Assembly (NCBI GenBank): GCA_011109175.1 | Contig: RDEW01000049.1 | Location: 246,945 to 310,944 of the forward strand | Length of the DNA stretch: 64,000 bases | Source of the DNA: Dicyema japonicum | Taxonomy: Eukaryota > Animalia > Dicyemida | Reading direction: 5' to 3' | Part shown: positions 1-64,000 of the stretch, in pieces | How the letters are laid out: every line of letters begins with the position of its first letter | How positions within the stretch are numbered: position 1 is the stretch's first letter | The notes under the pieces: generated by a model | Database searches by the model: none | Told to the model about the DNA's origin: nothing | What the model saw: the letters and a program-made list of their open reading frames with translations, nothing else | Program-made: the position numbers and the translations under genes

Positions 1-528
1 CAACAACCTGTAACTACAACTATTCGTATGCTGGCCCCACGAATCAATCTCCTACTTACAGAAGCTCAATTCGTAGATGTTGGTGACATTGTTGCAATGT
101 TGTGTTATTCTTTAAGTGATGACAGTAAAATTGTATCATTACTAAATTGCATTGGTATTTGAGGGTGCCGGAAATGGAGGTTTTTATAAAAAATAGAATG
201 AAACCAAATTAACCAAAAGTCATTTACACGCTTCAAAAATAATTGCTGGAAATTTCAGCTTATAAACGATTTTTGAAATTCTAAGAAAATGAATTTTTTG
301 CTTTACACATTATTTTGTGTTTTCGTCGGTGATTTAGTTTTTAACAATTTTAGAAAACAGACACTTAAACAGAAGATTCGATGTCTCCACTGTTCTTGAT
401 AGAAGATTTGTTAGTTTTAATATTTTACACATAGCAAAAAGAATTTGACCATGATAAACGCCGAATGAGGCAGTACATAAATAAGTTGTTTGAGTTGGCT
501 CAAAAAGTATATATTTAGCATAATTCAG

Positions 529-1153
529 TATTTTGGGGCACTCAAAATAGAATTAAAACTTGGAAAAATATACTTCACTGACGACATTACACCAAGTGAT
601 GCTCCAAATGCTGCTGCATACGCGATTAATAAACAATATATATCTGGGGTAGACGCAGTTATGTTCTTCGAGTATTTATTCAGACTTATTCTCAGAGATG
701 CTATCGTCAAAGCATCGGGTGGATATATGGTGGGAGTCGGATCTTTAGGAACTGTTTGCAGTCCATTCGCAGCTGCAATTATTTTTAGACTATACAGTCA
801 GGAACAGACTGCACAGACTATGACTCATGAATTATTCCACGTGCTTGGGTTTAAACATGTCGGAGAGACTGAAAGTAATTGCAATCGGAATTGCATAATG
901 AACCCTCATGACCATAAAAATGAGTATAATTTTTCTCAATTTCGAGACATGTCTCAAAAAAAACACTTGACACTATGCCGTCATTGGAAAACAGATGGGG
1001 GTGCCTTGCTCGGAGTAATGACTTGTTTTAATTATAGTCAACGTAAATAATAATGTTGCCGACGATGCTGGGACCAATTATGAGTCGAATGGGGCTAACA
1101 CTGGATTTACTCCTTTCTTCTTTTTCTGGTACAATTTGCTAATTATAATTTAG
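529..1153 (+). CDS. Reprolysin/ADAM-like (M12B) zinc metalloprotease, 3' exons; possible GPI-anchor or hydrophobic tail
   Basis: HELFHVLGFKH zinc motif and CIMNP Met-turn. Removing 23-nt GT-AG introns 924-946 and 1015-1037 gives ...HVSKKTLDTMPSLENRWGCLARINVNNNVADDAGTNYESNGANTGFTPFFFFWYNLLIII*. The 5' part is probably upstream (open frame at 1-153). Confidence 0.65.
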
Positions 1154-1780
1154 GCTCTTAATTAAATTACTTATCTAATTTTACTAATCTTTACTAATAT
1201 TTACTAATAATAATTTCTTCATAATTGTGGAGTATGCCTCCGTTTGAAGCATTAGTTTTAAAAAAGTGGTTCAAAAACAGCGGGTAAGAATTTTTATAAA
1301 TTTTTATTAAAATAAGCAAGATATATCAAAAATCTTAATATAAAATGTCACAGTCCATACATGCGAGATTCATAATTTTCAATAAAAATCACATTTTTGG
1401 ATTTCTTTGAATTAAATATTCATTAAATATTTAAAATTTATAAATTTTATACCCTTAGTTGTGATATATAAAATGTCACAGTCCATACATGCGAGATTCA
1501 TAATTTTCAATAAAAATCACATTTTTGGAATTATTTGTATCAAATATTTATTAAATATTTAAAATTTATAAATTTTATACTCTTAGTTGTGATTGTAGGA
1601 ATTACTAGAAAACCAAAATGACACCAAATTCTAATCAACTCGTATCGATTTTATATTTTATTATAAAATGACCTAAAAATGGTTAGCCATACTAAATTAG
1701 CTTTAAAATTTATTCATTTTTTTAATTTTAAAAATAAATATTTAAAATTAAAATCTGTCAAGCTAAAATATTTTAAATCA

Positions 1781-1865
1781 ACCCTAACCATGACTCTAAC
1801 CCTATCTTTAAAACCATACACTAAACCCAAACCCTAAAAGCAAACCCTAACTCTAGCCCTATCCC
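1781..1865 (+). repeat. Degenerate interstitial (CCCTAA)n-like array
   Basis: accctaaccatgactctaaccctatc...aaaccctaaaagcaaaccctaactctagccctatccc. Confidence 0.6.
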
Positions 1866-1931
1866 AGGTAATGTTAGTAATCATAAAAGTGATCCAATTT
1901 AAAAAACAAACATCTTAAAAAAATTCAAAGG

Positions 1932-2581
1932 TCACAATTTTTTAGCTCTACTAATGTGAACTGTGTTATATTCATTATTTTCTTCGTCTTGGTCAACAAC
2001 AGTTATCAGTTCTCCTTTCTTGCTGACAAATTTGTACTTTTTTGTAGAAACTTCGTCATATAATGGGTGGTGCCTATTGCCCTCATTGGCATCCCCATCA
2101 TGACGTAATAGAATATCGTCTCCTGAATTCAGTTTATCGTATTTCCATCTTCGGCGTTTTTTCATTTTTTCACCTGACTTTATTAGATTTTCAAGAGCAA
2201 TTATTCGTTTTTCTTCTTCTAAAATATGCAGAGATGAAAATTATATTGACTCTTCATCTTCGACGGAAAAATTTAGTAACGATTCTATTTTTTCCTGATC
2301 GTATTTTTTCCAGTTTGATCTATTATAATCCCATAAAAGGTCTTTTATGAAGTCAATATAACTTCCGAAATTTTCCTTGGATAAACTCGTGAAAGAGACT
2401 AATCTTTTAATTTATTGGTTAAATCTATTGAGATAAAAAAACAAAAACCGCTCTATTTGTCTTTGAATCTGTAAAGCTCGAGGACGTCCTGTAACATGCG
2501 AAATGGCAAATTTATCGCATAACTCTTGCATGTGCTGATTTTTGAATTCCTTGACATTATCTGTATGCAGGATAATTGGCG
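1932..2581 (-). mobile_element. Decayed rve-type integrase (Ginger/GIN-like or LTR-derived)
   Basis: Minus strand reads PIILHTDNVKEFKNQHMQELCDKFAISHVTGRPRALQIQRQIERF, then a C-terminal GDDILLRH...PLYD...HISRAKKL segment. Frameshifts and stops present. Confidence 0.65.
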
Positions 2582-2861
2582 NATGTAACTTCCGAAATTT
2601 TCCTTGGATAAACTCGTGAAAGAAATTAATCTTTTAATTTATTGGTTAAATCTATTGAGATAAAAAAAACAAAAACCGCTCTATTTGTCTTTGAATCCAT
2701 GGAGCTCGTGTACGTTCTGTAACATGCGAAATGGCAAATTTATCGCATAACTCTTGCATGTGCTGATTTTTGAATTCCTTGACATTATTTGTGTGCAGGA
2801 TAATTGGCGGTCCAATATAAAAAAATATTCTTTAGTATTCTGGATATATCAATTCCAGATT

Positions 2862-3050
2862 TGGTGAAGGCACACATCTACGATGCGAAAAGAACTTGAC
2901 GAGTGACGCCGTCATCAGTGGATACTCACTGCGGAACTGGATAGTCAAAAAGACATACAGACAATAAAAAAAAGAAAAGACGATCATTCCTTGGTTCTAC
3001 GATTAATTAAAATTAACTGTTCTTAACTTTAATAAAGTGTGTGTCCTGCA
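2862..3050 (+). mobile_element. SINE family A, 5'-truncated copy
   Basis: Close match to 58485-58675 (catctacgatgc...gacgagtgacgccgtcatcagtggatactcactgcg...ggttctacgatta...aataaagtgtg). Confidence 0.75.
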
Positions 3051-3194
3051 CGAGCGAAACCTTAGGCATTTTACGTGCTTATGGCAACGCGGTAGTGCTT
3101 AATTATTATTATTAATTTGTTATAAAAAAGTTTGGACCCAGGGAACTCACAGCACACAGATATACAACATATCCATAAATAGAAACACAATTTC

Positions 3195-4380
3195 AACAAT
3201 ATGAAAGTTGGCCCACATCCATCCAGTTCAGAAACCTGCAAATCCAAAAGAGTCCCCTTTTTATCGACCAATATCCCTATTATGTGCATTGGCAAAATTT
3301 TTGAAAAAATGGTTTTGGACCGCATCTTCCCATATTCACCTAAAGAATCCTTCCAGCACAGATTTAAGAAAGACCTATTTACACAACGCGCTTGCAAACC
3401 ATCACTAACTTTATTATGGAGGGAATTGGGTCAAAGCCCAGACTCCTCAAAACTTTATTGTGCTCGGTTGACATCCGTAGGACTTTTGACTCGGTTCCCA
3501 GAAAACTCTTAACGATGAAGATCTATTGCTCAGAAATCCCCAGCATTTTCAAAAGATGGCTCTGGAACTTTCTCACTGGTAGAAGAGAAAAAGTTGTAAC
3601 AAAATCCTGCCAATAGATTTCAAAATTTTTTCCAAACGGCGTGATACAGGGTTCCTCTTGTGACCGTCGTTTTTTAACTTATTCTTGCATGACATTCCAA
3701 TTGACTCTGACAAAAATTCTATAACCCTTGCGTATGCCAATGACATAATATATGCTTACAAGGATTTATGTGTTACGACAGTTACAAACAAATTGCAAAC
3801 TACTCTGGAAAGACTCGATAAATGGTTGAGGGTTCTTAAGGACATCAAAGTGACTTTCAATGTCAACGTCCACGGAAAAGTCCTTTACCTCTTATTTTTT
3901 CGTCGAATAGAAGGCTATCAAGCTATTCGGCTGAACTATTATTGAATAGTGAACTAATCCCAAATAAGAAACAAGCCAAGATTCTGGGAGTAACATTTAG
4001 CACTCTCATAGCCTTCAGCACACATGTAACAAACGTAATCAGTGTTTCGGCACGAACGCTTGGCTTGGTGAAGGTGCTCGTCTCATAATTTAAAGTATCC
4101 TCAAAGCGGTCATTATCAACGTTATACACTCAATTTATCGAGCCAACAACAAGTCATGGATGTGCAGTTTGGGGAACAAACTTGCCAAAACAAACATGGA
4201 TAAGATCAACTCCGTCCACAGGACTATCAATAAGGGCAACCCCATTTGAGGTCCTTGTGAGGAATTTCAGCGGCATATTCACCCAAAATAGAAAACCTCC
4301 AGAAGAACTGTGTCATCAAAAATGTGTCGGTTCCTGAGAGCGACACAAGGAAAAGATAAGAATATTGCTCAGAGAAGCCA
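3195..4380 (+). mobile_element. Decayed non-LTR retrotransposon reverse transcriptase (Jockey/I/CR1-like)
   Basis: Motifs across frames: IHPVQKP...FYRPISLL, SVDIRRTFDSV, GVIQGS, LAYANDII (YADD-like), then thumb-like sequence. Confidence 0.75.
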
Positions 4381-4435
4381 GGATCACCTGATGGCGTTTT
4401 CCTTTTAATTAGTTTACCTGGTGATTTTTGGCTTA

Positions 4436-4849
4436 TTAATAATACAGGTCTTCTTCCACATACAGTAGGTTGGCGCGTTTTTTATGTTTTATAATTGTTA
4501 GTGCAGAAAATCCACTTTCATAGAGATAAGTCTTTGAAAACTGAACCAAAATTCTTAAAGCTTTGATTGACAGATAAAGTACATCTAAGTGTTGTTGTAG
4601 CCATAGCACTATTCGCAAGTTTTTCACCGCAAACAACACAAAGTGGTAGAGTACAATCAATGTCCCCAGTCCATGTGAAACCAAAGGCAACATAACTTTC
4701 TCGATGCAATCTAACTTTAATATTTGCACTGTCACAAGACTCGATTAGACACGCGCAAATTGATTTAATTTGTTTTGAAAAATTATTCTTTTGAAAAAAG
4801 TATTAAAAAAATTATTTGATCTTCGCGGAACCCAGGTAGGGAAACACTG
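4436..4849 (-). mobile_element. Internally deleted hAT (Buster/Charlie) transposon
   Basis: N-terminal ESYVAFGFTWTG...PLCVVCGEKLANSAM abuts C-terminal YLYESGFSALTIIKHKKR. Terminal CAGTGTTTCCC at 4849 is flanked by tagtaagt (NNNTANNN, Buster-type target). Confidence 0.75.
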
Positions 4850-5834
4850 TAGTAAGTGATTGAGTCTGTGGATGGCTTTTGATTTCCGGTACTTGTAGCA
4901 ATTTTTTAGCGAATTAATAAAAATTTCTGAGTAAGATGTGTCAAATTAATCCAGGGTGATTGAATGGACAGGGTTTTTCATGTGCCAATAGCCATCGAGA
5001 TACGCTCTGAAGCTATTCAGTCTCACATAGATCATTGGTGATCCTTTTGACCATTGAGCCGATTTGTTTGTGGTCTAAAAATTCCTTTTTAAATATTTAT
5101 TTTTTATTTTATTTATTAACCCTAGGCTTACAATCTTTAGTAAGTCAATCACAAACTGTCATAACTAGGGAAATTTTTTGCCATAAAATGCCACTTTTTT
5201 TCAGGGGAAAGTCATTTTTATTAATGAGTAAATGCATAACAATCTTTCATAAAATTTAGAGTTGGGAGCTTGAAGAGATGACATTTGCTTGTCGTGAAGA
5301 CGTTTTACTGATTGCTAACAAAGATGTAATGACTGACACTGATTTGGAGATGAGGAATAAGAATGAGTTGGCTACAGACTTTGTTTCTAAGAAATGGAGT
5401 GTGATTAGTATCACTCCATCCAGTTAAGAATTTTTTGTCGATGAGTTCTGGAATAAAAATCAGCTTTCTGTACAATATCATTTTAATCACTGTTATTGAA
5501 TAAGGGTTCATGATCAAGGAATTACTTAGTTTGGTCTATGAAATAATTTAATTAATTAAAAATAAAATAATAAACACGTGTAAGATTAGTTTTCCTTTTA
5601 TTTACAGTTCGAATCAATCACAATTTACATTGAGAACTAACAGTCCTGATCTCTCTCTAGAAGCATTACGTCCAACCATGAATCACATATTTACCGGGCC
5701 CGTTTATCTCTTGGAATTCTATCAAGATCGACGCTACCAAAGAAAGGGCTTCAATAGTTAATGAGCGATGGACTAATGGACAAGTCTTCTCTCCAAGACC
5801 TTTGGATTTCCTAATCCGTATGATCCGAGGTGAG

Positions 5835-5950
5835 GGCCCGTGCAACTAAAAGCAATCGTATTAATGATCTACTCAGTCGGATCGGCTCAATGATCCAATG
5901 CGTCACCAAGGAGGATTCACTTAAGACTTGATGGCTTCGAAAGCGTATCT
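5835..5950. repeat. Dispersed repeat family C, copy 1
   Basis: gtcggatcggctcaatgatccaatgcgtcaccaagg...gatggcttcgaaagcgt aligns with 11262-11355. Confidence 0.5.
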
Positions 5951-8304
5951 CAACAGATACCGTCAGAGCAAAATAGAATGAACATTCCATCCTAACTTTC
6001 ATCTAAAATTAAAAAAATTAATTTTTAATTGCTGATGTTGAATCTGATTCTATTAAATTATCGGAGCCACGTTGAATAAAAATTTGCAATGCCTTAAATT
6101 AATTAGCATGACTGTTCTTAAATAAAGTGAGTTCTGCCTATGCTGAGGTTTAGAAATGGAATCATTTTGCATTTGTACTGTAGTTCACATTGGAGGCTGA
6201 AATGCTGACTTGATCGACATAATGAGACCAAATTCAAACTTGATAGGAAATATATTTTAATATCTTATTGATAGATCTACTATGAAGGGAAGACGTGGTT
6301 TTCAAAACCTCATTATTAACCTGACCCAGATGCCACGATCATTGAGTCATTCATGTATCATGGTGAGAGGTCTTTACATAAAACTTGTTTTGATTAGATC
6401 GAACCCCAACTCTATATTGGTCGGAGTTTCAAACTTGTTTCCTCACCTGTTCTGATACATGTGGACAACCCAACCCTTATGCGGGATATCGGGAGTGACT
6501 ACATACACCAAATGATAAACCTGAAGATAGATATTGAGAAGAGTCGATGCTTCTCGTTCCCCAGATGTCACTAACAATACTGAGGGTTAGATTCCCCACA
6601 GGTAGACGGTTTAATCTTCCATCGTTCTAATAGAGTTCCGTCGGTAATCTACCTGTCTCAGGCGAGGATGTGGTAAAAAACATTATTGGTTCTCCTCCAA
6701 TATCTTCCACTATATGGAGGGGGTTCGCACAGCTGCACTTTTTTTCTCTGGTCGTGTAATATTGGGAGGTCTCCCTACTTCTGTGATCGTGTGTNGCTTC
6801 TCGTTCCCCAGATGTCACTAACAATACTGAGGGTTAGATTCCCCACAGGTAGACGGTTTAATCTTCCATCGTTCTAATAGAGTTCCGTCGGTAATCTACC
6901 TGTCTCAGGCGAGGATGTGGTAAAAAACATTATTGGTTCTCCTCCGATATCTTCCACTATATGGAGAGGGTTCGCACAGCTGCACTTTTTTTCTCTGGTT
7001 AACTCGTGTAATATTGGGAGGTCTCCCTACTTCTGTGATCGTGTGTAGATTTAACTACGTGTTAACTACAAACTTTTTGAAACTAGCAAAAAGGGAATAT
7101 GTAGGAATTAAACCAGTAGAATGAATAATAGTGAATACGGAACAAGCGAACTCATAAATATTAAGATTGTCATGGGAAGTGATAAATTCCATAATCTGCC
7201 GTACCAATAACTAGGCGTCTGTGGCTAATAAATTAAAAGTATTCGAAAAGTAGACCCCCGTTGAATTTGAAAAAATGCCGTCTAAAATTCGACGAAATTT
7301 AAACAGAACATTTTTAAGCCAAATTCGTCATAAGGAAACCTAATTTCGACTGGACTGTTTATACAATGAATTTGATATTAGTGCTAGAACTATTGAGTCT
7401 TATACACAAAGGTAGTGTAAATAAACCATAACATAGTCACGTGTATTTCCTATTTTTTTAAAGGACACGAGTACATTTATGAGGAAAATCACAGCGACGG
7501 AAGCTATCTTGCTGAAATATGTCATGAAGAAAACGCTTACCCTTTGATAATCAACAGTTTGGAAGAGAACTACTTTATTGGAAGTCCCGCATGTTCTAAC
7601 CAAAGATATCACAAATGAAAACGTCTATTTGGGAATAAAGCGCGACGGCGACCATTACGTCTCATTGGTGACTGACGAGATAGCAGTCTACCAGTTATTT
7701 AAATTAGACTTACTTCAACTGGAAGGACGACACAATGTTGCACCACGTTCGTCAATACGTAGAATACGAACACTGCACTCAAAAATGGATCCCCGTCGAC
7801 GGCAATTCAATCAAAAAAGTAATCTGCGAAAAAAGTTAAAAATCCAAATATCTAGATTCTAACTCTCATGAAGAAGCTCCATATAGAATACTAACAAAAA
7901 ATAGATTTAGAGAAAAAACTCAGGTCAATTATACCTATTCTAGCGGAAAGAGCGTGCATAACTACCTATATGGGGGACACGAGTACTTGTTGGTTGAGGA
8001 GTACTCTCATGGTTTCAATGTTATTCAAAATTGCAAAAAACTGAATGCTTATCCAGCAGAAATTCTATCAGAGGCAGAAAATGACTTCCTTTTTAGTATG
8101 GTTTGTCTAATTTCGAGGTATGATTCGTAATGACGTCATAATTGGTATCGAGACATGTTTACCAGTTGGACGCTGCTTCAAATGGATGACTTCTAATAAA
8201 AAACTTGTAGTCTTTCACTTCAATTTATAGGACTATGATAATTTTAAAGAGAATTTCAAGCCCTACATGTATTTTGAAAATAATTTTGTTGGGGTTTCAA
8301 CCTG

Positions 8305-8573
8305 CAATGGGGAATGGTTCGAGGTCAATAGTAAGGACAGTTTGTTTTACGTCTGTGAGAGAGGTTTGGTTTCTTTTTCAATCAGATCACCCTGCTGAAA
8401 AACCTGAGACCACAGTTGGGTTCCCTTTGAATCATAATGCTGGAGCAACTGAACTCGCTAAGAAGCGAGTAATAATAGTGATGATATTTCTCTTCATTTT
8501 CATCGGAATAATGGCTGGGACCTCCTTTGTCATAAACAAAATCTCCCAAAAACAACTGAGATTGGAAGTATAA
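8305..8573 (+). CDS. Hypothetical small membrane protein
   Basis: Open frame with one hydrophobic segment VIIVMIFLFIFIGIMAGTSFVI after a basic KKR. No recognised homology; start uncertain. Confidence 0.25.
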
Positions 8574-9819
8574 CCTAATTATTAACTTATCTAGTATGAC
8601 CCACTTCTTCCTCTTTCCAATTTATTGTTATGTATCCTATAAGTACTCCATTCGTATCTTAATGTTGGGGTTAAACTACAAGATTAACTTATCTCCACAC
8701 CCCTCCATCGATGTCCTCATACCATCATGTGGATGTTAACGCTTCGTGGAATGTAAGTCCTCGAGAATGGTGTGAATCTAGGCAGAAAGCTGGAACATTC
8801 ATTCTCCTAGTGTCTTAGTGTGGTCTGACACACATACTTCATGTTTCAAAAATTGAGGTCAATTCAGGAAAATTTAAGTCTGTGCTCCATCTGTTTCATC
8901 TTATTTGGATATTTAATTCTAAGTTATGCTAAAATCGACCAAGATGTACGCTTCCCCTCTGCCTGAATAACCATTACGCACGATTTGGCGGTCAACTCAA
9001 AACTGAAGACGATCTTGAGGATATTTGTAAACGCGTGAGGAACAGAGCTAGATGGAGATGGCTGACTGGGAAAATAGTTGAGTGTACTGCACGAGCAAAC
9101 CCTAGGCATTTTACGTGCTTATGGCAACGCGGGAGTGCTATTAACTAACTTATGCTAAAACGTCACAGGGTGTATAATTGGGCATATGGAGCTCATTAAA
9201 AAAAGTTGGAGATAGAAGAGTCTAGATTTATGTACAGGAAAAAAAGTGTCGACTTAGGGGGACAGCTACACATACAGAAAAAGAGCAATCATTTTGAATT
9301 CAATCGTTGACTCTTCTACCATCGATTTTAATGCGGGTGGTACAAAATAGTGTGCACATTGCCACTTGGTGCAGTATGTGGAGGTATGTGACCGTGAGAT
9401 GGCTATTTTTCATATAATTGAAAAGAGCGATCAACATAAGACTGAGTTGTGGCATTGATTGGATCCACAGTGATCCCACGCTGACAGGTGCCATCCTCAA
9501 GCTTGGGAACTGGAAAACCCCGGGAGTTGATAATTTCTTTACTAAAAATGTCATGCCTTCATAAAGCTTTTAGTAATATTCTGGGGGATTAAGTCTCTAA
9601 TCCATATATTATTACCCAATAACTATACACTGGGATTACGTGGCTGATTCCTAAATTAGGAATAGTGGATTAACCCCCAATGAGATAGGCCGATTACATG
9701 CATGCCAACACTAGAGCCCAAAAATGTGAAAAAGTCCATTCACTCGGTGATCCCAATACCTAAAAGAGTGCATGGCAAAGCTTTAATGGATGTCTGTTTT
9801 ATAAGCTTTGTAAATAGTG

Positions 9820-10620
9820 TTAGGGATAAGTGGAGAATCTGGTTACACTCTAATAAAAAACCTTTGGGAGACTCAAACCCGAGAGGAGTATTTTGCAGGG
9901 AATAGTATGTCTCCGTTACTCTTTGATCTGCGTCTCAAACAGTTAAGTAGATTGCTTGACCGGAACTTGATTTTGAAGCAGCAACATCTGAAGATGGAAA
10001 TCTTGGCTTTTGAGGAGTCAGACAAGTTCACTTGGTGGAATTGTCACATATTTCCCCCCTATGACCTTAGCCAAAGAGAGAGTTTTAATGTGAATAAATG
10101 GTCCTTTAATACACAAAGTGATACTTTAATTTAAAACGACATGAAAGACATTAACAGTCGTCACTTTGATATCCTTAAGAACCCTCATGTGAATGCGTCC
10201 TCAGTATGGGTCCACCGTGGAAACATAAGCCCTTGGTGGAGGATCTTATGACTTCCCTACAGGACAGAAAATTTTTCTGAGGACATACAGAGCAGTGTCC
10301 GCAAAGTTAACAAAAGATAAAACTGTGATAAGTTATCGGGGGACATAAAGTGGACTCACCAATAACGTTTGCGAACAGAGGAGGTGGAGAAGAAGCGGAA
10401 ATTTTCACAATCAAATTGAGTCCATGTTATTCCTTGTGATGACATGGGATCGTATCGTGACTAAATTCCACAGGGAGTACTCGAGACAGTTGGTAGTGGA
10501 TAAAAATATCCAAGCATATATACAAGCTACTGTACTCAAGAGAACCCTTGATCACAAGTGGGTTGATTCTCTTCACTTTTTAAGTCTAATTCTGTCACGT
10601 GTGATGTAACATCTACCAAT
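9820..10620 (+). mobile_element. Decayed R4/Dong-like non-LTR element (RT plus restriction-like endonuclease)
   Basis: RGV(L)QGNSMSPLLFDL RT motif, NASSVWVHRGNISP, and TWDRIVTK...LVVDK endonuclease-region motif. Confidence 0.55.
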
Positions 10621-11261
10621 AAGGGGAATTCGATAGCCGGGAGAGCGAGTTCCAATGGTTAGTGTTTCCAAATCTATCCAAAGCGAAGGGGTAATTTGCA
10701 TAAGATCCAGCCAGTATATATTAAGTATTTCTTCCACGGTGCCCTTAGCCTTTTGCCAATGGTTTTTAAGAGGTCCATGCCCGTGAAACTGGGGGTCGTC
10801 CGTAGTAAAAGTAGACGAGGCGTGAGATGAAAATTCCTGAGAAAAATAGCGGTGTGGGAATCATAGCTGTTAGGTTACAGAAGAATAGCTGAGCAGATAC
10901 ATATTTCTCATGCAGAAATTTGATATTTTTCGGTGATATAACGGAGAGTCTCGGAAAATCGCGTTTTCGGTTTCGGTTACTGAGATATTTGGGAGGTATG
11001 TTGAAATAATAGCCAATGTCTTGATAAAATCATCCTCTGTACAGGCAATGTCAATAATTTCGCTGTTTAAGTGCTGCAAGAGTGGAGATGGGGGACCTCT
11101 CCCACCACAGTTTCCCATTACGATACTAACTCTTACCGGGAACATGTCTTCTCTTTTTGATAAAAATGCTAGTTTTTAAACAAGCCGAGGATCAGAAGAA
11201 AAGGAGGTGCCGAAGCAAGATCGTTTGTTTGTTTCATTTGCTGTTGAGATATCAGTAATCT

Positions 11262-11355
11262 TTGGCCCACATGCGGACGCTATAGTCCGTCGAATCGGCT
11301 TTATGATCCAATGGTAACCAAGGATCTACGTGAGACTGGAAGGCTTCGAGGGCGT
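11262..11355. repeat. Dispersed repeat family C, copy 2
   Basis: Homologous to 5835-5950. Confidence 0.5.
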
Positions 11356-11704
11356 GGTAATATTAATAAAGAATATTAGAAAATATGGCTGATTTATACA
11401 TAGTCATTCATTTTTTATTATTTTGGTATAAATACCACGTGGTCACTGACATTAATCTGATACCAGAAATATCATTTTATTTAATTTTAGGGAATAACTT
11501 TTTCGACCTAGTTATTCCAAGTTAGTTATTCCAGCCTCACTACTAGTTATCGTCGAATTCTTTCATAGATTCCTCAAAAAAGGGCGAAGGACCAAACCGA
11601 GATTCTTTTCAGCAAGAATAATAAGTTAACCGGAAAGGGAAATTCAGGGGCCAAGTTGGTCTGCGCTTAAATTAAATGAAAAAGTTCAGGTGATCCAGGC
11701 CTCT

Positions 11705-11895
11705 CTCAGCGAAATAGTTTTCATAATATTATCTTCACCAGAGGATTTGGTTTAAAAGGTAGGAAAATCCCTTTCAACTACTGTGTCGTCCCAGAAGGAC
11801 TCGTTGACAAGAAATGACATTTTCTGATAACTCTATCTTTCGGATTTGCACCCACAACCTTCAGATCCGATGTCATCAGACGTAACGTTCATCCA
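11705..11895 (-). mobile_element. SINE family B copy
   Basis: Homologous to 27545-27750; degenerate B-box GGTGCAAATCC on the minus strand. Confidence 0.6.
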
Positions 11896-12064
11896 GAAAA
11901 CTGACACGTGTCTTAAACTAAGCTAACACTTATCATGGTCGAAATCCTTATAAAATTATTTATTAATTTTATATTTTAATAATTATATAAAAATAAAATT
12001 TCATCATCTTAATAAAGCTAGTTTATTTCACGTGTTATTGTAAATATCGTCAACAATCAGTCTA

Positions 12065-15000
12065 ATGGATTTTCCCAAGTCTACTACCAAGTTAAAAGCG
12101 ATACATGAGGTTGAGAATCAAATGAGGGAAAAATGGAAGAAGCTTAAATGCTTCGAATCTGATGCAAAGGAGGGGAAGACAAAGTACATGATGACATTCC
12201 CCTATCCATACATGAACGGACTTGCCCATTTAGGCCACATGTATTCCCTTTCTAAGTGCGAGGTACTTGTTCTGACTGATTTAGTTCACAATTTCCTTCC
12301 GTCGGCTGATTGGGGAGAACTGTCTCTTCCCCTTTGCATTTCACTGCACGGGGATGCCCATAAAAGTGAGTTGTGACAGACTTTCACTTGAATTGAGTGA
12401 GGGAGTGGCTCAGAGTGAGAAGACTAATTCCACGTTTGTGGACCCTGAGAAGGAATTGGAGAACAAAATGAAGAGTCGTCGGGTCATCTTTGTTTTTACA
12501 ACTACAGAGCAAGGCATCTTCAAAAATTGGGGGGAAACAGACTCAGTACGAGACCGTCAGGGATGCCACTCAGCTAGATGATGTTAGTGAGTTCACTCAA
12601 CCTACCAAATGGATAGAATTCTTCCCAAAGCAGTGGAAGAGTGACTTGGATAGGTTTGGGGCGAAGGTAGTGTGTTTGCCAACTCTAGGTGGACTGGAGG
12701 AGATCCTTTGTCACAACTGATATTAATCCCTTCTATGACTCGTTTGTTTGCTGGTTTATTACCAAATTGAGGAAATATATCCACTTTGGGAAGAGGTAGA
12801 GTTTATATTTATGACAGGTACACCATATACTCCCCCAAGGATGAGCAACCCTGTATGGACCACGACAGATCTTCCGGAGAAGGACTGTCATATACAGAAT
12901 TTACCCTCATTAAATACAAGCTTGAGGATAATCTGTTCCTAATCGCTGCAACCAGAAGACCGGAGACGATGTATGGGCAGGTCTGCTGTTGGGTACACCC
13001 TAACATTGAATACATTCAATTCACAGTCGATGGGACAGGCTATATCGCCGATTCCCATGCACTCAGAAATATACAACATCAATATGATAATGTCGTGGTT
13101 GGACGTACCCTTCGTAGCTCAGATCTGATTGGAAGGACTGTTCAACTCCCTTATTCTAACAGAATAGCCCCCATTCTTCCATACAATAACGTTAAAAATG
13201 ACATGGGAACAGGAATTGTAGCCAGTGTCCCCTCTGACTCTCCTGATGACTATATGGCGCTTTTACAAGCAAAAAAGAACGACGTTGTCCAAGTTTTGTC
13301 ATTTGTAGAAACTGGGAGACCTTGTTAAAAATATTGAGCCAATCCCTGTGGTTGCTGTGGGGGAGTTGGGGACAATGTCTGCTCCCACTCTGTGTGAACA
13401 GTTTGGAGTGAAGGGAGTCAACGATTCTGAACCACTGGGTAAGGCGTCTCAGATTGCGTATTCTCGGGGATTTCACGAAGGAGTGGTGATTTCTAGTTAC
13501 TAGTAGATTATGGCAGCTGGTAAATATTCGGGGATGTGTGTTCAGGAAGCCAGACCGTTAATAAAGGAGGAAATGATCAAAGATGGTTTTGCAATTAACT
13601 ACGCGGAACCTGACGGACGAATAATATCCCGATCTAGTGATGTCTGTGTTGTCGCCCTTTGTGATCAATGGTGGACTTTTGGTTGATTGTTAGGTACATT
13701 GACTATGGGAATGCTGAGTGGAAGCAGAGTGTCCGTGAGTTGGTGGGTAGACTCAATCTGACTGAACAAGTCCGTAATAACTTTGTCTATACAATTGACA
13801 ATTTACACGAGCATGCCATGTCTCGTAGTTATGGATTAGGTATCCCCATGTAACCAACGTAAGGAAGCCGGGTTCCCTGGGATACACAGTACTTGATTGA
13901 GTCTCTCTCTGATTCGACCGTGTATAATGCTTTCTACACAGTCTGTCATTTTCTTCAGGGTAACATCGACGGAAGTGAACGTGGTCCATTTGGAATTGAG
14001 TACACTTAATGGTTATTGGTAGACCACGTGACATGACTCATCAAGTGTGGGATTACATATTTTATAACAACACCACCTACCCTTCTGACTGTTCCATTGA
14101 CAAGGCCCACCTGGATGCTATGAAAAGAGAATTTAACTATTGGTACCCCGTTGACCTGAGGACTTCTGGAAAGGATCTCATCCAAAATCATTTGACATAC
14201 TATTTATACACACATATTGCTGTGTGGCCGGAGGAACCAGACAAATGGCCACGTGGCATTCGGGCTAATGGATTACTCTTACTTAATAACGAAAAGGTAC
14301 CTCTTTGTCTTAAGAAAGATGTCGAAGAGTACTGGGAACTTTATGACCCTCAGGGATTGCTGTAGTAGATTTTCTGCTGATGGTTTGATTAATAATCACA
14401 CACAGCAACCCGACTGACTCTGGCTGATGCTGGGGACACTATCGACGACGCCAACTTTAATGTGGACACTGCGAACGCCATTCTCCTCAGACTTCACTCA
14501 TATTTGGAGTTTTGTAGGGACGTCCTCTCAAACCCCTCAGTCCCCACTAAGTTCAGCATTATAGATCAGGCGTTTGAGAGGTTCATTTATTACTTATGGG
14601 AGTTCTATGTTGGCTAAGGTGGAACAGACGTACTCTCACTACTATAATGGTCAGTATAAAGATGCTGTGAAGACTGGGTTTTTTGAGTTTATGGTAGTTT
14701 CTGTTACTTAGCAGAACCTTCGTGATTTATATAGAGATATGTCATCGAACTATAATTTGATGGTCAAATTCATTAAAATACAGACGATGATTCTCTCCCC
14801 AGTCTGTCCCCACCTTTGTGACTACATTTGGACCGAACTTCTCCACAATGTACTCTTATATTGTGTATTTTAGCCCAACACTATTCTCTCTGCTAATTGG
14901 AATTCATTTATGACGAAAATGTTCCCCATCAAACCTAAAAAACTGGATGGAGTATTCCCCTACATAGTACGTGCCGTTAGATCGTTCACTAAAGCTCAAG

Positions 15001-15810
15001 AGAGTTCGAAACGTAAAAATAAGGTAACTCGTAATTCAAATGGAAGTGTGTTGACAATGCTGTTATTTGGGTATCCGATAAGTACACTGACTGGCAATGC
15101 AGAGCGCTGGAAATGGTGAGGGATATGATTGCCACCACTGGGAATAAAGATAAAGCTGAAATAGCCCATCGATTTAATTCTGTGCCTGAATTATCTCCCT
15201 ACACTAAGAAACTGATGCCATTTATTACTTCTATGATGGTAACGTTTATTCATGATTTAGCCAATTATTGAGCAACAGATCAACGATGGTTCCTTTACTA
15301 AGAATGGAATGCTTAAATGTTCTTTTGATGAATTTTCCGTTCTGGAAGCCTATTTGGAGTATCTAAGGGACAAACTGAGGGTTATACCCATAGTTATTGC
15401 TAGGTTCGGAATCTGGTTGTTCGCAGAACGGGTGAAATGTGTGATAATGGACAAATCAGTGACAAATGTTACCCCAATAACCCAGTTATCATGTTTGATC
15501 AGATGGTTGACTTTTTGGTTATTCCTAGAACTACACACGTGTCAGATTCATCAACCGAGACCGTTATGCTGGGTTCTTTGAGGAACAACTGGTTGTATTC
15601 AGTGGTGATAGTTGTGGGAATGTGTGTGACAGAATGATTACTCGATTGTCTCTAAGTGAGTGTGTTTGTTATTGTTTAGATGATCAACGAGTTAGTCTCT
15701 CAACGTTTGACGGTAACCCCATCACCCCCGACTCGCTCTTTGATGTCGATAATGGCCAAGTCCTACTCAATGGACAGATTACCAAAAATCTGGTATATTC
15801 AGTATATTAG
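12065..15810 (+). CDS. LARS1: Cytosolic leucyl-tRNA synthetase, about 19 micro-introns
   Basis: [13 protein letters not shown] (HIGH motif), [62 protein letters not shown], and KMSKSTGNF after splicing. Example introns 12263-12284 (22 nt), 12483-12507 (25 nt), 14581-14602 (22 nt). Confidence 0.97.
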
Positions 15811-17922
15811 ATTAAATCTGAATTATTTGTTCTTTCATTGTTTTTGTGGCACTATAATTATTTATTGATTTGAATATTTGACATGTGGGTTACCTTTGCG
15901 TTTACCAGATTTTATTTTTACGAAACATTTATTGATCCTCTTTGACATAGGGGACGGTGCTGTTTCTCATGATAGCGGTATGAATTAACTGGGCTACACG
16001 GACTTGGTGTCTTTAGTGTAGACTACTGCTCTTAGTTGTCTTGTCAGCAATTGCTTGGAATGTTAGTCGTTCAAAGAGCCCTTCATATTTCTAATTTTTG
16101 ACTAAATCAAAAATACTTTAAGTGGACAAGCAGAACCTCAGCTGTTGTAGTGCATAGTAAAATGGATGTTTTACTTTATGGTGATTTTCATGTGACATGT
16201 CCATCACAGGGGTGGAGAAAAAGTCATACGCTTTTTTGAAAACAAGCTTCGCATAATGCTTCACAGTCAGTGATAATCCTCGTCGTTATTAATTAACACT
16301 TAAGAGTCCGTGATATTCCCCCGGGGAGATTACTGAGTGGATAGAAGTATACAGGCAATTAAGACTTTCTTTCATAGATATTTTCATCATTTAATTTACC
16401 TAAATTTATATCCAGGACCTGATGTGATCTCTGGGAGTGACCATATAAGGCAACTTTATGTATTATCTCCGGATACACCAAGAAGTAACAGTAAACTACT
16501 AATTAAGTGAATCCAGTTTTTGTAGAAAAACAAGTCTTCCCAGAACCAGATTAAAGTGGAGAAACGTCCAAATCTCTTGGCGATGTAACTTCTCACCCCA
16601 GTTCTTCAAATTTGCATCAGCAAAATGACTGACTTTGGGGACATTCTATAAGCTAAACGTCGAATTAATTTCACCTTGGAGAGATAAAAACAAATTGCTT
16701 TTGGTGGAACTACTGTTTATAAATCTTTCACATCTTAGCTTACACCATCATTAATAATGGTTACATTACCTCTTTGCGCCAGTGTCTTATATGTCATAGA
16801 GGAAAATTGGAATATATCTTTTCATCCTAGAAAATCTCACCCGAGCACACTTTCCACAATATTTTTCTTTGCACAATAAAGTCAGTTTACGTTGGTGGTT
16901 GCCTTGAGAAATGAGGTTATCAAAGTCAAATTTTAACACGTTGCCACAGATCGAAGCCAACAGAGTGACGTTTCTCATTGTGGTCTCAACAGTTTTTAAC
17001 AAAAACCAGTAATNTCACCCGAGCACACTTTCCACAATATTTTTCTTTGCACAATAAAGTCAGTTTACGTTGGTGGTTGCCTTGAGAAATGAGGTTATCA
17101 AAGTCAAATTTTAACACGTTGCCACAGATCGAAGTCAACAGAGTGACGTTTCTCATTGTGGTCTCAACAGTTTTTAACAAAAACCAGTAATTACGCCAAA
17201 AACCTGTTTCGACTATGAGTCCAACATCCTAGTGACTGTTACTAGAAAAAGCTTGGGTCACTCGATTAGTTTGCTTTGATGGCTTCTTTCCTAGTTGTCT
17301 TGGAGGACCACCAAGTCNGGTTTCGACTATGAGTCCAACATCCTAGTGACTGTTACTAGAAAAAGCTTGGGTAACTCGATTAGTTGGCTTTGATGGCTTC
17401 TTTCCTAGTTGTCTTGGAGGACCACAAAGTCAGTGGATTTATTTTTTCAATACTTCCGAAAAATCAATACTAAATCTCCACTTTAAATGTTGATGTCTTG
17501 AGATTTCGACCTTAAAATTGACGAGTCAGCTTTTTGAGGATCTGAATTTCCTCTTTCCTCTTGAAGACTATTCTCCAACCACCAATTGAGATTGAACTGA
17601 GTCACTTCCCATCCCTAATTCGTTATTGATTATTGTAGACTAAATAAGTGAGACCCCCAGCCATAATTTTTTTAATTTTGGGGGTCACTATGGGAAAAGA
17701 AGGGAAAGGCTGATCTATTCCACCCAAGCTATAAGGGAACAAGACTTAGGTGATAGATGCAAATAAGGAGTAAGAAATTCTCTCAGGGAGTCGCCGGTTA
17801 CTTGCCTCTCAACAGTCCACACACGTTGGAGAAGACCAATGCGACGGGTTAGACCAAGGCACTCTCCAAAGGAGGGATGTAAATAACCAAGAAACAATCC
17901 CATCTCCACCAAGTAAATAACC

Positions 17923-19191
17923 TCAATTGACCAAATAAACAAAAGGGGGTTTATTTGTGAAATAATTATAAAGTAAAGCAGAAGCAGTAATGGTGGAGAC
18001 CAATATGGAAAAAACTGAACAGATCAGAGACTTGTTCATGTTCGACTTCATCTCATTAACATTATATTCCTCAGCACTAATAGCATCCCTCGCAAATACG
18101 TAAGCTATGCACCCAAATATGGGGTTCACTAGGCAAGCAAAGCACGAAAGTATGCTCATAACCTTCATATTCAGATTATTCCTTCTTCGTTGTATCTCCG
18201 TCCGAGAATACTGCCTCCCCTTAACTGACTGATCCACAGTGGAGTGGTTATCAACATTACTGGGGTTATCTTTAACCCCCAATTTGTTACTTGCAGCTGT
18301 AATCGATTCGTTCCCACGTGTAGATACAGCTTTATGTCCATTCCGCGCCAATGGGGGACTCTCTGAAGCACCTTTAACAAACTGATGACTTCCACGTGTC
18401 ACAAACAACGGCATAGGGGCATTAAACTCATTCTCGTATTTATCAGAGTGCTGGTTTAAAGCAGTCAAATTGTCATGTAGCTCAACAGTGGTCTTTGAGG
18501 GGTTCAATAACACTGGGGGATGATGGCCCATTCCCAATTTGGAGATCATGAGAGTATTTTGAGTCACTGGATGACAGTTGTCTTCTTTAGAAGATGTCTC
18601 GGGGGTTGAAGGAAGGGGTGAAAAATTTGACTTCTTCGTAATGACAGAACCACGTGACCCCGGTTCTGTAAAATGTGACCGGGTATGGTCACTTGCGGTC
18701 GGTATGGTAAAGTCATTTTTGCAATGTCCACTTATTTTCCCCGATACAGTGGAGGTAATAGCAGATCCAGTATTTTCTGACACGTGGGTTGATTGAGAAT
18801 TGTGGGTAGAGCTCCTTCGTGACTGTTTCGAGCGGGTCTTTGACCCTTGGTTTCTTTGGGATTGAGTTTTTATGCTGAAGGAGGAATTTCTACGGTTCTT
18901 TAGAGGAGGATAATCCAAAGGATAACCTCCATAGAACTGCTGGTTGGGGTCAATCTTGGGGATGAAGGGAAGGGGGATGGTGGAATAAATAGGTCTGATC
19001 TCTGTTTTCTTTTGGTGGAGCAAAGTTCGGTTTCTGGAAATGTGAGAGATGAAATCTTGGTTTTTCAGAAAATTGCGGTATCCGTAACATCTGGTTGACT
19101 GGTTGGGGGTTGTCTCTGAAATGTACAGCTGTCTTGAATTACCGTGGGAAGTCCTCGAACTGGGAGATGTTTTCCGTGAAAACGTGCTCAT
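17923..19191 (-). CDS. CD225/dispanin (IFITM/PRRT/SynDIG-like) membrane protein with long low-complexity N-terminus
   Basis: 431-codon ORF. C-terminal SILSCFACLVNPIFGCIAYVFA...SLICSVFSILVSTITASALLY is a two-hydrophobic-segment pattern typical of CD225. Likely ATG is MSTFSRK. Confidence 0.65.
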   Translation of the reverse strand: MSTFSRKTSPSSRTSHGNSRQLYISETTPNQSTRCYGYRNFLKNQDFISHISRNRTLLHQKKTEIRPIYSTIPLPFIPKIDPNQQFYGGYPLDYPPLKNRRNSSFSIKTQSQRNQGSKTRSKQSRRSSTHNSQSTHVSENTGSAITSTVSGKISGHCKNDFTIPTASDHTRSHFTEPGSRGSVITKKSNFSPLPSTPETSSKEDNCHPVTQNTLMISKLGMGHHPPVLLNPSKTTVELHDNLTALNQHSDKYENEFNAPMPLFVTRGSHQFVKGASESPPLARNGHKAVSTRGNESITAASNKLGVKDNPSNVDNHSTVDQSVKGRQYSRTEIQRRRNNLNMKVMSILSCFACLVNPIFGCIAYVFARDAISAEEYNVNEMKSNMNKSLICSVFSILVSTITASALLYNYFTNKPPFVYLVN

Positions 19192-19310
19192 AAATATTTT
19201 ATTTACAATTAATATCAAGGCAACTTTAAATTGTGTATATTATTTTTCAAAAATATTAATTTCCGTAAATATTTATTTTTAATAATTAAATTTACTCTTG
19301 TTGCAGTCGA

Positions 19311-19500
19311 GTCATCGGGAGTCGTTGGTCCAATGACGACTGAGTTCTTGTGCGAACTCGGAGGAATGCTTGCCATAAAGAAAAGGGATCAACGACAATG
19401 GTTATGGGTGAGACAAAAAATTGGAATGGCCATACTCCGAGGGAACTCGTTCGCGATCCACGCAGCCGGCTTCCTCAACTAAAATTTGTTTTTTTGTTAA
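19311..19500 (+). mobile_element. 3' fragment of a CRE-like RLE non-LTR retrotransposon
   Basis: AVESSGVVGP...FLCELG...WLWVRQKIGMAILRGNSFAI is the C-terminal RLE motif. Same tail recurs at 39560-39620. Confidence 0.7.
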
Positions 19501-21444
19501 ATAATTGTCTTAAAAAAAGTAATTGAATTAACGCGGATTATNTGAGACAAAAAATTGGAATGGCCATACTCCGAGGGAACTCGTTCGCGATCCACGCAGC
19601 CGGCTTCCTCAGCTAAAATTCGTTTCTTTGTTAAATAATTGTCTTAAAAAAGTAATTGAATTAACGCGGATTATTTTACGTGGAAGAATATCATTTCAAG
19701 TTTCGAATATTTAAATTACATGACTTGACCTTGAAATGATCACGGACTGCCGCGAATCCTCTTTCACTGGAGGATGAAGGTCATGCCAGTATCTTCAACA
19801 GTCCCTCGACCCAAAACTCATTTGGTCCCTGCTTCGGTAGTCTAGTAGAAAATGGCGTAGTTATAACTTAACTCTGCACTGACTGCAATAGGCAGGGATT
19901 ATTCTCGTGGAAGATGCTCATTCCAGGCCGCAGTCGAAACCATCCGTGGGTCTCCAAAGCGTGTCTCCACATTTTTTTTAATTCTTCAATAATAGACCGA
20001 TAGTTCCAACCTTTCCGAGGTTTTGAAGACGATTGGAACAGAATGGGTACGGTCCCCCAGGATTGAGTATTTAAACAACTTCCACCATTCAGTATAGCAC
20101 CTAACCAAGACAAACGAGGGGCAGAGAAAGAGGCGAAGGAATCAACTCAGCCATCTCGGTAGTGACGGATTTATGCAGTGCTTAAAGTACTACATTATTT
20201 CCCCCCATTTTCGTCCCCGGTTTTGGACAACAGAGTACTAACTCCCATCATGATAGCCGGTNAGAGAAAGAGGCGAAGGAATCAACTCAGCCATCTCGGT
20301 AGTGACGGATTTATGCAGTGCTTAAAGTACTACCTTATTTCCCCCCATTTTTGTCCCCGGTTTTGGACAACAGAGTACTAACTCCCATCATGATAGCCGG
20401 TCGAATGAGAAGGGACAACAAAAGCTTTCCTAGCGTTTCCAAATATTTTCTTTTATTACTCCTACGTTCTTGGAAGAAGTCAGGACCCAGGAGAAGAGGC
20501 AAAACTTAGGCTTGCGTATCGGCATGACATGGGAGTGGATCGTTGAGAATTTGGGGGGTTCATATAAGGATGCCTATCATTTTCATGAACTTTGAAGTTT
20601 GCAGGCGACAAGCTTTGTCGAGACAGCCTAATCGACTTGAATCTCCCCCATACTCTGACGATCCCTTTCCCTTAGCCACACTACTTTCCTCTATTTTGAT
20701 TATTTCATTATTGAGGACTCTTGGTACCCCAAGATAGACAAAATTGTGAGATTTTGTCATTCTGATGCAAGGGATTAGCCAAACCACAGTAAATCGATTA
20801 ATTGCATAACCACCACAACATGAGCACAAGAGTTCTTTCGATGACTTCCATGTGTCTCTGGACCTGTTAAGTTCCTCCAATTTGAGTAGATGAGATTCGA
20901 ACAAATCCGATGCTTTCTTATTTTTTAAAATAAGGATATTCTCCTGAGTCCTTTTAAGATGGGGAACGAGAAGTTGCATCCATATTGAAGAGATGGGGAC
21001 ATTAAGAGTACTGGGACTGTCATGGTGATCAGAATTACTTCACCAGCTCTCCCTTCTTGTCCATTCACTACTGAGCTTACTTATCTGGAGATATAACAAC
21101 AACCCTCCTGTTCATGGGGGATATGTCTACCAAAGGGTTCACTGAGACTTCAAGCCAACCTCCATTAGTCGTCTGTTTACACTTCACTGAATCTGTCCTT
21201 GACTTATGTCAGAGACTCTCATTGCTTACATGCAAGTAAGCACTCATCCTGGGGATATCATTGTCTAGAGCTCTTTAGACTACGTCCATAATCAACGAGT
21301 AAGATGTAGGACACAAAGGGAGACACGAAACTGTACATTTATGAGTCAGAAATACTACGCCACTTCTGTCCCCCAAACGAAGGTTTCATCAAATTTCCAC
21401 TAAAAATCAAAAAACTTGACTTTACTAACCCAATTATGACATAC

Positions 21445-21780
21445 ATCCGGGTGGCGCCATGTGGTGCTTAGTGGATAATTGGTTAAAGTTTCTGTTTGTT
21501 CGTCTATTCCTCCTCTCTTTCCTATTAGAGTGACGTCATGCGATCCGCCTGTCTAGGTGGCACCCAGTGCTAGACACGAAAAAGGATCATTTGCTCTTCC
21601 CCACTCGACTAGAGGGGTTTCCACAACTGCAAGTATGGACGTCTTTTGCCAATTATGTTGATTATGGATGGACTCTGTTTCTGCAGAGGCAGAAACTGGG
21701 TACACTTTATTAGTTGTTCACTTTAACTTCTTTCCCGGTGTATCCGGGGTTAATAAATAAATCAGGACATAACACAGATT
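21445..21780 (+). mobile_element. Dispersed repeat family D (about 335 bp, SINE-like or truncated LINE 3' end)
   Basis: Aligns end to end with 25921-26240; ends gtatccggggttaataaataaa. Confidence 0.75.
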
Positions 21781-22072
21781 TTTATTTAATTTATGAGGCA
21801 TTTGAGCCAGAATTCTGCGCCTAAGTGATTGGTAGGGCGCATAAACTCATTCCACCCACCAAAGTGGCCATAATACCCCCATGACAGCCCTACCATAAAA
21901 ATGACAGCCCGAAATTTTCCACAAAATCAATTTCACAGACACTCATCCATAAATCCCACACAGCAAGCCATACCCACGACACATCGCTCTACCAAAATCC
22001 AAAGATCGCTCATATAAGCACGTGGCTTTAGAATAATAAAAAGTATTAAAAACTCAATATAAATATATTTAA

Positions 22073-22703
<631 letters not shown>

Positions 22704-23067
22704 GTCACCACTAAAATTAGATATTAATTTCAAATTTTAATTCAATTAATCTTTTTATTAATTTTGAAAAAACCCCACAAATCCTTCTCCCAGCATAATA
22801 ACCTTGTTTCGGGAGCTTGACATGTCACCACTAAAATTAGATATTAATTTCAAATTTTAATTCAATTAATCTTTTTATTAATTTTGACAAAAACTCATTT
22901 ATATTGAATCGACCAATTTATTATTTTACAACGAATAAATAAGTAAAGTAGAGTAACTGACCGAATTCAAAAGTTAACTCACGTGGCGCTCCAAATATGA
23001 GACTGAACACGAAGTAGTTCTAGTGGAAACTTCTACTATCTTAGATAGGATGCACAGCTTCTAAGAG

Positions 23068-23320
23068 AGCTTCATGGGCAACTTTGACATGTTTGGAAAG
23101 GTCCATAATTTTGGGAGAATCACGTGGGCAACTCTGTCGTCTTGGGAAAGATTCACAATTTCTACAAGAATCACGTGGGCAAATCTGTCGTCTTGGGAAA
23201 GATTGACAGTTACTAAGAGGTAAACGTGGCCAACTCTTCCGACTTTGGAATGATCGACAGTTGTTAAGAGATACACGTGCCAACTCTGTCGTTTTGGGAA
23301 AGATCGACAGTTTCTAATTC
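23068..23320. repeat. Tandem repeat, about 5 x 51 bp
   Basis: Unit tcacgtgggcaactctgtcgtcttgggaaagattcacaatttctacaagaa with variants. Confidence 0.85.
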
Positions 23321-23486
23321 ATCCACAGCAGTCCTGGTGAATGATCACAATCAACAGCCATCAGATTAATCAGCCAAATTATAAAAATTTAAAAAATGGA
23401 GCATGTGAATATTACGTGTAAAGAGTTATTGTGGGAAAAATAATTTATTAAAATACCACATAATGCATTGTTACTGCTTGAATTAC

Positions 23487-24320
23487 CTACCAATATGGAG
23501 TTGTTTTGTCAAATCTCACATGTTGAGTCCAATCTGGGGGAGACATTTGGGGTTGGTTGGTTGATATAAACACAAGACAGTAGTTTTCCCCCTGATTGTT
23601 GTCCCAGTAAGTGGAATCCCCCATTTTTGCATATATCGCAAACTGTGGTGACTCAGCATGATACGGAACAGTAAAGCTGAATCGGAAGTGGTCGTATTCG
23701 TGAGAGACCATGTGAGGGTCTTCTATCTGATACTCACAGGGGATGTCCTGCCAGTCCTTCCAGTTGTTACAGGTCAGTCGAATCCTCACAGTCTTCTCAA
23801 AGGCCAGGTTAAAGACCTTGATTACTCCCCATACATTGTTCCCCACAGTAGTGATGTCCTCCAAGCCAATTTTATTCGCATGGAAGAGGGTTTGGAACTT
23901 TAGAAAATTTGACATGGGGAGACCGAAGCAGGGCTTGAGTCTCCTCACCGTACATGTTATAATTTTGAACCGTTTTCTATAAATTTCTGATTTTTTGAGT
24001 GTGGAGGGGAGATCAGTTGGCTTGTAATAATATTTGATAAACAGCACAGAACTAAACCGCACTCGTTTATGCACTTTTACATCCTTGTTGGCTCTTTTCT
24101 CCACTTTTGTGCTTATCCCCCCATTTATTTGGCCATTCTTCTCCACAAGTTGGTAATTTGACTTCTTTAGGATCTGTATGTCTTCGTAAGACTTGCTTTT
24201 CTCAAAATTTGACCGAATTCTGTCATCCACGTTGTACCATCGTGAGCGCTTTAAAAAGTCGTAATAGGGTTCTGAGCTCTCCCTGGGGCTGAACAGAGGG
24301 GTCGAGTTTGTCCTAATCAT
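23487..24320 (-). CDS. Protein phosphatase 1 glycogen-targeting subunit (PPP1R3 family, CBM21), intronless
   Basis: RVxF motif KRVRF; CBM21 motifs VWGVIKVFNLAFEKTVRIRLTCNNW and YWDNNQGENY. Confidence 0.9.
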   Translation of the reverse strand: MIRTNSTPLFSPRESSEPYYDFLKRSRWYNVDDRIRSNFEKSKSYEDIQILKKSNYQLVEKNGQINGGISTKVEKRANKDVKVHKRVRFSSVLFIKYYYKPTDLPSTLKKSEIYRKRFKIITCTVRRLKPCFGLPMSNFLKFQTLFHANKIGLEDITTVGNNVWGVIKVFNLAFEKTVRIRLTCNNWKDWQDIPCEYQIEDPHMVSHEYDHFRFSFTVPYHAESPQFAIYAKMGDSTYWDNNQGENYCLVFISTNQPQMSPPDWTQHVRFDKTTPYW

Positions 24321-24698
24321 GGCCGCAATTGTCAAAACTGCGTCGTTTTTTAAATATATTCCCGCGTAACGGCCTTTAATGAAGCATTTTTGCCAATCAC
24401 GCTTATTTTTTTGAAACTTAACTACAAGTAACCAGATACTATTAAAAACCCGACTTCACAGCGGGGGGTCTGATTGAGTCGAATGCTACTGGAACGACCG
24501 TTATTGGCTGATCGTGTGGGTTTGTGTACGATTTTAGCAATTTAGGCGGAATAAATGCAGTTTCAGTGTCCTCGGTAGCTACTTTCCAATTTTAAAATAA
24601 ATATGGTTATCTAATGAAATCGATAATCTACTTAGATAATAAATTCGATATTTTTTGTAATATCAAATTTCCTAATAAAGGAGACTAAGGCTGGGGGA

Positions 24699-25205
24699 AC
24701 TCAGATCCCAAAATAGCTACGAGAAAGCGGAGACTGCCAAGAAACTCAAATTCAGGCCAAAATAGCTAGGAAACCCCGAATAGTGCTGAGAAACTCAAAT
24801 TTAGGCCAAAATAGCTACGAGAAAGCGGAGACTGCCAAGAAACTCAAATTCAGGCCAAAATAGCTAGGAAACCCCGAATAGTGCTGAGAAACTCAAAATA
24901 GGCCAAAATAGATAGGAGAAACCGGGGTATGCCATTAAACTCAAATTTAGGCCAAAATAGCTACGAAAAAGCGGAGACTGCCAAAAAACTCAAATTTAGG
25001 CCAAAATAGCTACGAAAAAGCGGAGACTGCCAAGAAACTCAAATTTAGGCCAAAATTGCTACGAAAAACCGGATAGTGCTAAGAAACTCAAAATAGGCTA
25101 AAATAGATAGGAGAAACCGGGGTATGCCAGGTAACTCAAATTTAGGCCAAAATAGCTAGGAGAAACCAGAGAGTGCCAAGAAACTCAAATTTATGCTAAA
25201 ATGAC
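24699..25205. repeat. Minisatellite, about 11 x 49 bp with variant sub-types
   Basis: Constant aactcaaatttaggccaaaatagcta followed by a few related variant tails. Confidence 0.92.
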
Positions 25206-25920
25206 AAGAAACTGTTAATAATATCAAATTTCAGATATTGCGAAATACTCAACCAACCTATATTATTACTGAAATTCAAATTTCTCCAAAAACAGGGAAA
25301 TAATCCCACAATGCTTTCATCCACACCAGCCTTCCATAGAAATTGAAACTCTAAGAGCAGATATTATTAGCGACTCAAGTTGCCGCCAAAACACGTGGAC
25401 TCCATTAATTTTGCTAAGTAAACAAAAAATTCCCATTCACAGGGAACAGAATTTTGCATGCCAAAATCGAATAAACCGATATTGTTGAAAAATCAAGCGA
25501 CCACTGAGCAAACAATGAAAACCCCAACTACCATCAAAACACACGAAGGATCTCAATCTATTGTAGTGCATATAAAACCGCAAATTGATTTTCAAACTGA
25601 TTTTTTCCTTTGTCAGATAAAAAAGTCCTGTTAGAAAAGAAAACAGAAATTTTTAGAATGCTAACAACACACAAAATCTAGTTTTAGTCAAATTTAAAAT
25701 TTAATTTTTTTAAGTCAATAAACTATAAATAATATTTTTTATTTTTAATTATTTTTTCTGAATAAAATATTACCTTCGAGATCACTTAATTAATTTAGTA
25801 ATTAATTTAACTATTGGTGTTCTTGGGTTAATAATAATAATAATACCGCACTTAATATGTCACAGGCGCTACGCGTTACCTAATGCTCGAATTTAGAATT
25901 TCAAGCATTTTTGGTGAAAT

Positions 25921-26240
25921 ATCCGCGTTGCGCCATGTGGTGCTTCATGGCTAGTTGATTTAAGTTTCTGTTTGTTCGTCTGTTCCTCCTCTCTCTCCTA
26001 TTAGAGTGGCGTCATGTGATCCACCTGTCTAGGTGGCTCCCATTGCCAGACACGAAAAAGGATAATTTGCTCTCCCCCATTCCACTGGAGGGGCTTCTAC
26101 AACTGCATGCAATAAACGTCTTACCTTTTATGCTGATTCCGGATGGACTCTGTTTCTGTAGAAGTAGAAACTGGATACACTTAATTAGTTGTTTACTTTA
26201 ACTTCTTTCTCGGTGTATCCGGGGTTAATAAATAAACAAA
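25921..26240 (+). mobile_element. Dispersed repeat family D, copy 2
   Basis: Homologous to 21445-21780. Confidence 0.75.
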
Positions 26241-26779
26241 CATTTTTATAAAACTTTAACCATATTTTTCTTATTTATTATATTTAAATTTAAAAAAATT
26301 ATAATTTAAGTTTAATTGGGCCAGAACACAAAATCCAGCTCATTGAAAGTTTCTCAGCACTATTCGGGGTCTCCTCGAAATACAACGGAAATTTTTAAAG
26401 ACAACTAGTTTACAGATCTGCTTTCTGTTCCATACACTATCGAAATATCTACAATCATACAGAAATTCTGAGCCGATGCCATGTCAAATGTGACGAGCTG
26501 TTCAGGATTCTCGACTCCGCCGGACTCGTCCCTCCCCTGTCGGTCTGGGATCACTTAGTTGAAAACTTTTCTTTCTTTTGACCCATGATCCTGGGAGTAA
26601 CAATAATAATTACCATAATACAGTCATGTTGTAAAAAGTTAAAACAACCTAGGAATATTTTGCAAAACACAAAATACCGATTAACTCAAAAATCAAAGAA
26701 TTTATCACGGAGAGGTTACATCTTAAAAACAAAAGTGGAAACCACGAAATTGTCATCTCTTTTAATCATGAATAGATAA

Positions 26780-27200
26780 TCGTCAAATTCATCAATTGAC
26801 CCATTGTGGACACAACACGTGGGAACATTATTGCAATCAAAGATATCTTCGTGAAAGGAGAAATCACTCGGAAAGTGGTATCAGAATGTGACCTGAAATC
26901 ACATTATAGCCTCTCAGGACCCTGAAATCACATCATAGCCTCTCAGCCGAATGAAAGATTTCAAATAGACTTCCAAGTAATATGAAAAATAAGAGTGGAA
27001 ATGAAGTTGCAGAAACCTCAAACAAATCTTTTTGGATTATGGACCATCCCGATTCCTACAATCGGATAATGGGACAGAATATAAAAATTCTTATGTAAGA
27101 GCATTGTGTGGTCGCTTCAACGTCCAACATACTAACATTAGGCCTAACAATCCAAGGAGTCAAGGGATTAGACAATAACAAGATCTAAGATGATGTCCGA
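26780..27200 (+). mobile_element. Decayed rve integrase (Ginger2/GIN-like)
   Basis: HQLTHCG zinc-binding remnant, PNERFQIDF, GPSRFLQSDNGTEYKN, CGRFNVQH..RPNNPRSQG. Confidence 0.65.
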
Positions 27201-27544
27201 AGATAAGTGTGGGACAAAAAACATAAAAGACGCAGTTTATTTTTATTTTTAAAGAAGCTACATCAACAGGTACTTTTAACTAATTTTCTTTGAGGCAATA
27301 CTCCATTTTACAAAAATCGAGGAATTAATTATTATTTTTAACCCCAGGCTTACCATTCCAAGCCCAGCACAAACAGTCGTAACTAAATAATCCAAGGAAG
27401 GAACCAAAGGGAGAACATCTGCTTGTGTCGATCGAATCCATTTTCCAATACTTCATTACAGGCTTCCGCTTCCGAAGGGAGGTGGAGAAGTAGGTCCGCC
27501 CTCTTCCATTTTTGACCCACGTCGCGGACATCACTTCATTCTTT

Positions 27545-27750
27545 AGCGGAATAGTTTTCATAATGCAATCTTCATCAGAGGGTTTAGTCAGGGAGAAAAG
27601 TAGAAAGATCCCTTTTAACAACTGTGTCGTGCCAGAAGGATTCGTCGCCTCACGGGTGGGATCTGTTTGACAAGAATTGACCTTCGCTGAAAACTCCATC
27701 TTTCGGATTTGAACCCGCGACCTTCAGATCCGATGTCATCAGACGTTACA
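27545..27750 (-). mobile_element. SINE family B copy (tRNA-like B-box)
   Basis: Minus strand ...GGTCGCGGGTTCAAATCCGAAAG...; homologous to 11705-11895. Confidence 0.6.
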
Positions 27751-28499
27751 TTTCAATTTGAATTCAATCCACCAAAATTGGATTCAGCATATTCTAAGAA
27801 AATGAATAAAAAATGGGTGTACATCAGCCCTTCAAAAATTAGAGTCTCCGTGTGGTGAAACGGTAACAATTGGGAATACATCACACGATATTGGCATATT
27901 CTAAGAAAATGAATAAAAAATGGGTGTACATCAGCCCTTCAAAAATTAGAGTCTCCGTGTGGTGAAACGGTAACAATTGGGAATACATCACACGATATTG
28001 TCGAAATACGGATGTCGGATGGAAATAAGAAAAAACACATGAAAAGTATCAAAAAATAATTAAAGATAAATAATTTTACATAATCTTAATTTTAAATTAA
28101 AAAAAAACTTTTTTCCAATATCTGTGTTCAGAAGCGTTTTCAGCTCTGGGAAATACCCTATAAACTTCATTCTAAATCGGCCAGATCACTCTCGTATTTT
28201 TTTAAAAAGGACTTAACGTTAGAACTCTGCATCAGTGAATATTTCACTGCGGAACCGGATCATCTATGAAGGACTCACACTCAACTAAAAGAAGTGAAGA
28301 GCCCGGGAGGAGCTATAGATATGGCTATATACGCCAATCGAAAACTGCGTCAGATTCCTTTTCAAATAATTGTATCCGGGATCGAATTGCATGCATATCA
28401 CTGAAAATGTTGTAAGACTCAGAAGAATTAATTAAAACTAAAAGGCAGGAAAAGTCTCACGGAACCTAACTAATTTTTTTAAATAAAATTTGAATTCTG

Positions 28500-28577
28500 T
28501 TAGACTTAAAATCGGGGTTGCGAGAGTGGTTTTTAAAATTATAGGGGTGCGAACTCAAAACGAATTGGGAAGCGCTG
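28500..28577 (+). mobile_element. hAT Buster-type terminal fragment
   Basis: ...ttgggaagcgctg followed by gtctagag, matching the NTCTAGAN target preference. Confidence 0.55.
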
Positions 28578-28789
28578 GTCTAGAGAGTTCTGGTTGCCAT
28601 AGAAACAGCGAAGTATTGACTGATACTACAGTCTGACTTCGCAATTTGGGGAGATTTATCATTTAAATAGAAATAATGAATTTTTTACTAATAAACCCCC
28701 AAATGAGAAAAAGTTAGTACCAAAATACGACCCCTTTTTGGGGAAACCCAAACTGCAGGAAAACCTCGATTTTGTGAAATTCTTACGAA

Positions 28790-29039
28790 ATAAACATATT
28801 CTATTCTTATTGGCTGCCAGCACATGGGCATGGTTTTCTCTAAGTACTCCACGGATCACATCATACTCTTTGGACTCGAACTCCACGACACCTATGCAGT
28901 AGTTTAGCAGCAAGATAGCATAATCATTTAATGCTAGGAACAAATTTAGAAAAGTCTTGCATAACAACAATGCCCTTTTAAGAATTCCTTTAGTAAAGTG
29001 TCGCTTTGTCCAAGTGACTTTAGAGCTCTGTAACATCAA
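28790..29039 (-). mobile_element. R4/Dong-like RT thumb fragment
   Basis: ALNDYAILLLNYCIGVV...IRGVLRENHAH..AANKNRICLFR resembles the AIN.YA...Y..G...ERLYLPR region. Confidence 0.55.
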
Positions 29040-29941
29040 GATACTTATGAAGTTTTTGTTCTCTGAGATACAAAAATTTTCCGCTCCAAATAACTAGGAA
29101 AAGAAAATTTAGAGACCTTTTATGATGATTTTAGCAGTGATGAAGATAGCAGCGAGACATTTAGAGTATGAAGTCATGAAAGATACGGAACGTGCTCTCA
29201 CATGAATTTCAATGTAGTCAAACAAGAAACACGTGAAAATGTTCCTATACAGATTTAAAGCAGATATTATTATTAAAAAGCAATTCCACAGAACCAAAGA
29301 ACGTTGTATTAACTAGGGTCCCATTTGTGACTCACTTTTCGAAATTTGCTTCACTAGGCGTCTCCATCGCCCTCTGCTTTGCGCAGCAGATATTGTCACT
29401 ACGAAAAAAAACAAAACTTTAAAATGACACATTTATCAATAAATTTTTTTTAATTTTTTATTTTGCTTTTTAAAAAGACCCTCATTTTTCGTGAAAACCT
29501 CAAAGGTGGGGAATTTTTACCCCCTTTTCGGGGTCTGACTGTAATACCACATTTCAGGAAATAAACAGTAAAATAGCTAGCATCTCNGTGAAAACCTCAA
29601 AAGTGGGGAATTTTTGCCCTTTTTGGGGTCTGACTGTAATACCACATTTCAGCAAATAAACAGTAAAATAGCTAGCATCTCTGATTGGCATTCTTAAAGA
29701 CTGATCTCAGGACACACCTCATGAGATCAGCGCTTCAGAATCGCTGCTCCTAAGAACCGTCATAGTGGGACTCGCACCTCCAGATGCCCACGAGACCACC
29801 AGGATTCGACCTGAATGTAGAGGATCTCTGAGAACGGCGACACAATCCTAATAATTGTCAGCACACAATTAAATAAAAATTAATATTTAAGTTCAGAGAA
29901 AATATCCTCAAGGGGGGAAAACTTATAAAATTCAGATTTCT

Positions 29942-30901
29942 TTAACATCTACTATCAGTCAACCACCTTACCACATATATCAAATACAAGTGCTGTGGAT
30001 GGTAGTGCCTCACCAGATCCATTGGCATGATCCCCATCTGAATTGCCGTCTCCAAAATACCGGGGACAATCTGTCTGATCTCATAAACCAAACACAACTC
30101 GATACATTGCAGAAGACTGATCTGCCCTTTGCAGCGGAAATGCTTGATGATGGTCGCAAACTCCAACAAATTTATTACGGAGGCACTTTCCGTGACCCTG
30201 GAGATCCTCAACTGGTAAATTGCCCCCATATGGCGGCCCCTGGGGTCGGTGATGAACTGGCAGTTAATCACGTCGAAAAAAGCTGCCTCAACGTTAACAG
30301 GGTTGGTGTATTGACACGTGAAGATCTAACAAATCTCAGGAACTCTGACCTTGGTATTCGAATCGGGACAGAAAACGTAAACGTTGAGCTCCTTTGGTCG
30401 TATGAGCACGTTGTATGTGAAAATTACGAAAAGGAGGAACCGAATTTTGTCCCAGGTCTTCAAAAAGGCCAGGATATTCACGTGCTTGTTCTCTTGAATG
30501 ACAAAAAAGGTAACCTGGGTGGTTTTCTCGAATTTGGCAGAGGACGTCGTTCCGGTAGTCGAATTCTAGTCTGTTGCACTGGAAGACCTTAACAAAACGA
30601 TCGTTGAAAAACGTGAATCTGCCGGGGTACTCGGTTTTCAAATTCTAAATGAAATCACGGAATTACTATAAGTCTTTCGGAAGAGTCATTATTGAACGCG
30701 ATCAGGTGGGTATCAGATATCTCGAGGATCTCTTCGCAAAAGGAGGCACCGGCACGTGTTAGGGTGTATCTAGACCTATCATATATCAGTGAGATGCTGT
30801 CTTCGAGGTGGGCAGGGTCAATGAAAGAGATAAAATTTTCTTTATTTATTATTAATCTTACCTTTTATCAAACGATTGAGAGGCGACAACCTCGAACCCA
30901 T
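29942..30901 (-). CDS. Divergent KsgA/Dim1-family protein, most like mitochondrial transcription factor B (TFB2M/TFB1M); 4 micro-introns
   Basis: Spliced frame MGSRLSPLNRLIK|ENFIS...CEEILEISDTHLIAF...LI|NLKTEYPGRFTFF...IQMGIMPMDLVRHYHPQHLYLIY; introns of 22-24 nt (e.g. 30840-30861). Family call from recalled motif similarity only. Confidence 0.5.
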
Positions 30902-32429
30902 TTGTTTAAATTTGAATTTTAAATTTTAGAAAATTTATATTTACTATTTTCGTAAAACTATCTAATTAAACAGGTTTTCATTATAGCCTTCTGGTTCCGC
31001 TTTCTGAGTGGTCGTTGGAAAAGTCGAACAGACCCTACCCTTGACTCTTCCCTGTTGGAGTCCTCGATACGAAAGAATGGCGGCGGATTTTTCAAGTCTT
31101 TCAAGAACCAGATGAATCCGCTATGTTCATCTGAATCCTTTATTGGAAATCTGTCCCCCAATCGATTTCCTGTGTTGACACAAACGGAGACACTTCCGGT
31201 AAGTGGTGGGGCTCTTCGATGAGCACATGCTGAATGACGATAAGGAGCACCTAATTACTATTATTTTCTTTCTCGGTTTTTCCCGTGGTTAAAAAAATTA
31301 AATGATTTTTATCTCCCACGTGGCTTGTCATTGTTCCTCCAGTTTCAAAGGCCTTTATCCCAGGGACGAGCCCATCCAGAACCACATTCGTGGGAACTTC
31401 ATTAAAGAGTTACCCAGTCGTGAGAGGCAGAGGAAACTATCCTTTTTGATACTGCGATTGCACTGAGTGTTTTCTGAGACAGGAAAGTCACTTGACGGCA
31501 GGAAATTGAACAAATTAAAAAAAGACAGAGAACCTTCAACCTAAAATATTAGGAAGAAACCCTTCCCCGTTTACGACTCTAGATACTAATTTTTTTAATC
31601 TGCGCCACTCCCAAGATTATGTGTTCGTTAGACATTTCCGTCATTTCTTCAAGATTGTCTAGATTGGCAGGGTTCTCCCTAGTTATTGAAAACAAAATTG
31701 TATAATTTTATATTATCAAGATTTCGATCCTCTTCCATCATCGACTCTATTAGTTGCCTCCTAACCACTCGAATGCATGGGTCGATAAAACTGCAGAAAA
31801 GCTTCAATTCTCTCCTCAAGAGTTTCTCGTTCTTGTTTTATTTGGGTTTCACGATCACTCAGTGGAGTCAATCTCCCCTTCTTTAAGTTTCTATTTATAA
31901 GATATCCTTTTTGGGGGAGAACAAGTATCGCATTCATAAATGCGGGAGTAGTGGATAACACATGAGAAAATAAGGAAGGTTCCTTCAAGACGTAGATTCC
32001 AAATACTGATGAAAATAGTTTTTGTTGATAGTTAAATTGATAACACATGAGAAAATAAGGAAGGTTCCTTCAAGACGTAGATTCCAAATACTGATGAAAA
32101 TAGTTTTTGTTGATAGTTAAATTTGGAAAAAGTTAGAATAACTCATCCAGAGACCATTTATTACGAGGTGGACCATCAGACACCGGGTGCCATAATAATC
32201 GCCAGTCTTCATAGCAAACTGGTCCTTCCGTCGAGTAGTAGTACTGTTTCCACTACTTAAATCTCCGGCATACACATCATTTAAGAGGGAAATAAAAATT
32301 ACTTTGAGTCCTGAAAGCAATCCGGTTCCACAGTGATGCATCAGTGATGACGGCGTTACTAGTCAGGAACCTTCAACCAGGATTTGCTGAGCATCCAATA
32401 AAGTTAATAATAATTTATTCGAAAAATAA

Positions 32430-34205
<1,776 letters not shown>

Positions 34206-37200
34206 AATTGTGCCTATTATTTTTATTATTTTGAAAATATTAATTAATTTAAATTTCAATTAATTTTGATTTAATGATTTTTATTATTAAATAAAATTGT
34301 GTTTGTGCTTTGATCCGTATTTGGATTAATTTAAATCCACATGGCCCCATGTACTGCTGTGTAGTTAATTGATTGAAAATTTATCCCCAGTCCTTTGAGT
34401 GAAGGAAATCGATAGCTAACAGGAAAGTAACAACCAAAAGTGGACGCTCTTAGAGATCACCCTGGTTAGCACATAAATCGAAGGCGGGCAAGGAAAAAGA
34501 AAAGAGGTGTCTCAATCAGTTGTCCAGAGGGCAGAAGAGACACAGCAACAACGTATGTTGTCCGATTATGTTCATATATTGTTGTAAAACCTTGTGGAGA
34601 CGCGTCATGCGGACACGAACTCCCTGGGCATCGCTTAAGTAGCAGTTTGCAAATCAATAACTTGTTCTTCAAAAAATTAATCATTTAAATTCTTCAGAGT
34701 CTCTTTATTTTGGGTGTAACTAGTGATAATACAGGTCCCGAACCACTGAATTGGTCTTGTCTCACTATATGGCAATAATATTGTCCTCAACCACTGACAA
34801 TCAAACCAATGACTTCCTCCTTGTTGACTGGTATACGACTAAAACCTCAGTATTTTTTTGGTGGATTTAAGATGAAGGATTCAAGTTGATTTCTTGTGTT
34901 GTTTCGACTCTTTCGACGGTACTGTACCTATTAGCAAAAGTTCCCATTAAGTTTATTCCACGTGGGTTCGGGGCTTTTACATATTGAGATGACTGATCTG
35001 TGGTCGTTCACTTTGAATTTCTTTGAGGATCAGCAAATTATTTGCAAGAAGTCTGTTGTTGGTCCTATAAAAGGATGTTCCAATAAGTTCCTGAAAATGT
35101 TTCTGCGGAGCTGTCAATCAGGGTAAAATAGGACTAATTTCGGAAGCTGAGATCCCATCATTTGTTTTTGCCGAAATTTTTTTTTTTGGGAGTTTTGAGA
35201 CAATAATAACTAGCTGTCGTTTTCTTTAAATAATTCAAATGGTCCCCCAACATAATTGACGTTACCTCCCAAGACGGCAACTGGAGAAATTACTGGGTCT
35301 CAAGTATGTCGAGGCTAGAGAATTGTTCTGAAAAGGGAATTGGAGATCATTGTACAAGTGTTGGCTGAAATAACAGACCTCCATACTCTATCTGTCCCCT
35401 TACTTACACCAATCCAATTGAGAATGTATTCAGTGGATGGAAAAACCAGTTTCCAGAAAAGGGGCTGAAAATGATTGAGTTTGATTAACAGCAAATTTGA
35501 ATGCACATTAAATCCCAAAATGGCGGATTCGAGTGGATTATTGATTTCTTGTAATGTGAATCTCGAATAAATAAAATTATTCTAAAGACCAAGGGTAAAG
35601 CAACACTAACTCCTTGACCCTACCACCAATTCCAGAACTCGTATCCAGGTAACGAAATTGTCTCCCAGTGGAAAGAACGTTGGATCCTTTTGATTGCCGG
35701 CCAGGCATTGGGCGTTTCCTTAGTAAGGTGAATCTAACGACTCCATCAGAGGGAAGACAATTTAATTTTTAACAAAAATATTTATTTAAAATAATATAAT
35801 TGTTTTTGCATTTTTTATTGAACCAGAAAACCACAGTCATAGCCAGAATTAAAAAAATCAAGTGATCTCGGCTTCCCTCAGAAGTTTTCGCATGCTCGGA
35901 TTAGAAGGAAGTGCCGTCCGGGTAACTCTTGGTTCAGTAAATTAAAAAAATATTAAATAGTTCTTTCGTCGAGGGAGGAGAATAGGGCCACGTTGAGGTC
36001 TCTGCTTGAGCGTGGTGGGATAACGTGATTATTTAGTTTGGTGTTACTGTGATCTTTGGTATTATTGACTCATTCTGACAAATCACGTGTTTTGGGCATT
36101 AATATTCTATATCTTCCGTATTAATTTCACGAACAGGTCCCCGATGCCGAGAAGATCATCTCGGGAACAAAAATGTTATTTCTCATTGAGTATGTGCATC
36201 AAAAGTTTTAGGCCTTTCTGTCATGAGCCAGAACGACCTCTTTTCATAACTTTTCCATCCCTGAAAAAGAATAGAGGGCATCCAATGAGAACCTTACCAC
36301 AAGTCTAGACTATCCTCGCATCAGGAACAATGCCTCCAGGCAGTTTTGGACATTATCTTTAATTACTACATCTTCCGTTCAAGAGCGGAACCTATTTTCA
36401 AAATTCTTTCAAAGATTTGCTAGTGTCATCTAGCCAACATCGTCTTGCCTGTTTGTTGTAGAGGGCGTATTCCGAGAGCGGTACTTGGCTCAACCCTCTG
36501 AGTTTTGGGTACCTTCCTGGACGATGAATGCGTCCGTATTGGAATATCATTACTACTGGAAGTAAAAGTCAGATCGACTGTTTTGGCCTACACCCTCTCT
36601 CCTGCATGAAGAGAGCAGGCGGATTTCTCAGACACATGGCCTTGAACGCTTTGGACGCCGTCAGACATCCCTCCATGCTCGAACCAGTTGCTCTTTGCAG
36701 TCGTGACGGACAACGACCAGGTGGGATGACAAACCTCTTGTCTGGGACGTCACCTGCACCGACACGTTTTCCCTTGTAACCGACTGTTTTCAGTTTTTTG
36801 TAAGAATAATAGTCATTCAACATGGCTCAGTTAGATCTATGAGTTGTTTTTAATAAATTTGATTTTTTATAAAAATGAGGCAGATTCTTAAATTTTGTAA
36901 GAGAAAAATGTTTTTGGACCATTAGATGAGGGAAACGGGGAATTGGAGAGAATTGAGTTATCCAATGTTATTGATTGGGAAAGTGAGGCCGTTGACAGGG
37001 AATCCTAAGTTCGAGACCATTAATCTACAGACAGAGGATGATAACAGTTATCCAATGTTATTGATTGGGAAAGTGAGGCCGTTGACAGGGAATCCTAAGT
37101 TCGAGACCATTAATCTACAGACAGAGGATGATAACCGTGGGGGTCACAGTCTAATGACTCAACACCTAATAGACTATTATCACACAAAACAGCAATTAAT

Positions 37201-37230
37201 GAAATAACCAAAATATCCAAATTAATCAAA

Positions 37231-38706
37231 TTAAAGAATATATCCCAAATCCAGTTTCTTCTTGGACTTTACCTCATAAATCCCATCCAGAAAGTCAATA
37301 TGATAAATTGTAGTCTGTTCTTTCCGTAAAGCGATCATCCCCTAAAGTAAACACAGTCCCCACCGCCTCGATGCAGACCGCTCTGCACTGTGAACCGTTA
37401 AAGTCCTCCGTGGCCCTCGCTAATTCATGGAAGTTGACATCATCACTGGTTTTACCCTAAAGGTACCCTACAGTCATCTTCCGAGAGTGGATCTGCATTA
37501 TCCTCACCCTCGCCTCCTCATTCGGGTTTGGGAACTCAATTTTCTTGTCGAATCTCCCAGATCTCAGCAGAGCCGTGTCCAGGATGTCCACTCTGTTGGT
37601 CGCCGCGATCACCTTGATGTCAGCATTAGGCTGGAATCCGTCCATTTGCGACAATAGCTCAATCATGGTCCGCTGAACCTCCCGGTCCCCAGTTTTCTCG
37701 CTGTCAAACCGTTTCGTCCCTGCCAATAAGACAGTCCTCACCAATGGCGTCTAATTCGTCTATGAAGATCACCGCCGGTGCCTTCTCCTTGGCAAGATTG
37801 AATGCATCCCTCACCATTTTGGCTCCGTCCCCAATGAACATTTGCACCAATTGAGGACCAGCCAGCTTCAAGAAGGTAGACTTTGTTTGAGCAGCACAGG
37901 CCCGGGCCATCAGTGTTTTCCCGGTCCCTGGGACTCCGTACAATAGGACCCCTAGGTTTCGCACAGAAGCTTACCCTTGGGCGGTTCTATTCCCAGCTTC
38001 TCAAAGTTCTCCCGGTGGTCCATGGGCAACACCACAGCCTCCACCAGCTCCTCAATTTGCTTATCTAGTCCCCCAATGTCGCTGTACTCCTCCGTGGGGC
38101 GCTCATCTACCTCCATGGCTTTCACGCGAGAGTCGTACCTAAGGTTACAAAGGACACCAACTCATGAGGAAGTTTCTCCAAGATTAGGTAGCTGTCCTTG
38201 TTCACTCCCTGAACTTAGAGTCCCCCTTACCACTAGGTCGTCGGGCCTAAGGTCATCTGGATCCACGAGACCGATCACTGGAAGAAAATAGGTTTGTCGG
38301 GTCGACGTCTTCACGATCGCACATTTTCCACGTCTTTGAGAATCAATGTTCACGTTGGCACCTTCCTCCTCACAGTCATCGTTGTCTACGTCGAAAATCA
38401 GGAATATATAGGATTTTGTACCTCAGTCACGTTGGAGACCAAATAAGGGAGGATCTTGTTGACTTTTAATTTCTCTTTACTCTCTTTGGTCTTCCCCTTC
38501 ATGTGTTTTTTGTCGTATTCAATGGTTTGGAGTTCGGATTGCAAACACTTAGATTTATACGGTTTCTTACGTATATTTCGTCCTCAATCAGCTTAGTCCA
38601 ACTACGGATCTCATCTGTGGGGAGGTTGAGCACTTCTTCGTCGCCCAATGGTAATTCCTAGATTTATTAGTAAAATGACAACAACGTCCATCCCCTGGTC
38701 ATCCAT
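37231..38706 (-). CDS. PSMC3: 26S proteasome AAA-ATPase Rpt5, 9 micro-introns
   Basis: [85 protein letters not shown]. One intron ends in TG (38399-38421). Confidence 0.97.
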
Positions 38707-39559
38707 TTTAAATATTTTATTTAATTTTGAATAAAATTGCGAAAATATTTAATATTTTTGTTGTTTTTTTATCTTCGATATTAATTTCTGTCATTTTAAT
38801 TTTAAAAATTATTATTTTTCTTATTTTTGGTTTTTAATAATAATAATCGACACAGAGTAAGTTGGAAGTTTTAAAAAACCCATCTCTCAGACTACTATTG
38901 ATGGCGGAAAAGAACTCGCTACTAGGGAGAACACTAAACGTCCCCCCCAATCATAGTATACCTTACGGAACGCCATCGGTTCTTCCTCAAGATGGCAAAG
39001 TCCCTTAACCATCCCCTCAATTCTGACATCAAACTATATCTGGATGCCTGCTCAAGATACGAGAAGCGTTCCATGACTCGTAAACTGGTATGGACACCGG
39101 TATCACTTAATTAGAAGATAACCCTTATCCTCTTGTGATTTAGGGGTTAATAAATTAAATTAAGATTATTTAAGGGGTTTCTCGGTTATTCCCATTGCTT
39201 ATAGTCTGCAGCAGGAGATCACCTCTCTATTAACTTTAACTATAACAGTGGGTCTACTCTATGAACTCTTATAATAAAAGAACGACGTAGGCATTGGAAG
39301 CCGGTGGGAACTTTGGAAATATTTAAAGGTTCCTGAAAGATTCAAGTCTGGTTTTAAAAACTGTGGTGATCAGTTTATCTTTGGAGGACTTTGAGGATCA
39401 GTTTGTCTTTCTTTGGTTGACTCGAAACAGTTTTGTCTAACTGTGGAGATAGTCTGTTTAGGGGATTGTAGAATCAGTTTGTCTTACCATTGTTTTTCCG
39501 GCACCTCCAGTTTAATAAATTAATTCCTAAAAGACAAAATTTATTTATTTAAAACAATT

Positions 39560-39840
39560 AAGGAAACTCGTTCGCAATCCACGCAGCAGGCTTCCTCAAC
39601 TGACATTTGTTTAATTGTTAAAAAATGTTATTTTGTAAAAAAAACAATTAATAATTAATTTACACAGCCATCCATTCAAAGTGATCCCCGTTGACATTAT
39701 CGATGTTGCGTAGCCTCTCACGATTGCAACAGAGATCAACTGGAAAAGCCACCGGGTCTCAGGTGCGTCCTGGGATTTTAGTGTAGCTAGGCATCCAAGT
39801 TTCTTTAGGAAGCAAGGCGACTTCCCACTTATTCCTTCAT
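39560..39840. mobile_element. Two tail-to-tail CRE-like 3' fragments
   Basis: 39560-39620 (+) matches 19440-19500; 39670-39840 (-) matches 60515-60680. Confidence 0.7.
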
Positions 39841-40074
39841 AATGCCTTTTATTAAATTAAAAGACATAATTACCGGTTGAATTGAATTAAGTATTAATCA
39901 AAGATAATAATAATTTCAAAGCTAATCCCCCAAATACAAGGAGCCATATCTTTATTCTTATAATACGCGGGAGTGATTACAGATAAACTATTATCCATTA
40001 TCCCCCAACCAAAGATTCCAGTCAATTCCTTATTCTTCCCTACTCGTCTCGACGCACATGCACCAAAGGGCATG

Positions 40075-40245
40075 ATTCAGGTTGTCACAGTGCCAGCTTA
40101 GACAAAGGTCCGGCCCACGTGAACCGAAGGACATGTTTCAAGGTTGTGACAGTGCCAGTTCACAAATGGTTCCGACCCACATGCACTGAAGGACATGTTT
40201 CAAGGTTGTGGCAGTTCACAGAAGGGTCCTACCCACGTGGTGACA
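40075..40245. repeat. Tandem repeat, about 3 x 60 bp
   Basis: ttcaaggttgtgacagtgccag...cccac(g/a)tg...gaaggacatgt units. Confidence 0.7.
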
Positions 40246-40448
40246 GAATTAGCTTGTAAATAAGTAACCTTAGTGAAGTCGAATTAAGTAGCACTTAATA
40301 CTAAAACAAATTATAAGCAGGATTAGCGTAATTAATTCACTATTATTCCCATTGCTTTATTATTTTTGTGCAAATATGCATACTTTAATGCTATTATCAA
40401 TGACAGCTGTCATTCAATGAGTGCTTAAAACTGAGAAAATATTAAATA

Positions 40449-41521
40449 TTAAAAATTAATGTGATGAATGAAACTAGAATTAGTATATTTACATTTCTTC
40501 TCCAATATCAACTCTTTGTCTCTTGTTGGAGACACACTCGGTCGTCTTGAATTACTCAAATTTGTACCTCGTTGGTGGTGGTCTCGCTTGAGGATCTTTT
40601 CCCACCAGACTCGGGAAATAGCTTCTTTAAAATCATCCTCTCTTTCTTCCACTGAGAAATCATCTGATTCGAACTCGTCTTGTTCATTCCTTGAGGACTC
40701 CCCGATTGGGACGATTCAAATTCCAGGGATTTGTAGCCGTCGGATCCAAAGTTCGGCTTGAAGGACTTCATTTTCATTTTTATCAAATTGTCAAACGTCT
40801 CCAATGGGGATAGCGAATTTGGTGGACCCTCAGTCTCCTTGAATCGACACTCTCTATTCTTCTTCCTCGCTATTGCTCCGTCATTTTTCTCATTTTCTCG
40901 GTCATATTTAACGACGTCTGAATTCACGCTGTAATAGTCCACGTCTGTCCCCAAATGACCGTTAATGTTAACACAGCCGGGATTCTGACAGTTTAGGTTG
41001 CATTTTTCGGAATTTATATGATAAAACTTGTCCCCCGCCTTTGCATACATGGGAGTCATATCTGTATTCCTATAATACACGGGAGTTAAATCCGCATAGT
41101 AGTTATTGTATCCATAGTCACGAGGTAAGAAATCTGAATGGTAGACGTCCTTGTTGAGTCCGAGTCCAAATGGTGGATCAAATTGCCGGTCGTCTTTGGG
41201 ATCTTCAAAGTATGTGGTCAGTTTTGGGAGCATTTCCCGGGAGTCAATACCATTTGGATGGTTCACAGCGTATATGTGGTTATAATACAAGTCATGTGGA
41301 GAGTAATATGACAAAACGGAACTATTCTGTTGGGTAATAGACGACTGGTAGTCCTCATAGGGGATCTCCACATCATAGTCAAGAGGATCAAAAGAGAGTC
41401 CTGAATTGTCCGTGGGTTTCGTGCATGACATGATTGAGTAAATCTCTATAAATAACGCTGAGAATAAATGCTTATATAGTACGCCGGTATACATGCCTTT
41501 CGCATAAAGCTCAGCTGGCAC
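40449..41521 (-). CDS. Hypothetical Tyr/Asp-rich protein
   Basis: 321-codon ORF. A candidate 23-nt GT-AG intron (gtcccaatcggggagtcctcaag) switches to an acidic C-terminal frame ending at 40449. No recognised domain. Confidence 0.5.
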
Positions 41522-41839
41522 TTGGCAACCACACGTAAGGCTTTCATAAACTCGATAATAGGAATAAAGAAAACTTAATTGGATTACTTTAATTAAGAGA
41601 GCTTGTCAGCGACCATCCACCGTATAATAGTACGTGGTCAGTTAAAAAGAATATTAGGCACGATAATGCTAAAGTACACAGCTTCGGTTATAATCAACAA
41701 ACCAGAGAGATGCTTTAAAGTGCGGCATACTTGTGTTTTATATTACCGACGTTGCTTCACAGACGGCGTGTCAAATGAACTGATTATGCATAGTGCACCA
41801 TATTACACGTTAGAGCACCAGCTGGCCTCTCTAAAATTA

Positions 41840-42075
41840 ACAACTGCTCCCCAATGGTACTCCCCACAGGCAATATTGCTGCAAACAACTGCTCCCCAAT
41901 GACTCCCCACTAGCAATATACTAAAAAACAACTGCTCCCTAATGACACGCCCCACAGGCAATATTACTCCAAACAACTGCTCCCCAATGACACGCACCAC
42001 AGGTAATTCCACTCAACTGGTGCAAACCACTGGTCCCCAATGACGCTCTCCACAGGCAATTCCACTCAATTGTCA
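41840..42075. repeat. Tandem repeat, about 5 x 45 bp
   Basis: caactgctccccaatgacacgccccacaggcaatattactccaaa variants. Confidence 0.8.
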
Positions 42076-42779
42076 ACTTCCAAGGAGACTTAATAATAAT
42101 ACCCTCGTTAAAAATGAAAAGGGACTGATTAAGCCTAGTAAATAAATTAATTACCTTTTTATAAATAGTTCTAATTGATGACAATAATAGCACAATCTAT
42201 TCTTAGGGGAATGCTACTAAAGCTGGCCCCCTATTAACTGTGATTAAAATAATTTTAATTAACGCTTCATCCAATTATAGTAGATTCCCTTTAGTGTGCC
42301 TTCATTCCACTCTACATGTTCTTCACGTGCTTAGTGGGGGATAAATTGGCTTGGTGGGCAACAAAGCATTAATAATCCTGACAATTATCTTAAGCCACCA
42401 TTCAGATGTTTAAAGCTTAATTTCCTAGTAGACCATCAAATTGGCTGAATTATTTAAAATCTTCCAAATTAGCATTTCAAGTAGAACTCGATGAGGGCTC
42501 CACTTCATGCATATTGGAATGTTGTCAGGCGTGTTTAGATCTGTTCAAACCAGTAAGTTGCAACCTCAGGATCACTATTTCTCAAAGGCCCTGGAATAGG
42601 AATCCTTGAGTGAGTGTGGTCCTAGTTTGGGCATGTGGCATATTTGTGTACCTCCATAAATTCATTTTATTTACTAACTTGCAATTCCAGCAGAAATGTT
42701 CAGGAGCCACAAAACAGTAAAGTTGACGTTTGAACGAGTTGGCAGTGATTTGTCAACTTGACAGGCTTTCAATCATTCT

Positions 42780-43330
42780 TAAGCGATTAACTCGAAATGT
42801 TATTTTTCCACTGAAAAAATTACCTGACTCGTATCATGCTAATATGGTCAATCATGGCTTCAACTTATTGAGATTGGTTATATTAGGGGATCTGGGATGT
42901 CCTTGTGACAGTGAGAGGTCCACCAAATTCGCAATCAGCTGAGTTCAGTAAATCCCCGATGCAAAAAAGCCAAACTGATTGGTTCTTAACAGAAATGAGA
43001 AATCTCCATGGCAACTGAATAGATCCCCTCCAAAGTCAATACTTTTATGAAAAGGGACAAAAAGTCAAAATCTGTTTTATGTCTATGGTTGATGCTAAAG
43101 TCACTGGCGTGGGACGCCACAAGTATCGACTCCCTTTTTTTATCAACATCTTTAAGAGCGTGGTAAATGCATTATCCCCCGTAGAAAATGTGAAGTCTAA
43201 TGAGGAGGAAATCGATGGCTTCTCGATCGGTTTACGTTCCGTGCAATTGCTGTCAGACAACAGGAGGTCAGCAGAAAGTCTGTTTTTCCGGAAAAGACTT
43301 GAATGTCTGGTTGTACTAATGATCCATGAC
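42780..43330 (+). mobile_element. Heavily decayed non-LTR RT (RTE-like)
   Basis: VIFPLKK..D, GVGRH..LPFFINIF and VQLLSDN remnants of the IIPI.KKGD / GVRQG..SP.LFN / LLYADD motifs. Confidence 0.4.
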
Positions 43331-44994
43331 GTCCATGTAATCCAAAGGTTCTCCCAGTTGATTCGGTACTCCAAGTACTCCCAAGATCACAAAGAATGAT
43401 CCAGAATCAGAGGAAAGGGAAAAAAGATGTTCGTAGCATCTGTGGGAATCCCCAAGGAAGGATCCAACTCTGTGAGGACTTTGATCCACCTTAATAACTT
43501 CTGGAACATGAAATATGAAGAGGAGTCTTACACCAGGGGAAGTCGAANGGTACTCCAAGTACTCCCAAGATCACAAAGAATGATCCAGAATCAGAGGAAA
43601 GGGAAAACAGATGTTCGTAGCATCTGTGGGAATCCCCAAGGAAGGATCCAACTCTGTGAGGACTTTGATCCACCTTAATAACTTCGGGAACATGAAAAAT
43701 GAAGAGGAGCCTTACACCAGAGGAAGTCGAACTTATGAATGTGCTCAAGTTAAATGTTTGGCCTTTTTTAACTGAAATTCAATTTCCCACCAAAAATCTA
43801 TTAATAATAAAACATTGAAGGTACCATCTAAACAATCGGGAGAATCATCACAATAGGGGGAATGGATAACCTTGATTCGGTGTTAATCAACTCCTGACAG
43901 CTAGTATATCCGGGGGTTATTAAATAAATCTGTAGAAGGGTTCTTCGACGAAGGTCTCATGATTACCCAGCATAGGCTTCTATGGGAATTGATGCGATTT
44001 TGGAAATGCGTAATTTTCGTCCCCCAGTAATATAAAATTGCACTTATTTGTCTCCTGTGTTGCCTAATTTGTCTTATTTTTTAGCAAAAAACTCTTAATT
44101 AAAAGCTTAGTTCTATCACGTGTCTATGGTCCACGCATGCAACAGTTGATTGGTCAGTGCATGAAATATGCGTGTTATGGTTAAGAGGGAAAAAAGGTGA
44201 GAAAAAATTTAAATATTTTTGTGGTAAAAAAATAGGGGAAATAAAGAGTAAACAAGAACAACGCAAACATCTATCTATTACTGGGAGTTTTTATGAAGAA
44301 ATTAAAGATTTCTGAAAAAAATTTTACAAGATATTGCAGTTTAATAATTTCCGAGCCAAATACTAGGAATCTCAAGTTCGAATCTCACTGCTTTCAACTC
44401 GGTAGGGGAGTTCACTCATCTACGATGCTTCTGAATTTACGAGTGACNCTAAAAAAACAGTGTTAGAGAGCCGCAACACTAACTGCATTGTTATTCTACT
44501 CTAATCGCTAGCGCCTTCTGCAAGACTTCTAAGTGGGCTTAGATTAGGTTTCCATGTTTTTTGAAAAAGCTTAGGAAGACTGTCAGATGGCTGCAGAGAT
44601 TTTTACAAAAGAACGGATTTTAGTTTACTCTCAGTAATCAGCATACTTTTTGCGCTGTAATACCTCAGACTTACCAGAGTTTGAGCAGGAATGGCAGGGC
44701 TCTAGGGAGCATGTTTGAAAGGAAAATGTATTCGCAGATGACGTCCTAGAATTAGGGTTTCAATAGAAAAATGGTCATTTCACTTGGACCTTTTACGTCT
44801 CACCTACAAATCCCGTCGAGGTGAGCATAAAGATGAAACCAGTTGACTAGCTCAAATTTTACGGTACTGGGAAACTCTTACTTGAAAGTTAACAACAAAT
44901 TATTAATTAGATTATTAATTCTCGAAAGTTCTTATAATATTTTTCACTATGAGCACATCTCAAACAAATACCTCCATTCCCATTACGATATCCA

Positions 44995-45260
44995 CCCATT
45001 GGACGGAGAAATAAGAAGTAACAGATGGGGCTTATTTGGTCACATCTTGAGAATGGACAAGAATATTCCTGCTAATCTCGCGATGGAACACCACTATGCT
45101 CCTCACCCTGGATCGACTTCCTGAGGAAGACCGCTAATCACTCTATCAACCCTTCTACATCAAGACCTAACTTCGACTGGGAAAGGGTTGACGTCGGGAG
45201 ATGACCTTGAACACCTGAAGGACCTATAGAGGAGCAGAGGGAACTGAAAGCGATTAACAA
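44995..45260 (+). mobile_element. RTE-like LINE 3' fragment
   Basis: RWGLFGHILRMD..IPANLAM...GRP...L..DL...DDLEHL; same family at 57330-57815 and 63640-63700. Confidence 0.7.
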
Positions 45261-45662
45261 AAAGGATCCAGGAGAGCCAGAAGAGGGTGGCACAACTTTA
45301 CTAACGTTGTTTTGCGGTGTACTTATTAATAATAGCTTTGAATTCATAATTATCATATGAAATTTTTCATTGAATATGGTTCGCACATGCCTTATCAACC
45401 ATATACATAGGGTATAGCTTTGAATTCATAATAATCATATGAATTTTTCATTAATATGGTTCGCACATGCCTTATCAACCATATACATAGGGTATAGCTT
45501 TGAAACCACGTAATTAAATTTATCACATTCGGCATTGCTTTGAGATGCACTTAACAGAACCATTCAACCAACACAAAAGCCTAACAAGGTCACTAACAAA
45601 AGCCACAAAGGTAGCAACCAAAAAACAACATAATAAATTATTGAAAATAAAAACGTTCTAAT

Positions 45663-46727
45663 TCATCCAATTCGTTGTTTCTTCTTGTCAACCCAATCAT
45701 AGCGACCGTCATCCACTAACCCTCTGTTCAGAAACAGCACCTTGAACAATTGCAGTAGATAACAGTAATCTGGGGTCTCATCAAACCTCAGACAACGGAC
45801 GTAGTTCAGGTACACAGCAAACTCGTTGGGGATCTGCTGACACAGAGACTCCACAGAAGTCGAAATCTTCTTCTCACAGATCCTCTCATACTTCTGTTTC
45901 CGGTCCTTGGCCTTCAGACCCTGCCACGGCAGGTCCCCCCGCATCAAATACACCAACAGGTACCCCAGAGATTCCAGGTCGTCTCGTCTACTCTGTTCGA
46001 TTCCCATGTGGGCGTTTATGCTGGCGTACCTAGCCGTCCCAACGAGACTCCTGTTGTCCCTGTAGGGAATGTGGACACCTGACGAGTTAGCGAATTTCTT
46101 TGACAGNAGGTACCCCAGAGATTCCAGGTCGTCTCGTCTACTCTGTTCGATTCCCATGTGGGCGTTTATGCTGGCGTACCTAGCCGTCCCAACGAGACTC
46201 CTGTTGTCCCTGTAGGGAATGTGGACACCTGACGAGTTGGCGAATTTCTTTGACAGGCCAAAGTCGATTACGTATACGACTCTGTGGAGACGTCCATTTC
46301 CCATGACAAAGTTGTCTGGCTTGATGTCCCGGTGTATCATGTTCTTGGAGTGGATGTACTCGAGACGGGAAATCAGCTGCTGCGCCAACATCAAAACGGT
46401 CTTCAAAGAGAAGGTACGGGAACAAAATGTGAATAGATCCTCAATTGAGGGTCCAAGTAGGTCCATGATGAGAATATTGAAGTTACTGTTCCTCGTAAAG
46501 CCGATAACATTCGGTATCCCTTTCTCTCCCTCCAGGCATTTGTAAATTTTATACTCAAACTCCAACTGGGGTTGTGAAGTGATACTGTTTTCCATTTTGA
46601 GGGCAACCTCCTGCCCGTTTATGATATTCAGACCCAAGTAGATCCGCCCAAATGAACCACTTCCAATCTTTTTAACGAGTTTGTATCTGTTTGCCACTAT
46701 AAAATTCAGTTTGTCCACCTCATTCAT
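45663..46727 (-). CDS. Casein kinase 1 (alpha-like), intronless
   Basis: [63 protein letters not shown]. The 39-aa internal repeat at the N (about 46107) is a scaffold overlap. Confidence 0.93.
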
Positions 46728-48176
46728 AATTAGATGCCAAAAAATATGGATTTAAAAATTTTTAAATTATTAAAATTTAAAATTATTCGCTTTTTAAAAG
46801 TAATTAAAACATTTTTGGAAGGGTCTCCTCTCTAACACTTTTGGAATCCCTAATCCGTAAGATGACTCCGTGTCATGAGTGCCGAACAAAACCCTGATGG
46901 TTCATGGTTTGCTGCTGTACATTACGGCTGAAGGTTCCACACATCTATGATGCTTTGAAGAGTGACTCCGTCATCAGTTGACCAAAATGTGGTCTCTGCT
47001 GGGATCTTTTGATCAGTTAATTTGGTGTTACCGTGGTCTTGAATGTTCATTTTATTCTAACGAGGAAGTACTCTGAGATTAATGTTGTGGTAAAGTCACC
47101 CTTTCATCACAAGATCTCCTTTCCGCGTTTCTGCTATACGTCCACTATTTTGCTGGTCACTAACGATTGAGTTATTTGGCCTAAGCTCAAGATGAATTGT
47201 CGAAATTTTGAGTCTGACGTCACGTGGCATGATTTTGAATGTGATTTAGTAGAACTTTGGTATATTCGAGTGGTAATTTTGAAAGAATTGTGGTCCCTGG
47301 GTTCGATTCCAGCTGGAGACTTAATCCAAGGGTTCTTGTCCTTTACTCAGTTTCTTTTCCTCATTCCTTCATTATCTTTGAATCTATCTGCCTTATGAGC
47401 CCAGTCCCAGGATATCTTAAAAAAGTATCATCCTCCTCCTCAATTTCATTGACTTGTATGCTTCCTCTAAATGGAATGGAAGTGGTAATGTTGTCATCCT
47501 AGGAGTTCAGGAAAAATCATTATCTTTGAATCTATCTGCCTTATGAGCCCAGTCCCAGGATATCTTAAAAAAGTATTATCCTCCTCCTCAATTTCATTGA
47601 CTTGTATGCTTCCTCTAAATGGAATGAAAGTGGTAATGTTGTCATCCTAGGAGTTCAGGAAGAAAACTGTGTGATTGAGATGGTTCGTCTGAGCAGTAGG
47701 GCTGTCATTATCAAATATCGAATTATGCCTTAATAATACTGATTTCATGAAATTTCCATATTTACCATTGCATTCCCCCAATTCTCATACGGAGCTATAA
47801 ACCAAGTCCACCCAGAATCAATGAAGAAAAAGACAATGTCTTTAGAGTTGTAGGACCCCTCCAATGGAGTTGGAGTGAGGAAAAGATCATTTTTGCGTCA
47901 ACCTGAGATCATAAAACCCAAACCGCTTTCCTCCTTATATGCCACCTGATCTTTGATAGCAAAAAAGGTGGGACATCAGAAAAGAGGGATGGCCGATCGA
48001 ACGCGGACACTACATTTGACACCGATAAGTGAAATAACTGTTTCGTACAAAATTGAGAAATAAAAATCAGTAGGCAGTTAACTTCCCCAAGAAAGATTTC
48101 CTACGGTAGCTGACTTAAAAGTCATGTGCGTCCTAATAAAGTTATAAGGTAATATTTTTCATATTAAAATCAAAAA

Positions 48177-49028
48177 TCACTGAGAATGCCTAAGAGTAGT
48201 GGCAGGCTGTCTCGATTGCAACCCATAATAAGCAGCCGACAAAAGTTGATTAGAATACCCCATCTGCTGGTACGCCAACTCATCCATAGTGGCTCGACTG
48301 TAACCTCCGGTATCCAACTTAAACGCAAACTGGAAGAACAGCTGCTTAGAATAATGATTCCAATGAGTCCAAAATGTCTTGTAGTCCTTGTCCACCTCCC
48401 TACTTGGCACCTTAAAAGCTATCGTCTCATAAGGCTCCGCAGCAAAGAGTAAGTACTGCCAGGCCTTGTCTGGAGGTTCCACCCGCTGCTCGTAGGCCGA
48501 CATAAATCGGTGTCTCGGGGAGATCCCGTCCACAATTTCGGGGTAATCTATCTGGAACAACAAGCTCTGTTGCCCAGTCTCTGGGTCTCTCTGTTTGGTC
48601 ACTAAAAATTAAAAGAACTCTTCACCCTTGTAACCAGGACGCCCTATAGTCACGAATTTTCTGATTTCCACAGGCATTTGTACCACTGAAGGCATGGGAG
48701 CATCCACCTGAGAGTCTTTGAAGGCTCTCTCACCACTAAAGTAAAAGGATCGTGGTTACAGGTTCGCCTGGTGCTTTTTCCCCTGAGTGTGAGTGAGGTA
48801 ACTGGCCTCATTGGAGTGGATGGTTAGGCAGAGTTTGCATTCGAAGGTCCCCAGGTGATTTTTCATGAAATAGGGATCCTTTAATGGTTGAAGAAATTAT
48901 ACCTTGTCTAAGTCAATAGTTTCCATTGCAAGAAGTCGAAGTCTCTCTCTTCTGTCTCTGTTGGCATCTGAGGCACTAGCAACTCCACCAGATCCAGTGT
49001 TTGCGCCTGGACGATGTTGGAAATCCAT
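48177..49028 (-). CDS. SF3A2: Splicing factor 3A subunit 2 (U2 snRNP), 3 micro-introns
   Basis: MDFQHRPG..TGSGGVAS, DPYFMKNHLG.FECKLCLTIHSNEASYL.HTQGKKHQ, IGRPGYKVTKQRDPETGQQSLLFQIDYPEI, FAAEPYETIAFKVPSREVD. Confidence 0.97.
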
Positions 49029-50458
49029 AATGCAAGAAACAACAATATTTAAATAAATTATTATTATTTTTAATTAATAATAATATTTAATTAAAATTAT
49101 ATTATTAAATAAGTATTTTACGACTAAGATTTACGTAAATCATTTTTTATTTGCAAACGAGTTACAATTCTACTTGAATCCTTCGCTATGGTACGCATCA
49201 GGCTATTCCCTTCAAACAGAAGATTGACGCATTCTGCTCCCTCCCTGACTATAAAGAGAAAACAAACCCCATGCTCCAACAACGTAAAAATATGGGAGTC
49301 ACTATCTAGTTTCTACTGACTTTCTAGAGACATGTAGATAATATGCCATCCTATTGGCAAAGTAAATTCAATTTTATGAAGGCACTTTTTGGACAGGATC
49401 TACGGATTCACCAAACATGCACCTATAGAGGACCAAGGATTTCCATTTCTTAGTTACAGGAACTTTAAAGAAGTTTTCCGCCCAGTACAAGACCTCATCC
49501 TCTTTATGACCTTAAGTTGCCGCACAGTTCATCGCTATGAGGTTCTGTTTTTACAACGATTACAGAAAGTCGAATGATCTAGGGAAGAACACCAAGTCGA
49601 AATGAGGTGACTACTGAAAGAGGCCACAATCACTTAACGCACGCGCTTCCTTTTAATTGGTGATTTCTTGATTTTTAATAATTATAGAAAATTCTTCATC
49701 ACATTCAGCTACGGCTGTGGAGTATCCCCCTCGGAGTTAATGCCCCACTGAACGTCAACTATTCACATCCTTGGCAATATCTCTTCCTTGGTCAAATGAA
49801 TGTCGGTCGGCCTAGATCTTCCCCAATCGATTTCTCGTGTAAGCACGAGAGGAGGTACTTCCGGGCCGTGGTAAGTACTTGGTCTTTCTTGAATATACTA
49901 GGGATATCGCTGTTTGAGATCAGCATTTGGAGCACAGAAACCCTCAGAAGATCCATAAGCAAGGCAGTTATGACCAAGCTTTATTCATAGACAAAACAAG
50001 ATCACTTGGGTCTCCTCTAATCCTGTCGAATTGTTAGGATCCACCTACTTACTCACCACTCATATAGACTAGTTACCCCCACATAGACCAACAAATACTA
50101 AAATTCAGACTTTGCGACCGTCCTTAAAAATTTTATAGGTCACTCCCTAAAGGGATAATTTGATGTATAACTAAGCAACTTCTCATACCCCCTGTTCTGA
50201 GATACACTGGGATCACTCGGGTTTGAAAGGAGAGGCACGAGGATAGTCTGGGTCGTAGCTTCGGGGGAGGAATTGCATAACTCTCATTTACAGGTGCAAT
50301 GGAAAGCTTTGCCCAAAAGATGACCCGAGTATGTTGATTTGATTGAAGACTTTGTACATTGCTCCCCCACCAGAAGTTAAGGCAAAAATGATGTAGTCAT
50401 GAAAACTTAGAAATTCAAACATCCCCCAAAATAAACAGGAAACAACAAATAGTAAAGT

Positions 50459-51304
50459 TCACATTCTTCTAACCAGGAAAAAAGCCGACAAAACAACAAT
50501 GAGGACTGTTCCCACCAAAACCATCCAGGAGCCTCCCCCATATGGGTTACTCACACCAATATTCCCAAAGTTGTAATTAAACTGAGGAGCAGGTTCACTT
50601 TCAATGTCCCCAGCAGAGTCAAAACCGTCGTAATCAACAATGAGTGGGGGAAGGTTGACGACATCAGCAAGAGTCCCCCGCATAATATACATAGCGTTGA
50701 TCTTGGGGTTATCTATAAACAACTAGAGGTAATCAGGGTCACTTACCGTCATGAACTTCACCAGTAACTCTCCGTTATAGGGACGAACGTCATGGTTCAA
50801 AGATAGTTGGTCTCCGCGGATCGAAAATTCAACGGCAACATCATGGGCGGTGGCAAACCCGACCTCTTTGAAAATGTCGAGCTCATTGATGACCACAAAG
50901 TCGTTCAGAGCCACGGAAAACACCTGAAACGTAAAAAGAGACTAAACCTTCTGACCCACTTGGGTGAAGTACACCTCTGAGAATTTGAACACGATTACGT
51001 AATCCCCGTCTTCCGCGAGAGTCACGGAATATTCGAAATCCTCGGTGGAATACCTCTCAGTTTGATAAAGTTGGGTATCACTGGGATCAGTGGTTCGTTT
51101 TATGAAAAAATTAGACCCGTGGTCGGATGCAACCCCATAAGTGTTGTAATCAGCAGAATAATAGACTCCGGCACTGTCGGTGATTTCGGGTCCCCCACAA
51201 TTAACTGACCAGACGACATCACTAGGATCTAACGACTTTGTTTGTGAAACAATAATCAATGACAGCAAAATCATAGAATTTAAACTCATTAAAAGAAGTG
51301 ACAT
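50459..51304 (-). CDS. MLEC: Malectin, 2 micro-introns
   Basis: Signal peptide, VNCGG, LYQTERY, KFSEVYF.Q..QK|VF.VALN, DNPKINA, C-terminal TM helix followed by RRM. Confidence 0.92.
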
Positions 51305-51339
51305 AAATAATTTATTTATTTAATTTTTTAATTTAAATT

Positions 51340-52005
51340 AATTAGTCCTGTAGCGTTTGAAACAGATAAACGGTTTTATTTCTAAGAGAAGCATCCAAAG
51401 ACTCGATGATAACAAAATACTACACCGGCCTCTTTCTTCCAATAGACCAATCAGAATCCTCTCTTCCGAGGGTCGTCCGAGTAAACCTGGCTCGTCTCTA
51501 CCAACGTATGATGTCCTCTGTCCCTTGTGGGCACCACTCCTCTCTACCGACGTACGATATCCTCTGTCCCTTTTGCAAACTCTAAGTGTTGACAACAAAC
51601 CACCTATTTGAATGTCATAAATTAGCACAACGTTTGTCTACAATGCCGGGACTGACCGATCTATGGGAGTGAAAGGCATTTTCTGCGTCCTATTTAAAAG
51701 CTGCTGGCCTACTACAAATAATTGAGGCTGGGGTTACTTAACTAACTACCAAGAAAATTGTTTGGTAGTTGCTTGGTGGGGAAATAAGTAGGCTCTGTTA
51801 GCTACAAATGAAGGCAGGTTTCTCCAATAGCAAGTGACTCACATAAAAACCAGACCCATCTTGCTTTTTGACGACCTGAAGACGTGTCACCTTCGAGTTC
51901 TGCACAGAATCAAATATACCTGTCGGATCTATGCGAGCGTCTACTTTTGGGTGTAACGTTTTTTATCCACCGGTTTTTTTCACTCGAAGGGGGGTAAATA
52001 AATTA
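51340..52005 (+). mobile_element. Heavily decayed CR1/L2-like LINE ending in a family-D-like tail
   Basis: Faint RT remnants (VLCPLWAPLL resembles GVPQGS.LGPLL) and terminal ggggtaaataaattaa. Confidence 0.35.
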
Positions 52006-54008
52006 ATTAGTGAAATTAATAAAAAATCTAGTCAAAGTAATTGGCCACGTGTTATTCTTTAAGAACTTCTTTACTATGGACATGTACCTTTCGACTCGAT
52101 CTGTTACAATATGGACTAGAGGGGAACTAATAAACTTTTAAAGACGGCTAATTATGAGAATCTTCTATTTCTATGGTTAACGAGGCCTAAAATATTCGCA
52201 TTCATAAACGACACCTGGGTCACTTAAACGATAACTTGATGACAATAACCAATGAGAGACCCTATCCTTAGGAGTAACATAGGGGCCTGATCCAAAGTGA
52301 TCAGGAAACCACCCGACCCCAAAGAGCTTGTGTAGGCTCAAAAGAGGAACGACAAGCTGGGAGTCTGGATCAAATAGGTCAACTGACCAATATAATATTG
52401 ATTGCTAATATTGGCTGATGATTAGGTTGATTCCCTCTTGACGCGTTTATTGGGGAACTGACAGACCTAATGATTTCCTCCTTCCTCCTCTGGGAGGATT
52501 TGTGCCATAGGATTCGAATCTAGAACATCGGTGTATATTGCAATTCTTTAATTCGGAAACAATGTTTTCGAATCCTCCATTGTGTCTGTCCGAGGGGAGG
52601 GAGGTTGCCCCAATGAATGCATATATCCGATGGAAGCAAATTTTGTAATGATTCTCTTGCAAGTTACTGTACATTTAACCACCGAATATAAGTCTATTTA
52701 TTAAGGATGAAGCGGGAGACAGTTGAAATACCATGGGTCCCATTTCCAGGGCCTGGACTCCTCACTAATGTCCCCCCGTCGATTATTCATTTTCAGCAAG
52801 TTGGAGATATGAAGTCAGCTGTTTCCCCAACAGCAGCCCTCACTGGTCTCAACGTCGGACCTCATACTTGTAGTGGATCGCCTCTTCTTCAACATCCAGG
52901 GTTCTCCATCATGTCGGTATGGCAAATTATTTCTTATAAATTGAAAAATATGTTAAAAATCGATTAGAAGTTCAAAATAAATCACGAAATGTTTTTTATA
53001 CCGCGCTTTGACCCTGACAATAATGGAGCTATTGGTGGCCGAAGACATTCAATCCGCATTTCGTGAGCATATATGTGATTCCCAAAGAACGCCTAACATA
53101 TATGAAGGGGCTATTAAGAAGAGTCGGGATCACCCAATAGCAGTGTTTTTCTCAAATAAGAATCATGATCCAAGCGGATAATCTGTTCAAAGTCTTAGCA
53201 TCAAGCAGTCTTTCTCAGTATTCAAGGCTTGAGAGTGGTTTTCAGTCCTAATCCGCTCTTGGTGGTGATGACTATGAATAGTGTGGTAAATAGTAAAACC
53301 ACGATATCTTAATCAAAGAAAATAGATTCAAACTCATACTGAGGGAAGCTTAATGTAAGGTTATACCGATAAGCATACTGAGTTGGATCCCTTAAAATGT
53401 TGAGGCAAGGGTACCCATGCTACCTCAGGAAAGATCATCAAACTTTATTCGAACTCTTTTCCTTGGAACTCAAGTGGAGAGTCCACAGACAGCCAGATGC
53501 CAAGGTCTATTAATATTGTCTTCACCATGAACAAGTGACACACAGAACTAGAAGTACAAAGAGTACCCGCGTGGTTATAATTATTATTTTCAAAAATCAA
53601 TTCCATGTTTAATATAAAATAACCCCCAACTATAATTGCTCCATGATCACCGAGTTAAAGAAATGTATGGCATCAGCTGAATGATCCCAGACAAATAATT
53701 ATGAAAGCGACGGGACAATCGGTCTTGGACCAGTCTCCATAACGGGCTTAAAATCTTCTATCTCTGATGGTCTTCTAGATATTTGATAAATAAGTCGTGG
53801 AAGAGATTGATTGGTAGCTTAGTCAATTTCACAGATTTCCTTTGTTGTTCGAGTGTAAGTTCTCCAAGAGTCATGGAACCATTAGACAACTCCCAAGATA
53901 GTGGACAACTAATGCAAGTAATAAGGAAAAACACCCAACAATTAAACCAAAAATCCCGCCTAAATCCCAGAAGCACTAGTCAAAAGAAACACGATTAATC
54001 AAAAAGAA

Positions 54009-55283
54009 TCACAAATTAATGACTCTACTCAACTTTTGCATTCTATTAAGAAGTTTATCCCCCAATCGGACGATATTCTAAATAAACAATCCACTAAACC
54101 AGATAATGAACATTCCTATCATCCTTTCTAACGGTTTCCACCGTCCCATCCACCTTGTTAATACTACACTGCAGCTTCCCACATCCCACATACATCGACA
54201 GCTCATCATCAATGTATTGCTCGGTCACTCCAAACAGATCAGCCATGTACCGAATGGAAAGGCTGGAGTAGGATTCCAATAGCTGCTTGTACGCCTTCAG
54301 CTTCACCTGACTCACATAGTGGGAGTAATGGGCCCTCATATACCGATCTCCCTTCATAAAAAGCTCCACACTTGCTGCCATCAAATTAACCACAACCCAA
54401 AGACTGGAAGAACTCCTTGTAGTTGCAGAAATAGAAGGAGGAGAAGAAGGCCCTCGCCAGTGGGAGCTCGTGGAAAGCCTCCTGAATGTCAGAACAGTGT
54501 ATTATCTAGAATGAAGAAGAAAGACCACATTTTTCTTCATCGCCGACCTGGTCATGGCCAGCATGTAGCAGAGGACGGTGTAGAAAATGAACTCTTTGAA
54601 GTCCATAAGCTCAGTGGAGGTGTAGGTGGCAACTCCATCCTGAAACGACTTAGAGGCTCCTACGAAGTCCCTGATTGTCATTAGGTAGAGTCCCCTGTAT
54701 ATCTTCAACCTATTCCTCTGCTCCCAATCTCCAGCATCGTCCACAAATCTTAATTTGAGGGATTTTTTACTTTTGAGTCTTTGTAATCGACTTCTTCATC
54801 ATCTGGCCGTCCATGTAGAAGAGGGCGATCCTCATTTTGAGAAAGTGGTACTGCAAATTCTGCCCCATCGTATTGGCCTTCTCTATGAGTCCGTCCAGGA
54901 TGCTCAGGGAGAGGTCCTTGTCACCAATGGAGGCGTAATATTTGGCCTTCTTGTAGTTTAGCTGCTTTAATTCGACTTCACCGAGGTTTTCTGTGGCATA
55001 TTCTATCTCCTTGTCAAGCTGGGAGATATATTGGCGGTTATTTTCGGTCATTTTTGCGAGGATATTCTCATCTAGTGGACAATTAAGTTCACTACAGGCA
55101 GTTTTATAGAAACCGGACATATCTGAGTGATTAGAAAGACTTACCATTGGAAATGATTGTGGTGTACAGTTCATCTTGAATGGACTTTCCATCCTCGTGA
55201 GTTACCCCGTTGGAAAGTTGGAATATCCACTTGGCCACTTTCAGATTAGGCACCTTCTCTGCGATCTCCTCACTTACAGCCAT
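54009..55283 (-). CDS. PSMD6: 26S proteasome lid subunit Rpn7, 5 micro-introns
   Basis: Spliced MAVSEEIAEKVPNLKVAKWIF...DMSGFY...ENLGEVE...IGDK...GDWEQRNRLKIYRG...QLLESYSSL...LLNRMQKLSRVINL*. Confidence 0.95.
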
Positions 55284-56229
55284 AACGACAACACACTTTA
55301 ATTTTATATTTTTATTTAATTTAATATTTTTTTATTTTATTATTATTATTTCTTATGGATTACGCATCTACGAGGCCTCCTGGCTTGACGAGTGACCCCG
55401 TCATCTGATACCTCACTTCCTAACCGGATTGTCTAAAGGGCCTTAATGGAATCAAGAGAAAACAAAGTCAAGAATATGTCCCCTTCCAACGATTAGCTAT
55501 CATAGCTGTTATTTACACTAAAAAAAAGTGCGTTTCCGCCTCTATGAAAGACCCTACCCCTTTTAAGACTCTAGTCAAGGGGACTAGCCCACAGTTCAAC
55601 TCATATAAGCCACTACTTTACAACGATAATACTGAGAGTATTAGAGATCTAGGAAAGAACAGGATGAGGAGACTACTGAGAAAGATCGAGATTACCTATT
55701 ACCTGCTTTCACTTAATTATTTCCGGGTCTTATAATAATAACCACGTGGGGACTCTTTTTGATTTGAGTTTATTCCACTGAGAAAGATCGAGATTACCTA
55801 TTACCTGCTTTCACTTAATTATTTCCGGGTCTTATAATAATAACCACGTGGGGACTTTTTTTGATTTGAGTTTATTCCTCGTAGCGCAGACCTGACGTTA
55901 TCTCTCACATAACAGCAAAAAAACTTTTACCCTTTCCCAATTTGGCACTTTGGTAGAACACGCTCTTCGCGATCAAATCATGAATTCAGGGTTTCGAGGA
56001 AAGGCGGTTCTATATGATTGTGTTAGTACTCACATGTCACTGGTTGAAAGGAGTTGAACCTTTCACGTGGGTCACTGGAGAATATCTATCACATTGTTAT
56101 TATTATATTCTGTTTCGGGAATTTAAGATAACCTGGGTGGAAGTCACGTGTCTCAATCCTATATAAACTCGTATATACAACCCCTTTGCTTTCTCTTTTT
56201 ACTTTATAATTCAGGGACTGACCAATAAT

Positions 56230-56950
56230 CTAAAAAACCATGGCAATCTAGAAATCTCTAGGAAATGGTGGAGATTCTTGTCGAGTCACTTTCGACGAGG
56301 GCTGGATTCTTTATACCAATATGGTGGATGTAATCCCTTGTCCCCATCATTGTATTGTGCTTTGGAGACATCGAATATGAATATCGTTACTAAAGGAACT
56401 GTCTGATAAGCCATCTTGGGTTCCAACGTATGAGGCACATAAGTTGATGGGCAATGTAGGAACACATGGGGTCAGACAGATCATCGTAATGAACTCTTAA
56501 AGGACTTCTACTATGTCTCTGACTTAAGCAATGTCTGGTATTTGGTATGGTATTTCTCTGTCACGATAAAAATGAACTTTCTACCAAAGTCAGGATCGAT
56601 AGTCTAGGATATTCTAAACCGAATAAAGTAGTGGAATTAGTGCTAAAATCAGAAACAATGTCTTGTTGTCCTCTAGAAAAATTTTCATAACATACATTGT
56701 GAGATCTTTCACCAGTGATAAGAGAGGTGACTCAACATTCAAAAATCCCCGAGATCTAGCCGCTTTGAAAATCGGAGACTAAGGATTACAGACCATAATA
56801 ATCCAGTTTGGTATAATAATTCTCATTTATAAGTAATCTATTTGAATACTGGCGGTTTATCCGGAGGCATTGGTAGAGAGGATTCTAATTGTTCGATTGG
56901 AGGGGGATCACAGAAAAGAATGGATATGGAAATAAGGTGAGCAACAAATA
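56230..56950 (-). CDS. Probable unrecognised gene with micro-introns
   Basis: Short open frames joined by textbook micro-introns such as gtatgttatgaaaatttttctag (23 nt). Product and limits uncertain. Confidence 0.25.
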
Positions 56951-57329
56951 CTAATTTGTATGCAAGTCAGTTAATTTGGAGTTAAATGCCGTTTTTGCGA
57001 AGCTAATAATTCTGTTCGATGTCCCCAGGGAAAACTGGGGAGATCCAATCTGATCTTTGGATACGATATCTTTAGTTAGTTAGTTAAGTAACCTCGGGCT
57101 TACTAACTCGTAGGGGACCAGCGGCTTTTAAGTAGGACGCAGCAAATGCCAGTCACTCCCATAGATTAATCAGTCTTCCCATTGTAGACGAACAATGTAC
57201 TAATTCGCAACCTTCAAAAAGTTGATTTGTCATCAACTTTGAGAGGTTGGGAATGGAACTTTTATATTATCCAGTTTACATACGTCAGTGGAGAGGGGGT
57301 GGTGCCCAACAGGTTTGCCATCACAAGAG

Positions 57330-57815
57330 ATACCAACTCGTATGCGACCTAGCCACAAGAAGAAAATAGGACTAAAAACCAAGCTTAAAATATACAAAGC
57401 TTTTTCTCATCCCAGTACTAACCTACAACTCTGGGATTTGGGGAATCTCTAAACGGGAAATGGACCGTCTTGACTCTTTCCACAGAGCTCAGCTCAAATC
57501 AGTAATCAAGATTAACTGGCCTATGAAGATCTCTAATGCAAACCTTTATAATAAATGCAATTACGGCGTGCTGTCAGATGATATTTTCAAATCAAGATGA
57601 AGCCTCTTTGGCCACGTGTTACGTCTAAATAACCAGGTCCCCGCAAATGTCGCAATGGATAACTACTTCGCACACACAGGAGCCGGATTTCGCGGAAGGC
57701 CAAGAACGACACTTTTGACTATCCTGAACGAAGACCTATCGGCGGTTGGTATGAAACATACTTCGGCGGACGATCTGGACTACCTAAGAGAACTAGCGCG
57801 TAACAGAGGTACCTA
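57330..57815 (+). mobile_element. RTE-like LINE 3' fragment
   Basis: FGHVLRLN.QVPANVAMDNYF..GFRGRPRTTLLTILNEDL...DDLDYLRELARNR. Confidence 0.75.
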
Positions 57816-58410
57816 AGAGAACTAATAAATAACAGGCTGTTTACTAATTAAGTCAGAATTCGCTAATTGTTCTTTTTTGATTATTTCGCTGCTGTAATTT
57901 CCTGCCGAAGGTTCCACTCATAACTATGCTTTGGCTTGACGAGGGACACCGTCATCAGTGAACATTTCACTACGGAACTGGATCGTATATATAAAAACTA
58001 TCCTAGAATAGGTATCACGTGTCTAAAAATAACCAGGCTTCACTAAAAAGATTTTAAACTTTTTTCAGTATTTTTGAAGTCTGAAAAAAAGTTTCACTAA
58101 GAACAGGATTACAAGGTGTTCGAGATGAGAGGATTTGTTCTCCTCAGGCGTCTGATGACTGAGCCGAATACCATAGAAGGTCTTTAGTTGCGGATGTGAG
58201 ACGCAATTCAATTTGTCCGAATTTTCAAAAACCGCAGTATTAAGGATTTCATGAATCATGTGAGCTTCCCGAGGGATTTCTACTAAAAAAGAGCTTGTAG
58301 TTTTTGGATCCCCAAGAACTGTATGTCCAATGAAAAGAGTTCTACATGACGAGCAACAACAATTCAATGAGATAGCCAGGCTTAGGGTGGACTGTATGTC
58401 CAATGAGATA

Positions 58411-58675
58411 GCCGGGTGGCATAGTGGTTAGGTGTCGGGCTTAAGTGGCTTAGGTTACAGGTTCGATTCTCGCTGCTGTTCACCTGGTGGAAGGTTCCAC
58501 GCATCTACGATGCAGAAAAGGTTTGACGAGTGACGCCGTCATCAGTGGATACTCACTGCGTAATTGGATTGTCTAGAAAGGACCCACACACAAGAAAAAG
58601 AAGTGAAGATCATTTTTTGGTTCTACGATTAGTTAAAATTAACTGTTCTTTACTTAAATAAAGTGTGCGTCCTGT
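58411..58675 (+). mobile_element. tRNA-derived SINE family A, apparently full length
   Basis: A-box TGGCATAGTGG and B-box GGTTCGATTC followed by the body shared with 2862-3050. Partial copies near 28228, 32300-32375 (-), 44360, 46905, 55362 and 57905. Confidence 0.8.
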
Positions 58676-58954
58676 CTATGCGGAGCTATAAATACTATGG
58701 CTCTTGTGAAAAGGCTTTAAAAAAAGCAACAATTGGTTAAACTTGAAGGGGCTGGGAATTGATCGCTTTAAAAATTTTTCCAGCCAAGAACAAATGTCTC
58801 TTAAGTTAGGCGGATCCCACGACACCTCTAAGGACTTAATGAACCAAATAGAAGAATTCCTCGACTGAATAGGTAACGGTGTCATATACACACAGTGACA
58901 AACTTTACCATTTAAAAGTCAAAAATTTAAAAAAGTCAGATATTAATTCTTATG

Positions 58955-59620
58955 TTATGTTGTCAAATTAAGTCGTGTCCGACTCTTGGAGATCTCATGA
59001 ACGAGTTTCCTCCACTCTCCCCGATCCGTTGCAATTTGGAGTAGCCTTGATATAGGCATTCCCGTGACGTCTTCCACCGTGGATAGCCACCGAGTCCTCG
59101 GTCGGCCAGGTCTTCTCTTCCCAGTAATATTGCTCAGCATAATGGTTCTTTCCAGTGAATCAGAGCGGACAACATGCCCAAAGAACGCCAATCTGTGTTT
59201 TACGATTCTTCCCTCTAGCGAAATGTCAATCTCTACCCGTTTGAGTACATCGATGTTTGTTATTTTGGAAGTCCAAGGGATTCTTAGTAACCTCCTCCAG
59301 CACCACAGCTCAAAAGCATCTATTTTTCGTATATCCGCCTTTTTCAATATCAATGATTCTGCGCCGTATAGAAAAACCGGGAACACGATTGCATTAACTA
59401 GTCTGCATTTCGGTCCTTAAGGAAATATCTTTGTTTTTCCAAATTCTATTCAATCTCTGGAAGGTGTCTCGTCCCATGGCAATTCGCCTCTTGATTTCCA
59501 AGCCTCCATCACCATTCCGATTAATTAGACATCCCAGAAAGACAACATTATCGCAACTCTATAATTCTTAATTTTAATAATATCTGAATCCCCAGCATCA
59601 TGAATGGCCATCACTGAAAC
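58955..59620 (-). mobile_element. RTE/BovB-like LINE 3' part, nearly intact
   Basis: EIKRRIAMG..F..L.RIWKNKDIS...VFPVFLYGAES...IDAFELWCWRRLLRIPWT...FFGHVVR...GKRRPGRPRTRWL. Confidence 0.9.
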
Positions 59621-60334
59621 TCTAGAGCGTTTCCCGCAGGCGATCCCTAGTTCGTTGTTGTTTCCCTTATAGTGATGAATTGGGACCTTNCACTAAAATG
59701 TAATAAGATTATAAACCTTCGAGCATCTAAAACGCGTGTATGACTAAAAAAACATCCAATGCACAAAAATTCTTGACGAATCACGTCAGAATCAAATCTA
59801 TACCTAAATAAAGTAAAATTGAAATATCCGATAAACTTTGAGTCTTTGAATTGATTAATCAACAAAGTCCAGAATTTTCAGATTTTAGTTCAAGCATGTT
59901 CGTCCGTCAGCTTTGAGTGATTCGTCTTTAGAAAGTAGATTGTGTTGAAAAATGAAATGCTGGAAATGAACTTGAATTTTTAAATTTAATAATTTCTTTA
60001 ATGCTCGTACGTCGCCTCGGCCCAACATGGTCAAGGCTAATAAAACTACAAAGTTTTCTATAGCAGAATCAACTTAAATATACTAATAAGTTTACCTCTG
60101 ACAGTAAAAATTCTGTAGAACGCAAAAATTGAGAGATCCACTTAAAAAAATAAACCATCAAATGTCACTAATCAAAAAAAATTTTAATCCTTGTCTAAGA
60201 AAAAATTAATTTGTTTGAAAAAATATAAAATAGATAAAATCTAATTATTTAAATAACAACTAAAATAACAAAAGCATATATTTAACCAAAATATTTAATT
60301 TAAGCCTTGTTCTTTATCCATATACATGAAACTT

Positions 60335-60440
60335 TAACTCTAAACACTAACTCTACCCAAAAACCCTTAAATCCTAACCAAAATCCATGAACACAAACCC
60401 TAATTAAAAACCCTAAATATTAACCCTAACCCTTAAACCC
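60335..60440 (+). repeat. Degenerate interstitial (CCCTAA)n-like array
   Basis: taactctaaacactaactctaccc...aaaccctaa...ttaaccctaacccttaaaccc. Confidence 0.6.
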
Positions 60441-60492
60441 GCAAAGGTGCAAATTATTAAACAAATTTATTAGTTAAATCAGAAAACCATAT

Positions 60493-61128
60493 TTACAGTA
60501 AATCATATTTAAAACTGCCATCCAAAGTGGACCCCGCCGACATTATCGACGTTGCGTTGCCTCTCACGATTGCAACAGAAATCAACTGGAGTAGCCACCG
60601 GGTCTCACGTGCGTCGTGGCTTTTTAGTGTAGCTAAGCGTCCAAGTTTCTTTAGGAAGCGAAGGGATTTTCCAATTATTCCACCAGTTGTCTCTACCACT
60701 ATCGGATAAAACGCGAATCGGTCGCGTATCGCTTCGTATTTCTTCTTTTGCTCTCATCGTTTTTTCCGCGAAATACAGTTTGTCTACCACGCTCCCGTCA
60801 ATGTTGGACGGGCAAAGCGTGTCGACACAAGTAGCGTCCAAGACCAAAGGTTTCCCCTCTTCGAATGGGAAAATTGTGATCCCGTCGGAACGTTTTCGTC
60901 TCCTCTGTCCAGACCAACAAATTCTAGTATGGCTGGGTATCTCGCAGACTCCAGGGCTCGCTTGACAATTCCGTTGATCGCCTTGATCTTGGGAATCGTC
61001 CTGCACTCCTTCGACATGAGAGGGCATGGAGTCCATAACAATCGACGGTTGCGCCACAACGGCATTTGTGGGTCCGGCAAATCTCCAGTCCAAGTCTGGT
61101 GGAGATGCCGATGCGGACAGTATCGTCG
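60493..61128 (-). mobile_element. CRE-like non-LTR retrotransposon, zinc knuckle plus restriction-like endonuclease, cut by a gap
   Basis: [27 protein letters not shown](P)DGITIFPF..GKPL..DATCVDT, VETTG...FLKKLG...ISVAIVRGNA. Confidence 0.8.
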
Positions 61129-61564
61129 NNNNNNNNNNNNNNNNNNNNNNNNNNNNNNNNNNNNNNNNNNNNNNNNNNNNNNNNNNNNNNNNNNNNNNNN
61201 NNNNNNNNNNNNNNNNNNNNNNNNNNNNNNNNNNNNNNNNNNNNNNNNNNNNNNNNNNNNNNNNNNNNNNNNNNNNNNNNNNNNNNNNNNNNNNNNNNNN
61301 NNNNNNNNNNNNNNNNNNNNNNNNNNNNNNNNNNNNNNNNNNNNNNNNNNNNNNNNNNNNNNNNNNNNNNNNNNNNNNNNNNNNNNNNNNNNNNNNNNNN
61401 NNNNNNNNNNNNNNNNNNNNNNNNNNNNNNNNNNNNNNNNNNNNNNNNNNNNNNNNNNNNNNNNNNNNNNNNNNNNNNNNNNNNNNNNNNNNNNNNNNNN
61501 NNNNNNNNNNNNNNNNNNNNNNNNNNNNNNNNNNNNNNNNNNNNNNNNNNNNNNNNNNNNNNNN
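61129..61564. other. Scaffold gap (run of N)
   Basis: Continuous N bases. Confidence 1.
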
Positions 61565-62164
61565 CACTTATGCCAAATGCATGGCTCAATGTATTGACAT
61601 TGAATTCAAAATGGGATGATTTTCGATATTCCATAAGGCAGAGAGACATTTCAACAGATTAGTCTTTTATTCACATTTGTTATAACTAGGACGAGTTTTT
61701 GACTATGACAAATTTATCTATAAAATTTTTTAAATATTAAAAAATAATCAAAAAATTTATTAAAATATAAAATAATGTAATTAAACACGTATTCAGGTTA
61801 AAAATTTCGGTCTTTAGCAAATAATTTTAGCAATAATAAAACTCTAATAGATCATGTGATAGAAGATTTTTTCAAATATCCGTATACGCATAGAAAAACA
61901 TGTTGTTTTTCAATTTTGTATTAGAAAAAAATACTTTTAACTAATTAATTAATTAAAAAATAGTAATAGAAAATCTAAATTTCAGATACTTTTTAATTCC
62001 GCATAAATCGAGAAAAACATGTTGTTTTTCAATTTTGTATTAGAAAAAAATACTTTTAACTAATTAATTAATTAAAAAATAGTAATAGAAAATCTAAATT
62101 TCAGATACTTTTTAATTCCGCATAAATCGTTTACTACAATTTTTGGGAAGCTTAGGAAGAAATA

Positions 62165-62830
62165 CCGTATTTGCCGGTGGATAAGTCGACTCGTTGTATA
62201 AGCTGACCCCCTACTATTTACTTTGTAACCCTTGATATTACGCGCCGAGAGAGACTAACAGCAATGAACACTTTTAGAAAGTGAATTATTTTTAGAAACT
62301 TTTTTTTGTGATTGTAATTACTACACTCTTCACAAAAATTTCTTGCAAAGATCAATTCAATTATAGAAGTGAATGAAATAAAATGATAACCTCGTAAACC
62401 CATGTCTAAACGAATGAATTACTCTGCCAAGTACAAACTGCAAGTTGTAAACTTTGCCGAAGAAACTAACAACTGTGCTGCCTAAAAAAGTTGGCGAAAA
62501 TGAGAAACTAGTAAGAGATTGAGAACACATTGCAACACAGCTAGCAGTGATGCCAAGAAACAAATGTGCTAATAGAGGGAAAAGCTACCAGTGGCCAGCA
62601 CTTGAACAAGAACTTGTATGGTGGGTCGAAGAGCAACGAAAGTGTGGGTTTGTCGTCACAAGAAATATGATTCGTCTGCGAGCTTTGGCTTGTGCCAAAC
62701 AAAGCAAGATTACCGATTTCAAACGAACTATAAGTTGGTGTTCACGATTTTTAAAGAGAAATGACCTTGTGCACGACAAAGAACTAAACTTGCTCAGAAA
62801 CTGGCTAAAGAATTAGAGAAAAAGATAACT
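62165..62830 (+). mobile_element. pogo/Tigger-family transposon 5' part
   Basis: TA followed by CCGTATTT...TATAAG terminal repeat. MSKRMNYSAKYKLQVVNFAEETNNCAA (Brinker-type DNA-binding domain) and WPALEQEL..WV.EQR..G..VTRNMIR..A...F..SWCSRFLKRN (Tc5 HTH); frameshifted. Confidence 0.8.
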
Positions 62831-64000
62831 CTCATTCAAAAAAAAGTTTCTTCTGCAAGGCAAGTATGATAAAACCCATACCACTCCTCGACTGCTTTTA
62901 ACCAAGTCGTATTCAACTCTGTTTAGAGGTAATTTTATCTTTTTTTAATATGCTAGCTGCGTCTTTTCTGTAAAGTAAATTTTTATTGTCATCTTTATCA
63001 ACTTATAAACCAATATGGACATATAAATTGCTTCATATATCATTTTAATTGATTACTTCCAAGCATATTTATGTTAAAATTCCATTTCCATCAAAATTAT
63101 AGTTTTTTTACCTCAATAAAATTTTTTCAATAAAATTCCCCTTCTGAGCAGAATTATTTTTGGGAGGATGGCCAATTTCCACTCTGACTCCAGCCAGCCA
63201 TGGGTTTGAAGCCCATTCTCCGGACCACCGAAGCTCACATTCAGATGTCAGTGAGGGTTTGAAGAGGATGAATTCTTCCCTTTCATGTGAGCCTGAATCT
63301 ATCCCTGGTATTTTACTAAAACACTTGTGGTGATGCAATTACAGTGATTTTAAACTATTCAATAAATATGAATACAATTCCAACTATCTGGAAACTGTTC
63401 TATATACGCCCAAATCGATTTACAAAAAGCTCTGTGTTAAGGAAAATCTTAACCCGGAAATTGTTTGCCATCCCCGTTAACCCCCATATAAACTTTACAA
63501 TTTACAAATTGTTTAGAAAATTGCATTTTTTTACCCTCTCATCGGCCTACCGACATTATGGTCTCGGATTTGCATTCCATCAGTACCTGATCCACTGTGT
63601 TACAAGAGTTTAGGGAGCATCTGACATTATAATGGAAATGGCGGATGACCTAGATTACCTAAGAGAACTAGCACGCAACAGAAAATCATGATCGAGGCTG
63701 ACGTAGAGGATGATTAGGAATAAACTAATTTTATGTTTTCTCGGGAGTGTTTTTTAATAAAAATATGCAAGAAATTTATTAGTGTATTCAAATATATATG
63801 GATTCCTTAGATCAAACCATCTTTTCTAAATCTATAATAAATGCATTTAAAAAACTCAAAATAGCTTCGGTAAGTTACTTTTGCATAAATTTTCTACATA
63901 GAATATTTTTAAATAGTATATTTTTACATAGAAGTAAGTAAAACAATATCCTAATACCCTCAAACAAGTTTTGTGAAATTTACTGTTCAACTAATTGCAA

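What the first reader, a model, noticed from the sequence alone, without database searches (positions are those of the whole stretch)
38399..38421. Non-canonical GT-TG micro-intron in the proteasome gene PSMC3
Seen: the minus strand reads ...AAC GTG ACT GAG | gtacaaaatcctatatattcctg | ATT TTC GAC GTA GAC..., a 23-nt segment with a normal GT donor, no internal AG and a CTG end. Established: Rpt5 orthologues read LVSNV(I/T)ELLDVD, and only this excision gives the collinear SNVTEIFDVD. Retention shifts the frame. The next AG (36 nt from the donor) is also out of frame, and sliding the boundaries gives no canonical pair. Inference: the spliceosome accepts a TG acceptor when it lies at the typical micro-intron distance. 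The rare TG acceptors known in other animals generally sit beside an AG; this one does not.
Basis: partly seen in the sequence, partly recalled or inferred. Interest (0 to 1): 0.9.

Follow-up and report, generated by a model that had tools for sequence, protein, structure and literature searches.

The report
Tiny proteasome-gene intron ending in TG
An essential proteasome gene of a micro-intron animal (most likely the dicyemid Dicyema japonicum) has a 23-base intron at an ancient intron position that ends in TG instead of the near-universal AG, which suggests its splicing machinery can pick the intron end by distance; no RNA reads could be obtained to prove this.

Summary
On the minus strand, 38421-38399 is a 23-nt segment, GT...TG, with no internal AG, inside an otherwise intact 10-exon Rpt5/PSMC3 gene.

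- **Collinearity:** removing exactly this segment joins exon 3 (ends at human Rpt5 residue 95) to exon 4 (starts at residue 96).
- **Ancient position:** mollusc, annelid and hemichordate PSMC3 genes have a phase-0 intron at this exact place. All nine introns here sit at positions shared with the mollusc.
- **Alternatives are worse:** the best in-frame GT-AG option (53 nt) scores 26 bits lower on an orthologue profile. The first downstream AG (+36) shifts the frame.
- **Second case:** a 23-nt GT...TG intron splits the invariant ELGGK|S|P motif of ALDH3 at 33367-33345. DNA contigs of another haplotype keep its TG.
- **Background:** fifty curated neighbouring introns are all GT-AG, 20-26 nt.

Not shown:
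- No RNA junction evidence was obtained. My one read-mapping call hit genomic DNA runs.
- The T at 38400 was not independently checked.

Other first-stage readers noted similar GT-TG introns elsewhere in this genome; none has been checked.

Verdict: probably a real TG-acceptor micro-intron (about 0.7).

The parts
38399..38421 (-). Candidate 23-nt micro-intron, GT...TG (intron 3 of PSMC3, phase 0)
   Evidence: Sequence read. Its excision gives the best orthologue-profile score, 759.1 bits. The position is orthologous to introns in three other phyla.
38420..38421 (-). GT donor dinucleotide
   Evidence: All 50 curated introns in the window start with GT.
38399..38400 (-). TG at the 3' end where AG is expected. 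The T is + strand A at 38400.
   Evidence: The base was not independently verified, because the differences table was cut off before this position.
38405..38405 (-). A at -7 from the 3' end, a possible branch point
   Evidence: In the 48 curated introns analysed by position, A occupies -7 in 60% and -8 in 50%. The branch-point role is inferred.
38386..38387 (-). First downstream AG, ending at +36 from the donor and 13 nt past the TG
   Evidence: Using it shifts the frame and gives a 91-aa product.
38422..38547 (-). PSMC3 exon 3, ending ...[10 protein letters not shown]
   Evidence: Aligns to human Rpt5 residues 55-95.
38231..38398 (-). PSMC3 exon 4, starting IFDVDNDD...
   Evidence: Aligns to human Rpt5 residues 96/97-151.
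37231..38706 (-). Whole Rpt5/PSMC3 gene: 10 exons and 422-424 aa. The other 8 introns are GT-AG, 21-23 nt (intron 1 is 22 or 28 nt).
   Evidence: Gene model. About 74-76% identity to animal Rpt5 across the full length.
33345..33367 (-). Second 23-nt GT...TG intron, in ALDH3, phase 2, splitting ELGGK|S|P
   Evidence: The flanking exons end at K212 and start at P214 of human ALDH3A2 (4qgk_A), and the split codon AG|T encodes S213. Contigs of three DNA runs differ from the window only at 33354 inside it.

Best explanation
The 23-nt segment is a real, ancestral spliceosomal intron of the only visible Rpt5 gene copy. It is removed at GT...TG by the ordinary U2-type spliceosome.

In this genome nearly all introns are 20-26 nt, with little signal beyond GT, an A about 7-8 nt from the 3' end, and the final AG. 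I infer that the position of the 3' cut is set mainly by geometry, meaning distance from the 5' splice site or branch point. A YTG at the right distance (+23, A at -7) can then serve when no AG is present between +20 and +35. The final G is kept and only the -2 base is relaxed.

Shown: intron identity, position, length, donor, lack of a canonical alternative, and recurrence in ALDH3.

Inferred: actual cleavage at the TG, the distance rule, and whether the downstream AG helps early recognition.
For: - **Sequence and frame:** confirmed.
- **Intact gene:** it has 8 canonical micro-introns and all AAA motifs.
- **Exact collinearity:** exon ends match human Rpt5 residues 95|96, and the model aligns gaplessly over 407 aa.
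- **Orthologous intron:** Lottia, Helobdella and Saccoglossus have a phase-0 intron at the same site. All 9 introns here are at Lottia positions and phases.
- **Profile of 97 orthologues:** GT-TG 23 nt scores 759.1 bits. GT-TC 20 nt scores 755.2, AT-AC 20 nt 752.2, GT-AG 53 nt 733.3. The +36 AG gives a truncated product.
- **Fits the local intron class:** 50 curated GT-AG introns are 20-26 nt with a mode of 22-23 nt, and A at -7 is found in 60% of the 48 analysed by position.
- **Second case:** the 23-nt GT...TG intron in the invariant ALDH motif is carried by contigs of another haplotype. That haplotype also lacks the assembly's 89-nt duplication.
- **Variant spectrum:** A<->T changes were the rarest variant class between haplotypes, 7 of 102 in X2. 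Repeated AG>TG by random mutation or error is therefore unlikely.
- **Leads only:** other first-stage readers noted at least 6 further GT-TG 22-23-nt candidates in this genome. These are unchecked.
- **Precedent:** TG is the known non-AG acceptor of U2 introns (PMC2374985).
Against: - No transcript evidence was obtained. The runs laid were genomic DNA, and the protein databases hold no proteins from this organism.
- The T at 38400 was not checked in independent reads, because the differences table was truncated.
- In humans TG acceptors are never the sole 3' site, and AG>TG mutations are not spliced at the TG (PMC2374985).
- The protein profile separates the 23-nt cut from 20- or 26-nt cuts by only 4-7 bits. 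The exact 3' boundary therefore rests partly on prior knowledge: the known TG precedent and the local length distribution.
- The assembly has local artefacts, including tandem duplications and a duplicated block at a 1-N gap.
- A second PSMC3 copy elsewhere in the genome was not excluded.
Confidence: 0.7

Rival explanations
1. Base-call or allele artefact. The functional allele has a normal CAG acceptor, and the T at 38400 is a consensus error or a rare or defective allele captured in the haploid assembly of pooled, 1.24%-heterozygous animals.
For: - The assembly comes from pooled specimens and is haplotype-merged and gap-closed (PMC6736024).
- Local artefacts are visible: an 89-nt and a 90-nt tandem duplication missing from other contigs, and a duplicated CK1 block at an N.
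- The T at 38400 could not be checked.
Against: - The ALDH3 TG is present in contigs of a second haplotype in three runs, so such TG ends are real DNA in this genome.
- A<->T changes are the rarest variant class here.
- X2 and X3 both show 3 A>T places although X3 does not cover this site, which hints at no extra A>T in the PSMC3 part. This is weak evidence.
- Several further GT-TG candidates were noted in other windows (unchecked).
- A null allele of an essential gene should not be the assembled major allele.
Confidence: 0.12
2. The TG is real DNA but is not used. The pre-mRNA is spliced at the +36 AG or at another site, or the intron is retained. That gives a non-functional or shortened product. 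This copy would be a recently disabled gene, or would yield functional mRNA only rarely.
For: - Human AG>TG mutants activate neighbouring AGs instead of the TG (PMC2374985).
- A 53-nt GT-AG option keeps the frame, at the cost of deleting 10 residues.
- Copy number of PSMC3 in the genome was not examined.
Against: - Rpt5 is an essential single-function subunit.
- The gene has no other lesion and keeps 8 intact canonical introns.
- The 53-nt option removes the conserved LLDVD strand and costs 26 bits, and the +36 AG truncates the protein at 91 aa.
- The same architecture recurs in ALDH3 on an otherwise intact haplotype.
Confidence: 0.1
3. A real non-canonical intron with different boundaries: GG...CT (shifted by 1 nt, giving the same mRNA), GT...TC (20 nt, one extra residue), GT...TT (26 nt) or AT...AC (20 nt, 38409-38390).
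For: - All of these keep the frame and score within 4-7 bits of the best model.
- Orthologues vary by one residue a few positions downstream.
Against: - GT...TG has the best profile score.
- It is the only option with both a GT donor and a final G.
- 23 nt is common in the local class (12 of 50), while 20 and 26 nt are rare (2 of 50 each).
- The AT-AC option lacks the U12 consensus, and no parallel AT-AC solution exists in ALDH3, where GT...TG at 23 nt reproduces the invariant GGKSP exactly.
Confidence: 0.06

Closest known systems
Human TG-AG tandem 3' splice sites (Szafranski et al. 2007, PMC2374985)
   Same: - A U2-type intron with a GT donor and a TG used in place of AG.
- Pyrimidine at -3 (C) and purine at +1 (A).
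- An AG lies within 28 nt (13 nt downstream here, 19 nt in ALDH3).
   Different: In humans the TG is always an alternative to a functional AG and never the sole productive site. Here only the TG junction gives an in-frame essential protein. The intron is also 23 nt rather than hundreds or thousands.
Ultra-short introns of Dicyema japonicum and myxobolid myxozoans (Hadjez et al. 2026, PMC13644364; Aruga et al. 2007, PMC2222250; Lu et al. 2019, PMC6736024)
   Same: - Length of 20-26 nt.
- Reduced signals: GTa at the 5' end, weak A residues upstream of the 3' end, and no polypyrimidine tract.
- Conserved ancestral positions.
   Different: The published logos and annotations show AG at the 3' end. 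I found no report of TG ends.
Abundant non-canonical introns of appendicularians such as Oikopleura and Fritillaria (from my own knowledge, not checked here)
   Same: An animal with a compact genome in which the major spliceosome handles non-GT-AG introns in ordinary genes.
   Different: In those animals the variation is mainly at the 5' end or involves AG-AC-type pairs. Here the donor is canonical and only the -2 base of the acceptor differs.
Non-AG (BG) 3' splice sites used in budding yeast when second-step fidelity factors are weakened (from my own knowledge, not checked here)
   Same: The last G is retained, the -2 base is relaxed, and the choice depends on distance from the branch point.
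   Different: That is a mutant or low-level phenomenon in yeast. Here it would be the normal productive site of essential genes.

Membership tests
U2-type micro-intron of this genome | GT at the 5' end | tested here: met
   GTA at 38421-38419. 50 of 50 curated introns start with GT.
U2-type micro-intron of this genome | Length within the narrow class range (20-26 nt) | tested here: met
   The segment is 23 nt. In the census, 12 of 50 introns are 23 nt and the mode is 22 nt.
U2-type micro-intron of this genome | Lies at an orthologous intron position and phase | tested here: met
   There is a phase-0 intron at YLVSNVIE|LLD in Lottia, Helobdella and Saccoglossus.
U2-type micro-intron of this genome | A residue about 7-8 nt from the 3' end | tested here: met
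   There is an A at -7 (38405). The class frequency among the 48 introns analysed by position is 60% at -7 and 50% at -8. The ALDH3 case has its A at -9 instead.
U2-type micro-intron of this genome | AG at the 3' end | tested here: not met
   It ends in CTG. All 50 curated neighbours end in AG.
U2-type micro-intron of this genome | Removed from mature mRNA at these boundaries | not testable with these tools
No protein of this organism is in the databases.
TG-AG tandem acceptor (human type) | A functional AG within 28 nt of the TG | tested here: inconclusive
   An AG lies 13 nt downstream, but using it shifts the frame. Whether it is recognised is unknown.
TG-AG tandem acceptor (human type) | The TG is used only as an alternative to the AG | not testable with these tools
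   This needs RNA data. From the protein, only the TG product is functional.
U12-type AT-AC intron | ATATCCTT 5' consensus and a TCCTTAAC branch site | tested here: not met
   The 20-nt AT...AC option (38409-38390) starts ATATATTCCTG and has no branch-site match. Its profile score is 7 bits lower.
Pseudogene or assembly insertion | Other disabling lesions, or a non-intron position | tested here: not met
   The rest of the gene has no stop or frameshift, and the site is an ancestral intron position. Copy number in the genome was not tested.

The most novel reading that the evidence does not exclude
In this micro-intron animal the spliceosome sets the 3' cut mainly by distance. It therefore uses TG as the sole productive acceptor in a few percent of introns, including essential genes such as Rpt5 and ALDH3. 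In the genes I curated in this window that is 2 of 52 introns. This would be the first animal with constitutive non-AG acceptors of the major spliceosome.
Probability: 0.6. Interest if true: 0.75.

Novelty: new variant of a known kind. Interest (0 to 1): 0.6.

Why it matters
- **Splicing mechanism:** how the second step of splicing picks the 3' site is still debated: AG recognition by U2AF35 early, against geometry and non-Watson-Crick contacts late. A natural system where TG works as the only productive acceptor of 23-nt introns would be a clean test bed for a distance rule. It would also show that the AG rule can be relaxed in an animal.
- **Annotation:** gene finders and spliced aligners that accept only GT-AG, GC-AG and AT-AC will break or mis-model such genes in dicyemid genomes, and perhaps in myxozoan ones. 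That would deflate gene counts and completeness scores.

Tried and rejected
- **Read mapping.** The four runs I laid gave contigs collinear with the genome through the introns, so X1-X3 are genomic DNA of a haplotype 1-5% different, and X5 is patchy. No splice junctions appeared. The differences table was cut off before 38400.
- **Protein databases as a route to cDNA contigs.** I searched with an exon ORF, with a representative search, with a 321-aa ORF, and with a profile of a vertebrate Rpt5 plus four exon pieces. None returned any protein of this organism.
- **A plain ORF-joining census of GT-N-XY segments.** It was swamped by chance, with about 50 passes per length and dinucleotide. I dropped it.
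- **Ab initio chain models.** They were useful as drafts but wrong in places. In LARS they produced a false 46-nt and a false 23-nt intron and missed 22-nt introns. I therefore curated introns by reading them against known protein sequences.
- **'First AG at or beyond +20' rule.** It fits 48 introns but fails at ALDH3 33912-33890, where the AG at +21 must be skipped for the one at +23. I do not claim the rule.

Full report
**What is in the sequence.** The minus strand of 38421-38399 reads GTACAAAATCCTATATATTCCTG. It is 23 nt, starts with GT, ends with CTG and has no internal AG.
- The flanks read AAC GTG ACT GAG and ATT TTC GAC GTA GAC.
- If the segment is retained, the upstream frame meets TGA at 38400-38398.
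- The boundaries can slide only one base to the left, giving GG..CT and the same mRNA.
- No GT-AG, GC-AG or AT-AC pair produces that mRNA.
- The first AG downstream ends at +36, and using it shifts the frame.

**The gene.** I built the whole gene by hand. It has 10 exons on the minus strand from 38706 to the stop at 37231, and encodes 422-424 aa.
- The other eight introns are GT-AG of 22 (or 28), 23, 22, 23, 23, 22, 21 and 22 nt.
- The product is Rpt5/PSMC3, with Walker A and B motifs and no other lesion.
- It is 74-76% identical to animal Rpt5 over its full length. The best matches are annelid and mollusc sequences.
- Exon 3 aligns to human Rpt5 up to residue 95 and exon 4 from residue 96.
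- The alignment to a vertebrate Rpt5 is gapless over 407 residues.

**It is an old intron.** I fetched the PSMC3 loci of Lottia, Helobdella and Saccoglossus and derived their exon structure by exact spliced matching.
- All three have a phase-0 intron at YLVSNVIE|LLD, exactly where the 23-nt segment sits (YLVSNVTE|IFD).
- All nine introns of the gene here share position and phase with introns of Lottia. Three Lottia introns are absent here.
- This rules out a random insertion or frameshift artefact. It also agrees with the conserved intron positions reported for dicyemid genes (PMC2222250).

**Alternatives, scored.** I built a profile from 97 full-length orthologues and scored each possible product.

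| Excision | Score or outcome |
|---|---|
| GT...TG, 23 nt | 759.1 bits |
| GT...TC, 20 nt | 755.2 bits |
| AT...AC, 20 nt | 752.2 bits |
| GT...TT, 26 nt | 752.0 bits |
| GT-AG, 53 nt | 733.3 bits |
| GT-AG, 56 nt | 730.1 bits |
| Upstream GT-AG, 59 nt | 705.3 bits |
| +36 AG | truncated at 91 aa |
| Retention | truncated at 87 aa |

- No canonical solution gives a normal protein.
- The protein alone separates the 23-nt cut from the 20- and 26-nt cuts only weakly.
- The choice of TG also rests on the retained final G, on TG being the known exception, and on the local length distribution.

**The local intron class.** I curated 50 GT-AG introns in seven conserved genes of the window: PSMC3, a leucyl-tRNA synthetase, a Rab, ALDH3, SF3A2, a malectin-domain gene and Rpn7/PSMD6.
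- They are 20-26 nt long: 18 are 22 nt, 12 are 23 nt and 11 are 24 nt.
- Composition by position was tabulated on the first 48 of these.
- Beyond GT(a) and AG, the only signal is A at -8 (50%) and -7 (60%).
- This agrees with the published description for D. japonicum (PMC13644364).
- The candidate has A at -7, C at -3 and 30% GC, so it looks like a normal member of the class except for the T at -2.

**A second case with DNA support.** I checked it.
- The segment GTTGTCCGGTTTTGATTTGTATG is again 23 nt and GT...TG, with no canonical alternative.
- The upstream exon ends at K212 and the downstream exon starts at P214 of human ALDH3A2. The split codon AG|T supplies S213 of the invariant ELGGKSP motif.
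- Contigs from three DNA runs, which differ from the window by 1-5% and so represent another haplotype, cover this intron. They differ only at 33354, in its interior.
- The same 3.1-kb contig lacks the assembly's frameshifting 89-nt duplication, so the TG sits on an intact allele. With one duplicate copy removed, the ALDH3 model is an open 485-aa frame.
- Between haplotypes, A<->T changes were the rarest class, 7 of 102 in X2. Repeated AG>TG by random change is therefore not expected.
- Other first-stage readers noted at least six more GT-TG 22-23-nt candidates and a 'ruler' idea elsewhere in this genome. Nobody has checked these, and I count them only as leads.

**What I could not get.** The decisive test is RNA across the junction.
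- The run search listed four runs of unknown kind plus one 'DNA?' run.
- My single mapping call showed that X1-X3 are genomic: long contigs run straight through the introns. X5 is patchy and does not reach the site.
- The table of differing bases was truncated before 38400, so the T is not independently confirmed.
- One weak hint exists. X2 and X3 each show three A>T places although X3 does not cover PSMC3's 5' half.
- Three protein searches and one representative search found no protein from this organism. No cDNA contig could be reached that way.

**Organism.** The 20-26-nt introns, the spiralian-like Rpt5, the run years (2017 and 2019), and an assembly with single-N gaps and gap-closing duplications fit Dicyema japonicum (PMC6736024, PMC13644364). 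This is an inference, because run and organism names were coded.

**Mechanism and comparison.**
- In humans, TG acceptors are verified in 36 genes. They are always alternatives to an AG no more than 28 nt away, and AG>TG mutations are not spliced at the TG (PMC2374985).
- Here an AG lies 13 nt downstream (19 nt in ALDH3).
- The difference is that only the TG junction is productive, in essential genes, in introns too short for a polypyrimidine tract.
- The simplest reading is that the cut site is fixed by geometry about 22-24 nt from the donor and about 7 nt past an A. The final G would be required and the -2 base tolerated as T.
- From structural work I recall but did not check here, the 3' G pairs with the 5' G, while the -2 A contacts the branch adenosine. 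That would fit a softer -2 requirement.
- A simple 'first AG at or beyond +20' rule is not sufficient. It fails at ALDH3 33912-33890, where the AG at +21 must be skipped for the one at +23.

**Verdict.** The segment is an ancestral intron whose acceptor reads TG. That it is spliced at the TG is likely, about 0.7, but not demonstrated. The main rivals are an unverified base at 38400 and non-use of the TG. If confirmed, it is a new variant of a known rarity: a TG acceptor that is productive and effectively constitutive in micro-introns.

Noticed in passing
window 33666-33843 (minus-strand ALDH3 coding region): A tandem duplication of 89 nt inside the ALDH3 coding sequence would shift the frame. 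DNA contigs of X1 and X2 skip exactly 89 nt here. It is probably an assembly or gap-closing artefact, or a structural variant.
   Followed up: partly
window 36956-37135: A perfect 90-nt tandem duplication lies just 3' of PSMC3. Contigs of X2 and X3 replace the stretch 36929-37045, just before and into the first copy, with 26 other letters.
   Followed up: no
window about 45950-46260, around the single N at 46107: The casein kinase 1 gene has a block of about 49 aa ([18 protein letters not shown]...LESLGYLL) written twice, on either side of a 1-N gap. It looks like a scaffolding or gap-closing duplication.
   Followed up: no
window 33890-33912 (minus, ALDH3) and 14297-14318 (plus, LARS): Nearer AGs are skipped. 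In ALDH3 the AG ending at +21 must be passed over for the one at +23 to keep the conserved frame. In LARS an AG at +18 is passed over for +22. This fits acceptor choice by distance but not a simple first-AG rule.
   Followed up: partly
window 35444-36939: Contig depth in the DNA runs is 20-200 times that of the neighbouring sequence, up to about 54,000 against about 270 in X2, with many loose ends. This is probably a multicopy repeat family.
   Followed up: no
window 48189-49001 (minus): A gene for splicing factor SF3A2/Prp11 with three 24-nt GT-AG introns lies in the same window. Other genes present are leucyl-tRNA synthetase (12000-15750, plus strand, about 18 micro-introns), a Rab GTPase, a malectin-domain protein and Rpn7/PSMD6.
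   Followed up: partly
window 37342 (PSMC3 exon 10 boundary): A 165-nt contig of run X5 is identical to the window and stops exactly at the intron 9/exon 10 boundary. This could mean that X5 holds both spliced and unspliced molecules and so is RNA-derived.
   Followed up: no
L001, L002, L003 against window 37231-38706: All nine PSMC3 introns here are at Lottia positions. Three Lottia introns (after STRQ, after KQIQE and after the VK preceding VIAATNRV) are missing here. Intron loss therefore accompanied intron shrinkage.
   Followed up: yes
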